This document shows positions 1-64,000 of a stretch of 64,000 nt of DNA, in pieces. The DNA is taken from NCBI GenBank assembly GCA_947494155.1, contig CANLTW010000001.1, positions 84,231 through 148,230 of the forward strand, in the 5' to 3' direction. Below the pieces are notes generated by a model that was given only the letters and a program-made list of their open reading frames with translations, did not search any database and was not told the DNA's origin. The first letter of the stretch is position 1, and each line of letters starts with the position of its first letter. Made by a program: the position numbers and the translations under genes. Source of the DNA: Chlamydiota bacterium. GTDB taxonomy: Bacteria > Chlamydiota > Chlamydiia > Chlamydiales > RGXB01.

Positions 1-146
1 ACCTTTAGCACCTGTAAACGTTGGAAAAGATCTTTGTCGGAAACTGCCAATAGATCTTCCACCATCCATTTTTCATGGGGGGTAGAAGGATCCCAAGCAA
101 CCTGGGCTTTAAGTAGATTATAGTGTGCTTTGATCTCTTTTTTCAT
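1..146 (-). CDS. Partial CDS (N-terminal 48 codons, continues past the left edge); unknown product
   Basis: Reverse-strand ATG at 146-144 is followed by 48 sense codons to the window edge (MKKEIKAHYNLLKAQVAWDPSTPHEKWMVEDLLAVSDKDLFQRLQVLK...), translated by hand. It is too short for the ORF track and has no recognisable domain. Confidence 0.3.
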   Translation of the reverse strand, partial: MKKEIKAHYNLLKAQVAWDPSTPHEKWMVEDLLAVSDKDLFQRLQVLK

Positions 147-194
147 TCTATCTTTAGGTTTATCTTAAGGGTAGGCTATGATATTAACGATAAA

Positions 195-590
195 GTGAAA
201 AAGATCAAACGAAAATCCTTTCTTGTTGTTGAGGTTTTACTAGCCTTTTTACTTGTAGTGATCCTCCTTTCTACCCTCATACAGGCACCCAATTCCCTTT
301 ATAAATCATTGAAAATCAATCAAAAAAAGATCGATTTTTTTTTCGAGAGAAACATTTTGATCCACGATTTGATGCTCCATTTAGACCAAAAAAAAACCCT
401 AAAAAATGGGGAAGAGATCACCCTAGACAAAAAAAATTTTCAATCCCGCACTGTCAAGATCCATTACACATTCGAACCTACCGATCCCTGTTGTAGACTG
501 GAATGCACCCTATATCTTAAGACCCATGAGGGGCATGAAGATACCAGTGTGGCTTTTTTGGTGGTAAAACCAAGAAAATCAATAAGATAA
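195..590 (+). CDS. Pseudopilin-like small protein (prepilin-type N-terminal helix); start uncertain
   Basis: An in-frame GTG at 195 within track ORF 123..590 gives VKKIKRKSFLVVEVLLAFLLVVILL. That is a basic leader, then F-x-x-x-E and a hydrophobic helix, as in type II secretion pseudopilins. The 123 start would overlap the divergent gene at 1..146. Confidence 0.4.
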   Translation: MKKIKRKSFLVVEVLLAFLLVVILLSTLIQAPNSLYKSLKINQKKIDFFFERNILIHDLMLHLDQKKTLKNGEEITLDKKNFQSRTVKIHYTFEPTDPCCRLECTLYLKTHEGHEDTSVAFLVVKPRKSIR

Positions 591-629
591 TCTTTGCATT
601 AAACAATCCTTATCCTCTATGAAAAGATC

Positions 630-2477
630 ATGGAAGAGCCACAATTTAAGCCTTATATCGGACACAAGCAATCTGGAAAAGAATTTACCCTTCGCGCCGT
701 CATTTTAGGGATTATCCTCGGATTTATCTTCGCTGTGGGGAATGCCTATCTAGGTCTCAAGATCGGGATGACGATTTCGGCATCCATCCCCGCTGCGGTA
801 TTTTCGATGACCATAATGAAAATTTTATTCAAAGACGGGTTTATTTTAGAACATAACCTCGTGCAAACGATGGCCTCTGTGGGTGAGGCCATTGCTGCGA
901 GCGTAATTTTCGTTTTCCCCGCCTTCTTTTTTTTAGGTCTTACTCCCAGCTCCTTTGAAATTTTTCTTTTAATACTCATTGGTGGAGTGACCGGTATCCT
1001 TTTTATGATACCCATGCGCCGTTATGTAATTGTTAAGGAGCATGGCAAACTTATTTTTCCTGAAGGGACCGCTTGCGCAGAGATTTTGCGTGCTGGTGAA
1101 GAAAAAGGGCATGCCGGAGCACTCGTTGCCGGTCTTGGTCTTCTAATAGGTGCCGTGTGCAAATTTTTTATCTCCGGGTTAAAAATTTTTGAGGAAAACA
1201 TCCAATTTAACCTATTTAAACCCAACGGCGTCCTCACTTTTGAGGCGACTCCCTCTTTGATTGGTGTCGGATTTATTATTGGACCTAGGATAGCAAGCTA
1301 CATGTTTGCAGGTGGACTCATGGGGTGGTGGATTTTGATCCCCCTCATTTCTACCTTTGGTGTTTCAGATACGGTCATCTATCCAGCATCTGTAGATGTC
1401 GATTCTCTCGACTCCTACGGAATATGGAGTAATTACATCCGCTATGTCGGTGCCGGAGCAGTTGCCGTAGGGGGCCTTTTTAGCCTCATCAAAATAGCGC
1501 CAATAGCCACAAGCTCCCTTTACGAGGGGTTCAAAGATCTATTTAAAGGGCTTAAACATGCGGCCGATGTTCAACGCACCGATCGGGATATCCCTATGGG
1601 ATTTCTTATTCTAGGCTCTATTGTCTCGGTATTTTTGATCTGGGCATTGCCCATTTTTCAAATGAATCTTGTCGCAACGATCCTCACCGTAATTTTAGCA
1701 TTCTTTTTTACGGGTGTTGTCTCCATCACGGTCGGTCTCGTCGGCAGCTCGACGAACCCCACATCGGGGATGTTGATCACCTCGCTTTTGATTACCTGCA
1801 CCCTATTTTTTGTATTAGGTTGGACCGAAAAAATCTATTTGGCCATGAGTTTGACAAGTGTCGCTTTTATCAGCGTAGCGATTTGTTTAGCCTCTGCGAC
1901 CTCACAAGACCTTAAAACCGGATTTCTCCTTGGTGCCACCCCGGCCAAGCTCCAGATTGCGGAAATGATCGGATTGATCTTGCCAGCATTGGTAATGGGT
2001 TCGATTCTCCACCTGCTCAACCAAGCCTACGGCCTAGGTTCGGTGGATCTGCCCGCACCGCAGGCGACTCTATTATCTTTTATCGCTAACGGCATCTTGA
2101 AAGGGCAGCTCCCCTATATTTTTGTGCTCATCGGTATTTTTCTAGGCCTTATTTTAGCCCTAATGCGGCTCCCTATTCTTCCGTTTGCAATCGGTCTATA
2201 TCTCCCGTTAGATCTGTCTGCAACAATTATGCTGGGCGGAATAGTCCATCTTTTCATAAAAAAACTCCAACGCCCTACACAAAAAGGGGTCTTGGCAGCT
2301 TCGGGGCTTGTAGCCGGTGATGCATGCATGGGGGTTCTTGTCGCTCTTTTATCTATTTTAGGAGTGCTCCCCAATAAACCACTCGCTCTCTTTTCTGATA
2401 CTGCTAGTTTCTTAGCCCTTTTTGCTATAGCGGTACTATTGGCAATTATGGCTTACCAAAAAAAGAGATCCATCTAA
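630..2477 (+). CDS. OPT-family oligopeptide transporter
   Basis: 615-aa polytopic membrane protein. The N-terminal GLKIGMTISASIPAAV and the mid-protein NPTSGM match my recollection of the OPT superfamily. Confidence 0.8.
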   Translation: MEEPQFKPYIGHKQSGKEFTLRAVILGIILGFIFAVGNAYLGLKIGMTISASIPAAVFSMTIMKILFKDGFILEHNLVQTMASVGEAIAASVIFVFPAFFFLGLTPSSFEIFLLILIGGVTGILFMIPMRRYVIVKEHGKLIFPEGTACAEILRAGEEKGHAGALVAGLGLLIGAVCKFFISGLKIFEENIQFNLFKPNGVLTFEATPSLIGVGFIIGPRIASYMFAGGLMGWWILIPLISTFGVSDTVIYPASVDVDSLDSYGIWSNYIRYVGAGAVAVGGLFSLIKIAPIATSSLYEGFKDLFKGLKHAADVQRTDRDIPMGFLILGSIVSVFLIWALPIFQMNLVATILTVILAFFFTGVVSITVGLVGSSTNPTSGMLITSLLITCTLFFVLGWTEKIYLAMSLTSVAFISVAICLASATSQDLKTGFLLGATPAKLQIAEMIGLILPALVMGSILHLLNQAYGLGSVDLPAPQATLLSFIANGILKGQLPYIFVLIGIFLGLILALMRLPILPFAIGLYLPLDLSATIMLGGIVHLFIKKLQRPTQKGVLAASGLVAGDACMGVLVALLSILGVLPNKPLALFSDTASFLALFAIAVLLAIMAYQKKRSI

Positions 2478-2520
2478 TCCATTTTGAAAAAAATCTTCTT
2501 CTGGAATTATACTTTCCCTG

Positions 2521-3135
2521 ATGAAGATAACAAAAAAATCTTTAAAAGGGTTTACCCTAATTGAAGCGATGATTGCTCTTCTCTTATCGGGAATCCTTTT
2601 TTATGTTCTAAGCGGCTGGATCACCTTCTTTTCGTTTGCCTCAAAAAATTTAACTCAGATTACAACGGACTTTTTTCCACAAAGTCTTGTGCACCTAAAA
2701 AGAGCTCTGAACAATATCGACTATGATGTGGCCCCTTTAAGGCTGGATGCAACATCAAAAGAGTGTAGTTTTGCCTACAGGCCCCAGGGACTTGAGAGAA
2801 AAAAAAACCCTACAGTCTTTGCTAGACTGTTTGTTTTTGAAGATCGGTTGTACTTGGAGAAACGGGGAGAGGATAACCGTCTTATAGAAAAAGTTCCCCT
2901 TCTTAAACAGACAGAGAATCTCAAAATCACCCTTTTAGGATTCCTCTTTCAGGAGAAGATAACCTCTTTTGTGGAGCTAGAAGAACTCAAACCCTCGGAT
3001 TCATTTATCCCCATCTCGATACGATTGGAAACAAAGAACAAAAACTTTGATGTGGATCTTCCCACTCTTTACGCAGAAAACCTCCTATTGCAACTACACC
3101 TTTCACCCACTAAAAAGGGGACACCATGCAGCTAA
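2521..3135 (+). CDS. Minor pseudopilin (prepilin-type N-terminal cleavage/methylation motif)
   Basis: N-terminus MKITKKSLKGFTLIEAMIALLLSGILF has the canonical G|FTLIE motif with Glu at +5, followed by a hydrophobic helix. Confidence 0.7.
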   Translation: MKITKKSLKGFTLIEAMIALLLSGILFYVLSGWITFFSFASKNLTQITTDFFPQSLVHLKRALNNIDYDVAPLRLDATSKECSFAYRPQGLERKKNPTVFARLFVFEDRLYLEKRGEDNRLIEKVPLLKQTENLKITLLGFLFQEKITSFVELEELKPSDSFIPISIRLETKNKNFDVDLPTLYAENLLLQLHLSPTKKGTPCS

Positions 3136-4058
3136 TTCCTTTCGTTCTCGTGGTTTTTTTCCTTTTGTCTCTGACAACACTCTCGTCGTATAATAAAGTA
3201 AGTCGCCACATCCAATTTCAAGAGCGAGTTCTTTATCACCTATCGATAGAGCAAAAACTTCAGCAAGAGGCTCTTGACACCTTTTTTGAAGCCAGTTTCA
3301 AGCAAGAAAACGAAAATAAAAAAAAGACGAAAAACCGTACCTCCATTTTCCACAACCGGCGTGAAAAAGGGTATCTGCTCAACTCACGACTTGTCATCAA
3401 ACCCCTTTTTACTCGCAATGATCCTGTTTTAAAAAAATTGGCTTCACGATTTTTGCAACTTTTATACCCCTCCTCCCTTGGCTTTGATAGCGATGCTTTA
3501 TTGGAGGAAATCTTAGAAAAGGGGGCTCAAATCATCGAATCTAAACCTAAAACCCCCTTTTTTACCCTCTACGATCTCATAGAACCCTCCCAAGAGCTTT
3601 TGCGCGCCATCGAGGGAAAACCGGGTTACCGTTTCGGTCAAAAAGATTCCTATCCCCCTTTAGGCGACTACCTGGAAATTTTCCCCAAATCAGATAGGAG
3701 CCCCGTTTGTTCACTCTTTGCCTCTACTCCTCTCCTTTTTGCCCTTTTTTCTGAAAAGGGATCCAAAAAAATTCTTGAAGAAGAGTCAAAACGTTTTTTA
3801 GAGGATAAACACTCCCCCTATTGCAATAAAAAAGATCTCCAGGAACTCTTTTTAAGCGACACTACCATCGATACTAAAATTTGGTCGCTTATCGCTGATC
3901 AGACGATGAGGGGATCAAAAGAGGGGGAACTGGAGCTGATTGTTATTGACCCTAAGTTACGACTTGAGGCTCGCGGTACGTTGCGTACATTTCCGCTAAA
4001 GAGAGGTGACTTGCAAGAGGGAGCTCCATCACAAACTCCGTCCATTCCTGGTGTTTAG
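3126..4058 (+). CDS. Hypothetical membrane-anchored protein, possibly a GspK-like pseudopilin partner
   Basis: It overlaps the preceding pseudopilin gene by 10 nt. There is an N-terminal hydrophobic helix (LIPFVLVVFFLLSLTTL) without Glu+5. No other motif was recognised. Confidence 0.4.
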   Translation: MQLIPFVLVVFFLLSLTTLSSYNKVSRHIQFQERVLYHLSIEQKLQQEALDTFFEASFKQENENKKKTKNRTSIFHNRREKGYLLNSRLVIKPLFTRNDPVLKKLASRFLQLLYPSSLGFDSDALLEEILEKGAQIIESKPKTPFFTLYDLIEPSQELLRAIEGKPGYRFGQKDSYPPLGDYLEIFPKSDRSPVCSLFASTPLLFALFSEKGSKKILEEESKRFLEDKHSPYCNKKDLQELFLSDTTIDTKIWSLIADQTMRGSKEGELELIVIDPKLRLEARGTLRTFPLKRGDLQEGAPSQTPSIPGV

Positions 4059-4809
4059 AAAAAACAGAGATTTCCCCCCGATGGTTCTCAACAATTTTTT
4101 TCACAATCGATAAGCCAAGACCGGCGCCCCCTAAACGTCGAGAGTGCGTTTTATCTACTGTGTAAAATCGATCGAAAAGATGCGGGAGATCTTTTTCAGG
4201 TATCCCCATTCCCTCATCCTTAATCTTGATTTTACAACTTTGCTCCCCAACTTCCAGGCGGATAGCGATTCGAGCAGCCCCCTTAGAATATTTAACAGCA
4301 TTTTCTAAAAGATTTCTTAGTGCGAGTTCGAGAAGGTCCAAATTTGCCCAAATACGAATACTGGAATCTTTAAGGTAGGTTTCAATTGTTGCCTCCTGGT
4401 GAATAGAGATCAAATTGTAGCTCACCTCATCTATGATTTGCACAAGATCACAATCCTCAAATCCCCCTTTAGGACAATTTTCTAAATCGGCTAAAAGCAG
4501 AAGACTTTTTACTAAGGATTCCATCCGCTCACAGCTCTTGAGCATTTTTTTTAGGATTTCACTAAAAAGATCCTGCGAGATCTCGGGCATGTCCCGCATA
4601 GTCTCTAAAAAGCCTTTGATGATCGTTATAGGGGTTCTCAGCTCGTGAGAGGCGTTAGCAACAAAATCCCGCCCTACGTCCAAACGCTCCTGTCTTAAAA
4701 CCAACCCCTCCTCTTTACGCTCCATTTTAGAGATTTTTAATTGTCTTGATAGGGTAATTCCCCAACTGAAACTTAGAATAAAGGCGAAAAGTAAAATTAA
4801 GGTGATCAT
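3952..4809 (-). CDS. Sensor histidine kinase (HisKA + HATPase_c) with a minimal input region
   Basis: 285 aa with one N-terminal TM helix. H-box ASHELRTPITIIKGF, N-box LLENAVKYS, G1 DEGMGI, G2 GGAGLGLSIV. Confidence 0.85.
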   Translation of the reverse strand: MITLILLFAFILSFSWGITLSRQLKISKMERKEEGLVLRQERLDVGRDFVANASHELRTPITIIKGFLETMRDMPEISQDLFSEILKKMLKSCERMESLVKSLLLLADLENCPKGGFEDCDLVQIIDEVSYNLISIHQEATIETYLKDSSIRIWANLDLLELALRNLLENAVKYSKGAARIAIRLEVGEQSCKIKIKDEGMGIPEKDLPHLFDRFYTVDKTHSRRLGGAGLGLSIVKKIVENHRGEISVFSKHQEWTEFVMELPLASHLSLAEMYATYREPQVVT

Positions 4810-4935
4810 AGTTTCTTTTTGCTTAGATAGGTTCTAGCCTTGGAATTTTAACCCTTTTTCCGTTGATTTGCACCTAAAAACTCTTTGGCAACGAATCGAG
4901 CAAATTTTTTTAAGAAACAAAAAAGGGTCTTAGGT

Positions 4936-7437
4936 TCAGGGGGTTTTTACCTTATAGAGAATATAGGGCTTTGAGATCCCCTGAAACCTGCGCTCCCCCT
5001 CACATTCGACCTCAATCTGCCCGACAATGTTATCATAGATATTAGTAGTGATCCAAATTTCGCCCCCTTTTGCCTCATCGCAAACCCTGGAAGTAATATT
5101 CACACTAGACCCAATTACAGTAAACTCGCTGTGCTCCTCTGAGCCCATAATCCCCTCAGTGACTTTGGCATAGTGGATGCCAATACCAGCCTCCAAAGCA
5201 ACCTTGTTCTCTGTTTTTCTTTGCTCATTCAGTACAAGTATGTGTTTCTGAATTTCGATTGCAGCCCTTACCGCATTTAATGGACCCTGTGGATTTTCCT
5301 CGGGGACTCCCCAAAGAGCTAATACAGCATCCCCCTCGAATTTATCGATAATCCCCCCATGATTTTTTATTATACTAACGATGTTGTTGAAATAGGTATT
5401 TAGCATCAAAACCATCTGATTAGCCGGCATACTTTCTGTAAGCTCTGTAAATTTTCTGAAGTCTAAAAAGAAAATGGTCGCAAGTACCTGTTTACCGTGC
5501 AAAGAGGCGGCATCCGATAAAATTTTTTCGGCTATTTCAGGCGCTAAAAACTTATTTAAAACACTTCTGGAACGCTCTCCATCTCTCATCCGTTTGAGCA
5601 TGGCCTCAAAGTTTGCAAACAATGTTTTAAGCTCATCCGGTTGATTACTGTACTCCTCCTTAAGAGGAAAATCGGTCTCTTTACCACTTCCAACCGACTG
5701 TACTGCCTCTGCCAAAGTAGTTATGGGCTTTAATACAGAACGCAACAGGTACCAAAGTAAAAAGATGATTGCTGTGGTGAGTACGATTCCAAAGGCGTAG
5801 ATCTCTTCGGTCAAAGATCTCAATAGGCTCTTAATATCCCTGGCCAAATTTTGCAAAATTTCTATTTCGCTGATGCGTAATTTGAATACAAAAAGATCCA
5901 TATCCATATCTTCATAGGGCTGTATACGGAAAAAAATGTACTCATTCCCTAAAGCATCTCTAGTGACCCCATGGGTTACTTTTTTCATTCTCTCTAAAAT
6001 TTCCTTAGAGAGGACGATCTTGTCTTCGATCGACCCATCGGGCCTGTAGGCTTTAAGTACGGAGTCGTTCACCACTAAAAATGTTGATTCTTGAGTGGCA
6101 ACAGCCACTTTTTGCAGGAATTTGGATGCATCGATACCCAGCATGATAGAACCGAATCGCGTCTTATTCGTTTTGGGATCCAAGTAATTTAATTGCAACC
6201 GGTTTCCAATGTACATCCTGCTATCAGCATCATGGTAGATAATCCCCACTCCGCCATTCAGCTTTTCCAAATCATTATCAAAACCGCCACTTATACCTGT
6301 AGGATCGAAAAGCTTAAAAGGTATATCGGGGGAGATCTCCTCCCAAATAAACCCTAAACCTTTAGGGTGGTTCCCTTGTGTTCTGGCAAAACCGTCTGGA
6401 GCTTTCGATGCATCCGGGTCATACCCGAAAATACCTGACAAAAATATCGCGCTGAATTCCCAAATGAAGCGATGTAGATCCCAATTTCTACTCATCTCTT
6501 CATACCGAACCGGGATAATTTCCTGGTTATCTAGGGAATCTTCGGAAATCGTTTCTAATTTTTCGTAAATGCTCTCTCCATCCCTGATCTGCTTTTTTAA
6601 TGGATCAAGCTTAGTTTTTAGCCAATCCTGTGCCTGCGGTGAATCTAGCGCTTCATACAGCTGTTTTGCTTCAGGGGTCAAAAGATTATTATGAACTTTT
6701 TCAATACTGCTGATAAGTGCTTTTGAGATGGCCTGAAATGCAGGGTCATTTTTGACCCAAACGCTGATCTGAAGAGGTTTAATGGGATTCCCTTCTACTG
6801 TTGCTTTTAGGTTTGAGGGATCTAGATTTAAAATATCTTTGGGGTTGAAAAGAATCCAAAAGGCGAAACCCTCAGGTTGATCCTTCAGGCCCGATATGTC
6901 GAAAGGGGTGTAATCTACTAAAGGGCCCATCCATACCGGAATACCAATGTACGGGCCGATCAAATTGCCTTTAGCGTCATACTTGGCAAAAATCTCCACC
7001 CCGGGTGCACCCTCAAAATGCCAAAAACCACTCGCATAGGGTGGCTCTAAAGCATACAGAGCCGTGACATTCCCCTCGTTTTCGACTTGAATAAACTCTA
7101 CCCAAGGATCTATTAAAAGAGCTGATGCTGCAGAAAACCAGTTCCCCTTTTCAGCATTTTCAGGTGTAGGAAGAAACTGACTTTTTACGTATTCATACTG
7201 GTTGATTTTCATCAACAGCATATTTGTTCTTACTTGCGTATCTGAAAGAACAGAGCGCAGATAGCGCTCAAGATTCTCCCTTTTCTCCTCATATTGTCGG
7301 ATAATCTCTTCTTCGACATTCTTTTCCGCTTTATTCAGCTGTTTTGAGATGGTGATTTGCTGGATGGAAATATAAAGAATAAATCCAAGCACAAAAACAA
7401 TACTGACTAAAGAGAGAATTTTGACACGTAAACGCAT
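4936..7437 (-). CDS. Receptor-type class III adenylate/guanylate cyclase (2 TM, large extracytoplasmic domain, HAMP, cyclase)
   Basis: 833 aa. TM1 is ILSLVSIVFVLGFILYI, followed by about 500 aa between TM helices, then TM2 FGIVLTTAIIFLLWYLL and a HAMP-like linker. Cyclase core motifs are FFLDFRKFT, KFEGDAVLALWG and GSSVNITSRV. Confidence 0.8.
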   Translation of the reverse strand: MRLRVKILSLVSIVFVLGFILYISIQQITISKQLNKAEKNVEEEIIRQYEEKRENLERYLRSVLSDTQVRTNMLLMKINQYEYVKSQFLPTPENAEKGNWFSAASALLIDPWVEFIQVENEGNVTALYALEPPYASGFWHFEGAPGVEIFAKYDAKGNLIGPYIGIPVWMGPLVDYTPFDISGLKDQPEGFAFWILFNPKDILNLDPSNLKATVEGNPIKPLQISVWVKNDPAFQAISKALISSIEKVHNNLLTPEAKQLYEALDSPQAQDWLKTKLDPLKKQIRDGESIYEKLETISEDSLDNQEIIPVRYEEMSRNWDLHRFIWEFSAIFLSGIFGYDPDASKAPDGFARTQGNHPKGLGFIWEEISPDIPFKLFDPTGISGGFDNDLEKLNGGVGIIYHDADSRMYIGNRLQLNYLDPKTNKTRFGSIMLGIDASKFLQKVAVATQESTFLVVNDSVLKAYRPDGSIEDKIVLSKEILERMKKVTHGVTRDALGNEYIFFRIQPYEDMDMDLFVFKLRISEIEILQNLARDIKSLLRSLTEEIYAFGIVLTTAIIFLLWYLLRSVLKPITTLAEAVQSVGSGKETDFPLKEEYSNQPDELKTLFANFEAMLKRMRDGERSRSVLNKFLAPEIAEKILSDAASLHGKQVLATIFFLDFRKFTELTESMPANQMVLMLNTYFNNIVSIIKNHGGIIDKFEGDAVLALWGVPEENPQGPLNAVRAAIEIQKHILVLNEQRKTENKVALEAGIGIHYAKVTEGIMGSEEHSEFTVIGSSVNITSRVCDEAKGGEIWITTNIYDNIVGQIEVECEGERRFQGISKPYILYKVKTP

Positions 7438-7496
7438 GACTTACATTTAACAAAATCCCCCTTAAGGTAAAACACCTTTTTAAAGTGCTTAAGTTT

Positions 7497-8459
7497 TCAA
7501 AAGAAAGAATCCTCTCCCGTGAGGATTTCAGAACCAGTTTCTGTGACTAAAACCATACTCTCATACCTTGCCCCGTCTTGTTGGGGTCGATAGAGACCGG
7601 GCTCTACAGTGATAACCATCCCGGGCTCTAAAATTTTTTCTTTATCGGTTTTATAAAAAGGCCTTTCATGCACTTCTAAACCGATACCATGGCCCAAAGA
7701 GTGGTCTTTGAGAGGGATAATTGTTTTGACAAGTTGATCCAACTCTTTTAAAGCTATACCCGGTTTAATCGCATAGATCACCTGATCGTGAGCCTCTTTG
7801 ACCTGTTCTATAAGTGAGCTATGTATCGTTCTTGTCATGTCCCCCATGTAGTAATCTTTTTTCACCCCCAGATCGACTAAAACGGTCTCTTTAGATTGAT
7901 ACTTGCGCTTGGTAGGTCTGTGGTGCACATGTGCACTATTGGATCCAAAAGCAATGATAGGGGCAAACGAGGGTGATCGGACCAGTTCTGCCAGCTCCTC
8001 CTCGGTTATCCCCTCTTTCAGAGATTCCAAGACTAGCCGCATCGTTGCAGCGGTAAGATCGGCTGCTTGTCTCAAAAGCTTTATTTCCTGAGCATCTTTT
8101 ATGATACGCAACTCTTCAACCACCATTTTGGACAAAAACTCTACGTTTGGATAGGCCTGGCTGAATTCCAAATACTGGCCGTAACTGACGTTTTCCCCCT
8201 CAATCACAACCTTTGCATAGTCTTTGAACCGTTCATGAAGTGGCTTATCACTTACTTTGTACCCTTTTTCCTCTGCATCAGTGGTGTAACGAAGGTCTAA
8301 GTACAAAGTAAACAAACCTTGCTCGACAACAAGCATCCCTACTGAAACATCCAACCCCAAAAGGTAGAAAAGATTAATAGGTTTTGTAACTACAAAGCAA
8401 TCGATGTGGTATTCTTGTAACTTTTTTTGCAATTTTTCTAGTCTTTGCACGAAAAACAC
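7497..8459 (-). CDS. M24-family Xaa-Pro peptidase
   Basis: 320 aa. Pita-bread metal-ligand motifs DLGVKKDYYMGDMTRT, HSLGHGIGLEVHE, VITVEPG and YESMVLVTE. Confidence 0.75.
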   Translation of the reverse strand: MFFVQRLEKLQKKLQEYHIDCFVVTKPINLFYLLGLDVSVGMLVVEQGLFTLYLDLRYTTDAEEKGYKVSDKPLHERFKDYAKVVIEGENVSYGQYLEFSQAYPNVEFLSKMVVEELRIIKDAQEIKLLRQAADLTAATMRLVLESLKEGITEEELAELVRSPSFAPIIAFGSNSAHVHHRPTKRKYQSKETVLVDLGVKKDYYMGDMTRTIHSSLIEQVKEAHDQVIYAIKPGIALKELDQLVKTIIPLKDHSLGHGIGLEVHERPFYKTDKEKILEPGMVITVEPGLYRPQQDGARYESMVLVTETGSEILTGEDSFF

Positions 8460-10252
8460 CTGGATAAATGGTTCCTTTCCAAGAAAATAAAGACTTTCTT
8501 GGAAAAATCTTTTTTGGTTTCCAAAAGCTCTTTAAAGGCCTGTGTTGCCAAAAGGATATCTTTTTTAAGATACCCCTTACGAAATTTTGGAAGTATCTTT
8601 TCCAGCATCATCTCTTGAGTCCGCTCAGGATTTTGTAAAATTTCCAAAACAATCTCGTTCAGCTTTTCAGGATCAATACAGGGTGCTAGACCCTCTATCG
8701 ATAGAGACATTTTGGACAGGAAACGGGCCTCAATTCCATAGTTTCTCAACAGTTCCAATACCCTCTCCTCATCTTGATCAAAAGTCGATTCCAAGCGTAA
8801 GCTGCGACTAACGCACTCTGTTTGAATCGATGCATCCATGCGATACATTTGCTCTTTAGCTAAAAAATCCTCAAGAGCATCCAAATCGACAAGAGCCGTT
8901 TTCTCCTCCCATTTAGCAATCAAAAAACCGTCGATAATTAAGATCCCCACAACCTCAATCAAAAAAGATTGTCGTAAAAGCACCCCCTTTTCGCCAAAAG
9001 CGCAACCCTTTTTAAACCCCAAAGCATCTCTAGTCTCCAGCTTTTCTATTGTCTCATTTTTTACCAGACTCCAGTCGGGGGAAAAAAAGGGGGAAATCGA
9101 ATGCTCTCTTGGGGAAGTCGAATGCTCTCTTGGGGAAGTCGAATGCTCTCTTGGGGAAATCGAATGCTCTTCGATAGAAAAGTCCCCCTTTCTTTTTTCC
9201 AGAGGATACTCATACCCATCCCAGCTATGTATTATATGTGCCAAAGAGGACCCACCTTGCTGTGCAAGCAATGCCCTGTCTATCGCCTTTTGGACAATCC
9301 TAAACCAGCTTTTCTCCTCCTTAAGTCGCACTAAACTTTTTTGCGGATGGACATTCACATCCACCAAATCGAACGGAATATCTAAAAAAAGAATCAATGC
9401 GGGATGGGTTTTAGGGGGGAAATGTCTCTGATAAGCCTCAAAAGCAGCCATCTGGATTAAAGGGTTTGAGGCGGTTCTTTGATTTATAAAAAAATATTGC
9501 TGCGCCCTCGTTTTTTGCCCCTCTTGAGAAAGACTTATCAACCCATAACATCTTACCGAGTCCTCTTGAAATTCAAATAGCTGCATTTTTTTTATCCAAG
9601 AGGTGCCAAAAAGGGTTTCAGCTCTCTCTTGAAGAGTTTGTTCAGCCGGGCAATCTAATTCTATTTTTTTATCGATTGTGTAACTAAATCGCACTTTGGG
9701 ATTACAAAGGGCTATTTTCTGCACCATTTTTGTGATCTCCATTGTGGCCCCCTTTACCGTTTTTTGAAACTCCAAACGGGCAGGCACATTATGAAAAAGG
9801 GAATAAATTTCAAATGTCGTTCCTGGTTCTCTGTGACAAGGTGCAGAATCTAAGAGCTTACCAGCTTTTACTTCGACTTTTGTCGCCTCCTGCAAATCTT
9901 GCGGTGCCGTTTTCATTAAAACATGACTAATACTGGCGATAGAAGAAAGCGCCTCCCCTCTAAAACCTAAAGTTTGGATCCCCTTCAGATCCTCTTTTTT
10001 TTGGATTTTACTGGTAGCATGCCTTTCAAAACAAAGCAGAGCGTCCTCTTTAAGCATGCCGATACCGTTGTCCATTATTTTAATGAACTCAAATCCACCC
10101 CCTTTAATGTCGATATGGATAGAGCTGCTTTGGGCATCAATAGAGTTTTCCACGAGCTCTTTTATGCAGCTGGAGGGATTTTCCACCACCTCGCCTGCGG
10201 CTATTAGATTAATTAGGTGCTCTTCTAAAAGATGGATAGATCTACGTTGCAT
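8438..10252 (-). CDS. mutL: DNA mismatch repair protein MutL
   Basis: 604 aa. GHKL ATPase N-terminus (LINLIAAGEVVENPSSCIKELVENSIDA, DNGIGM, LGFRGEAL), then a linker and a C-terminal dimerisation region. Confidence 0.9.
   Translation of the reverse strand: MQRRSIHLLEEHLINLIAAGEVVENPSSCIKELVENSIDAQSSSIHIDIKGGGFEFIKIMDNGIGMLKEDALLCFERHATSKIQKKEDLKGIQTLGFRGEALSSIASISHVLMKTAPQDLQEATKVEVKAGKLLDSAPCHREPGTTFEIYSLFHNVPARLEFQKTVKGATMEITKMVQKIALCNPKVRFSYTIDKKIELDCPAEQTLQERAETLFGTSWIKKMQLFEFQEDSVRCYGLISLSQEGQKTRAQQYFFINQRTASNPLIQMAAFEAYQRHFPPKTHPALILFLDIPFDLVDVNVHPQKSLVRLKEEKSWFRIVQKAIDRALLAQQGGSSLAHIIHSWDGYEYPLEKRKGDFSIEEHSISPREHSTSPREHSTSPREHSISPFFSPDWSLVKNETIEKLETRDALGFKKGCAFGEKGVLLRQSFLIEVVGILIIDGFLIAKWEEKTALVDLDALEDFLAKEQMYRMDASIQTECVSRSLRLESTFDQDEERVLELLRNYGIEARFLSKMSLSIEGLAPCIDPEKLNEIVLEILQNPERTQEMMLEKILPKFRKGYLKKDILLATQAFKELLETKKDFSKKVFIFLERNHLSRCFSCKD
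9090..9170. repeat. In-frame 21-bp tandem repeat, about 3.9 copies, in the mutL linker
   Basis: Units ggggaa(a/g)tcgaatgctctctt begin at 9090, 9111, 9132 and 9153. On the minus strand they encode EHSISPREHSTSPREHSTSPREHSISP. Confidence 0.9.
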
Positions 10253-10330
10253 GATTTCGATCGTAGCAAAATCAAAGAAAAAAAGGGATTGGAAGGTTAT
10301 TCTTTGAAAAAAAAGATCCGAACCATAATT

Positions 10331-10351
10331 CTATCATGTAAGCCATGATAG
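10331..10351. promoter_or_regulatory. Perfect 8-bp palindrome (ctatcatg-N5-catgatag) in the divergent mutL / 10537 intergenic region
   Basis: Read directly from the sequence. It lies 79 nt upstream of the mutL start. Its function is unknown; it could be an operator or a hairpin. Confidence 0.3.
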
Positions 10352-10536
10352 GTGCTTTATGGCCCGGATGGTTAAAGAAAAAACCCGCTAATGACTAGGA
10401 GTCGTGCTTTAGTGCCCCAGCCTAAACCAAAGACACCCAGCTCAATCCTAATAGGCCAAATAACCACTTGGTCCCTTCTTTAACCAACATATAAAGTTTT
10501 TGATAATTTTTGTTAAGAAAAAAAACTGTTTTTTTT

Positions 10537-11376
10537 ATGATTAGGATTCTATCCAGCCTTGCCACCTTAGCCTCAGTAGGCTACGGAGCTTATTACCTCT
10601 CTCAACAACATCCTGAAGTAAAAACTAAGGTGATGGATATTATCTATTCGGGCAATTTTCATACGCTCGAAGCAAGACTTAGTGCCAAACAGATCATGGA
10701 GGCTAACAAGCGTAAGCTTCTTAAGGACGACAGGCACCATTTCCTAGAACCGGCAACCCTATTTACCCCGTATCTTTTGCTAGAGATCAAGTATACCAAA
10801 CCAGATCACACCACTGGGGAGGGGATGATTTTATGGGACCTTATTGATGGGGAGATGGTAATGAATACCCAAGGATGGGATAAAACCCATGGGTATGCCG
10901 ACTGCATTAAAGCCCGTCTAACCAAAAATGAGTTCAAGGTGATCAATCTTTTAGCAGAACGGGGTGGGGCTTTAGACCGGGGGGCTCTAGCCAGGCTTCT
11001 ATCCGCAGAGAACGAAACTTTAGATAAAGTGATTGAGGCCTGTAGACGGAAAAAACTGATTGTTTTGACCGGCAACCAGTATCGACTCCATCTAAAAAGC
11101 CCTAAAATTAGCGTGATCCCAGAGACCTCGATTGACGATCACCTAGTGACAAAATCATTAAAAAATGCCGAGAGACTCTCTCAAAGATTTTCGGAATGGC
11201 AGATAAGACAATTAGCAGAATCGACCTTTGGTTCCGATTTTGCGATTCGTAGCACCCTGAATGTCTATCTCCCTATCTATAACATTACAGTAGGAAACCC
11301 GGACGGAACCTTCCATACCTCTTACTGGAACGCCATAAGCGGTAAAGAAATCCCCTTTTCCTCAATGATTGAGTAA
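10537..11376 (+). CDS. Membrane-anchored hypothetical protein with a winged-helix-like segment
   Basis: ATG at 10537 (the track ORF opens at TTG 10510). N-terminal TM helix ILSSLATLASVGYGAYYL. The internal stretch FKVINLLAERGGALDRGALARLLSAENETLDKVIEACRRKKLIV resembles a MarR/wHTH fold. Confidence 0.5.
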   Translation: MIRILSSLATLASVGYGAYYLSQQHPEVKTKVMDIIYSGNFHTLEARLSAKQIMEANKRKLLKDDRHHFLEPATLFTPYLLLEIKYTKPDHTTGEGMILWDLIDGEMVMNTQGWDKTHGYADCIKARLTKNEFKVINLLAERGGALDRGALARLLSAENETLDKVIEACRRKKLIVLTGNQYRLHLKSPKISVIPETSIDDHLVTKSLKNAERLSQRFSEWQIRQLAESTFGSDFAIRSTLNVYLPIYNITVGNPDGTFHTSYWNAISGKEIPFSSMIE

Positions 11377-11465
11377 AAGCCCTTAGTACAGGTTATCGCT
11401 AAGAGAAAAAGACCTTGTATTTAACCCTTTAGATCCCTTAACATTTAGAGACTTTATTCTTTTTT

Positions 11466-11552
11466 GGAGAGATGGCCGAGTGGTCGAAGGCGCGTCCCTG
11501 CTAAGGACGTATACCCGTGAGGGTATCGAGGGTTCGAATCCCTCTCTCTCCG
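11466..11552 (+). tRNA. tRNA-Ser(GCU), class II with long variable arm, no encoded CCA
   Basis: Hand-folded. Acceptor GGAGAGA/TCTCTCC with G73. Anticodon arm CGTCC-CTGCTAA-GGACG. Long variable arm. T arm GAGGG-TTCGAAT-CCCTC. Confidence 0.95.
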
Positions 11553-12175
11553 CTCTTGTTAACCTCCTCATCCTCACCTTTTAGCACTTTTCCCTTTTCG
11601 TAAAAAAAATTATTTTGCTATATAGAAGGAAAAAGGACTTTGTATGAAAATTCAAAAAAACCAACCTTCCAATCCGCATGCCTACCTTGGTAGCAAACCC
11701 TCCCTTTTAGACAAACAAATCCAAAAAATTTCACGAAACTGTATTAAACCCTCCAAATCAACATCGGCATCAAAACTTGCCAACCACAAGATAACACATG
11801 GGCTTGTTGAACAGCCAAAAGGGAAAGTAAAACAGAAGAGGGCATAACCTTTTTTAAAAATCATACAGCGATAAAACAAAAATGAAGCGGTCCGTTCCAT
11901 CGCGCTTTTTTGTATTGATCTGTTCTTTGGTTTAAAAGGTATAGGCTTTGACCCTTCTGGGAAGATCGGTTTTTAAGAATTAAAGTCATAAAAGCCGATA
12001 GGGGTCGGCCTTGATGGGCGAACCCTTCCCCCTTTTTTGCCTCTCTACTTTCTATTAGAGTCTTCAAAATCTCCATTTCCTCTACATCTCTTTCTTAAAA
12101 AAAATTCCTGGAGGACAACAGGTATAGTTTACAATTAAGCTGGACAAAACTTTTTTGGGAACCTAAAATGGTCTC

Positions 12176-12793
12176 ATGGATATTTTAGAAACCATTTATG
12201 CGCGCCGATCTATTAAGCTTTTTGAGCCCACACACTCTATGCCTAAAGAGATTTACGAAAAGCTAATCGAGGCGGCCCGTCAAGCCCCCTCCTCTTACAA
12301 CCTGCAGCATACTCGGCTTGTTCACGTTAAAGAACAAAAAATCAAAGAGGCTATCTCAAAAGCAGCCTACAATCAGCCCCAAATTTTAAGCTCCTGTGTG
12401 TTTTTTGTCATTACAGCGGATACAAAAGCTTGGACAAAAAACCCTGAGCGCTGCTGGCAAAATGCCCCGCAGGAAGTACAAGATTATATCCTTAAATCTA
12501 TTCCCCCTTTTCATAAAGCTAGACCTTATATAGAAAGAGATGAGGCGATCCGCTCAGGAGCTCTCACGGCGATGACACTGATGTTAGCTGCAAAAGGATT
12601 AGGTTATGATTCTTGTCCCATGATCGGGTTTGAAGAACCCAAAGTCCGCGAGCTGATTCGACTCCCCGATGATCATGTTGTGGTAATGCTTTTACCCATA
12701 GGCAAAGGGGTAAAGCCACCCCTCCCTAAACCGGGCTTTATCCCGATGGAAGAATTCCTCTATACCGACTCTTTTCCCGTAGAACAACGCTAA
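12176..12793 (+). CDS. Nitroreductase-family oxidoreductase
   Basis: 205 aa. N-terminal ILETIYARRSIKLFEP and overall length are typical of FMN nitroreductases. Confidence 0.8.
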   Translation: MDILETIYARRSIKLFEPTHSMPKEIYEKLIEAARQAPSSYNLQHTRLVHVKEQKIKEAISKAAYNQPQILSSCVFFVITADTKAWTKNPERCWQNAPQEVQDYILKSIPPFHKARPYIERDEAIRSGALTAMTLMLAAKGLGYDSCPMIGFEEPKVRELIRLPDDHVVVMLLPIGKGVKPPLPKPGFIPMEEFLYTDSFPVEQR

Positions 12794-12813
12794 TTTTTAA
12801 ATGGAAACCAGCG

Positions 12814-13674
12814 ATGCCTTTTTTTATACCTCGAATATTTAAAACATGTTTTTTTTTCATTCTATTTTCTCTACTCCCTATCGAGTTAGGGGCTAAAATC
12901 TATGATGGTTTTACCTTCTTTAATGAATTAGAACTCCTCGAATTGCGTTTACATCAGCATGCTCCGTTTGTAGATGCCTTTATTTTAGTGGAGGCAAAAG
13001 AGACCTTTCGAGGCGATCCCAAACCACTTTACTACGAGGAAAACAAAGAGCGTTTCCGAAAATTTCACGATAAAATTATCCATATTGTTGTGGATAAAAT
13101 TCCTGCAGATGGGTACCAGGGGGCCAGCGCTTTTTGGCATAGGGAAGCCATACAAAGAAATTCTATTTTTGAGGGCTTAAAATCGGCCGATTTAACAGAT
13201 ACAGTTATCATCTCTGACGCGGATGAGATTCTGCATGAGAAAATTTTTCGCTTTCTACTGAAAAGATCATCCTCTAAAAAAAGAGGGATCAAATCTGTAG
13301 AGCAGAATCTTTTTTTGTATCATATGAACCATCAAAGCAAAGAGGGCTGGGTTGGACCGGTAATCTGCCAGAAAAAAGATCTCTTAGTAGAAACCGCCCA
13401 TGAATTAAGAAATCGTCGCAACAGCTTTACACGGATTCATGGAGGCTGGCATTTTAGCTACTTGGGGGGGGGCGAAAGAATCCAAAAAAAAGTGGGAGCT
13501 TTTAGCGAAGTCGTCTTTGATAATCTACTCAAGTTAGACCCCAAAGCTGCAGCTCAATGGATCTATGAAACAAATAAGGATTCCTGTTTCTTTAGAGAAA
13601 TAGACGAACATTTTCCAAAATATCTGCTTGAAAATAGAAGCTACTATGAAAAAATAGGCTTCATTCACCCCTAA
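12814..13674 (+). CDS. Glycosyltransferase family 17-like (GnT-III-like) with N-terminal membrane anchor
   Basis: Motifs IYDGFTFFNELELLELRL, VDAFILVEAKETFRGDPKPLYY, IISDADEI and GGWHFSYLGG match my recollection of Glyco_transf_17. Confidence 0.65.
   Translation: MPFFIPRIFKTCFFFILFSLLPIELGAKIYDGFTFFNELELLELRLHQHAPFVDAFILVEAKETFRGDPKPLYYEENKERFRKFHDKIIHIVVDKIPADGYQGASAFWHREAIQRNSIFEGLKSADLTDTVIISDADEILHEKIFRFLLKRSSSKKRGIKSVEQNLFLYHMNHQSKEGWVGPVICQKKDLLVETAHELRNRRNSFTRIHGGWHFSYLGGGERIQKKVGAFSEVVFDNLLKLDPKAAAQWIYETNKDSCFFREIDEHFPKYLLENRSYYEKIGFIHP
13464..13472 (+). repeat. G9 homopolymer inside the GT17 coding sequence
   Basis: tac ttg ggg ggg ggc encodes YLGGG immediately after the conserved GWHFSY motif. 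Confidence 0.95.
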
Positions 13675-13685
13675 GAGTCCCTTAC

Positions 13686-13712
13686 CTCCCCCATCCTATT
13701 TGGGGGAGTTTA
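13686..13712. terminator. Bidirectional rho-independent terminator between the convergent GT17 gene and hisS
   Basis: Stem CTCCCCCA (13686-13693) pairs with TGGGGGAG (13701-13708) around a 7-nt loop. T/A runs flank the hairpin. Confidence 0.6.
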
Positions 13713-13723
13713 AAAGAATCTTA

Positions 13724-15061
13724 TTAAAGACTCTTCAAGTAGGCTATTAAAGACTCCAGTTGCCCTTTTTCTTGCCTTTGCTCTTTAAGTATTCTGTAAT
13801 TGAGAACCGCAGTTTCAATCTCTTCGCTATTGGCTATCACAACAACCTCAAACCCTTTCCGATCTGCGTACTTGATCTGGTTGGGCAACGGTTTATCTTG
13901 CAGATACACCTCAGCACCATACCCGCGGGCCCGAATTTTTTCCGCTAATTCGATGTAGTAGGGTAAATAATCCCGATTTTGGACGGTAACTAATACCTTC
14001 GCATTCGTCTCTTTGGAGGATTCAATAAGGCCCCTCTCCAACATTTTTGGAATTAGACGGGAGACGCCTATTGAGATACCCACACCGGGTAGCACTTTTC
14101 TTGTGAAGGTAGCAGCTAAGTTTTGATAGCGACCCCCGGCACAAATCGTGCCAATCTCCAAACAGTCGAGCCACTTTGTCTCATAAATAGTTCCAGTATA
14201 GTAATTGAGTCCACGCGCTAATGTGGGGTCAATCTCCAGGATTGTTTCAGGGACACCATAGGCTTTTGCCAGCGCCAGAACCTCTTGGAGCTCTTTGAGC
14301 CCCTCCTCAAGTAGGGTTTTGTGTGGAAAGCTTGAAAGATATTCCATCATCTCGTTGTTAGTCCCCTTTTTTTCCAAAAAGAGGAGAACTTTATCTACTG
14401 TCGATTGCTCAAGTCCAAGATCCGATAACCCTAAAGCCATCGAAGCCTGATCGACTTTTTCTTTTTTATCAATTTGTCTGATTGCGGCCTCAAGGTGCTC
14501 GTTAGGTACGCCAAACACCTCCATTAATCCCATCAAAATTTTTCGGTTATTCAGCTTAACAATATAATTTTTTAGGCCAATAGATTGAAAAATTTTATGG
14601 ATAATTCCTAAAAGCTCTGCGTCGTAGGCAAGCGACAGCTCATTTTCGCCAATGATATCAATATCACATTGAATAAATTGCCGGTATCTGCCGGCTTGCG
14701 CCCTTTCTCCCCTCCACACCGGCGCTATATGATATCGCTTATAGGGGAAGTGAAGCTGACCGTAATGTTCTGCAACATACCTTGCCAGCGGAACTGTGAG
14801 ATCAAATCTTAGGCCCAGGTCTTTCTTGCTCTCTTCCTCAGCAGTCAGGCGGCACAACCCGTAGATTTCACTGTCATTTCCTTTAGAAAGTAATGTTGAT
14901 GCTTTTTCTACAGCCGGGGTATCCATCGGAGAAAAGCCAAACGATTCAAATTGCTTGCGTATCGTATCAATACATGTATTAAAAGCTATTTGATCCTTAG
15001 GCAAAAACTCCGGAAATCCCGAAATCGATCCCACCAGAATCCCTTTTGATGATTTTGACAT
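13724..15061 (-). CDS. hisS: Histidine--tRNA ligase
   Basis: 445 aa. HisRS signatures RYRQFIQCDIDIIG and CAGGRYQNL, with a C-terminal anticodon-binding domain. Confidence 0.9.
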   Translation of the reverse strand: MSKSSKGILVGSISGFPEFLPKDQIAFNTCIDTIRKQFESFGFSPMDTPAVEKASTLLSKGNDSEIYGLCRLTAEEESKKDLGLRFDLTVPLARYVAEHYGQLHFPYKRYHIAPVWRGERAQAGRYRQFIQCDIDIIGENELSLAYDAELLGIIHKIFQSIGLKNYIVKLNNRKILMGLMEVFGVPNEHLEAAIRQIDKKEKVDQASMALGLSDLGLEQSTVDKVLLFLEKKGTNNEMMEYLSSFPHKTLLEEGLKELQEVLALAKAYGVPETILEIDPTLARGLNYYTGTIYETKWLDCLEIGTICAGGRYQNLAATFTRKVLPGVGISIGVSRLIPKMLERGLIESSKETNAKVLVTVQNRDYLPYYIELAEKIRARGYGAEVYLQDKPLPNQIKYADRKGFEVVVIANSEEIETAVLNYRILKEQRQEKGQLESLIAYLKSL

Positions 15062-15209
15062 GAAATAAACCTCTTCTCAAAAGCCCCGATATAGGAAATC
15101 GAATCTGGGCTTTAACCTTAAAAAACAGGTTTTGTATTCTAGCTTTTTTTAAAATTAACCATCTATCGATTTCCTAGGTAGAGGGCTAACCCTTTTTAAA
15201 GGTCCCCTT

Positions 15210-15809
15210 CTAAAGAGAGGCCACCTCTTTTTCTACAGACGAAGAAAAAACTTTGAACGCGCTTTGGGGACCGCCTGCGCTTAAATGCCCGATAACAAAA
15301 GGGCCCGGCGCCGTTGGGGGCTTTATTTTGGGGATATCTATGAGGATAAGATTGCCTGTCCTTTTGACATGGGAAAGAGGAGGTTGAGTTTTCTTACGGG
15401 CCAACTCAGCCGTTGTAGTCACGATTAAACGACCCCAGGTATGGCAAACAGCTTTTTGTGGAGATTTATCTATTACCCATTTCTTCAATTTAATCTGTGG
15501 CTCCAAAAGACCAAGAAGAGAAACCGACAAAACCTCAGAGCAATGACTCTTGAGCTGGTTTGTTACCAGATGGTGTATAAGCTCGACACTGGAGAGCTTT
15601 TCTCGGAAAAAGCGACTTTTCCCCTCCTCCGTAGTCAACTGGTCGAAGTGAACCGGTTCAAGCCAAAAATTTTCTTGCGACTCGCGTAATCTTACATACG
15701 GGTATTCTTTTGAGGGGGAGATCAGAGCCTCCAAAGCTAAAATAGTGGGTTCAATGTTCCATGCTTTAGCCGCAAGCCAATTTCCTGGTTGCATACCACC
15801 TGAAATCAT
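15210..15809 (-). CDS. Hypothetical protein
   Basis: 199-aa ORF that fills the gap between flanking genes. No motif was recognised. Confidence 0.4.
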   Translation of the reverse strand: MISGGMQPGNWLAAKAWNIEPTILALEALISPSKEYPYVRLRESQENFWLEPVHFDQLTTEEGKSRFFREKLSSVELIHHLVTNQLKSHCSEVLSVSLLGLLEPQIKLKKWVIDKSPQKAVCHTWGRLIVTTTAELARKKTQPPLSHVKRTGNLILIDIPKIKPPTAPGPFVIGHLSAGGPQSAFKVFSSSVEKEVASL

Positions 15810-15910
15810 ACTATTCCTCTGATTTTCCTAGTTAAAAAGGGTTTTTCAAAAGAGTGTACTAAATGTAATTTTTTTTAGAAATAAAAATTTCCCTTTTTAT
15901 GAGCCTTTCT

Positions 15911-16840
15911 CTAAAGAGTATTTAGAGAGGCATTCGGGTCTTCACTCATTTTCATTCCCTCTTCATACCGAAAATGAACAGACTCCCTATATCCCGGGGG
16001 ATTAGGCCAACTGGTTGCGCTCTTTAGAGCCTCCTCGGGGGTGATTTTTAAGTGGTATTTTTCCAGCAGACTTTTCAGTTTTTGTTTGGCATGTAGTAGA
16101 AAAAGGCCGTGGCGATCTGCGCGAAATTCGACATGTCTTTCCTGTACATGCTTTACATACAAACAACCAAGAATAGGCAAAAAACGGCGCGCCAGTAGAG
16201 AAAGAGTTGGCGTCTCAGGGTCATCTATCGTCAATAAAAGTTTAAATAACTGATAAACGGTCATCCCGTTAGACAAAATTGTTGTTACGTGAGATTTCAA
16301 AATATCCTCATTGATGGAGTGCCCCAGCTCGTGGCCCAAAAAAAACAGGGCATCCGTCTTATCTGCAATATGGTCTAAATTCAAAGTGATTTTTTTAGGG
16401 CAGATACCGGAACTTGTGGCTGCTATTTTCGACTTCTCAAGGTTAACTTTAATCTCCTCTTGAAAATCGAGAACCTCTTTGGCTTCTGTCAAAATTTGTG
16501 TTAATGACAACCCCTTTTTAGCAAATTCTTCCTGCGCCTCTCTCTCCAGGGCTTCGCTCTCGTCCGATCCAAAATGGCTCTCTTTTCCAAGTGGCAACCA
16601 TTTTTTCAGAGGATTTACAACCGAGATATCGAGAACCTTTTCCCAAATAAAAAAAATTTTAGAGTCTATCCCATCCCGCATTTTTTTTAAGGAATACTCC
16701 ATTGGTTCTTCCGTCATAAAAGAACTATGAACAAAAGAGGCTAGCGCAGTAATGCCAACTAAAGCTATAGCGCTCGACAAAATGGGTCGCTCTAGAAATC
16801 CCTCTCGCACTGAAGGTGTCAAAAACTGTCCCACAACCAT
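15911..16840 (-). CDS. Membrane zinc metalloprotease, M48-like (HExxH)
   Basis: N-terminal TM helix. Zinc motif FFLGHELGHSINED. The downstream HVEFRADRHG resembles the third-ligand region of M48/HtpX-type peptidases. Confidence 0.55.
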   Translation of the reverse strand: MVVGQFLTPSVREGFLERPILSSAIALVGITALASFVHSSFMTEEPMEYSLKKMRDGIDSKIFFIWEKVLDISVVNPLKKWLPLGKESHFGSDESEALEREAQEEFAKKGLSLTQILTEAKEVLDFQEEIKVNLEKSKIAATSSGICPKKITLNLDHIADKTDALFFLGHELGHSINEDILKSHVTTILSNGMTVYQLFKLLLTIDDPETPTLSLLARRFLPILGCLYVKHVQERHVEFRADRHGLFLLHAKQKLKSLLEKYHLKITPEEALKSATSWPNPPGYRESVHFRYEEGMKMSEDPNASLNTL

Positions 16841-17002
16841 ATCAAGATCCGATTTTTATTCCTGCTATCTTTATATTTATTTTAAAATTTGCGCAATATT
16901 TTTTTAGAAAACGATCCAAAAGTGATTGAAGAACCCCTTTTTCTAACACGATTATTTTTCATGGGAAAATTTTCCCAGATACCCTATATTCTGAACTTAG
17001 CT

Positions 17003-18493
17003 ATGGAAATGACTATCAAAGAAAAACCTTTAGAAAAAAAAGGGAAAGATTTTTCAAAAAGCAAAATAAGGGTTCCTCCCCAATCTAAAGAGGCTGAAAA
17101 GCTTGTTTTGGGGATGATGTTTTCTTCTGTCAACGCATTAAACGTTGCAGCCGACACTCTATTGCCCGAAGATTTTTATTTCAAAGAGCATCAGCTTGTT
17201 TTCCATGTCCTGCAGGAGGCCTACCGCAACGACCGCCCGGCGGACGTACATCTGGTTAATGAAGAGCTCAAACGCAGGGACGAGCTTAAAGAAGTTGGCG
17301 GAATTGTAGCTTTGACCGAAATTGCGCATTATGCGGGCACCTCAGCATATATCGAAGAATATGTGAATGTGGTTAAAGATAAGGCGCTTTTACGGCGCAT
17401 GATTTCTACCGCTAGTGAGATGGAAAAAAAAGCGCAACAAGAACCCTCCGACGTCCTCTCTTTTCTTGATGAATGCCAGTCTAAACTCTACACGATTTCA
17501 CAGGAAAAATCGGCCAAAGAGGGCTTTTTGCTTCGTGATATTCTATCGGGTGTACGCGCTTCAACAAAACTCCCTTTTTTAAAAGAGCTACAAGATCGGC
17601 AAGAGGAGTTTCTTACCAAAGGACCCAACCAAGCCCATTTTACCGGCCTTTCGAGCCACTTTTTAGATGTCGATAAAATGATCAATGGTCTTTGCCCCTC
17701 ACAGCTTTTGATTTTAGCTGCACGCCCCTCAATGGGGAAAACAGCTTTGGCTTTGAATATCGCACAAAATGTTGCCTTTCGTACTAAAGAGCCTGTGGGG
17801 ATCTTTTCTTTGGAAATGAACTCCGAAGAGCTACTTCACCGTTTGATCTGCTCGGAGAGCGAGGTGGAATCGGAAAAAATCAAAAACGGCTCCTTGACAG
17901 GCAGTGAGTATCAAAAAGTTGTTGCCGCTGTAAATGAGATGCAAAAGCACACGATGATTATCGACGATCAGCCCGGTCTGAAAATCTCCGATTTACGCTC
18001 ACGAGCTCGTCGCATGAAAGAGATGTTCAATATCAAGCTTTTAGTAATTGACTATTTGCAGCTTCTAAGCGGACCTAAAGCCAGCTACAACTCAGACAAC
18101 CGGCAAAATGAGATCTCCGAAATTTCCAGAATGTTAAAAAACCTTGCCAGAGAGCTGAATATCCCCGTGATATGCCTATCTCAGCTATCTCGTAAAGTTG
18201 AAGAGCGGCAAGGGCATCGCCCGATGCTCTCAGACCTAAGAGAGTCGGGATCGATTGAGCAGGATGCCGATATTGTGATGTTTTTATTCAGACGTGAGTA
18301 TTACAATCCCCAAGACAAACCGGGTACTGCCGAGCTTATTGTAGCGAAAAACCGCCATGGAAAAGTGGGGGACATCCAGCTTGTATACAAAAAATCTTTA
18401 GCCCTTTTCCAAAATTTTGTAGCCCCCGTGCAAGAGGCCCCCCTGGCTCAGCAGTTCAACCCCGCTGCCTTCTCAGCCTTTCAGCCAAAATAG
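17003..18493 (+). CDS. dnaB: Replicative DNA helicase DnaB
   Basis: N-terminal PPQSKEAEKLVLG, Walker A ARPSMGKTALALN, Walker B LLVIDYLQL, and SQLSR. The start is set at ATG 17003; ATG 16961 and TTG 16889 are also in frame. Confidence 0.9.
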   Translation: MEMTIKEKPLEKKGKDFSKSKIRVPPQSKEAEKLVLGMMFSSVNALNVAADTLLPEDFYFKEHQLVFHVLQEAYRNDRPADVHLVNEELKRRDELKEVGGIVALTEIAHYAGTSAYIEEYVNVVKDKALLRRMISTASEMEKKAQQEPSDVLSFLDECQSKLYTISQEKSAKEGFLLRDILSGVRASTKLPFLKELQDRQEEFLTKGPNQAHFTGLSSHFLDVDKMINGLCPSQLLILAARPSMGKTALALNIAQNVAFRTKEPVGIFSLEMNSEELLHRLICSESEVESEKIKNGSLTGSEYQKVVAAVNEMQKHTMIIDDQPGLKISDLRSRARRMKEMFNIKLLVIDYLQLLSGPKASYNSDNRQNEISEISRMLKNLARELNIPVICLSQLSRKVEERQGHRPMLSDLRESGSIEQDADIVMFLFRREYYNPQDKPGTAELIVAKNRHGKVGDIQLVYKKSLALFQNFVAPVQEAPLAQQFNPAAFSAFQPK

Positions 18494-18780
18494 CTTTTAA
18501 GAGGGGGATGCGCAACTTTGCCCCTTCTTGGCTATACACTTTTCTCTAAGGATAAAAAATTTTTACCCCTAACCTTTACACCCATTAAGCTCCCCTAAAA
18601 AGGGATTTTTTTAGGTCTCACATTTTTTAAAAAGAGGTTAAGAGACTCGGCGGGAGTCGGTTAAACTCGAGTGGATCTCACCCCATAAAAATTTATTGCC
18701 CCTTTCTAGAAAAACCCTCGCTTCCCCCTTTACGGTAAAACGTAAACGGAGTATGCTTCTTGAATCAAATTGGAGTCAAA

Positions 18781-18873
18781 ATGGCCTCTGTTAAAAAGAA
18801 GCGCAAGGCGAAGATGAATCGCCACAAGTTGAAAAAATTGCGTAAACTCAACAGACACAAGAACAGCCCATAG
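18781..18873 (+). CDS. 30-aa Lys/Arg-rich small protein, bS22 (AURKAIP1/COX24-like) candidate
   Basis: Hand-translated as MASVKKKRKAKMNRHKLKKLRKLNRHKNSP*. A GGAG lies 5 nt upstream of the ATG. It is below the ORF-track length cutoff and sits 9 nt upstream of mnmG. Confidence 0.5.
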   Translation: MASVKKKRKAKMNRHKLKKLRKLNRHKNSP

Positions 18874-18882
18874 TTCTATTTT

Positions 18883-20766
18883 ATGTGGACCTTCGAGACG
18901 TTTTACGATGTTCTCGTCGTCGGAGCCGGCCATGCCGGCTGTGAAGCTGCGCATGCGGCTGCAAAGATGGGGGCGAGGACACTTTTAGTTACCATGAACT
19001 TGGACACCATCGCCAAGATGAGCTGCAATCCTGCGGTCGGGGGGACCGGCAAAGGGCAAATTGTACGTGAAATCGACGCGATGGGTGGCATCATGGGGCA
19101 AATCATTGACCAGACTGCAATACAGTTTCGGATGTTGAATCGCTCCAAGGGCCCTGCAGTTTGGTCTCCGCGAGCCCAAGCTGACAAGCACCTCTATGCC
19201 CAAAAGATGAAAGAGACTTTGGAGACAATCCCCAATCTTTTCCTCATGCAGGGCACCATCGAAGATCTCCTGGTAGAAAACGGTCGAGTGGTAGGAATAT
19301 CCACAAAAGAGGGTATTGCGTTTCGCTCTTCGACAGTCATCCTCTCCTCGGGGACCTTCATGCAAGGAAAAATCCACATCGGCTCTACCCAATTTTCCGG
19401 GGGCAGAGCGGGTGACCCCCCTTCAGTCGGACTTTCGCATAGTTTAGCGCATCTTGGTTTTAAACTGGGTCGTCTTAAAACTGGCACACCCTGTAGAATT
19501 CACAAAAGATCGGTCGATTTCTCAAAATGTGAAAGACAAGATGGAGAAGAAGATGTCCGTTTTTCCTTTAGAAAAGAGTTTGAGCGCCTCCCACAAGTCC
19601 CCTGTTACATCACCTACACTTCGTCTGAAAGTCAAAGAATCGTAGAGGAAAACCTCTCGAAATCAGCCGGCTACTCTAAAAAAATGGTTGGACCCCGCTA
19701 CTGCCCTTCCATCGAGGACAAAATTGTGCGTTTCAGCGACAAAGAGCGTCACCAAATTTTTATTGAGCCAGAAGGCTTAACCACACAAGAGCTTTATCTA
19801 AATGGTATTTCGACTTCGCTGCCGTTTGATGTGCAAGTCTCCCTAATCCGCTCGATCACAGGATTAGAAAATGCCGAAATTTTAAGACCTGCGTACGCGA
19901 TCGAGTATGATTACGTCAGAAGCGGCCAGCTCAAACTCTCTTTAGAAACAAAACTCATCGAGGGGCTTTTTCTTGCTGGGCAAATCAATGGAACAACGGG
20001 TTACGAGGAGGCGGCGGGTCAAGGTTTTATTGCTGGGGTGAATGCTGCCTTAAAAGTCCAGAATCGCCCCCCCTTTATCCTGAGTCCACAAGAATCCTAC
20101 TTAGGGGTAATGATTGAGGATATCGTATCGATGGAGCTTACCGAGCCCTATAGAATGTTTACCAGCCGCGCTTCAGCTAGACTTCTACTGCGTCAAGATA
20201 ACGCCGACTTAAGACTGAGCCACTATGGTTTTTATCTAGGCGGGCTGATCAATAAAGCCGAAATGGAGTCTATCGAGGCGAAAAAAGAGAGCATTTCCTC
20301 CACAATTTCGGCTCTAAAAAGACATGTGCAAGTGGAAGATAGAAGCTATACTCTTCAGCAAATGGTTGCAAGGCCCGATATGAGTTATGAAGGGGTACAA
20401 AAAAGCTACCCTCATCTTGTCCCGAATATTGATAAAGAGACCCGTTTTCAAGTAGAGCTTGAACTGAAATATGCAGGCTACATTAAAAGACAAGAAGAGG
20501 ATAATCTTAAGCTCAAGGATCTCGACGTAATTGCTATCCCCGATGGATTGGATTTTGCCCAGGTGAAAGGTTTAAGGAATGAGGCAAGAGAGACTTTAAA
20601 AAGGGTGCAGCCTATCCACTTGGGTCAAATCGGTCGATTGCCAGGGATTACCCCAGCTGACCTGAATATTCTTTTTGTAGCAATCAAAGGATTTCGTCAT
20701 CAATTTGCCCTTTCAAAAAATCGCCTCGAAAAAGAGGATCTTTCTTTTTGTCAAATAAAGACTTAA
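18883..20766 (+). CDS. mnmG: tRNA uridine 5-carboxymethylaminomethyl modification enzyme MnmG (GidA)
   Basis: 627 aa. FAD motif YDVLVVGAGHAGCEAA and a full-length GidA architecture. Confidence 0.95.
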   Translation: MWTFETFYDVLVVGAGHAGCEAAHAAAKMGARTLLVTMNLDTIAKMSCNPAVGGTGKGQIVREIDAMGGIMGQIIDQTAIQFRMLNRSKGPAVWSPRAQADKHLYAQKMKETLETIPNLFLMQGTIEDLLVENGRVVGISTKEGIAFRSSTVILSSGTFMQGKIHIGSTQFSGGRAGDPPSVGLSHSLAHLGFKLGRLKTGTPCRIHKRSVDFSKCERQDGEEDVRFSFRKEFERLPQVPCYITYTSSESQRIVEENLSKSAGYSKKMVGPRYCPSIEDKIVRFSDKERHQIFIEPEGLTTQELYLNGISTSLPFDVQVSLIRSITGLENAEILRPAYAIEYDYVRSGQLKLSLETKLIEGLFLAGQINGTTGYEEAAGQGFIAGVNAALKVQNRPPFILSPQESYLGVMIEDIVSMELTEPYRMFTSRASARLLLRQDNADLRLSHYGFYLGGLINKAEMESIEAKKESISSTISALKRHVQVEDRSYTLQQMVARPDMSYEGVQKSYPHLVPNIDKETRFQVELELKYAGYIKRQEEDNLKLKDLDVIAIPDGLDFAQVKGLRNEARETLKRVQPIHLGQIGRLPGITPADLNILFVAIKGFRHQFALSKNRLEKEDLSFCQIKT

Positions 20767-20812
20767 AAATAGAATTGATGGTAGAAGATCTTTAAATGAG
20801 GTTCTTTTTGTC

Positions 20813-21502
20813 ATGAATACTATTCGCGTCGTTCAATTAAAAAAAATGCCTATCTTTCAGATGCTTGCACTTGAAGAGTTTCTTCTTGACCAGCCCTGTG
20901 AAAATTTTCTTTTGATTAACTATGGGACACCTGATGCGATTGTTTTGGGAAAATCGAACGACCGCCATTCCCTCATCGAAAGCAAAACAGAGGTACCCCT
21001 TATACGTAGATTTTCGGGGGGCGGAACCGTCTATGTCGATCAATCGACTCTTTTCATTACCTGGATTTTATCCAAAGAGCTTTCTGAGGCTAAATGTGTA
21101 GACACTCTTTTTGACTGGACCGTTGACACCCTTCAAAAGGCGCACCCTAATCTTAAGTTAAAGAGAGTAGAGACGGACTACGTGATTGGGGACAAGAAGG
21201 TGGGGGGTACGGCTCAGTATGTAAAAAAAGATCGCATTCTACACCACACAAGCTTTCTATTCGATTATTCTCAAGAGAAGCTCCAAACCTTAAAGCACCC
21301 TCTTAAAGCACCTAAGTATCGAGATGGGCGAAGCCATGAGGATTTTTTAACCACCCTCAATTCCCACTTCACTACTATGGAGGAGTTTATCAACCCTTAT
21401 GTAGAGGTATTACAAGGGGATTTTTCCTTACAAGCAACCTCAATGCTCGAAATTTTAATCCATTTGCAATCGCCTAAGCAGACGGTAATTCTCGAGAGCT
21501 AG
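20813..21502 (+). CDS. lplA: Lipoate-protein ligase A family protein
   Basis: 229 aa. BPL/LplA/LipB catalytic motifs RRFSGGGTVYVD and KVGGTAQ. Confidence 0.75.
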   Translation: MNTIRVVQLKKMPIFQMLALEEFLLDQPCENFLLINYGTPDAIVLGKSNDRHSLIESKTEVPLIRRFSGGGTVYVDQSTLFITWILSKELSEAKCVDTLFDWTVDTLQKAHPNLKLKRVETDYVIGDKKVGGTAQYVKKDRILHHTSFLFDYSQEKLQTLKHPLKAPKYRDGRSHEDFLTTLNSHFTTMEEFINPYVEVLQGDFSLQATSMLEILIHLQSPKQTVILES

Positions 21503-21625
21503 AAATTTACTAATCCTAGAGCAAGAATCCCCCTTTCCAAGCTAGAGACTAAAATAGCAACTGTAGCGAAAAAAAGGGTGGGATTTTTTGGTTTTCTTAG
21601 GGATAAGTACTCTAGAAGAAACGAC

Positions 21626-22393
21626 CTACTCTTCTGGGTTGTTAGAACCGAAAAACTCTTTTACCGCATGAACTGTAACCTGACCACCCATTTCAGCAAT
21701 CGCCTCAACCAGATCGATTTTCTTAGGGCAAACCTGGACGCAATTTTGCGCTTTGCTGCACTCATGCAGCCCCCCTTTGCCCATTAAACTATCCAAGCGC
21801 TCCTCTTTGTTGGATTTGCCATGAGGATGCAAATTAAAAAGGCGAGCTTGTCCCACCACGGCTGCCCCCACAAATTGGGTGGTTTTTGTATAGTTTGGGC
21901 AGGCCACAAGGCAGCAACCACAACTCATACATGTTGAAAGCTCGTACATGACCTCATGGTTTTTAGGGAGAATTTTTGGGCCAAAATCTTTACTTCGGCT
22001 CCCATCAACCTCACTCCAGCCCTGGATTCTTTTCAAATCTTGAAAAATTCTGGAACGATCGATCACTAGGTCTCGAATCAAGGGATAAGAGTTAAAAGGG
22101 GCTAAATAGATTGTATCGGATCCACTCTCCTCCAATATGGGTTGAATCATCGCTGTACAGGACTGGCGGGGAATTCCGTTGATAAGCATGGAACAAGAGC
22201 CGCAAACCTCCTCAAGACAGGCTTGCTCCCATACAACCGGAGTCGTAAGCTCCCCTTTTTTATTGATAGGGCGTCTTTGAATCTCCATTAATGCGGTGAT
22301 CACGTTCATCAAAGGGGTGAGCTCTAATTCAAATTCCTCCAAAAACTGATTCCCTTCAGTCCCACGAAGAATTTGCAAAGTGAAAGATTTCAT
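21626..22393 (-). CDS. sdhB: Succinate dehydrogenase iron-sulfur subunit
   Basis: Cys clusters CLEEVCGSCSM, CMSCGCCLVACP and CSKAQNCVQVCP. Confidence 0.9.
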   Translation of the reverse strand: MKSFTLQILRGTEGNQFLEEFELELTPLMNVITALMEIQRRPINKKGELTTPVVWEQACLEEVCGSCSMLINGIPRQSCTAMIQPILEESGSDTIYLAPFNSYPLIRDLVIDRSRIFQDLKRIQGWSEVDGSRSKDFGPKILPKNHEVMYELSTCMSCGCCLVACPNYTKTTQFVGAAVVGQARLFNLHPHGKSNKEERLDSLMGKGGLHECSKAQNCVQVCPKKIDLVEAIAEMGGQVTVHAVKEFFGSNNPEE

Positions 22394-22402
22394 CTAATGG
22401 CC

Positions 22403-24292
22403 TCACACGTATGCAGGGTAATGTGTTGGGATCTTTGAGAGATCCAGACTCTCCAAGGTCACCTTTTTCTTATAATCCCGTTTTGCCACAGAAAAGTATC
22501 TTGCGTCAACATCTCTAAAACTCATAACCGGCTCTGTTTCTTTAGGATCAAAAACCGCAATCGTGTGCTTTAAAAAGTTGTGATCATCACGCTCCGGAAA
22601 TTCGGGCTTAAAATGGCCTCCACGAGATTCATCCCGCAACAAAGCCCCTTTTGCAATCGCTAAAGCAATCTCCAGCATCCCTTTAAATTGGTTTGCAAAA
22701 ATGAACGTCTGATTCAAATCGTTTGAGGTATCATCCAGCTTGATATTCTTGTAACGCTCCCGAATCCGCTTGATCCCCTCAATCGCTTTTTTTAATCCTT
22801 CGTTATGACGCACAACAGTACAGTCCCTAACCAAAATCTCTGATAGCTCCTCGTGCAACTGGTGGATATTCTCGGTCCCTTTTTTTGCCATGAGCTCATG
22901 CTTTAAAGCCTGCTCTTTTGCAAGTGCCTTTTCAAATACCTCATCAGATATCTCCTGATAATCCCGTTTAAGCTTTTTAAGATAGCTCACCATCTCATCC
23001 CCCACAACAAGCCCATCAAAAATACACGAAATCAACGAGTTTCCACCTAAACGGTTTGCCCCATGAATCCCATATTGAGATTCCCCCACATTAAAACAGC
23101 CCGTAAGATTTGTCATGTATTTGTATCGCAAGTGCCGATCCCCGTCCTCCTCAGCCGGATAATCCACATAAGCTCCCCCCATCGTGTAATGGACTCCCGG
23201 GTAGATTTTCATCGGTTTTTCCCGAGGATCTTCCCCTGTGAATTTTTGGTAGATCTCAAAAACGGAATAGAATTTTTTCACCAGCGCTTCATCAAAACCG
23301 GTACAATCTAAGTAGACCTGTTTTCTCCCCTCCACTCCTAGACCCAATTCGCAGACTTGATGGATCGCTCTAGCAGCAATATCTCTTGGAACTAAATTCC
23401 CCAAAAGCTTGTACATGTCCTCAAGAAAATACCAGCGCTCCCCCGTTTTTCCACACTCTATCCACTGCCCGTTTTCGTCTTTGATTTGTTTTGTTTCATC
23501 CCCATACACCCAAACACGGGCAAACCCGCGCAAAGTCTCGGTCATTAAACGCAGTTTATCATGCCCCGGAATCGATGTGGGGTGGATTTGGATGAACTCC
23601 CCGTTGGCATACTCCATCCCCTGCATAAAAAGACGGCCGTTCGCAGCTCCGGTGCAAATGGTGGAATTCGTGCTTTTTTTAAATAAAAATCCCAGCCCGC
23701 CTGAGCCAACAATAACGGCATTAGCCTTTAAAATTTCGAGTTTTAGATTGTAGTGGTCCATTAAAACAATACCACAAGCAACCCCCTCCTCATCTTGTAT
23801 GAGCCGCATGAATTCATGGTGCTCATATTTTTTTATAAGCCCCTTTACCTCATAACGTCGCACCTGCTCGTCAAGTGCATAAAGCAGCTGCTGGCCAGTT
23901 GAAGAGCCGCAATAGACCGTCCGATTGAATGTTGTCCCACCAAAGCGCCGCACATCGAGACCACCCTCTTGATTGCGATTGAAGGTGCAGCCAAACCGAT
24001 CCAGCATCTTGATAATATTGGGAGCGGCTAAACACATCTCAACCACTTGGGGTTGATTGGCTAAAAAATCGCCCCCTTTGATGGTCTCATACGCATGTAT
24101 ATAAGGGGAATCCCCCTCATTTTTGAGATTGACCGCAGCGTTTATCCCCCCTTGTGCACAAACCGAATGGCTCCTTTTTACCTTTGTCAAAGAGACAAGA
24201 TGAACCATAATCCCGTGCTCTGCAAGGCGCATAGCAGCCGATAGACCCGCTAAACCACCGCCAACTACAATTACCTCATTTTGTATTGCCAT
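22403..24292 (-). CDS. sdhA: Succinate dehydrogenase flavoprotein subunit
   Basis: 629 aa. VIVVGGGLAGLSAA dinucleotide fold and GANRLGGNSL. Confidence 0.92.
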   Translation of the reverse strand: MAIQNEVIVVGGGLAGLSAAMRLAEHGIMVHLVSLTKVKRSHSVCAQGGINAAVNLKNEGDSPYIHAYETIKGGDFLANQPQVVEMCLAAPNIIKMLDRFGCTFNRNQEGGLDVRRFGGTTFNRTVYCGSSTGQQLLYALDEQVRRYEVKGLIKKYEHHEFMRLIQDEEGVACGIVLMDHYNLKLEILKANAVIVGSGGLGFLFKKSTNSTICTGAANGRLFMQGMEYANGEFIQIHPTSIPGHDKLRLMTETLRGFARVWVYGDETKQIKDENGQWIECGKTGERWYFLEDMYKLLGNLVPRDIAARAIHQVCELGLGVEGRKQVYLDCTGFDEALVKKFYSVFEIYQKFTGEDPREKPMKIYPGVHYTMGGAYVDYPAEEDGDRHLRYKYMTNLTGCFNVGESQYGIHGANRLGGNSLISCIFDGLVVGDEMVSYLKKLKRDYQEISDEVFEKALAKEQALKHELMAKKGTENIHQLHEELSEILVRDCTVVRHNEGLKKAIEGIKRIRERYKNIKLDDTSNDLNQTFIFANQFKGMLEIALAIAKGALLRDESRGGHFKPEFPERDDHNFLKHTIAVFDPKETEPVMSFRDVDARYFSVAKRDYKKKVTLESLDLSKIPTHYPAYV

Positions 24293-24296
24293 AGGT

Positions 24297-25298
24297 CTAG
24301 CTCCTCAAATTAATCCAGTAGGTGCCCCAAACAGAACTCAGGCCCATAAAACCGAGTAAAAACATCAACCCTACACAAATTTTTAACATTCTTCTTTGCG
24401 ATATCTGTTTGACAACAAGACCCCATGTAATAGTGAAAGCCCAAAGACCATTAAATCCATGAAAAACCGCCGCAAGGACAAATATGGTGTATAAGATAGC
24501 TTTAATCGGGCTTTTGAACACATCGCGCACGTTCATCAATTGGGATGTACCAAAAGAGGAGGTAACAAGAATCACTTGATCCTCCTGGAGCTCCCTTTTT
24601 GTGAGACCAGAATAAAAATCTTCCATCTCCATCGCTTTGAGTTTTTCCTTTCCAAGCTCAGAGGCCTCAAGGTTGTACTGGGTCCCATTGGCATCCACTT
24701 CTTTCAAACGCTGATCTACAAGTGCCTGTTGAGCCATCTCTTTATCAAGAGATTGCTTATACTCCTCGATCTGTCCCGAATTGTACAGACTAAATCCTAA
24801 TCTATCCTGCAGTGTGTAGAGCCCTTTGTCAAAATAGACTCTAGTAAAAAAAAGGCGCTTATTCCCCTCCTTAGCCTCCGCTGGATAGAGGTAAAATCTA
24901 AAGTTGGCGACGTGCAGAATGATTCCGATCAAAAGAATCCATGCGGTCCAGCGCTGGTAAGTGTAGGCGCGACTACGGGTGTAGGGCATGTAGGGTTTTG
25001 TCCCTTCTATTGAACCAAAAGAATTGGAGCGCCCATAAATCGCTTTTCGGATTCCGATCACCGCATGATAGGCGATTGGCACCCCGATAAAGGTGAGTTC
25101 AATCACTTGCAAATAGGGCAGATCATGAATGAAATTTACCATCCTTACGAAACCGGCACCATCATCACCGAAAAATAGTGCAGCCTGCGAGTTAGTAAGC
25201 AGGTGTTCAAAAAGGAAAATGACTATCAGTAAACCGGTTAAAGAGTGTAGCCGAGAATAGATAAATTCTTTGGGAAGATTATTTTTACGAGGATCCAT
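24297..25298 (-). CDS. sdhC: Succinate dehydrogenase cytochrome b membrane anchor (single large subunit with a hydrophilic insertion)
   Basis: It lies immediately upstream of sdhA/sdhB. It has multiple TM helices with conserved His residues and a charged insertion (QIEEYKQSLDKEMAQQ...). Confidence 0.65.
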   Translation of the reverse strand: MDPRKNNLPKEFIYSRLHSLTGLLIVIFLFEHLLTNSQAALFFGDDGAGFVRMVNFIHDLPYLQVIELTFIGVPIAYHAVIGIRKAIYGRSNSFGSIEGTKPYMPYTRSRAYTYQRWTAWILLIGIILHVANFRFYLYPAEAKEGNKRLFFTRVYFDKGLYTLQDRLGFSLYNSGQIEEYKQSLDKEMAQQALVDQRLKEVDANGTQYNLEASELGKEKLKAMEMEDFYSGLTKRELQEDQVILVTSSFGTSQLMNVRDVFKSPIKAILYTIFVLAAVFHGFNGLWAFTITWGLVVKQISQRRMLKICVGLMFLLGFMGLSSVWGTYWINLRS

Positions 25299-25500
25299 CG
25301 CGTCTCATCTAAGTTAAAGTATCCAGTGCCCCTAAAAACATTTTCGCTAAAACCTTAAGAGCATAGGAGCTCACTATCAAAAGAGAGGTAAGTTTTCAGA
25401 TAGCGAGCTCCTAGTCTTGTATTAAACGCTGTTTAAACGTTTTTTTGAAGTAAAATCCTCGTTAATGTGCACTTTAAAATTTAAAAAGAAAAAAGGGCTG

Positions 25501-26241
25501 CTATAACCTAAAAAGCTCTTGGGCATTCCTATAGATCGCCTCCTGAATTACTTGCACCGGCTTTTTTTGCAACGCGGCCACCTTATCCACTATGTAAGGG
25601 ATATAGGAGGGCTCATTTGTTTTTCCTCGAAAAGGCTCTGGGGCAAGCCAAGGGGCGTCGGTCTCTACAAGCATCTGAGATAGGGGGGTTGTGGAGGCGA
25701 TCATTTGCATTTCTATCGCATTTTTGAATGTCACAACACCACTGAAAGAGAGGGTGAAACCCGCATCCAAGGCCCATGTTGCAATCTCTTTTGGGCCTGC
25801 AAAACAGTGTAAAATGCCCCTTTTAATCGGGTGTTTTTCCACAAATTCTTTAAGCTCATTATAGGCGTTTCGGCAGTGGATAGAGAGGGCTAAATCTAAA
25901 TCATTTGCCAGCTCGATGTGCTTTTTGAAAAACTCTTTTTGTATCTCAAGGTGGTCTTTTGAATGGTGAAGATCCAAACCGGTCTCCCCTATCGCGACGA
26001 TCTTTTTTTCTTCAGCCAACCGGACGATCTGCTCAAAGTGGTTGGCCTCCACCTCATGGGCATGGCAGGGATGGATACCTGCTACCATCGGTGCTGAGGG
26101 AAACTCTTTTACAATTTTTTGCCCCCGTTCGATATCGCTAGGGTGGATACAGATATTGATGACGTGGTGCACCCCTTTTGAAAAGGCTCTTTGTAATACC
26201 TCTTTGTAATCGTCCCCTAAATGGCAGTGTGTATCAATCAT
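25501..26241 (-). CDS. tatD: TatD-family metal-dependent hydrolase
   Basis: Start taken at MIDTHCHL (ATG 26241); the track ORF extends to 26361. Ligand motifs HCH, GETGLD, SIHCR, LHCF and ETDAP. Confidence 0.85.
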   Translation of the reverse strand: MIDTHCHLGDDYKEVLQRAFSKGVHHVINICIHPSDIERGQKIVKEFPSAPMVAGIHPCHAHEVEANHFEQIVRLAEEKKIVAIGETGLDLHHSKDHLEIQKEFFKKHIELANDLDLALSIHCRNAYNELKEFVEKHPIKRGILHCFAGPKEIATWALDAGFTLSFSGVVTFKNAIEMQMIASTTPLSQMLVETDAPWLAPEPFRGKTNEPSYIPYIVDKVAALQKKPVQVIQEAIYRNAQELFRL

Positions 26242-26423
26242 GTCTCTTGAATATTTTTTTACGGGACTAGTGTAATAGTTGAAAGGATTAAACAAGAGAG
26301 GTTTTTTGGAGGTGCATGGAGATCTTAAAAGGGATTTCAAGAAAAAGAGGTCTATTGACAACTACCCAGCTAAAGAATAAGGTTTACTAAAAAACTTTTT
26401 CACCGCCCTTCTAGAGAAAAATT

Positions 26424-27122
26424 ATGACATCCATTTACATTTTTGTAAGCGCTTTCAAAGACTCAGACGGTTTTGGAAAAATCATCTTCCTTCTCCTTTT
26501 TTCTGTCTCTTTCCTCTCCTGGTTCATGCTGATTTTTAAAGCACGCCAGTTTTTTTCGATAGAAAAACAGATGCATCTTTTTCTGGAAAACTTCCAAAAA
26601 AAAGAGCAATCCATTCTTGAAAAGACCTTCTTGGAGAGCTTGACGTGTAGCCCCCTTTTTCACCTCTATAAAAACTTCAAAAAGTGCACTATAGACCTTA
26701 TGGATCGCAATAGAAAACTCGACGGGGTGGATATCCATTTTCTTAGCCGCTCTGACGTGGAGATGTTAAGTAGTTTTTTGGATCAAAAAGTTCTTAAAGA
26801 GAGTAAAAGCCTCGAAAAAAATCTTTTCATCCTCTCCACCTCGATCTCTTTGGCCCCTTTTTTAGGGATTCTAGGGACTGTTTGGGGGCTTCTGGTGAGC
26901 CTAACAGGTCTAGGAAAAGGGGTCTCTGCTTTATCGAATCAGGTGGTGATGAGCGGTTTATCTACAGCATTAGCCACCACAGTCATCGGTCTTTTGATCG
27001 CCATTCCCGCTCTCATAGGGTATAACTACTTGCGCGCTAAAGCAAAGGAAATGACCCAATCCATGCTCGGGTTTTCTGCTCTTTTAGTGCACGAAGTGGA
27101 AATGGGTTTTAGACGAGACTAG
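26424..27122 (+). CDS. tolQ: TolQ/ExbB proton-channel protein
   Basis: 232 aa with three TM helices and PFLGILGTVWGLL. It heads the tolR/tolB/pal cluster. Confidence 0.85.
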   Translation: MTSIYIFVSAFKDSDGFGKIIFLLLFSVSFLSWFMLIFKARQFFSIEKQMHLFLENFQKKEQSILEKTFLESLTCSPLFHLYKNFKKCTIDLMDRNRKLDGVDIHFLSRSDVEMLSSFLDQKVLKESKSLEKNLFILSTSISLAPFLGILGTVWGLLVSLTGLGKGVSALSNQVVMSGLSTALATTVIGLLIAIPALIGYNYLRAKAKEMTQSMLGFSALLVHEVEMGFRRD

Positions 27123-27128
27123 CTTTAT

Positions 27129-34488: not shown

Positions 34489-37278
34489 ATGAAACGAGGG
34501 CTCTTTTTGGGTGCGGTTGTGTCACATTTAGCCTTGTTTTCACAAGGAATTTCTACAGATTCTCTCGACAAAGAAGAAGCATTCATGGTCAGAAGGATCA
34601 CAGAATTCTGGAAAGACCAGGATTTTGCCCTAGTGGAGAGACAAATATTTGTTTTTTTAGAAAAGTATCCCGATTCGACTCTTAAAGATTATCTCAAAGG
34701 AATTTTGGGGGATATTTATCTTAAAGATCGAAACTTTGAAAAAGCGATTGACACCTACTTATCGATTCAAGACTCTGACGTCGAAGAGAAGGTTCTAGTG
34801 AATGCATTACAAGCGATGTACGAGCTTAGCCGTTACAACGACTTGTATATGACAGGCGGCAAGTATTTAGCCCATCCGGAGATTTTTGAAGATCGCAAAG
34901 AGGAATTTCTTTTCCTTGTTGCCGAGGGTTTTTTTCGCAGCTCGCTAGATCAAGAGGAGGCTAGTGCACTCCCCCTTTTACAAGAGGCTAAAAAACTCTA
35001 TGAAAAACTGGTCAAAACAAGTTACGGTGATCCTGCTCAATTTGCTTTAGCTGAAATCTACAAAAAGACGAATGAGCCCCAAAAATCGGCAGAACTTTTT
35101 AAAAAGCTTGCCTCTAAGTATAAGGATAAAAAAGAGGAGCTCCTCTTTCATGCAGGTCTCGCTGAATCCTCTTACAATCCTAAAGGGGCGATCGATACGT
35201 TTAGCGAAGTGGTCGAAATGCGCGGAAGCAGACTCTTTACCAGCGCGTTTAATCGTCTTGTACTCATGTTTCAACTAGAAGCTTATGATTCTGTTATCGA
35301 CTCCATCGATGTTGTTTTAGCCAACGCTGATCAACAAAGCCTGCCCGTTGTCCTCTATATGTACTCACGCTCTTTATTTGGGGCAAAAATGTATGATAAA
35401 GCACTTGAAATTCTTGATAAGCTTGAGGCGAGAAGCGCTTTAGACGAAGCCCAAAAGAAAAATCTCTACCTGATTGAGCTTGGATCGAGCCAGCAGCTTA
35501 AAGCCCTTGAGCGGTACGAAAAAGCGCTTAAAAAGTTTGAGTCGGCCTTTCCTCAAGATAAAGAGATCCCTAAAGCAATTTTTATCCACGCACTACTTTT
35601 GAAAGAGCAGCTTAAAACACAAGAGGCGCAGTGTCAGCTGGAAAAAATCCTAAAACAATTCAGTGATTTTGAGAGTGCCGATTCGCTTTTGCTCGAATAT
35701 GGGCTTGTAACTTACGACAATGAGCAGTATGAGCTTTCCCGTACGAGTTTGAAAAGTTTTATCGACACCTTCCCCTCTTCAGATCAGATCCATCTCGCCT
35801 GGCGTTATTACCTCTCGGGAACACTACAGCTTTACGATCTGATCCAAAGAGAAGAGCACACCGTAGAGGAATTCTCAAAAATTCAATTCTTTAGTGATTT
35901 GAGTTGGGTGTTGTCTAATGCCAAGGGGTTGTCTGATAAAGAGATTCAAGAGAGCCGATTCTTGCAGGCAAAAGTCGGTTTTGATTTAGGGTATACACAG
36001 GAATCCTTGCAAAAGCTTGTGACCTATATCCAAGACTACTCCAAACATAGCTCTATCTCGGATGCCCACCTCCTTGTTGCTCTCTGCTATGACCGTATGC
36101 GCACCAACTACGAGAACTTTATTGAACATGCCGATAAATCGATCCAGTTAGCGCAGAAACAAGATCACCTCAGCTCGATGCACATCCAAATCTTTAATGC
36201 CCTACTTCGCTATAAAGAATCTTTAGAATCTCACCCTAATTTAACACAATTGCAATCTAAACGGCTTAAAGAGATCCAAGAAAAAGCATCCCAACACCTC
36301 TATGCGGCATTCATTCGTGAGGACCTCGATATCCGAAAAGAGAATCTTTTATGGTTATCGAATATTTTCTATGACCAATCTCCGCTACACTTAAGTGTTT
36401 ATGAGAGGGTAGAAGGGGCAGAATCTCCCCTTCCCGACAACTTATCCAAGGCCAAAAAAATCCTACAAAGAATTTTGGTGTCGGGCAAAGAGACCTTCCT
36501 TAATCAGATCCAGAGTGCTCCAACTCTTGAGTGGGATATGATGCGACTTGTACGTATTGCCCATAAAGAGGGGAATTTGCGCCAAAAACAATCCTACCTA
36601 GAGATCCTTACGGAGTCCTATAGAAAGTGTGCCCATACATGGAGCCAAAGGCAAGAGGCTCTTATCGAACTCTCCAAAATTTATGAGGTGCAAGGGAATA
36701 AAAAAATGGCTCTGGAAACTCTTAAAGAGGCCGTAGCTGTCTCGGGGTCCCACAGAACAATGGGTTCAGAGTATGCGCGCATCCATAAAATACGCCTTGA
36801 GTGTGAGGATTTCGAAAATTTTAATCAGGCACAAATTGAGGAAAAGATCAACTACCTGAAAGGATTGCAAATCCAAAAAGATGTGGGATCAGAGCCTCTG
36901 CACCTTGAAGCAAGCCTTGTCTATGCTGAAGCAAGAACCTATCTATCTGATGAGCTCGAAAAAGACTCCAAGCACCTCTTCTTTTTGAACCGGGTGAAGG
37001 AGGATTATAATAATCCTAAAGATCCCCAAATAGTCGCTTACAAATCGAGTCTGAATCAGAATCCAAAGCTTAAAGGGCTGTACGAAGAGTATATGCAGGT
37101 GTTGGATGCAGAGATGCTCCTTGCGAAATTCCGTCTAGAATCGGCAAATGGGGATTCCAGGGATGCTAATGTCTACAAGCTCGAGGGGTTAAAACTCCTC
37201 TCAAAATTGAAAAAAGAGCCCTTAGTCTCCCACTATGTGAAAGTAAAAGTAGATGATCTTGAGAATCTTTTCGAATAG
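34489..37278 (+). CDS. Large secreted TPR-repeat protein
   Basis: 929 aa. Signal-like N-terminus MKRGLFLGAVVSHLALFSQG and TPR-like helical repeats throughout. Confidence 0.6.
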   Translation: MKRGLFLGAVVSHLALFSQGISTDSLDKEEAFMVRRITEFWKDQDFALVERQIFVFLEKYPDSTLKDYLKGILGDIYLKDRNFEKAIDTYLSIQDSDVEEKVLVNALQAMYELSRYNDLYMTGGKYLAHPEIFEDRKEEFLFLVAEGFFRSSLDQEEASALPLLQEAKKLYEKLVKTSYGDPAQFALAEIYKKTNEPQKSAELFKKLASKYKDKKEELLFHAGLAESSYNPKGAIDTFSEVVEMRGSRLFTSAFNRLVLMFQLEAYDSVIDSIDVVLANADQQSLPVVLYMYSRSLFGAKMYDKALEILDKLEARSALDEAQKKNLYLIELGSSQQLKALERYEKALKKFESAFPQDKEIPKAIFIHALLLKEQLKTQEAQCQLEKILKQFSDFESADSLLLEYGLVTYDNEQYELSRTSLKSFIDTFPSSDQIHLAWRYYLSGTLQLYDLIQREEHTVEEFSKIQFFSDLSWVLSNAKGLSDKEIQESRFLQAKVGFDLGYTQESLQKLVTYIQDYSKHSSISDAHLLVALCYDRMRTNYENFIEHADKSIQLAQKQDHLSSMHIQIFNALLRYKESLESHPNLTQLQSKRLKEIQEKASQHLYAAFIREDLDIRKENLLWLSNIFYDQSPLHLSVYERVEGAESPLPDNLSKAKKILQRILVSGKETFLNQIQSAPTLEWDMMRLVRIAHKEGNLRQKQSYLEILTESYRKCAHTWSQRQEALIELSKIYEVQGNKKMALETLKEAVAVSGSHRTMGSEYARIHKIRLECEDFENFNQAQIEEKINYLKGLQIQKDVGSEPLHLEASLVYAEARTYLSDELEKDSKHLFFLNRVKEDYNNPKDPQIVAYKSSLNQNPKLKGLYEEYMQVLDAEMLLAKFRLESANGDSRDANVYKLEGLKLLSKLKKEPLVSHYVKVKVDDLENLFE

Positions 37279-37305
37279 GTAGGGCTAAGGTTTAAAACTG
37301 TGCGT

Positions 37306-40300
37306 ATGACAAAAAAACCCTTTTTCACACTCTTTTGGATGAGTTCAGCACTTTTAGCTGCCTCGACAGATATGTCACCCCTTTTGTTAGAGGGGCCAAG
37401 GGTGGAGCCCGCTTTTGAGCCGACAGAATATTACACCCCCAAATTTGAGAAAACCCGTCATACGAATCTTTTAGATAAACTTCCTGAAAAAGGGGAAATT
37501 CCCCTGGACGGAACCTCTTTAAAGAGAGAGGAGGTTTCTCGTGGAGATTGGAGTGTTACCTTCCATTCAAAACTCCTTTTTGAGGATACACACCTGCTCT
37601 CCAAAAAAAGGCACCCTTTTTTCTCCTCAAAAAAATTTGTCCCTTTCCAAATGCAAAAATCGGGGTATATTTCTCTTCATCCTCACCTTCTTTTCATTGA
37701 TAAACGCTATTCATCCTCCCATTTTTGTAAGCTCGACCCTTTTGTTGTTTCTCAAGCCGATATCCCCATAGAAAAAGAGACTGTGTTCATTTATGAGAAT
37801 TTTTCCCCTCTGGTGGAAGAGGAATTGAATGACCTCTTTATACTGGAATCTGACTATAAATCAGAAAACCATTCTTTGAAAAAAATCTCTCTTTCTCTTA
37901 AACATCTTGAGAAAAAAAATTCCCTGATCGAAGAATCAAACACCCCTTGTCACGCTATTATCAAGGGGAAAATCTTACCTCTCCCTTTACTTCCCGTCCA
38001 TTTAGCCAAAGAAACCATTTTGCCATTAGGCAAAGAGGTCTGTCACCCAAAAGGTTTTGTTCTTGAAGAGGAATTAAGCCAAAAACACAAACAAATTTCC
38101 TTTAGGATTGCTAAAAATTTTAAAGTGCATTTTAGTCTTGAATTGAACCTAAAAGACCTAAAGGATACCCCTTTACCACTTTTAGAAGAATATTACAGCT
38201 ACCTTGATGCGAGTGTCGATTCTGATGAGCCTCTTTTTATCGGAGATGAGGGGGAATACCCCTATTATGCTTTCATCGAACAGCCCCAAATAGCTGAAAA
38301 CTCTAGCACCGCGATAAAGCACACCAATTTTTTTGAAACGGAACAGGAAAATCCACCCCAAGAGATCTCTACACTGGAGCCGATCAGAGAAAATTCCTTA
38401 AATGCCTCTTTAATAATAGAGGAGACCGAGCCAAAAAGTATTCAGAACGAGGATCTTGAGCCGGTAACCACTCAATTAGTCTCCAAAATCTCACCTATTA
38501 ACCCACCTAATCTCCCCGTAAATCCCGTTGATGGGATCTGTAGTACGCCACATGGAATACAAGGGAATAACAAAGCCTCGGTCGAGTCCTCTTTAGAGGA
38601 TCATCCGTTTTCCCTTTTGGAAATCCCCCATCTTTTGCTCTACATGATAGCGAATAATACCGCCTCTAACGAGAATTCCTTTTTTCCACAAACCGACAAA
38701 GGGGAAACGATCTTTTTCTTTAGATATCTTGAACCGAGCGATAAAACGCTTTTTCGATGGACAAATTTCACATACCCGTTCCCGCTTAACCCTATTTTCC
38801 AACCGATCCATCTTTTTTGTGAGTACGTAGCAGATCTTTTTCATCCCTTCGAGGAGAAGCTAAACCGACTGTTTGACTATTTTGCTACAAAATACCCTCT
38901 CGAAAAAAGTCAATCGTTCTCACTATCGACAAAATCTTCACCAATCGATATGCATGGTCTTTCCAACACTTTGGAAAAATCGAGGCTATTTTCGACACCA
39001 CTTCTATCTCTACCGTTGCCTAAGGTTGTGAGAAATTTTTGTCATGATTTCATTACCCAACCTCTAGTGGTCCTTCCCACTATACCTGAATTACACGATG
39101 AAAATGTGGTTTCAAACGAACCGCTTGAATTAGCTGATAAGCTCGAGAGTAATACACCTCTGATCTCCTCAAAGTTTGTCGTTTTTCATCACCCCCTTGG
39201 CCTCTCAACTACAGACCTGAACAGCGCCGAAAACAAGCTGCTTTTACCACAAAAAACTACAGGACTGGAGACAAAAATTGCTTCAGGAATCCCTTTTTAT
39301 AAGGAGCTGCCACCCCAACAGTCGCAACAAGAGATCCAAACCCTGTATTTGCCGCATAAGATCGATGAGGAAAAAAACCATCTAAAAGTGCTCTACTCGT
39401 CAGGGGTATTTTTGACTCATGTCAATATTTTGCACCCCGGATTTATCAAAATATCCACGCAAAAAGAGGCCCTGCTTGAGCTATTTGACGCCAAAACCGA
39501 GACCCTTATAGCAGATAAAGACCGTCTTGATTTACTCCCCGGGCAGAAATTTCGCACCTCCATCAGCCTTGAACACAAAAAAATGGTTTCGTTTGAGCCT
39601 GTTGCTAACGATTATGTAGAAAAAATCTCTATAGAGAAGATTGAAATAGCCGTACTGGATTCACCGCAGAGGAAAATTCTCAAGCATTTCTTGCAAAGTG
39701 AGATCTCTTTAAAAGAGATCCCTTTAACTTCTAAATCCTTGGCAATGATCACCGGAGCAAGAATGCTTAATGAGCAGACAAGAAAGTTCTTTGCCTCTGT
39801 AGACTGTTTTCGAAATCTCCCCTACTTGGCGGAAGATGTAACAGAGCAGTTTTTCACAAAGGCCACAAGCGCCGCCCTCTCTTCAAAAGAGGGTTATGGG
39901 GTGGAGATCGAACTAGAACTTTCTGAGACAGCCAGACCCTCAATTTTAGACCAGGAAATTCTTTTTGTCCTTGATGGCTCCAAAAATACCCCGGTTGAAC
40001 ATTTTGCCATTTACAAGCAGGCGATCCTAAGGAGCTTAAAAAGCTTAAATACCGATACACGATTCAACATCCTTGTAGTCGCAAAAACAGTGGAAAAACT
40101 CTTCGATTCTTCTGTTAGCGCAAGTCTCGATAAGCAAATACTTGCAAAAAGATTTTTAGAAAAAGTCGAATCTTATCAAGGGTCTGAAACGGGGCTGCTG
40201 CTAAAGACCTGTGCAACCCTTGTCCCCTCTGAAGATGACAACACCCTCACAACCGTTGCCCTCATGGCCGACTCAGTGAAGCCGCAAAAACAGCTTGTGT

Positions 40301-40839
40301 ATCTGCAGGAGACTAAAAAAATTGTGGAAAAAAACCAGGGGAATTTCCAGCTTCTAACCTTCTCGCTTACCTCTAAAGATCACCAAGATCTCCAATTTAT
40401 CTCGATGATCGGGAGCGGAAAAAACCATATAATCACCTCTTCAACCTCTTTTGTGAGAAAATTCTGCTCGATGATTCGCAAAATCAAATATCCTTTCCTT
40501 GCAAATCTCTCTATAACACCCTTAAGTGAGGGTGTAGAAATTCTCCCCCATAGTCAACTTATTGGCCCCATTTTCTTAAATCAACCACTGAAATTCTATG
40601 CGGTCTGTGAAAAAAATACCCCGTTCTTCCTTCTGATCCAATCCATGTGCGACGGAAAAATCGTACGCATCCTTAAAGAAATCAAACCCATAAGCAACGA
40701 AAGTATTCGCTCAAAAATGAAGGCAGAAATTCAGCTCAAACGGGCAGCTGACGCTTTCAGAGACTATGTCAAAAAAGAGAACCGTGCGAATCTTGAGGAA
40801 ACCAATAAGCGCCTAGAACTTTTTGATATCCAGCTCTAA
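37306..40839 (+). CDS. Very large secreted protein with C-terminal vWA-like domain (degenerate MIDAS)
   Basis: ATG at 37306 (the track opens at GTG 37300). Signal-like FFTLFWMSSALLAAS. vWA-like motifs ILFVLDGSKNTP, FNILVVA and ALMADS. Confidence 0.55.
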   Translation: MTKKPFFTLFWMSSALLAASTDMSPLLLEGPRVEPAFEPTEYYTPKFEKTRHTNLLDKLPEKGEIPLDGTSLKREEVSRGDWSVTFHSKLLFEDTHLLSKKRHPFFSSKKFVPFQMQKSGYISLHPHLLFIDKRYSSSHFCKLDPFVVSQADIPIEKETVFIYENFSPLVEEELNDLFILESDYKSENHSLKKISLSLKHLEKKNSLIEESNTPCHAIIKGKILPLPLLPVHLAKETILPLGKEVCHPKGFVLEEELSQKHKQISFRIAKNFKVHFSLELNLKDLKDTPLPLLEEYYSYLDASVDSDEPLFIGDEGEYPYYAFIEQPQIAENSSTAIKHTNFFETEQENPPQEISTLEPIRENSLNASLIIEETEPKSIQNEDLEPVTTQLVSKISPINPPNLPVNPVDGICSTPHGIQGNNKASVESSLEDHPFSLLEIPHLLLYMIANNTASNENSFFPQTDKGETIFFFRYLEPSDKTLFRWTNFTYPFPLNPIFQPIHLFCEYVADLFHPFEEKLNRLFDYFATKYPLEKSQSFSLSTKSSPIDMHGLSNTLEKSRLFSTPLLSLPLPKVVRNFCHDFITQPLVVLPTIPELHDENVVSNEPLELADKLESNTPLISSKFVVFHHPLGLSTTDLNSAENKLLLPQKTTGLETKIASGIPFYKELPPQQSQQEIQTLYLPHKIDEEKNHLKVLYSSGVFLTHVNILHPGFIKISTQKEALLELFDAKTETLIADKDRLDLLPGQKFRTSISLEHKKMVSFEPVANDYVEKISIEKIEIAVLDSPQRKILKHFLQSEISLKEIPLTSKSLAMITGARMLNEQTRKFFASVDCFRNLPYLAEDVTEQFFTKATSAALSSKEGYGVEIELELSETARPSILDQEILFVLDGSKNTPVEHFAIYKQAILRSLKSLNTDTRFNILVVAKTVEKLFDSSVSASLDKQILAKRFLEKVESYQGSETGLLLKTCATLVPSEDDNTLTTVALMADSVKPQKQLVYLQETKKIVEKNQGNFQLLTFSLTSKDHQDLQFISMIGSGKNHIITSSTSFVRKFCSMIRKIKYPFLANLSITPLSEGVEILPHSQLIGPIFLNQPLKFYAVCEKNTPFFLLIQSMCDGKIVRILKEIKPISNESIRSKMKAEIQLKRAADAFRDYVKKENRANLEETNKRLELFDIQL

Positions 40840-40928
40840 CCGATCTCTATTTATTTCCCCCTTTTTTCGATTTTTTTAGATAACAACAGAAAAAAAGGGT
40901 AGAATTTTTATGACCATGTTGAGCGTTT

Positions 40929-41459
40929 ATGTACATTCTTGCCGGAACTAAAAAAGGGATGCGTCTTAACGTCCCGAAAGAGGGGACAAGGCCCACAACT
41001 AATAAAATAAAAAAATCGCTATTTGATTCCATACAGTATTTAATCGAAGGGGCTTGTGTACTAGACCTATTCGCTGGAAGCGGAAGCCTGGGACTTGAGG
41101 CCTTATCGAGAGGCGCTCAAACGGCTACGTTTGTGGAAAAAGATGCAGTTGCTATCGAATGCATCAAAAAAAATGTGGAAACCCTTGGTTTTTCTTCACA
41201 AACCACCCTTATCCCCTACCCTGTCGATCGTTCTATCTCTCACCTAAAAGAGTACGATCTGATTTTTGTCGACCCCCCATACGATTTAGACATCAAAAAT
41301 TTGGTGGAGGAGGTACGATCGCATCTCAAAGAGGGGGGCCTAATGATCGTAGAACAGTCTAAAAGGACAAAATTTCTGGAAGATCTGCCGTTTAACAGGA
41401 AAAAAGAGTATGGAGATACTGTGAACTACTTTTTTGAAAAAATAGCGAGAAACAGCTAA
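40929..41459 (+). CDS. rsmD: 16S rRNA (guanine966-N2)-methyltransferase RsmD
   Basis: 176 aa. SAM motif VLDLFAGSGSLGLEALSRGA and FVDPPY. Confidence 0.85.
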   Translation: MYILAGTKKGMRLNVPKEGTRPTTNKIKKSLFDSIQYLIEGACVLDLFAGSGSLGLEALSRGAQTATFVEKDAVAIECIKKNVETLGFSSQTTLIPYPVDRSISHLKEYDLIFVDPPYDLDIKNLVEEVRSHLKEGGLMIVEQSKRTKFLEDLPFNRKKEYGDTVNYFFEKIARNS

Positions 41460-42547
41460 GAAAGGGCCTTTTGGTCTGTCTGTACAGTTTGAGGTCTCAG
41501 CATCACCAAACTTCCGGCTATTGATAGCACCATCCCGTAAAAAATCGCCACATTAGGTTCAAATAGCTCGGTTAGCAAACCACCAAGCAAGGGCATCACC
41601 AAGCCTCGCAATCCCACCATGAAAACATTCACCATCGTATAGCGACTGCTATCCCCCTCCTGGGAAAAATAGGGGCCCGAAAGGTTCCACAATAAATGGC
41701 TCCCTGCCTGCGCTATACCGTATACGAAATAGGCTCCAAAAAGAAATAGGACTCCCCATTTAAGAAAAAAAAGCAACCCTAGAAAAAAAGTGACAAAGAT
41801 AAAGACTACACCCGATAAAAGTTCGTACCGGTACTTTTTCATAAAAAAGCCCCACAGTGGTGTCGCTAGAATCATCCCCACCTCTTTTATAGCGCAATTA
41901 GAGGTGAATAGGGTGGTAAACTTAAACCCTAAGTTGGTCAATAAAACAGCAATCGCGGGCATAGCCAGCATCAGCCCACCCCCGCAGAGAAAATATCCCA
42001 GCTGAAAACGGACAAACTGCCGATTATTTTTTAATAGATCCCAGCCTGTACGAATCGGCTCTAAAAAAGTGAATCTCTTTTTACTCCCCTCTTCCGTCCT
42101 TTCTAATGGGTTAATCTCTAGCCTGCTTTGGAAGATAAGCCCCACTAACCCTATCAGTGCATAGGCAGGAAATAAATAAATCCAACCCGATGCCATGTTT
42201 TCCACTATCCACCCTGTAAAAAAAGCAAGCCCTATCCCCTCTATGTATCCGGCTGTAGAAGCAAAAGAAAAACTTGACTCGCGACTCTTTTTGTCCAAAT
42301 TACGGCGAATGATCTCTATAAGTGCCGGCGCCTCTGCTCTGTAAAAAAGGGTGAAAATTGCAGAGCTAAAAATTAAATACCCTATGTTAGGAAAAAGGGG
42401 GACAAAAAGAAAAGGGGTAAGAGACAAAGCATGGGCGCACATGAGATTAAAACGGAGAGATTTTGGATCCTCATGAATGAATGTTCCCCAGTAAAAAGAT
42501 AAGAAACTGATCAGGGGGCGCAACATCATCAGGACCGAAATCTGCAT
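41456..42547 (-). CDS. MFS-type transporter (N-terminus probably extends upstream, see findings)
   Basis: I count eleven hydrophobic helices around a central loop, 5 before and 6 after. The in-frame upstream sequence appears to encode the missing TM1. Confidence 0.65.
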   Translation of the reverse strand: MQISVLMMLRPLISFLSFYWGTFIHEDPKSLRFNLMCAHALSLTPFLFVPLFPNIGYLIFSSAIFTLFYRAEAPALIEIIRRNLDKKSRESSFSFASTAGYIEGIGLAFFTGWIVENMASGWIYLFPAYALIGLVGLIFQSRLEINPLERTEEGSKKRFTFLEPIRTGWDLLKNNRQFVRFQLGYFLCGGGLMLAMPAIAVLLTNLGFKFTTLFTSNCAIKEVGMILATPLWGFFMKKYRYELLSGVVFIFVTFFLGLLFFLKWGVLFLFGAYFVYGIAQAGSHLLWNLSGPYFSQEGDSSRYTMVNVFMVGLRGLVMPLLGGLLTELFEPNVAIFYGMVLSIAGSLVMLRPQTVQTDQKALS

Positions 42548-42668
42548 CGCAGAGGCCTTAAGATAATTACATAAAATGAGCCCTAAAACCGAGTGGATCG
42601 ATAAAAAGGGCTCTATAAGTAGGCAGTGGTAAAGGAGGGTCTTTTTAGTTTGTCGAGCGACCTCCTCT

Positions 42669-45083
42669 TTAAAGAGCGTGCTCAGTCACTTTCCCCTTTT
42701 CATCTACTGTTTTTTTAAGCACTAAGACATCGTTATCGAAGCGCTGCTCCAAACGGAGCTTCCCTTCATTGGTGTATTTATTGAAAAATCCCGATTTTTT
42801 TCCTTTGTCATACTCCCCCTCAAAGATTTTGATCCCCTCTTCAGAGTAGCTGACGCTGACCCCGTCAAGAATCCCCTCTTTGTAAAAACAGCGGTTATAC
42901 AAAGTGCCTGTTGGGTAGAACTCCTCGTGCGTCCCTTCAAGCTGATCGCATTTATAGTAGGATTTTTTCGCGATAATCCCCGACGGGAAGTATTGGACTA
43001 GCCGCCCCTCTTTTTTATCATTAGCATACTCCACAGTCATCAATACCTTCCCATGTTCCCCATACAAAGCGCTTAACCCCTCTTTTTTCCCCGCTTTATA
43101 GGTTGTCATGGCCACAAGATCTCCGTAGACATTGTATTCGCGCAACTCTCCATCAATCTTGGAATTTTTAAAAGTGCCCTCAACTGCACGCATTTTGATA
43201 CCGTCCGGGGCATCTTTATGGTACACAAGATAGGGACCCTCTTTTTTATTTTCCACGTAGTGTAAAACGGTCTCTCTTCCCTCAGCATCTACAGAAAGAT
43301 ACGGACCATGCAGTTTCCCGTTTTCAAACCAGGCCTCCTCTATCTTACGCCCTTCAGCATCAAAAAGAACCTTCAGCCCCTGTAAAACACCTGCGTCATA
43401 GTTGATAACACTAGCCATGATTCCATTCGGATGATAGGTTCTCTGTTCCCCATGGTAGACCCCCTCGGAATCAAAACGGACAAGTCTGTGGACAAGAGGT
43501 TCTGCATTAAGGTCCACTTTTTCATAAAATTCTTTGTGCTCCCCAATCGGTTTGCCCTCCAAGAATTCTCTTTGAAACTTTACAGAACCATCCTGATAGA
43601 AACCTTTGAAAGTACCCTCATTTTTCCCCTCTTTGTAAAACCCGATTACGGAGGGTTTGCCATTCGGGTAAAACTCTTTATACTCTCCCACCAACTTATC
43701 CTCAGAGTAGACTACATCCATAAGCACCTGCCCGTTGTCAGCATACTGCTTGCAATTGCCACTCTTTTTCCCCTCAATATAGGTGATGTCCTGTTTTAGC
43801 TTTCCCCCCTCAAACCAACAGAGCCAGCGCCCGTGCGGCACGTCAGCTTTAAATTCGATATCGGCAATCTTATCCCCTTTCTCATTGAATTCGACATGAC
43901 GCCCCTCTTTTTTCCCCTCATGGAAAAATCCTTGCGTATGGAGCTTCCCATTTTCAAAAAAGGTCTTAAGCTCAGCATCGGGTTTTCCGTATTTGTAGGA
44001 TCCAACGATGCGCAAATTCCCGTTAGGGTACCAGGACTCGTACGGGCCATCGAACATATTTTGTGAGCGGCGAAATTTCCCAATGAGCTGCCCCTTGTCG
44101 GTATATTCATGGATAAAGCCCACAATAACTCCGTTATCATCGTAATCGGCAACAAAAGCTATTTGCCCATTTTCATGTTTGAGATAGTGGTGACCATAGG
44201 GTACCCCCTCTCTAAACTGCGCCTCTCCAATCACCTTCCCATCAGAAGAGCGGGTCGTAATTTGCCCATCGATTTTCCCCTCTTTGAAGAAAATCCTTTG
44301 TCGCTCTTTCCCATTAGTATGGTATTGAATATGAAAATTGGTTGGGACCCCCTTTTGGAACTCCTGTATCTCCTTGATCCCTTTTTGCTCATGATAGATC
44401 ACAACCGCCGGATTAGAGGCATCATTTTCTAAAAGATCCTCTGCATAGTGCAAAACGGCAGCCATCACCCCATTTTCGTACCACGAGGTCTCTTTCCCCT
44501 CTTTTTTTCCACTCTTCCATTGAATTGTTTTTGCTTTTCGTCCAGAAGGGTAGTACTGGATTGTCTCCCCCTCCTTTTTTCCTAAGACGAAATTGGATTC
44601 ATCCAGCTTCGAACCATCTTCGAAGTATTGGGTAAAAGGCCCCTCTTCAAAACCATTTTTATACTCCCCCTCGAGTCTCACAGATCCGTTTGGAAATAGA
44701 ACGCGCATTTTCCCATGTGCTTTTCCAAGTTCGTAGTGCATTATTGAATGAAGGTGCCCCTCTCTATCGACTTGGACTTTGACTCCATGATAAACCGGTT
44801 TATGGTCAATCTCGGTTAAATCGGCCTCTTCACAGATTTGCCCATTTTCGAAGTAACTAATCTCTTTAACGGCGATATCATCCTCAAAAAAACGGATTTT
44901 TGCGATCTGACCGCTAGGATGAGTAGCAAGAATAGTGTTCGTCCATTCAGGGTGTCGAGGTTTAAGAAGTATCTGCTCTTGACGCGGCTTTTGGGACTGA
45001 CCCAAAGTTTTGGGGGGCAAAGCGTGCATAACACCTGTGGTAAATGCTAAGTGCAAAATGAAAGCCCAAGAAAATCTGTCCAT
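42669..45083 (-). CDS. Secreted MORN-variant (YwqK-like) repeat protein
   Basis: There are dozens of repeat units of about 23 aa (for example YYPSGRKAKTIQWKSGKKEGKETSWYENG). ATG at 45083 gives the signal peptide MDRFSWAFILHLAFTTGVMHA and has GAGG upstream. The track opens at TTG 45146. Confidence 0.75.
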   Translation of the reverse strand: MDRFSWAFILHLAFTTGVMHALPPKTLGQSQKPRQEQILLKPRHPEWTNTILATHPSGQIAKIRFFEDDIAVKEISYFENGQICEEADLTEIDHKPVYHGVKVQVDREGHLHSIMHYELGKAHGKMRVLFPNGSVRLEGEYKNGFEEGPFTQYFEDGSKLDESNFVLGKKEGETIQYYPSGRKAKTIQWKSGKKEGKETSWYENGVMAAVLHYAEDLLENDASNPAVVIYHEQKGIKEIQEFQKGVPTNFHIQYHTNGKERQRIFFKEGKIDGQITTRSSDGKVIGEAQFREGVPYGHHYLKHENGQIAFVADYDDNGVIVGFIHEYTDKGQLIGKFRRSQNMFDGPYESWYPNGNLRIVGSYKYGKPDAELKTFFENGKLHTQGFFHEGKKEGRHVEFNEKGDKIADIEFKADVPHGRWLCWFEGGKLKQDITYIEGKKSGNCKQYADNGQVLMDVVYSEDKLVGEYKEFYPNGKPSVIGFYKEGKNEGTFKGFYQDGSVKFQREFLEGKPIGEHKEFYEKVDLNAEPLVHRLVRFDSEGVYHGEQRTYHPNGIMASVINYDAGVLQGLKVLFDAEGRKIEEAWFENGKLHGPYLSVDAEGRETVLHYVENKKEGPYLVYHKDAPDGIKMRAVEGTFKNSKIDGELREYNVYGDLVAMTTYKAGKKEGLSALYGEHGKVLMTVEYANDKKEGRLVQYFPSGIIAKKSYYKCDQLEGTHEEFYPTGTLYNRCFYKEGILDGVSVSYSEEGIKIFEGEYDKGKKSGFFNKYTNEGKLRLEQRFDNDVLVLKKTVDEKGKVTEHAL

Positions 45084-45152
45084 GACGCCTCGAATCTTTG
45101 GTAAAATTGATCCGTTATTGTAATGAAGTGTCTGTTTTTGGCGCAATAGCTG

Positions 45153-45959
45153 TTACAACCTGTCTGGCTCTAGTAATCCCTCATAGGTAATTTGAAAAAG
45201 CTCTTGATGGATGATTTTTTCTAACCTGTATCGAAATACTGCATCCCCCTCGAGCTTGACCTGGAAAAGGAAGATCCCCTCATCCATCTGTTTTAGAACT
45301 TTCAAAGGGCGATGAAATTTATTTTCAAATCGATGCAAAAGGTGCCTCGTAATAGAGATATTTTGGGCATCGAAAAATTGGGCAAGGGTTTGATTTTGCT
45401 CAAAGATATTTTTAGAGGCCCCCTCGACCAAGGAACTCTTATTTTTGAGGAGCAATTGCGCAAGATCTTTCGATAAAATCGTACATGCCCCCTCAAAAAA
45501 AAGGGGGGGGTTCTTGTCGAGTGGAGACAATTCTTGGTCTATAGAGGCTGTTTTTTGCAACGGGAGGTAACTTAAAAATTTTAAAAGATCGGGAAAGACT
45601 AAAAAAGAGGAATGGCTGGGACAAATGATAAAATCATAAAGATCGAGCTGTGGACTAAAAACCTCTACTGCATCTAGGAGTTTACAGAGGGGTGTTCGGG
45701 ATGTGGTTTGGGGTTTTTTTAGCCAAAGAACATCTTTTTCAAAAGAATACCATGGTAGATTTGGATGGGATTTTACAAACCAGCACGTAAAATTATCGGG
45801 ATACCTATGCATATAGCGACGCCAGGAGGTGGTATAGGCTTTATCCACGAGATCCTGATCTAAAACATCGATAAGGACGAGATTTTTTTTAGTCCGTGCG
45901 CACTCATAAGCACACAGGGGCAAAACCAGCAGTAAGAAAATTGATCCAAGGGGTATCAT
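45153..45959 (-). CDS. Signal-peptide protein with weak GT31/Fringe-like glycosyltransferase resemblance, DxD motif absent
   Basis: Signal MIPLGSIFLLLVLPLCA. Motif-level resemblance only: KAYTTSWRRY, LYDFIICPSHSSFLVFPDLLKFL and FFEGACTILSKDLAQLL. Confidence 0.4.
   Translation of the reverse strand: MIPLGSIFLLLVLPLCAYECARTKKNLVLIDVLDQDLVDKAYTTSWRRYMHRYPDNFTCWFVKSHPNLPWYSFEKDVLWLKKPQTTSRTPLCKLLDAVEVFSPQLDLYDFIICPSHSSFLVFPDLLKFLSYLPLQKTASIDQELSPLDKNPPLFFEGACTILSKDLAQLLLKNKSSLVEGASKNIFEQNQTLAQFFDAQNISITRHLLHRFENKFHRPLKVLKQMDEGIFLFQVKLEGDAVFRYRLEKIIHQELFQITYEGLLEPDRL
45495..45510 (-). repeat. A8G8 (coding strand C8T8) homopolymer pair inside CDS 45153..45959
   Basis: The plus strand reads aaaaaaaagggggggg. 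The coding strand reads aac ccc ccc ctt ttt ttt gag, which encodes NPPLFFE. Confidence 0.95.
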
Positions 45960-46330
45960 GAGGGGTGCTCTTCTAAAATTTTTGGCTTACCATCTTTTGC
46001 AAAAAGGACCTTTTTCTCTTTTATTTTTGCTGCAATCACAAACTTTTTACCACGAAAAAAACCGGGCTTTAGCCCTTCAATATTTTCCAAATCGACATAT
46101 GTTTGCCCATTTTTTTGGATAAAATCGACTACAAATGGGGTCGATTCGAGTTTTGCGTACTCTGAGAGCAAAGAAAAAATTAAACTATGCTCTTCTTTGG
46201 CGCAGGCTTCCCGGTAAAGCCTCCAGTAGCTAAAACCTTTCGTGGAAACGACCCCCATCAAGGTACCAAGCAGAACCATCACAATCAACATCTCAAAAAG
46301 AGAAAAAGCTCTCCGTCTTTTAGGATTCAT
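45956..46330 (-). CDS. Pseudopilin (GspH-like position)
   Basis: N-terminus MNPKRRRAFSLFEMLIVMVLLGTLMGVV is prepilin-type. It overlaps the downstream gene by 4 nt. Confidence 0.65.
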   Translation of the reverse strand: MNPKRRRAFSLFEMLIVMVLLGTLMGVVSTKGFSYWRLYREACAKEEHSLIFSLLSEYAKLESTPFVVDFIQKNGQTYVDLENIEGLKPGFFRGKKFVIAAKIKEKKVLFAKDGKPKILEEHPS

Positions 46331-46339
46331 TCCTTAAAG

Positions 46340-46771
46340 TTAGCCTATTTTAGCTGGTGGAAACATCCAGGAGTATTTTTCTTTCAGGTCTTCATCAGAG
46401 ATGTTTTTTTGTTTTTGGACGTAGGATAAAAATTTTTCGGAGCGGACAAAAACCTCGTCTTCTTGCGACACCTCAATACGGTAAGGCACACCCCAGCCAT
46501 CTTTGAGCATCGATTTGGGATCTTTGAACATTTTTGCGTTTTTTAGAACAAGCTCAGGCTCCTTTTGAATAGATTCTGGATCGACCCCCATAGCAATCTG
46601 CATGGAAAAAATCTCCTGAATTTGTTGGGATGCTTGTTCGGTTTTAAAAGCTTTCCCCTCCTCAAGGCTCCCCTTCATATTGAACATAAACAGACCCGAA
46701 ATTAGCCCTAAAATCAGCATAACAATCATGATCTCGATCAACGTAAGCGCTTTTTTTCCTTTCTTTTTCAC
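46340..46771 (-). CDS. gspG: Type II secretion major pseudopilin GspG
   Basis: MKKKGKKALTLIEIMIVMLILGLISG, plus the GspG-like KDGWGVPYRI near the C-terminus. Confidence 0.8.
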   Translation of the reverse strand: MKKKGKKALTLIEIMIVMLILGLISGLFMFNMKGSLEEGKAFKTEQASQQIQEIFSMQIAMGVDPESIQKEPELVLKNAKMFKDPKSMLKDGWGVPYRIEVSQEDEVFVRSEKFLSYVQKQKNISDEDLKEKYSWMFPPAKIG

Positions 46772-47955
46772 GATGCCTCCATAAAAGATCTGATATCCGT
46801 CATTGGTAAAAGGGTACCTATCATAATCAATCCAACAATAAATCCGATAAAAATGATTAAAAAAGGTTGCAGAACTCCCACCATTTTTTTTAGAGAGGAC
46901 TCAACATTCTGCTCGTAAAGCTCTCCAGCTTGAAATAAAACAGTTTTTAATTCTCCACTTTTTTCGGCCGTTTCTAACATGCGACAGAAAAGTGGAGAAA
47001 TCAAAGGGGACTCCCTGAATGAGACCGAAATTGCATTCCCCTGATGGATAAGGAAAAGGGCTTTATCGATTGTTTGAACAAAAAAACGGTTTTCCATGAC
47101 CCCTTTGCAGAGCTCTAGAGCCTCTACTAAGGGTACATTAGCTGCTATAAGGGCATAAAGGGCGCGACAAAAACGGGCCATGAGGAGCTCTTTAAGAAAA
47201 GTCGATAACACAGGGATTTTTAGCACCGTTTCCCCTAAAAAAATGGAGACTCTCTCCATTTTTAAAAAAAAGCGCACTAAAAAAGGGGTCACTAAAAAAA
47301 AGGCCCCAAACAACAACCCATTTTCGGTGAAAATTTCTGAAGATTTCAATATCGCTCGCGTAAGAAGAGGGAGATTTTTTTCAGAAAAGAGCTCTTTGAG
47401 GGAGGGGACAAGAAAAGTCAGTAGGACAACTAAAATTAGTAATGCCAAAGAGAGCAAAAAAGCGGGATAGCTTACTGCAGAGAGGACTTGCTTTTTAAGG
47501 GCCTCTTTTTTTTTCAGCATCTCGGTAATTTCTTTTACCGTAACAGCTATTTGGCCGGAGGTCTCTGCCATGCGGATCATCCCCACGATCACCGGATCGA
47601 ACGCCTGGTTGGCTTCTTCCATCGACGAGGAGAAGCTTTTACCCCTTTTAAGGGATTCTTTTAGCCCTAAAAAAAGGGGGTACTGTTTCGTCCCCTCAAA
47701 TTTTTGCTGTATAAGATCCAAAGCATCAAAAAGGACGATCCCTGCTTGCAAAAGCTGATACAAATCCTGAAAAAAAAGGATTGTTTCATGAAGACTCAGA
47801 AGCTCTTTTTTTGCACCCTTTTGGGGCAGAATTTCTGTAAACCAGATCTCCTCTTTGATCAAAAGCTCTTTTGCCCCCTCAAGCGAGTCTGCCCAAATCT
47901 CTTTTTTTAGTAGAGCACCGGAGGCATCCATCCCTTTATAGATAAAGATAGGCAT
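46768..47955 (-). CDS. gspF: Type II secretion inner-membrane platform protein GspF
   Basis: 395 aa with two T2SSF-type repeats and three TM helices. It sits between gspE and gspG. Confidence 0.85.
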   Translation of the reverse strand: MPIFIYKGMDASGALLKKEIWADSLEGAKELLIKEEIWFTEILPQKGAKKELLSLHETILFFQDLYQLLQAGIVLFDALDLIQQKFEGTKQYPLFLGLKESLKRGKSFSSSMEEANQAFDPVIVGMIRMAETSGQIAVTVKEITEMLKKKEALKKQVLSAVSYPAFLLSLALLILVVLLTFLVPSLKELFSEKNLPLLTRAILKSSEIFTENGLLFGAFFLVTPFLVRFFLKMERVSIFLGETVLKIPVLSTFLKELLMARFCRALYALIAANVPLVEALELCKGVMENRFFVQTIDKALFLIHQGNAISVSFRESPLISPLFCRMLETAEKSGELKTVLFQAGELYEQNVESSLKKMVGVLQPFLIIFIGFIVGLIMIGTLLPMTDIRSFMEAS

Positions 47956-47956
47956 A

Positions 47957-49489
47957 CTACACTGCCCCTTTACCTGTTACCCGCACAATCTCTTCGACTG
48001 TAGTGATCCCATTTAAAACTAGTCTAATCCCCTGTTCGCGCAAAGAGATGAATCCCTGATTTTTTGCAAACGCCGCCCTTTTCACAGGATCCTGCTCTTC
48101 ATGGTACACTGAGCGCATCGAGGGTGTCATTACAAGTAGCTCATAAATTCCCATCCGCCCTTTATATCCGAGCTCAAAGCATTGGGGGCATCCACGGGCA
48201 CGATAGAGAGACGGCCTATCCCCCTCAAGACCAAGATCTTTACACTCCTCATCACTGGGAGAGTAGCGCTCTTTGCAGGAATGGCAAATCACACGCACCA
48301 GGCGTTGGGCTAGCACCCCGATAAGAGAGGATGAGATCAAAAAAGGTTCTATACCCATATCAATGAGTCGGGTTGGGGCGCTCAATGCATCGTTTGTGTG
48401 TAATGTGGACAATACCAGATGCCCAGTTAAAGAGGCCTGAATCGCAATCTCTGCTGTCTCTTTATCCCGAATCTCTCCCACCATGATCACATCTGGATCC
48501 TGTCTTAAAATGTGTCTTAAGCCTGTGCTAAAGGTGAGATGTATCTTGGAGTTGACCCCGATCTGCGCCATATGGGGCAACTTGTATTCCACCGGATCTT
48601 CAATCGTCATGATGTTGATTTGAGAGGAGTCCAATTCTTTCAAAGCGCTATATAAAGTTGTTGTTTTCCCACTTCCCGTTGGACCGGTAACAAGAAGAAT
48701 CCCCTGCGTTTTGGTTAAAAGGGTTTTTAGCTTTTCTAACAGCCCCTTTTCTAATCCAATCGCATCCAACCCCAAATGGATATTTTTTTTATCCAATATC
48801 CTTAAAACAACCCTCTCCCCAAAAACGACCGGAACAGTCGACACGCGGAAATCGATCTGCCGCTCCCCTAGAGCGAGCTTCATCCTTCCGTCTTGGGGTA
48901 ACCTGGACTCTGCAATGTCCAGCTTAGCCAAAACTTTCAAGCGTGTGATCAGCTCATTTTGCTGGGAACGCACCACGGTTTTTTTTTCGTGCAAAACACC
49001 ATCAATTCGATAGCGCACAAGAAGAAAATTTTCCTGCGGCTCAAAATGGATATCGGACGCTTTTTGGCTAATGGCCTCTAGAAGGATACGATCACATAAG
49101 TGGATCACCCCATTTTCTAAGCGCTCTTCCAAAAGATCATAATGCTCGACCGAGATCTCCTGCTGCGCTTGGGGGCTGTCCAACATCCTTGGACTATTTT
49201 TATGATAGCATAGCTCAATCGCCTGCTCGATCTCCTCCAGAGATTTTTGAACGGGGACAATCCGTTTTTTTGTCTTGAATCTAAGATCTTCAAGCGCTTC
49301 AAAGCAGAAAGGATCGTGAACCGCTACCTCGATTTTTTCCCCATTTTCAAAAAAGGGGATACACCGGTGTTTTTTTGCAAAAGCATAGGGAACTATCTGC
49401 GTCCCCTCGATCAAAAATCTGGATTGCAACCAATGGGTATTTTTTTCTAGCTCAAGCTCAGTAGCGGCAAGAGGGGTCTTTGTAGTCAT
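47957..49489 (-). CDS. gspE: Type II secretion ATPase GspE
   Basis: Walker A GPTGSGKTT, Walker B IMVGEIRD, His box LSTLHTN, and the tetracysteine CHSC...CPQC. Confidence 0.92.
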   Translation of the reverse strand: MTTKTPLAATELELEKNTHWLQSRFLIEGTQIVPYAFAKKHRCIPFFENGEKIEVAVHDPFCFEALEDLRFKTKKRIVPVQKSLEEIEQAIELCYHKNSPRMLDSPQAQQEISVEHYDLLEERLENGVIHLCDRILLEAISQKASDIHFEPQENFLLVRYRIDGVLHEKKTVVRSQQNELITRLKVLAKLDIAESRLPQDGRMKLALGERQIDFRVSTVPVVFGERVVLRILDKKNIHLGLDAIGLEKGLLEKLKTLLTKTQGILLVTGPTGSGKTTTLYSALKELDSSQINIMTIEDPVEYKLPHMAQIGVNSKIHLTFSTGLRHILRQDPDVIMVGEIRDKETAEIAIQASLTGHLVLSTLHTNDALSAPTRLIDMGIEPFLISSSLIGVLAQRLVRVICHSCKERYSPSDEECKDLGLEGDRPSLYRARGCPQCFELGYKGRMGIYELLVMTPSMRSVYHEEQDPVKRAAFAKNQGFISLREQGIRLVLNGITTVEEIVRVTGKGAV

Positions 49490-51794
49490 GGGTATTACCG
49501 GTCAAAAGCTTCATGCTTTGCTCGAAAAGCTTCCTTTTTTGTTTCATTTTTGCCTCTTTGCGACACTCAAGAAACGGAGGCAAATCTCCAGGTCTGCGGC
49601 AAAGCTCCTCTTGTCTGATCGCCTCTAAATCCGCATGGGTACTTTTTATTACTCTAGGGGTAATGAATATGTACATATCGGTTAGTTGATCGGTCATTTG
49701 GGAGGCACCAAAAACTTTTGCTAAACCGGGGATCTCCCCCAAAAAAGGAAGCTTTTCTGTTTTATCAAGGGAATCTTTCCGTTTTAGCCCTCCCATGATG
49801 ATCGTCTCCCCATCCAAAACCCGCACCTGGTTGATCACATGACGGCGATTGACATCGGGTTTGAAGGCTATGTCATTTTTAATCGTATCAAACGTTACAT
49901 CGGCATCAATAGTGATGTAGTTTCGTCGTTGGTCATCATCAGGCTCTGGTTCATGAACGGTAGGGGTCATGACAAGAGTCACACCATACTGTGCCCGGGA
50001 GTAGGAGTCCTGGTATGAGATAGATCCGCCTGTGTTGTTTACTGCGGCGGCTCCATTGTTGATCGAAATCTCCTCAACGATAGCAATTGTTGCCGGCGTT
50101 TGGTTTATAGTGGTTACCGTAGGAGAGGAGTGGATCCGAATGTCCTCTTGATTCATCAAAAAATTATACGTTAGATCAAATGCGGGAAAGGCTTTGGATC
50201 TTGGGCGACTAAAGAAAAATTCGAGAATTCCCCTGTTGGGTTGTGCAGGCTGGTTCAAGAAATCCAGCCCACCTGCAACTTGGCTTAAGGCATTTGTGCC
50301 GATCCTTAAGAGGTTGAGCCCCGAATTAGTCTGCATGTTGGTCCGCTTTTCACACAAAATCACCTCAAAATGAACCATTTTTTTAGGCACATCGAGCATT
50401 TTCAAAAGATCTTTGATCCGATCCAACGTATCTTTGCGTACAACCATCATGATCCCCCCGGCTTTTCCATAAGGGATGAAATTTTTCAGTTTTACCGTTT
50501 TCACCGGCCCTTGTGGATCGGGGGTTTGGACTTTTGGGGGGTTCACCAGCCCTCTAACTGCAGGATCAATCGTATTATAAGCCCCCGGTGTTGGCTCATT
50601 GAGGAGAATCTCTTTTGAGGCTTGTTGCTCTTTTGTCTCTTTTTTATCAGCAGACTCCAAACCAAACTTCATTAAAGAGGCGTAAACCTGCTCTAAAATC
50701 TCAGAGATATCATTCGGATCGCTGTGTCGGCAAACGTACCAGAAAACGGTCATTTCGGAGGGGTCGATTAACTGATCCTCGGTTTGTTTCACGATTTCCA
50801 TCGCCCGTTCGACGAGTTTTTTTGGCCCAACAAGGACAATCCCCGACTCTTGCACAAGCGGCAGAACAGATAATTCGGTCGGATTTTTCCCCATCATACT
50901 CATATTTTCGGCAAGGCCGCCAAAAAAGGCCTTGAGGATATTCTTCATTTCCTCCGGCGAGAGCTTTTGTAGCGACATGACTCTCGTGATCCGTTCCGCC
51001 TCGTCATCAAAGGCTCCGTCATACATCTCTACAAGGCGCATAACATCCTCTTTTGTCCCCACAAGAGCAATTTTAGCCCCAATCTGGTAGACAAATGTCC
51101 GTTTTGTATCCCGAAAGCGATCAAAGAAAAAGAAAGTGTTTTTGATATTTTCTACAGGCGCCTCAAAAAGATGCATCACCCGGCTGGCGGGGGGAACAAC
51201 GGCCAGATGCTCTTTTTTATAAGTGATGCGATTGCAGGTGATGAGATCTTGTTTTAAAAGAAAAAGCTGTCTTGCAAAAGGGTTAATCTCAATTACCCCG
51301 ACTCCGTTGTATTGCAAAATAAGATCGATCATCTCCTGCCAGGAATCCCTAGGTATCGCAATCGCCGATTGCATCGAGATTTTTATAGTGGAGACCTCTT
51401 GAGGTAGAATATAGAGGAAATCTTTGGAGCCGTACTCGCTTATGAGTTGCCCAATGGTGGTCTCCTCCTGGTCAAAAAGGGCAAATTCCTCTTTTTTGGG
51501 GGCAAAAAGGTAGGAAAATCGACTCTTCCAATCTTTTTGTTTCTCCTCGAGGGCTTGTTTCTTTTCGTTGATTCGCCCCAATAAATCTTGATACTCGTCT
51601 AACTGGGCATTAGCAGAAACCAAAGAACCGGCTTGTAAATAGAGTTCATCGATCTCTTTTCTCAATAAAGTGAGATCACTTTGCATTTGGGGAAGAATCT
51701 GCTTTTTTTCTTCCGCTAAAACTGGCCTCTCTTTTGCACATAGAGAGCTAAGTGTTAAACACACCCCAAAAGCTGAGAGGGCAAAAAATCTCAT
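49458..51794 (-). CDS. gspD: Type II secretion secretin GspD
   Basis: 778 aa. Signal peptide, N-domains and a C-terminal secretin core (KLPFLGEIPGLAKVFG). Confidence 0.88.
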   Translation of the reverse strand: MRFFALSAFGVCLTLSSLCAKERPVLAEEKKQILPQMQSDLTLLRKEIDELYLQAGSLVSANAQLDEYQDLLGRINEKKQALEEKQKDWKSRFSYLFAPKKEEFALFDQEETTIGQLISEYGSKDFLYILPQEVSTIKISMQSAIAIPRDSWQEMIDLILQYNGVGVIEINPFARQLFLLKQDLITCNRITYKKEHLAVVPPASRVMHLFEAPVENIKNTFFFFDRFRDTKRTFVYQIGAKIALVGTKEDVMRLVEMYDGAFDDEAERITRVMSLQKLSPEEMKNILKAFFGGLAENMSMMGKNPTELSVLPLVQESGIVLVGPKKLVERAMEIVKQTEDQLIDPSEMTVFWYVCRHSDPNDISEILEQVYASLMKFGLESADKKETKEQQASKEILLNEPTPGAYNTIDPAVRGLVNPPKVQTPDPQGPVKTVKLKNFIPYGKAGGIMMVVRKDTLDRIKDLLKMLDVPKKMVHFEVILCEKRTNMQTNSGLNLLRIGTNALSQVAGGLDFLNQPAQPNRGILEFFFSRPRSKAFPAFDLTYNFLMNQEDIRIHSSPTVTTINQTPATIAIVEEISINNGAAAVNNTGGSISYQDSYSRAQYGVTLVMTPTVHEPEPDDDQRRNYITIDADVTFDTIKNDIAFKPDVNRRHVINQVRVLDGETIIMGGLKRKDSLDKTEKLPFLGEIPGLAKVFGASQMTDQLTDMYIFITPRVIKSTHADLEAIRQEELCRRPGDLPPFLECRKEAKMKQKRKLFEQSMKLLTGNTHDYKDPSCRY

Positions 51795-53083
51795 CAGAAA
51801 TCCTCTAGTTCGTCGTCGAAATCATCCAGCATCGGGTCAACCGCAGGGGGAAAGTGGCGCATACCCTCTTTAGACTCCCCCTTTTTTTCCGTTTTAGCAC
51901 CAGCCTTAGGAGGGTTTGGTGCCATTACTGATAATTTGGTATCTAATGTAACTCTTACTGTCTCTTTTTGTATATGAAGACCATCAAAAACCTCAAATTG
52001 GGCGACCCATTTACCCCCCTCTTTTTTCATGGAGGAAAAATGTAAGAGGCCAGCGTTAAACCTACCTTCAAACGCCTCCTCGAGCCTTGCTTTTTGCGCT
52101 CTTGTCCAGTCCCCATTCTCCTCAATCAGCCAGTCCCCCACGTATACCGCCATCCTGCTCCCTTTTTTAAGCCAAATCGCCTCATAACCAAAAGGCTTCG
52201 CCCCTTCTAAAAAAGTCTGCACTTTAGGGGCAAGCCTCTCAGGCTTTTCAAGGGGTATTCTTAGGGGCTCTTTTTGGAACCCTTTTTGATCCCAAACGAC
52301 AAGCTCAATAAAGGTATCTTCTACGCTCTGTAATTTTGACAAAAAGCAATCGCCTCTTTGCCCTCTTTCTGCGGCAAAAAAAAGGCGCCCCTCTTTAAAA
52401 TACAAAAGATCATTTTCTACGAGAACATATAGCCTTTGTTGGATAGGATCAAAAAGGCGTAACGTCTCTTTTCTCTCCCTTTTTAGGTATTCAGCCAAGG
52501 CGTCTTTCCCCAAAAATTTCAAGCGTCTGAGATGCTCTTTGAAAATACGTAGTTTTCCCGTCTCAGCTCCCCCCTTTTTTTCCTCCAAAGAGTGGGCAAA
52601 AAGCCGGTTTTTTTGTCCGTTCCAAGCAACGTATAGCTCCAGCCCATCATACTGGGCTTGGTATACCCCTGTGTTTTCGTCGGCAAAACAGAGCTGCCCC
52701 TCATTGTCGTATCCAAGGTAAAAGGGGGTTTTTAAAAACACCGTCTTTTCCTCATTTTTCCCCTTAATTCTTAAAAGGGCCTCGTCTGCTTCCCTATCGG
52801 GACGTGTATTGACCCCTAAAAGTTCCAGTTTTTCAAAAAAAAGGGGGCAAAGCTCATCGAGCTCTGTATAGGAGGTTTTGCACCAGTTAGGACTCCAATC
52901 GGGAAAAACAAACTGCTGAATTGATTTGCCCCCCTCTTGAGGATCAGCTAGAGGGGATTCAGGGAGTTTTTTAAGATAAAGCCCGTAAGTAAAGGGGATT
53001 ATGGGTACCAAAACGGCCGCTGTGGTGATTGTGCTCACCCATCTTTGATAAAAGGGAATCCATCGGGAGAAATAGGACCACAT
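51794..53083 (-). CDS. Membrane-anchored hypothetical protein at the head of the T2SS operon (GspC-position analogue)
   Basis: N-terminal TM helix ITTAAVLVPIIPFTYGLYL. It overlaps the gspD start by 1 nt. The C-terminal tail is acidic (DPMLDDFDDELEDF). Confidence 0.5.
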   Translation of the reverse strand: MWSYFSRWIPFYQRWVSTITTAAVLVPIIPFTYGLYLKKLPESPLADPQEGGKSIQQFVFPDWSPNWCKTSYTELDELCPLFFEKLELLGVNTRPDREADEALLRIKGKNEEKTVFLKTPFYLGYDNEGQLCFADENTGVYQAQYDGLELYVAWNGQKNRLFAHSLEEKKGGAETGKLRIFKEHLRRLKFLGKDALAEYLKRERKETLRLFDPIQQRLYVLVENDLLYFKEGRLFFAAERGQRGDCFLSKLQSVEDTFIELVVWDQKGFQKEPLRIPLEKPERLAPKVQTFLEGAKPFGYEAIWLKKGSRMAVYVGDWLIEENGDWTRAQKARLEEAFEGRFNAGLLHFSSMKKEGGKWVAQFEVFDGLHIQKETVRVTLDTKLSVMAPNPPKAGAKTEKKGESKEGMRHFPPAVDPMLDDFDDELEDF

Positions 53084-53177
53084 GTGATAAGTATATAGAA
53101 ACTAGGGTTTAACATCCATTTATTGAAAAATATTCATAAATGTTTATTGTGAAGAAATAAACAAGGAAATCCATTTC

Positions 53178-53564
53178 ATGGCAAATAATGACCAAAATAG
53201 ATCAAAGAAAGAGGGTGTTTCAGTAGAGGAAATGCAATCCTTTTTCAAAAATTACGGAGCTGAAATCAGTCTCTGTCTTATTTTTATTCTCTCAGCTATA
53301 AGTGCCCGTTACCTTTTTGGTATGGAAACGTGGTGCATCATCCTCTTAGGTATTGGCGGTGTTCTAGGCTGTTTATTACCTAGACCAATTAGACAAGGGG
53401 TGGAATCCGTAATGAGATTCAGTGTCGGATCCGGAAACAAATACAGTCAGCTCATCATAGCGATTGTAGCAATAGTGGTTTCGCTCGTTGCATCGCCTCT
53501 AACTTTCTTGATCTTTGGTCTAGTTGCAGGTGAAACACTTATCATGGCCAGAAAGGGGCATTAA
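53178..53564 (+). CDS. Small membrane protein with two bilobed hydrophobic domains (Inc-like)
   Basis: ISLCLIFILSAISARYLFGMETWCIILLGIGGVLGCLL and LIIAIVAIVVSLVASPLTFLIFGLVAGETLIM. Confidence 0.5.
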   Translation: MANNDQNRSKKEGVSVEEMQSFFKNYGAEISLCLIFILSAISARYLFGMETWCIILLGIGGVLGCLLPRPIRQGVESVMRFSVGSGNKYSQLIIAIVAIVVSLVASPLTFLIFGLVAGETLIMARKGH

Positions 53565-53638
53565 CCTTTCGACATCCACCCTGTTCAGCCCCCGATTTAT
53601 GGGTTTTTTCGACCGATAATGGGGGTTGAATGATCTTT

Positions 53639-54229
53639 TCATGAGTAGAGTGTTTCTACCGTAATATCCCCTATCTTATAAAAGTCGAGAACCTCCTCAA
53701 CCTCTTGTGGAAAGGCGGCTTTTAACTCCTGCAACGATGCCAAGGTCTTTTGATGACTAGGGTTTTTAAGCGTCGATTCCAGAGCAAGAATCCTTAAAAG
53801 ATTCAGACATTTCAAAGTGGGTGATTGCAGCTCTTCATGGTGTTTGAGAGATACATCCAAAGCCTCTTTATATCTTTTTAAAGAGATCAGCCTGGTTGCC
53901 TGAGAAAATTGCGAAGAGACTTTTTTGGTTAGTTGCTCTACGATCACTGCATCATCAAGAAAAAATCTCCCCATCTCCCGCATCAAGTCCCGGTGTTTCA
54001 CTAAAAAACGGCTCGCCTGCTTCTTTTCTTTAGTTGAGACAACCTCTTGTTCTTGCATATCCATCAGTGTCGAAAACACCTCCACCCCTTCTGTCCCATT
54101 TTTAGAACTTAACGCAGCAAAAACACTTAAAAAGAGTGCTATTGCAATCGCAACCGTGGCATAAACCCAGTATCGCTCAAGCCAGTTTTTTTTAACCCCG
54201 ATAGCATCCGTGCGTAAAACCTCGATCAT
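53639..54229 (-). CDS. Hypothetical single-pass membrane protein
   Basis: 196 aa with TM helix YWVYATVAIAIALFLSVFAAL. No other motif was recognised. Confidence 0.45.
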   Translation of the reverse strand: MIEVLRTDAIGVKKNWLERYWVYATVAIAIALFLSVFAALSSKNGTEGVEVFSTLMDMQEQEVVSTKEKKQASRFLVKHRDLMREMGRFFLDDAVIVEQLTKKVSSQFSQATRLISLKRYKEALDVSLKHHEELQSPTLKCLNLLRILALESTLKNPSHQKTLASLQELKAAFPQEVEEVLDFYKIGDITVETLYS

Positions 54230-54391
54230 GATTGGTGATTTCCTTACTAAAACAGTCTTTGCATTCTACTGAAACAGAATCCCCCTTTTCAAGAAAAAAC
54301 AACAAAGAGGAGATCACTATCCAAACATGAGGGTTGAAAAGAAATTTTTAATTTTTCAAGATGGGAAAAAATCCCTTATTTTAGGACTTTT

Positions 54392-54898
54392 ATGAACTTT
54401 TCTTTAATAAAAGCGGCGATTGTGGCTGGCCTTGTTGTGTTTTTTGCAAACCATTTGATGTGGCAAGCCACGCCGTTTCGAGCGTCTAGCTATTTTAAAA
54501 GCGATTGCGCCGTTAGAAAATGCCTCAATGAGAACACCAAAGAGAGCGGAATCTATTCGATTAGACCAGACGGGAGCGAGGCTACACCAGTACGAGTGGT
54601 GGCTTTTATAGACAAATCGGTCTCTCATCATGAATGGGCTATTCGCCTAATCTCGATCTTGGAAAAAATCATTGTGGCAGGACTCATCGGAGGAATCATG
54701 CTTGTATTAAGAGCCAATAACATCCCCGGCCGCATTGAAACCATCTTGATGATTAGCTTGATCATCACAATTGGTGGTTTTGGATCGATGCTCTTGTGGT
54801 GCTCGGTCCCCTTTTCCATAAGTGCATTTGTTTTGGTTACGACATTTTTAAGCTGGACAATAGGCGGTCTTGTTGTAGCAAGAATGCTCAAGATCTAA
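54392..54898 (+). CDS. Hypothetical multi-pass membrane protein
   Basis: 168 aa with four hydrophobic segments. No motif was recognised. Confidence 0.45.
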   Translation: MNFSLIKAAIVAGLVVFFANHLMWQATPFRASSYFKSDCAVRKCLNENTKESGIYSIRPDGSEATPVRVVAFIDKSVSHHEWAIRLISILEKIIVAGLIGGIMLVLRANNIPGRIETILMISLIITIGGFGSMLLWCSVPFSISAFVLVTTFLSWTIGGLVVARMLKI

Positions 54899-54941
54899 CT
54901 AGAGATAGGCTTTTTAGCTTTTGATTCAGCTTACCCGTTTT

Positions 54942-55919
54942 TCAAGTGTTTAAAAAAGAGGCCAACTGGTGTAAAATTTTTCTATGTCCAGATGAAAACG
55001 GCCTCTTTAAGCACTCTTCGAGGGTGAAAAACTCTAAATCCTCCTTAAATGCATCGAGTTTTTTTATATTTGCTATCAGATGAAATCGATAAAAAGTAGC
55101 CGTTGCGGTTACCATTTTAAAAGGCCCTTGTTTGCAGAGGGCAAGAAATTCTTTTTCACTAATCTCTTCCTCTTCAAAAAGATAAAGATCTCTAAAAAGC
55201 TCCTTTTCTCCCTTTTTGCGTATACCGAAAAGATTCTTATGCTCATAAAGGTGCACCTCTTTATACACTTTTTGAGCCTCTTTCCTTTTTTTGGTGCTTA
55301 AAAAATTATCCACAGCTCCCCCTTTATACGCCTGGCAACCTTGAGCTAACGGGCATAGGGCACAGTCGGCCTTTTTTTTACAAATGGTTGCCCCAAGTTC
55401 AATAAGCGCTTCTGCTATTTCAAACGGACGATAAGAACTTAACTCCTCTTCTCCCCTTCTTTTGCACTCCTTAAGGTCAGTTGAGGCATAATACCTGGAT
55501 AAAACCCTATCCACATTCGCATCTACTGCTATCACCTTTTTTTGGAAGGCAAAACTTAATAGGGCATCCGCTGTATAGGGGCCAATCCCTTTGATAGCAG
55601 TCAACGAATGGAAGTCCTCCGGAAATGTTTCAGAGAGTATCTCTGCAGCTTTGTGGATGTTTCTAGCTCTTGAATAGTATCCCAAGCCCTCCCAAGCTTT
55701 GAGCACCGTCTCTATGGGGGCTTTTTTTAAATCCTGTATTGTAGGAAAAAGTCTCATCCATCGGTTGAAATACTCAACGACAACATCTGCCCGGGTTTGT
55801 TGGAGCATCACCTCCGAAATCCAAACTCTGTAAGGGGTGATCTCTTTTCTCCACGGAAACTCTCTCTTTGTTTCTAGGAACCATTTTCGTAAAGATTCTT
55901 GATCGGTTTTAAAAGACAT
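54942..55919 (-). CDS. mutY: A/G-specific adenine DNA glycosylase MutY
   Basis: HhH-GPD motifs VWISEVMLQQTRADVV and GIGPYTADA. Four-Cys cluster CKKKADCALCPLAQGC. Confidence 0.88.
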   Translation of the reverse strand: MSFKTDQESLRKWFLETKREFPWRKEITPYRVWISEVMLQQTRADVVVEYFNRWMRLFPTIQDLKKAPIETVLKAWEGLGYYSRARNIHKAAEILSETFPEDFHSLTAIKGIGPYTADALLSFAFQKKVIAVDANVDRVLSRYYASTDLKECKRRGEEELSSYRPFEIAEALIELGATICKKKADCALCPLAQGCQAYKGGAVDNFLSTKKRKEAQKVYKEVHLYEHKNLFGIRKKGEKELFRDLYLFEEEEISEKEFLALCKQGPFKMVTATATFYRFHLIANIKKLDAFKEDLEFFTLEECLKRPFSSGHRKILHQLASFLNT

Positions 55920-56913
55920 GGTAGGTAAAGGGTCTATGGCATCAATAGGTTTAATCTACGGCAGCCGTTTTGAGGATATCGACCACATGGCTCCTTTAAT
56001 GGAGATCTTAGGTCTCCCCTTATTTGTTACGGATGAAAAAATCTTGGAAATTATAAGGACTTTTTATCCTGCTGTCAATGTGCAAATCTACGCTCCTCCT
56101 CTCTTAGGCAAAGCCCTCCTTAAAGAGGGAAATACCCTCATCTCGTGCCTACTCACCACAAAAATTAGACGCCTTTTTGGCCTTGAGGAGATGATGGAAA
56201 AAAGGGCTTTACATACCGTTTTTGTCCCTCACGGATATGCCCAAGAGGATCTTTCCAGGGGAATTTTGGGAGAAAAGCACATCCTTGTTCTGGGAAAAAA
56301 AATGGTGGATTTGCTCTATTCACTTACCACTATGTACAATTTTAAAACTCTTGTCAGCATCGGAAACTATCGCTATCTGTATTTCAAAAAACACCAGACA
56401 TTTATGGAAGAAAAGATCGAGCGCCCCTTTTCTTTTGCAAAAGAACACAAGGCTCTTTTTTTTCCAACAAATCTGGAGGACCCTTCACACATCGCTTTTT
56501 TAAGGGATCATCTGAAAGAGGGTTGGAAACTGTTTGTTAAGTACCACGCAAAAACTTTCAATGATCTTTTCGATAGGGCGATCCATTCAGAGGAGAAATT
56601 AGACACCCCTTATGTCTACCCCTACTTAGAAAAAGGGTCTCTTTTTGTTGTTGAGGACTCTAATGCGGTTTACGATGCCCTATTCTTCAACACACCCACC
56701 TTTTTTTTCAAAGATCATCCAGAACTTGATACCCTGGGAATCCGATTTCAAGAGAATTTGGACAAGAGTTTGAAAAAAGTAGAAAATCTACAAATAAAGA
56801 AAAAAGAGATTCTCCCGTATGCATTTGATCAGTATAATTCTTTAGATGAGATCAAAATAAGAGTACTTGCTCTTTTAAAGGACATCAACGAAGGTGACGA
56901 CACCATCTATTAG
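55918..56913 (+). CDS. TagB/TagF-like putative glycerol/ribitol-phosphotransferase-fold protein (paralogue 1)
   Basis: Ordered motifs VFVPHGY, LFFPTNLED, FVKYHAK and VVEDSNAVYDALFFNTPTFFFKD resemble WHG, PTWR, HP and TDYSS..FD...KP..F..D of the CDP-glycerol glycerophosphotransferase family, from memory. Confidence 0.4.
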   Translation: MVGKGSMASIGLIYGSRFEDIDHMAPLMEILGLPLFVTDEKILEIIRTFYPAVNVQIYAPPLLGKALLKEGNTLISCLLTTKIRRLFGLEEMMEKRALHTVFVPHGYAQEDLSRGILGEKHILVLGKKMVDLLYSLTTMYNFKTLVSIGNYRYLYFKKHQTFMEEKIERPFSFAKEHKALFFPTNLEDPSHIAFLRDHLKEGWKLFVKYHAKTFNDLFDRAIHSEEKLDTPYVYPYLEKGSLFVVEDSNAVYDALFFNTPTFFFKDHPELDTLGIRFQENLDKSLKKVENLQIKKKEILPYAFDQYNSLDEIKIRVLALLKDINEGDDTIY

Positions 56914-57742
56914 GGGTATTCTAGCCTCTTTCCCCCACCACCTGGATCATTTAGCCCCCCTCTCTTTCTACGAAAAGATCCCCCTTTTAGTGCGTAATAA
57001 CGAAACTGAGGAGGCGCTCCTCGATTTTTACCCTTGGGTCCCCTACTATCGCCTAGAAAATTTCCCAAAAATTCACGATCTGGACGCTTATATCAGCACC
57101 TCTACAAGCGAAACACCTTTGCGGGAGTTGCATCATGCGCTGTATGGTAAAAAACCCAAAATGGTCCGTTTTCACCACGGTTTCTCCGATAAATTTCAAG
57201 ATTTTTCTCTTTATGACTCGGTGTTGTCTTATAAGGACTTCCCCAACCATCGACTCCGTTTCTATCATGAGTTTAAAAAAGAAATTTTTGAAAAAGCGAA
57301 ACCTTTTTTACCAGTTCCTGAAACAGCTAAACCCCTTCTCGTAGCTTTAACCTGGGATTCGCCCAACATTGAAGAAAAATTAGTACAGCTTTGCCAGCAC
57401 CCTTTCAAAAAGCGGTTTGTCTTTAGACTGCACCCCATTTTAGCCGAAAGAGAGCTTTTGCATATCCGATTAGAGGCCAAATATTCTATCCAACTCCTTT
57501 CCCATACTTGCCCCTATATTTACCCTTTTTTGGAGCTACATAGCGGAGTTCTCACCGATAGGTCAAGCATCGGATACGATACCCTCTATTTTCACAAGCC
57601 CCTTTTCGTAATGGATGAAGTCCCTTTAAAAAAATTCTCGTTTGATTCTATGGAGAATTGGGTAAAGGCCTGTGATCAAAATAGGGAATCACCCAACTTT
57701 CAACACGAGTACACTAAAATATTCGGCGCTTATCCCCATTGA
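56894..57742 (+). CDS. TagB/TagF-like putative glycerol/ribitol-phosphotransferase-fold protein (paralogue 2)
   Basis: VRFHHGF, LLVALTWDS, FVFRLHPIL and VLTDRSSIGYDTLYFHKPLFVMDE. The N-terminal DHLAPL motif is shared with paralogue 1 (DHMAPL). Confidence 0.45.
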   Translation: MTTPSIRGILASFPHHLDHLAPLSFYEKIPLLVRNNETEEALLDFYPWVPYYRLENFPKIHDLDAYISTSTSETPLRELHHALYGKKPKMVRFHHGFSDKFQDFSLYDSVLSYKDFPNHRLRFYHEFKKEIFEKAKPFLPVPETAKPLLVALTWDSPNIEEKLVQLCQHPFKKRFVFRLHPILAERELLHIRLEAKYSIQLLSHTCPYIYPFLELHSGVLTDRSSIGYDTLYFHKPLFVMDEVPLKKFSFDSMENWVKACDQNRESPNFQHEYTKIFGAYPH

Positions 57743-58677
57743 GGGGGTAAAATCTGGACGTTATCCAGATATTGCAATTCATGGACCGAAGGGGTTGCCG
57801 AGAGCCCGTACGCGTATCCACCCTCTTTGAGAGGATCGATTTTTGTGACCACTCCCACATGTAGTCCTCTTGGAAAAATCCCATCTAAGCCCGTAGTGAC
57901 CAGAAGGTCTCCCACCCGGATCAGGTGCTCTGTTCTTAAATCAAAGGGGCCACCCTCGCTATCTGCAAAATCATAATTGAACCCGTAGCCACTTAAGGTG
58001 TCGTAAGCTACCCTCCAACCCGGATTTGCTACCCCTTGAATCACCCCTTTTGCTAAAAGCGCCCCCCTTAATGGTCTCACCTTCTCCAATAAAACCTGAA
58101 TCCAATCATTGGTGAGCTCTTTATGCTCCTGGTTTTTAAAGATCTCCTCCTCTTTTTCTAAAAGATTCTTAAGCTCATAAAGCCTCTCTTCAAGATAGAT
58201 CCCTTTTTTCCCCCGGTCCACGCGCACAGCTATTTGTAATTTCGGGTCTGTAATTAGACGCACAAGGCTCTTTTTTTCTAGCACCTCCTCGATCACCCCC
58301 ACTACCCCTTTACCTAAAACAACGGGGCTTTTTTTTGCGATGACTGTGGCCCCCAATCGTTTGTTATCCGCCTCTCCCCTGTCTACCCAAAGAAAGGAGC
58401 CGAAAGAGATATTTTCCCTAAAGATCACTTTAGCCTGTATCGCATCCCAGTCTTTTAGGTCGTAGTTAAGCTGGTTGCGTATTGCATCCAACTCATCCTT
58501 CAAAAGAAGATTTTCCAAACTTAGTAGCTCAAGTGTACTATCTCCCCCCGCTTGTGCCGAGCTAAAAAACTTTTGCACGCTCGATCTTAGGCGGATCTCT
58601 TTCACAAAAGGGATTTGAAAAATCAAAAATAGGATCAGAGACAAAAATAAGAGTGTAGAACCTAGTTTTTTATCCAT
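57730..58677 (-). CDS. mreC: Cell-shape determining protein MreC
   Basis: N-terminal TM helix and coiled coil, plus the signature VTTGLDGIFPRGLHVGVV. Confidence 0.85.
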   Translation of the reverse strand: MDKKLGSTLLFLSLILFLIFQIPFVKEIRLRSSVQKFFSSAQAGGDSTLELLSLENLLLKDELDAIRNQLNYDLKDWDAIQAKVIFRENISFGSFLWVDRGEADNKRLGATVIAKKSPVVLGKGVVGVIEEVLEKKSLVRLITDPKLQIAVRVDRGKKGIYLEERLYELKNLLEKEEEIFKNQEHKELTNDWIQVLLEKVRPLRGALLAKGVIQGVANPGWRVAYDTLSGYGFNYDFADSEGGPFDLRTEHLIRVGDLLVTTGLDGIFPRGLHVGVVTKIDPLKEGGYAYGLSATPSVHELQYLDNVQILPPQWG

Positions 58678-59848
58678 GACGCAACCTTGAAAAAACCTGT
58701 TTAAGCCGCCCGATGTTTGCCGAGTTTACCCCTAAAACATTTAATCTCGAGTCATCGAGCAAATATATGCTCTCTTTTCTCAACTCCAGAACCGCATCTT
58801 TAGATATTCCCAGATAGGAAAAAAACCCTTTCGCCTCTTGGAACTCTTTTTTATGCTGAATCCAGCCCCCAAATTCTTTCAGTATTAGCTCTCTCATGGC
58901 ACAGCTTCTCAGCCGGTGCTCCTCGAGCTCATCAAGCCAAAGTTTTTTTCTTTTTAAATCTGTTAATACTGTTTTGACAACCAGTGCACCATGCGCCGGT
59001 GGACTAGAATAATTGCGACGTATGATCTGTTTTATAGTGCTTTGCATCCCCTCATGAGTATGACTCCGATTGACAATCATCAGCGCCCCAACCCTTTCCC
59101 TATAGAGATCCATAGTTTTTGAATAGGAGAAGGCAACGCACATCTCGATCCCGCTTTTAAAAAAGGTGTTGACTGCATACCGGTCTTCATCGATTCCATC
59201 TCCAAGCCCTAGATAAGCGATATCAAAGAGAGGTAAAAGCCCCTTTTTGAGACAACAATCTAAAATTAAATCCCATTCACTGTGGGTAAAATCGATCCCG
59301 GTGGGGTTATGGCAACAGCCATGAAGCAAAAGAATGGATCCTTTCTCCAAACGGTGTAAAAAATCAAAAAACTCGCCCTTTTTGGCCGTGTGTGTTGTCC
59401 GATCATAGTAGGGATAGGTTCTCACCTCAAGACCTGCAGCTTTGAACACACCGTGGTGGTTAGCCCATGTGGGGTCCGAGACATAGATGGGATGATTCCA
59501 CTCCAATCTAAGATAATCGGCAAGCACCCTTAGAGCACCAGTCCCCCCTAAAGTCTGTGCTGCTGTAACCAGAGGAGCATTTTCTAAGAAAAGGAGTTTT
59601 TTCGTCTCCTCAAGAAAGTCATGATCCCCCTCGATAGGAAGGTAAGTTTTGGAGACCTCATTCTCGATTAAAAATTCTTCAGCCTCCTTTACCGCTTTTA
59701 AAACGGGGCACTTCCCCTTTTCATCAAGATAGATACCCATTCCCAAATTTATTTTTTCAGAGTTAGGATCTTTGGCCCACATTCTGCCTATCTCAAGCAC
59801 CGGATCGACAGGTTGTGATCCCACATGTTCAAAAAAAAGATGCGTCAT
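58670..59848 (-). CDS. aspC: Aspartate aminotransferase (class I)
   Basis: 392 aa. PLP-lysine motif SYSKTMDLYRERVGAL and N-terminal VDPVLEIG. Confidence 0.85.
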   Translation of the reverse strand: MTHLFFEHVGSQPVDPVLEIGRMWAKDPNSEKINLGMGIYLDEKGKCPVLKAVKEAEEFLIENEVSKTYLPIEGDHDFLEETKKLLFLENAPLVTAAQTLGGTGALRVLADYLRLEWNHPIYVSDPTWANHHGVFKAAGLEVRTYPYYDRTTHTAKKGEFFDFLHRLEKGSILLLHGCCHNPTGIDFTHSEWDLILDCCLKKGLLPLFDIAYLGLGDGIDEDRYAVNTFFKSGIEMCVAFSYSKTMDLYRERVGALMIVNRSHTHEGMQSTIKQIIRRNYSSPPAHGALVVKTVLTDLKRKKLWLDELEEHRLRSCAMRELILKEFGGWIQHKKEFQEAKGFFSYLGISKDAVLELRKESIYLLDDSRLNVLGVNSANIGRLKQVFSRLRHG

Positions 59849-59962
59849 AGAGCCCCTGAATCAAAAAAAGTTTTTTAAACTATTATCTAAAAGTTCACGA
59901 ATAGAGACAACTAGAAAAGTTGTTTATTGGCATGTATTCTTGGAAGTAAAGAAGGGATGAAA

Positions 59963-60035
59963 TGGAGTATAGCGGACTCGAACCGCTGACCCCAACGCTG
60001 CCAGCGTTGGGGTCTACCAACTGAGCTAATACCCC
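59963..60035 (-). tRNA. tRNA-Ala(GGC)-like, D-stem disrupted (possible pseudo-tRNA)
   Basis: It is identical to the copy at 61824..61896 except for two substitutions (GAGCA becomes GACCC at tRNA positions 22-26). These create a C11-C24 mismatch. G3:U70 is retained. Confidence 0.6.
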
Positions 60036-60042
60036 GTCAGAC

Positions 60043-61710
60043 TTATTCCTTACCCTCAACAGCCTCAAGGAAAGCTTGTAGCTGCTTGGATCGGGTGGGA
60101 TGACGCATTTTTCTCAAAGCTTTGGCCTCAATTTGGCGCACCCTTTCACGAGTTACCTTAAATTGCACACCTACCTCTTCAAGAGTTTTCGGTTTTCCGT
60201 CAAGTAAACCGAAACGTTCGATTAATACTGTACGCTCTCTGTCAGTTAATGTAGAGAGAACTTCGTTTATTTTGTCTTTTAAAATTGAATAGCCGGTGGC
60301 ATCCGCTGGCGATTCTGTAGCGGTATCCTCAAGAAAATCACCAAATTGGCTCTCTCCGCTGTCTCCCACTTCTGCTTGTAAAGAGATGGGGTGTTGAGCG
60401 ATACGATAAATCTCACGCACGCGATCAGGTGTCAACCCAAGCTCTTTTGCCAGCTCTTCTGGAGTAGGCTCTTTACCTGTCTCCATCATGAGCTTTTTGG
60501 CCCCCCTTAATACACGATTGATTGTTTCAATCATGTGCACAGGGATACGGATCGTGCGGGCCTGATCGGCAATAGCTCGTGTTACTGCTTGTCGAATCCA
60601 CCAGGTGGCATAAGTAGAAAATTTATAACCTCGGCGGTATTCAAACTTTTCCACAGCCTTCATTAGCCCCATGTTCCCCTCTTCAATCAAATCCAAGAAA
60701 GAAAGGCCACGGTTAGTGTATTTTTTTGCAATCGAGATCACAAGGCGCAGGTTGGACTCTACCATTTCTCTTTTAGCTTCCTGGCTCTTGTCCATCCAGC
60801 GCTGCAACATGCGGACATCTTTTTTATATTCGTCCAATGTCCTTCCGGCAGCAAGCTCTCTTAAAAAAAGTCGGCGTCTGGCAGAAAAAAGTTTTTGCGC
60901 TGCAAAGCGATTTTTTTCAGCTCTAGGGGTAAGATCTTTGATCTCTTTTTCCAAATGCAAAAGTCTGTCGTAGCTTGAGAGGATTACTTCGCCGAAATCT
61001 TCGATCACCGAATATTTCAGGTGCATGCGTCGCAAGTAGGCTTGAGTTCTTATACGACTTTTTTCTATCGCCTCGAGAACTTTGATCCTTTCTGCCTTGT
61101 TGTTATCCACCTTTTTCATTTTCAAAAGCTGCGGCTCTAAAAAAGCATCCTCTTTAGAAAGGAGCTCCTCTAGCTTAGGCAACAATTGCATGAACTTAGC
61201 GCGGTCTTCCACCTCTTTTTCAGCAGCAATTTTATCAAAACGTTCTTTACCAGCGATAAGGTAACGGATTATGGAGCAAGTCTCCCTTTCGGAATAGCGA
61301 AAGCGCATAATGATTCTTTCGATCTGCATTTGCGCTTTTTCAATCCTTTTGGAAATTTCGACCTCTTCCTCGCGAGTAAGAAGGGGAAAAGAACCCATCT
61401 CTTTGAGATACATCCTAACGGGATCATCTGCAGCTGCATCGGAGCGTTTTGGTAAGAGTTCTAATTCTTTAGCCTCTTTTTTACGCTCTTTTTGCTTCTC
61501 AATCTCTGCTTGATTGTAGATCTGGATATCCATCCCACTCAAGAAAATCAATACTTGATCGATCTCTTCCGCCGTGTCAAATGTCATCGGAAGGATATCA
61601 TTGATCTCTTCGTAGGTGATGAATCCCTGTTCCTTAGCAACAGCGACCAGCTCCTCGATTTTTTGCTGATATTGAGGATCCGTGTGTTGGTTGTCGGATG
61701 GCTTGCTCAT
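60043..61710 (-). CDS. rpoD: RNA polymerase major sigma factor, copy 1 (variant)
   Basis: Regions 1.2 to 4.2 are present ([40 protein letters not shown]). Start taken at MSKPS (ATG 61710), preceded by aaaggagact. The track ORF extends to 61743. Confidence 0.9.
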
Positions 61711-61733
61711 AGTCTCCTTTAGTGAAAAAAGGT

Positions 61734-61762
61734 TTTTTATCAACTACCTAGTCCAGTGACAA
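61734..61762 (-). promoter_or_regulatory. Candidate sigma-70-type promoter for rpoD copy 1 (TTGTCA-17-TAAAAA)
   Basis: Read on the minus strand. The -35 hexamer (61762-61757) straddles the edge of the duplicated segment. A Shine-Dalgarno AGGAG follows. Confidence 0.3.
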
Positions 61763-61823
61763 TAGAGACAACTAGAAAAGTTGTTTCTTTACGTGTGTTT
61801 TTAGAATTAAAGAAAGGATTAAA

Positions 61824-61896
61824 TGGAGTATAGCGGACTCGAACCGCTGACCCCAACGCTGCCAGCGTTGTGCTCTACCAACTGAGCTAATACCCC
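61824..61896 (-). tRNA. tRNA-Ala(GGC)
   Basis: Hand-folded. Acceptor GGGGTAT/ATACTCC with G3:U70 and A73. D arm GCTC-AGTTGGTA-GAGC. Anticodon arm CAACG-CTGGCAG-CGTTG. T arm AGCGG-TTCGAGT-CCGCT. Confidence 0.9.
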
Positions 61897-61903
61897 GTCA
61901 GAC

Positions 61904-63571
61904 TTATTCCTTCCCCTCAACAGCCTCAAGGAAAGCTTGTAGCTGCTTGGATCGGGTGGGATGACGCATTTTTCTCAAAGCTTTGGCCTCAATTTGGCGC
62001 ACCCTTTCACGAGTTACCTTAAATTGCACACCTACCTCTTCGAGAGTTTTCGGTTTTCCGTCAAGTAAACCGAAACGTTCGATTAATACTGTACGCTCTC
62101 TGTCAGTTAATGTCGAGAGAACTTCGTTCATTTTATCTTTTAGGATCGAATATCCTGTAGCATCTGCAGGGGACTCGGTAGCGGTATCCTCAAGGAAATC
62201 ACCAAATTGACTCTCTCCGCTGTCTCCCACTTCTGCTTGCAAGGAGATCGGATGTTGAGCAATTCGATAAATCTCACGCACCCTATCCGGAGTCAACCCA
62301 AGCTCTTTAGCAAGCTCCTCGGGCGTCGGCTCCTTACCTGTCTCCATCATGAGCTTTTTAGCGCCCCTTAATACACGGTTGATAGTCTCAATCATGTGTA
62401 CAGGGATACGGATCGTGCGAGCCTGATCGGCAATCGCTCGTGTTACTGCTTGTCGAATCCACCAGGTGGCATAGGTAGAGAATTTATACCCGCGTCGGTA
62501 TTCAAATTTTTCCACCGCCTTCATTAACCCCATGTTCCCCTCTTGGATCAGATCCAAGAAAGAAAGGCCACGGTTCGTGTATTTTTTCGCAATCGAGATC
62601 ACAAGGCGCAGGTTGGACTCTACCATCTCTCTTTTAGCTTCCTGGCTCTTGTCCATCCAGCGCTGCAACATGCGGACATCTTTTTTATATTCGTCCAATG
62701 TCCTTCCGGCAGCAAGCTCTCTTAAAAATAGACGTCGTCTCGCCGAAAAAAGTTTTTGCGCTGCAAAGCGATTTTTTTCTGCTCTTGGAATAAGATCTTT
62801 GATCTCTTTTTCCAAATGCAAAAGCCTGTCATAGCTTGAGAGGATTACTTCGCCGAAATCTTCAATTACCGAATATTTCAGGTGCATGCGTCGCAAGTAG
62901 GCTTGTGTTCTTATACGGCTTTTTTCTATCGCCTCAAGGACTTTGATCCTTTCAGCCTTATTATTTTCCACCTCTTTCATTTTCAGAAGCTGCGGCTCTA
63001 AAAAAGCATCCTCTTTAGAAAGGAGCTCCTCTAGTTTAGGCAATAGTTGCATGAATTTGGCGCGGTCTTCCACCTCTTTTTCGGCAACAATTTTATCAAA
63101 GCGTTCTTTGCCGGAGATGAGATAACGGATGATTGAGCAGGTCTCTCTTTCAGAGTAACGGAAGCGCATGATGATCCTTTCGATCTGCATTTGCGCTTTT
63201 TCGATCCTTTTGGAAATTTCGACCTCTTCTTCGCGAGTAAGAAGGGGGACAGAACCCATCTCTTTAAGATACATCCTAACGGGATCATCTGCAGCTGCAT
63301 CAGAGCGTTTTGGCAAGAGTTCTAATTCTTTAGCCTCTTTTTTACGCTCTTTTTGCTTCTCAATCTCTGCTTGATTGTAGATCTGGATATCCATCCCACT
63401 TAAGAAAATCAATACTTGATCGATCTCTTCCGCAGTGTCAAATGTCATCGGAAGGATATCATTGATCTCTTCGTAGGTGATGAATCCCTGTTCCTTAGCA
63501 ACAGCGACCAGCTCCTCGATTTTTTGCTGATATTGAGGATCCGTGTGTTGGTTTTCGGATGGTTTGCTCAT
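61904..63571 (-). CDS. rpoD: RNA polymerase major sigma factor, copy 2 (canonical motifs)
   Basis: 555 aa counted from MSKPS (ATG 63571; an in-frame ATG at 63577 is also possible). Canonical [11 protein letters not shown] and [17 protein letters not shown]. Confidence 0.92.
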
Positions 63572-63580
63572 ATTCATGAT

Positions 63581-63609
63581 ATTGTTATATGAATATCACT
63601 TAATGTCAA
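63581..63609 (-). promoter_or_regulatory. Candidate promoter for rpoD copy 2 (perfect TTGACA -35; weak -10; no Shine-Dalgarno before the ATG)
   Basis: The minus strand reads TTGACA (63609-63604) ttaagtgatattcatataacaatatc ATG. The -10 assignment is ambiguous (TAACAA or AACAAT at 16-17 nt spacing). Confidence 0.25.
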
Positions 63610-63683
63610 GTTTTGAACAGTCCACCTCCGCTAGCCCTCATAAAAGAAAAAAAAGGGGGGAGCCTTCTGACGCCCGTTTTCGT

Positions 63684-64000
63684 ATGGCCAAAAGCTCCTT
63701 GCATAGAGACATTCAGCTTTTTTTATGCAACTACTACTCCGGTGAAGATCTTTTAATGGAAAAAAAATTCCCCTCAATTAAAAGGACGGCAGACCTGGTT
63801 TTACTCAAACAAAAAAAGGTCTTTGAGGTGCAGACCTCTTTAATAGGGATTAAAGAGCTTTTAGAGCGCGAAAGGGATTACCGCTCACTAGGGTATGAAA
63901 TTACCTGGCTCCTTTACGATAAAATTTTTTACTGTGAACCGCCGCTTCTAGTCACACGTGTTTTTTCTTCCAAAAACACCTATTATTTCTCGTTTCACAA
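63684..64000 (+). CDS. Partial CDS, CoiA-like / PD-(D/E)xK nuclease-like competence protein family (continues past the right edge)
   Basis: Hand-translated as MAKSSLHRDIQLFLCNYYSGEDLLMEKKFPSIKRTADLVLLKQKKVFEVQTSLIGIKELLERERDYRSLGYEITWLL. This follows the pattern H..., RxD(l/v), E-x-Q-xS and Y...G..v.W that I recall for CoiA-like proteins. Confidence 0.45.
   Translation, partial: MAKSSLHRDIQLFLCNYYSGEDLLMEKKFPSIKRTADLVLLKQKKVFEVQTSLIGIKELLERERDYRSLGYEITWLLYDKIFYCEPPLLVTRVFSSKNTYYFSFH

Follow-up and report, generated by a model that had tools for sequence, protein, structure and literature searches.

A strain-variable tandem of rpoD and tRNA-Ala(GGC) modules in a member of the Chlamydiota: a probable mosaic of related lineages

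Introduction

Primary-like (group 2) sigma paralogues are represented by HrdA-D of Streptomyces and SigB-E of cyanobacteria. Duplicated housekeeping genes may be kept similar by gene conversion, as is the case for tufA and tufB of enterobacteria. Published accounts of the Chlamydiae give one sigma-66 (RpoD) gene per genome, and environmental chlamydiae are said to have only two sigma factors (PMC4652624). Gene regulation in chlamydiae is usually explained with very few sigma factors, to which a second sigma-66 gene would add a regulator. An earlier note on the DNA considered here, made from the sequence alone, held that two expressed major sigmas would be an undescribed regulatory layer in Chlamydiae. 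The literature searched describes neither a duplicated rpoD nor a second sigma-66 gene in this group, although absence there is not proof. Apparent duplicates may also be acquired from relatives, according to Tria and Martin 2021 (PMC8536544).

Layout of the locus

The window, which is the whole stretch of 64,000 nucleotides that was analysed (contig CANLTW010000001.1 of assembly GCA_947494155.1), contains two rpoD and tRNA-Ala(GGC) modules in head-to-tail order on the minus strand, the repeat period being 1861 bp, as found from the ORF listing, ARAGORN and a repeat finder (Table 1). The order is promoter-like site, rpoD-B, tRNA-Ala, an aspC-type leader, rpoD-A, a degenerate tRNA-Ala, the aspC leader, aspC and mreC. 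An alternative ATG of copy B at 63577 would extend its product to 557 residues.

Table 1. Features of the rpoD tandem, in positions of the window
Feature	Positions	Strand	Source	Remarks
aspC, 5' five-sixths	58863-59848	-		in L001-like tract; entire aspC 58670-59848
Spacer and aspC leader downstream of copy A	59849-59962	-		inverted repeat 59907-59923
tRNA-Ala(GGC) copy A	59963-60035	-	ARAGORN	apparently degenerating
rpoD copy A, 555 aa	60043-61710	-	ORF listing	derived, apparently mosaic copy
Duplication junction	61711-61760	-		copy of aspC leader joined at start codon to rpoD-A
Spacer after tRNA-B	61761-61823	-		conserved 6-bp inverted repeat 61768-61784
tRNA-Ala(GGC) copy B	61824-61896	-	ARAGORN	canonical
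rpoD copy B, 555 aa	61904-63571	-	ORF listing	conserved, ancestral-type sigma-66 gene
Promoter-like site of rpoD-B	63581-63609	-	promoter scan	

The ungapped identity at offset 1861 climbs from a background of about 0.25 to 0.8-1.0 within the limits 59900-61711 and 61761-63572, in keeping with the period that the earlier note had given. Its description of each module, a full-length sigma gene, a tRNA-Ala beginning 7 nt past the stop codon and a short hairpin sequence (6-bp inverted repeat with a 5-nt loop), likewise agrees with the coordinates. The 49 nt separating the repeats (61712-61760), which had been left outside the segments, align to the sequence upstream of aspC and are a diverged copy of the aspC leader, so that the duplicated unit is the full 1861 bp.

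Copy A begins exactly at the place that the aspC start codon would take behind this leader. The duplication unit has its limits immediately behind the rpoD ATG and at the aspC ATG, TATG(A) being shared at the breakpoint. The junction is closest to the aspC leader of a different species, L002 (about 6 differences in 50), and differs from the leader in front of aspC on the same contig.

Assembly and distribution among strains

The window is a metagenome scaffold, and all sequences with which it was compared are metagenome contigs. Related strains co-occur in such samples and assemblies break near rpoD (L168, L170-L172 and L165), which gives some ground to the concern, already raised in the earlier note, that the assembler had placed alleles of one rpoD, taken from mixed strains, one behind the other. 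An independent assembly with its own variants, L083 (GCA_964201685.1), speaks against this, as copy B, tRNA, junction, copy A, tRNA and aspC are collinear there with the window at 99.5% identity, without gaps and with an identical junction. The two differ at four positions inside the module, while the copy A protein is the same. The shared junction thus argues that the tandem is not an assembly artefact, and as the junction sequence is found in no single-copy relative, mixing of strains by the assembler could not have created it. The junction, with its leader unlike that of aspC on the same contig, has an overlap of only 4-5 nt with each of its parent contexts, far below any assembly k-mer. 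An artefact is consequently regarded as highly improbable.

The arrangement is not general among relatives. The conspecific L084 matches the window at 98-100% identity on either side of the locus, yet has one rpoD, and in at least 12 further contigs of the clade, with at least 95% amino-acid identity, rpoD is directly followed by aspC. The comparison of relatives for one or two rpoD genes at this locus, proposed as a check of the earlier claims, therefore gives a single gene in L084 and these contigs and a tandem in L083, and indicates that within this one species some strains have the tandem and others do not. No exact match to the junction TTCACTAAAGGAGACTATGAGYAA turned up in JGI metagenome contigs, and exact-protein look-ups of cluster members gave no further tandem, the contigs being single-copy or too short to tell. 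L165, 99.8% identical to the window, was not counted towards the tandem: the contig stops at nt 407 of rpoD-B and not at the edge of a shared repeat. L142, which belongs to a second chlamydial lineage, also has two rpoD genes in tandem, but these are far more divergent (75% amino-acid identity).

Divergence of the two copies and origin of the patchwork

The two rpoD genes differ at 114 of 1668 nt, 102 of these being third codon positions. The codon-aware comparison that the earlier note had called for yields a dS of 0.37, a dN of 0.008 and an overall omega of 0.02. The proteins differ at 9 of 555 residues (6, 108, 153, 162, 200, 202, 261, 343 and 481), a count that reproduces the original one, and the promoter/DNA-recognition regions 2.4 and 4.2 are identical in both. 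The patchy distribution of differences had been counted correctly by block to within one difference, and it is statistically significant: third-position differences are uneven over nt 1-399, 400-1500 and 1501-1665 (chi-square P = 3e-6), and in a Sawyer-type permutation of variable sites the summed squared concordant runs give P < 1e-4, while the longest concordant fragment gives only P = 0.066.

Copy A is a mosaic with respect to the available relatives. Its first 400 nt resemble the group of B, L084 and L001, being equally far from each of them (12 differences), the stretch from about 400 to 1500 resembles L002, and nt 1500-1668 resemble L001. There are 42 sites at which A and L002 agree against B, L084 and L001, and none at which A and B agree against L084, L001 and L002. 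In the centre of the gene, dS is 0.24 for A-L002, 0.33 for B-L001 and 0.54 for A-B; synonymous sites of aspC, mreC and orf282 are saturated between the window and L002. At the other end, between about 60060 and 58863, the identity of the window is 97-100% with L001 and 81-93% with L084; past this stretch it is 97-100% with L084. This L001-like tract begins in the 3' end of rpoD-A, reaches about 1 kb into aspC, beyond the repeat, and includes the spacer and aspC leader downstream of copy A, identical to L001 apart from one base (59955). In L083 the L001/L084 switch in aspC lies at about 59590, as opposed to 58863 in the window, although assembler switching between co-occurring strains could mimic breakpoints, especially these two. 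The 3' half of copy A also occurs without differences, E343 and I481 included, in the promoter-proximal rpoD of another contig, L164.

The earlier note ascribed the pattern to old paralogues that had diverged in place and were homogenised by conversion between A and B. This explanation does not agree with the absence of sites shared by A and B only, the single rpoD of L084 and the 42 sites common to A and L002. The near-identical 3' block, which was taken for a product of conversion, belongs to the L001-like tract; since this tract leaves the repeat, copy B cannot be its donor. As regards the features of concerted evolution, two copies do reside in one genome, but similar tracts that are confined to the repeat or share derived states are not found. 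Together, the lack of sites particular to A and B, the L002-like centre and the L001-like 3' tract indicate that the patchwork reflects recombination between lineages and not conversion between the two copies.

Homologous recombination among the members of a recombining species complex would have transferred and remodelled the module, whose sequence is drawn from at least three related lineages. The start-codon-to-start-codon junction nevertheless implies that a true duplication happened once somewhere in this complex. Two other routes were considered and rejected. A Campbell-type integration of a circularised fragment by a single crossover predicts a donor-type 3' end in B and a recipient-type one in A, and only the latter is observed. 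Ancient duplication with reciprocal loss alone is at odds with the centre of A and the junction, which are far closer to L002 than the genomes are.

Copy B and its expression signals

Both products match the Pfam domains r1_1, r1_2, r2, r3 and r4. Copy B scores 1052.8 bits against NF004562 of NCBIfam (cut-off 779) and 389.8 bits against TIGR02393 (cut-off 354). Its private changes comprise nine synonymous substitutions and no replacement, it does not deviate at any column with 98% conservation or more, and it keeps all four core-binding residues of region 2.2 (the positions of E. coli D403, Q406, E407 and N409). Together with its upstream flank, it is about 98% identical to the conspecific L084. 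Copy B thus appears to be the ancestral housekeeping sigma-66 gene.

The promoter-like site of rpoD-B (TTGACA, 17 nt, AACAAT) is the top-scoring one in the promoter scan, with 10 of 12 matches. Conservation among six relatives at the species level (L001-L006) covers the 48 nt preceding the ATG and does not extend farther upstream. The second hexamer ends 9 nt ahead of the ATG at 63571 and no Shine-Dalgarno sequence is present upstream of this codon, suggesting that the rpoD-B mRNA has almost no leader.

The spacer following tRNA-B is identical to that of L084. Its inverted repeat and the subsequent CTCTATT are conserved in L001, L002, L084 and L164. The repeat was considered as a terminator or a stable RNA and rejected, since the intergenic RNA folds no better than shuffled sequence (z = -0.12 for spacer 61761-61823, and -0.40) and there is no terminator-like site on the gene strand.

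The two tRNA-Ala(GGC) copies

The two tRNAs are not identical, a point absent from the earlier note: they differ at 60010 and 60012. ARAGORN assigns the anticodon ggc to both, and G3 and U70 are readable in both. Positions 1-67 of tRNA-B match the tRNA of L001-L006 and L084, except that L003-L006 differ at one acceptor-stem base. tRNA-A has two changes that no orthologue shows, A26C and G24C, the latter of which leaves C11 and C24 mismatched in the D stem. The 4-bp D stem is intact in tRNA-B but not in tRNA-A, and the score against the Rfam tRNA model (gathering score 29) is 65.9 bits for the former and 51.8 bits for the latter, with a marked non-standard pair. In L083, tRNA-A carries an additional C13G and thus has two D-stem mismatches (46.8 bits). 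Judging by these substitutions, the redundant tRNA-A is decaying.

Copy A: leader, derived residues and constraint

Since the junction connects the two start codons, copy A would have lost the rpoD promoter and gained an aspC-type leader with a ribosome-binding site, AAGGAG at 61714-61719. The promoter-like site at the aspC leader (TTGTCT, 17 nt, GATAAT; 59882-59910) has both hexamers kept in L001, L002 and L084, and in the junction its second hexamer reads GGTAGT. The scan gave no promoter-like match for rpoD-A in 61711-61760, and neither a promoter-like nor a terminator-like site on the minus strand between B and A. Most likely, copy A is transcribed by read-through from the promoter of B across the tRNA, which would then be cut out, and is translated from its Shine-Dalgarno sequence.

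The product of copy A scores 1043.5 bits against NF004562 and 388.1 bits against TIGR02393, above the same cut-offs. All eight derived residue changes fall in this copy, five of them being replacements in the non-conserved region. Q343E affects a column that is Q in 150 of 150 other chlamydial RpoD sequences, and V108F, in region 1.2, one that is conserved in 147 of 150. The E. coli equivalent of residue 343 is Q406, which lies in the core-binding helix of region 2.2 and is listed as a core-binding residue (bioRxiv 10.1101/2020.09.07.285775). Of the four core-binding positions, copy A departs at this one only. RpoS of E. coli carries E at the equivalent position. RpoS models score below their cut-offs for A and B alike, and E343 of copy A is the sole RpoS-like residue found.

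Parsimony on these recombining sequences assigns 33 private sites to copy A, nine non-synonymous (in eight residues) and 24 synonymous. Omega is about 0.10 on the A branch versus 0.028 on the other branches pooled (Fisher P = 0.016), yet the 9:24 ratio rejects neutrality (P = 4e-10). Seventeen of the 33 sites are also present in L164, so that some of the changes, including Q343E, may predate the life of A as a second copy; the sites not common to L164 (5:8) also reject neutrality (P = 0.002). Copy A is not an outlier, with two deviations at ultra-conserved columns, as 38 of 152 sequences have two or more, and the case for relaxed constraint is accordingly modest. The earlier claim of purifying selection on both copies is thus borne out insofar as both frames are intact and replacements are far below the neutral expectation. 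The low dN/dS between A and B, however, largely built up between orthologues in separate lineages, as the centre of A and the junction group with L002 and not with B, and is therefore no demonstration of present selection on both.

Interpretation

The product of copy A would have the same promoter-recognition surfaces as that of B and would differ from it by the RpoS-like Q-to-E change in the core-binding helix, the V-to-F change in region 1.2 and the changes in the non-conserved region. The net effect is most likely an extra or back-up sigma-66 under somewhat relaxed constraint, and not a new promoter specificity. The best explanation, with a probability of roughly 0.55, is a genuine, strain-variable tandem of 1861 bp, carried by a natural population of an uncultured chlamydia, and a recombinant mosaic, in which B is the housekeeping gene, A is likely an extra or back-up sigma-66 gene and tRNA-A is decaying. 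Copy A may instead be a functionless and redundant module obtained from a related strain and in the course of being lost, its frame still intact owing to recent arrival. The presence of the module in some strains and its absence from others, the mismatches of tRNA-A (with one more in L083), the lost second hexamer in the junction, the altered invariant core-binding residue and the raised omega of the A branch are all compatible with this, and tandem repeats are readily lost by unequal crossing-over. The rejection of neutrality by both sets of private sites speaks against it, as do an A protein unchanged between two strains with differences elsewhere, the occurrence of the A-type 3' half in the promoter-proximal gene of L164, suggesting that the variant works, and the natural occurrence of E at this position in RpoS. 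A mere passenger is thus possible, though unlikely.

The reverse, that copy A encodes a working second isoform, kept and exchanged by part of a freshwater chlamydial species complex, is a tentative and rather doubtful proposal. Such an isoform would act at the same promoters as B, with altered binding to core or to sigma-66 partners, as the Q-to-E change and the five replacements in the non-conserved region would suggest; with Shine-Dalgarno-led translation of A and near-leaderless translation of B, the isoform ratio could shift with the physiological or developmental state. If so, this locus would, together with the L142 pair, point to the evolution of additional primary-like sigma factors in some environmental chlamydiae. 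A new regulatory layer made of two sigmas is possible. The original model went further, with an ancient duplication within the lineage, both copies selected and converted, and differently expressed sigmas as the regulatory layer. It can point to frames intact in two strains, the overall omega of 0.02 and an A-branch omega well below 1, the patchy divergence, the apparent difference in translation start, the residue of RpoS at position 343, the persistence of a diverged tandem pair in L142 and, perhaps, an arrangement in a second species hinted at by L164. It has to contend with the single rpoD of L084 and at least 12 close relatives, the greater proximity of A to L002 than to B, despite an L002 genome far more distant than L084 or L001, the want of a derived site common to A and B alone, the extension of the supposedly converted block into aspC, the identity of regions 2.4 and 4.2, the missing promoter-like match of A and the decay of its companion tRNA, and is quite unlikely.

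In more general terms, a pattern that in a single genome looks like old paralogues with gene conversion can be a mosaic of inter-lineage recombination, and low dN/dS between such copies is no demonstration that both function. Even a copy that varies between strains offers a natural system in which to study sigma-66 dosage, core affinity (Q406E) and the partners of the non-conserved region. In the search for a true additional sigma factor in the phylum, the diverged pair of L142 is the more promising starting point.

Comparison with known systems

Both copies are similar to chlamydial sigma-66 (NF004562/TIGR02393), containing regions 1.1, 1.2, 2, 3 and 4 and scoring far above the equivalog cut-offs, and copy B cannot be told apart from its orthologues in related species. 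Unlike in the described genomes, there are two genes here, and in copy A the otherwise invariant Q of region 2.2 is replaced by E.

The locus resembles tufA/tufB in the presence of two near-identical copies of an essential information-processing gene whose similarity comes in tracts. However, the rpoD tracts trace to other lineages, with no sites specific to A and B and a 3' tract that leaves the repeat, and the rpoD copies are adjacent, in an arrangement that is not fixed in the species.

Like the group 2 sigmas (RpoS of E. coli, HrdA-D, SigB-E), copy A is close to the primary sigma, with promoter-recognition residues that are the same or nearly so, and it shares with RpoS the E at the position of sigma-70 Q406. 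It departs from them in its 98% identity to the primary sigma, in retaining region 1.1 and the whole non-conserved region, and in having no recognisable regulatory signals of its own.

The apparent duplicates acquired from relatives (PMC8536544) are comparable in that the divergent core of A and the junction find a closer match in the rpoD locus of another species than in the resident copy. Copy A differs from them in lying in tandem at the homologous locus, behind a duplication junction that runs from start codon to start codon.

Organization and divergence of the two modules

The window carries two modules, each composed of a sigma-66 gene (rpoD) and a tRNA-Ala gene, of which the upstream one is termed copy B (rpoD-B, tRNA-B) and the downstream one copy A (rpoD-A, tRNA-A).

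Features of the duplicated rpoD–tRNA-Ala locus and the gene that follows it
Feature	Position	Strand	Remark
rpoD-B	63571-61904	minus	first gene in transcription order
tRNA-Ala(GGC), tRNA-B	61896-61824	minus	3' of rpoD-B
Intergenic stretch, 113 nt	between tRNA-B and rpoD-A	minus	
rpoD-A	61710-60043	minus	
tRNA-Ala(GGC), tRNA-A	60035-59963	minus	3' of rpoD-A
Intergenic stretch, 114 nt	between tRNA-A and aspC	minus	
aspC	59848-58670	minus	followed by mreC

The tandem pair described in the earlier note is borne out by the coordinates, by an independent assembly and by self-comparison at an offset of 1861 nt, where ungapped identity rises from background to 0.8-1.0 exactly over 59900-61711 versus 61761-63572. 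Two features had been overlooked: the tRNAs differ at positions 60010 and 60012, and the 49 nt separating the repeats are a diverged copy of the aspC leader, so that the duplicated unit is the full 1861 bp. Its limits are the position immediately behind the rpoD start codon and the start codon of aspC, two contexts that have TATG(A) in common.

The two genes differ at 114 of 1668 nucleotides, 102 of these at third codon positions, and the proteins at 9 of 555 residues (dS 0.37, dN 0.0077, omega 0.02, Nei-Gojobori). Synonymous differences are sparse towards either end of the genes (proportion 0.03-0.1) and dense in two stretches of the centre (0.5-0.6). This patchy divergence, noted before with counts per block that are right to within one difference, is significant by chi-square (P = 3e-6) and by permutation when the summed squares of the concordant runs are used (P < 1e-4), while the longest concordant fragment alone gives only P = 0.066.

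Elsewhere in the window, at window:9090-9170, lies a tandem repeat whose 21-nt unit, GGGGAAATCGAATGCTCTCTT, is present in 3.9 copies that match at 96%.

Reality and distribution of the tandem arrangement

The window comes from a 293-kb metagenome scaffold. The exact copy A protein is also encoded on L083, a 3.9-kb contig of a different assembly (GCA_964201685.1), which matches the window collinearly, without gaps and at 99.5% identity, over part of rpoD-B, then tRNA-B, the junction, rpoD-A and tRNA-A, and on into aspC. L083 has four variants of its own within the module, one of them an extra D-stem change in tRNA-A, and the switch of sequence type in aspC falls at different points in the two assemblies. 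The junction, in which an aspC-type leader is joined to the rpoD-A start codon, shares only 4-5 nt with either parental context, and therefore could not be produced by an assembler from single-copy strains. An assembly artefact is ruled out by this short overlap and by the collinearity of L083 with its own variants; the tandem arrangement is real and the observation confirmed.

Matches to either copy were found in chlamydial MAGs only. Six species-level representatives (L001-L006, 97-99.6% RpoD identity) possess one rpoD each, followed by the same tRNA, and in further contigs with the L001-type protein rpoD is followed directly by aspC. A single rpoD is also present in the metagenome contig L084, which is conspecific with the window as both flanks are 98-100% identical. 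Overall, the tandem was seen in two assemblies versus at least a dozen with a single copy, and the arrangement is a presence/absence polymorphism.

Origin of the pieces

The L084 type is seen in copy B together with the region upstream of it, in tRNA-B and in the spacer (spacer identical, gene 97.7% identical). Copy A is composed of three parts: nt 1-400 belong to the B/L084/L001 group (12 differences from each, 23 from L002), nt ~400-1500 group with L002, which is a different species, and nt 1500-1668 are of the L001 type. Among five sequences, A agrees with L002 against B, L084 and L001 at 42 sites, and with B against L084, L001 and L002 at 0 sites. In the central part dS is 0.24 for A-L002, 0.33 for B-L001 and 0.54 for A-B. 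Since synonymous sites in aspC, mreC and the next ORF are saturated when the window is compared with L002 (dS is only 0.13-0.58 versus L001), the copy A core and the L002 gene have an ancestor much younger than that of the genomes.

The leaders differ in a similar manner, that of the junction (61711-61760) being of the L002 type with ~6 differences in 50, and that preceding aspC (59849-59899) being identical to the leader of L001. Between the 3' end of copy A and position 58863 within aspC, identity of the window is 97-100% with L001 against only 81-93% with L084, and past 58863 the window returns to 97-100% identity with L084.

The earlier note interpreted the patchwork as old paralogues partly homogenized by conversion between the copies. 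The patchwork itself stands, but the conversion is not supported, given the absence of sites shared by A and B only. Moreover, the 3' block thought to be homogenized begins an L001-like tract that runs out of the repeat into aspC, and copy B cannot have donated it.

Two patches of the single L084 rpoD, nt 586-747 (L084:4586-4747) and nt 1098-1290 (L084:5098-5290), agree with L002 and A and not with B, which shows that rpoD segments are exchanged between lineages even in single-copy genomes.

Every sequence in the comparison is a contig assembled from metagenome data, where an assembler may jump from one co-occurring strain to another, so that individual breakpoints may be unreal; the junction and the overall groupings are independent of them. 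Taken together, the comparisons indicate that homologous recombination among the related lineages of one complex is reshuffling the locus, with the tandem module travelling along. The finding is best described as a recombinant extra copy of the primary sigma gene, placed in tandem and variable between strains.

L164 (L164:1-1966, JGI Ga0453080_0157492), a contig of 2 kb from a lineage related to L002, contains a promoter-proximal rpoD, the 5' half of which resembles L002, while nt 1001-1600 show no differences from copy A. From nt 945 onwards it carries every A-private site (a state that only copy A has among the five sequences compared), E343 and I481 among them. Behind the gene come a canonical tRNA, a spacer of the B type and 10 nt from the start of a junction-type leader, at which the contig ends; these 10 nt are too short to tell a tandem from a single copy. 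L164 may stand for another species that has the tandem, or for a genome with one sigma-66 gene, which then carries E343.

Asymmetry between copies A and B

Copy A holds the derived state at eight of the nine differing residues, and copy B has no private replacements in the five-sequence comparison. Copy A has 9 non-synonymous and 24 synonymous private sites (omega ~0.10), versus 11 and 107 for the other four branches pooled (omega 0.028; Fisher P = 0.016). The copy A branch is nonetheless far below the neutral expectation (binomial P = 4e-10), and the 13 private sites absent from L164 also reject neutrality (P = 0.002).

The Q343E replacement of copy A is located in region 2.2. As residue numbers are shifted by a constant +63 in the alignment to E. 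coli sigma-70, residue 343 corresponds to Q406, which is among the core-binding residues D403, Q406, E407 and N409 (bioRxiv 10.1101/2020.09.07.285775). Glutamine is invariant at this position in 150 distinct chlamydial RpoD sequences. E. coli RpoS naturally carries a glutamate there (LDLIEEGN), so the change is compatible with a working sigma factor; RpoS reportedly has the lowest core affinity of the E. coli sigmas, with substitutions at this interface (PMC5389655). V108 in region 1.2, a valine in 147 of the 150 sequences, is a phenylalanine in copy A, and the other changes are found in the N-terminal segment, in the non-conserved region and, as I481, at the start of region 4. Copy A is not an outlier at ultra-conserved columns, with 2 deviations where 38 of 152 sequences have at least 2. 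A and B do not differ in regions 2.4 and 4.2, and the promoter specificity of the two proteins should therefore be the same.

tRNA-B scores 65.9 bits and is the same as in L001-L006 and L084 over positions 1-67, with L003-L006 one acceptor-stem base off. tRNA-A has a C11-C24 mismatch and A26C (51.8 bits), and in L083 an additional C13G (46.8 bits). The redundant tRNA-A appears to be decaying.

Expression signals

The best promoter-like match in the region (TTGACA, 17 nt, AACAAT; 63609-63581) precedes rpoD-B, within a 48-nt block (window:63572-63619) strongly conserved in L001-L006. Because the AACAAT hexamer stops 9 nt short of the ATG and a Shine-Dalgarno sequence is lacking, the rpoD-B mRNA would be almost leaderless, which suggests a nearly leaderless rpoD mRNA across this clade.

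The aspC leader contains another promoter-like site (TTGTCT, 17 nt, GATAAT; 59910-59882), kept in L001, L002 and L084, whose first hexamer overlaps a conserved inverted repeat. The motif AAACAACTTTTCTAGTTGTCTCTATT (gene strand; window:59900-59925 and 61761-61786) contains this 6-bp inverted repeat, the 3' arm of which provides the TTGTCT hexamer preceding aspC. It is kept in L001, L002, L084 and L164, the surrounding spacer not being conserved, and resembles a promoter or operator more than it does a terminator.

In the junction copy of the leader the second hexamer reads GGTAGT, and the promoter scan reported no promoter-like site there. AAGGAG is kept 3 nt before the ATG of rpoD-A. The gene strand has no terminator-like site between B and A, and the predicted RNA fold of this intergenic stretch is no better than that of shuffled sequence.

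The tRNA-Ala(GGC) begins 7 nt past the rpoD stop in the window, L001-L006 and L084, and ~50 nt past it in the distant contig L142; with this layout the tRNA would have to be cut from the 3' end of the rpoD transcript.

From the B promoter, the GGTAGT hexamer, the AAGGAG and the lack of a terminator-like site, the most likely order of events is that transcription from the B promoter would read through tRNA-B, the tRNA would be excised, rpoD-A would be translated via its own Shine-Dalgarno sequence, and transcription would run on into tRNA-A, aspC and mreC.

A second tandem pair in a distant lineage

Two tandem rpoD genes are also found at the same locus in a more distant chlamydial lineage (L142:2244-5800, JGI Ga0172367_10001303). 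They encode proteins of 553 and 557 amino acids with 75% identity, scoring 933 and 1003 bits, both above the chlamydial RpoD cut-off, and tRNA-Ala(GGC), aspC and mreC follow the second gene only. At columns conserved to 98% or more in the other 151 chlamydial RpoD sequences, the first protein deviates 39 times, where the next highest count is 6. One of these deviations, in region 2.4, replaces T with Q where E. coli has T440, which is implicated in -12 recognition. Of the two pairs, that of L142 is the stronger candidate for an additional sigma factor that has truly diverged.

Comparison with known sigma factor systems

Both copies are unambiguous members of the chlamydial RpoD equivalog (A 1043.5 and B 1052.8 bits versus a cut-off of 779). 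Chlamydiaceae are described as having three sigma factors and environmental chlamydiae two (PMC4652624; PMC10597470), and no report of a duplicated rpoD in Chlamydiae was found in the literature searched. The regulatory layer of two sigma factors proposed in the earlier note seems, on present evidence, less probable than a second copy that is redundant and under mildly relaxed constraint. Of interest are the RpoS-like substitution in copy A, the apparently different translation starts and the independent tandem pair of L142.

Extra primary-like sigma factors are well known in other phyla, as are duplicated housekeeping genes with tract-wise similarity. Here, by contrast, the tracts lead to other lineages and not to the sister copy.
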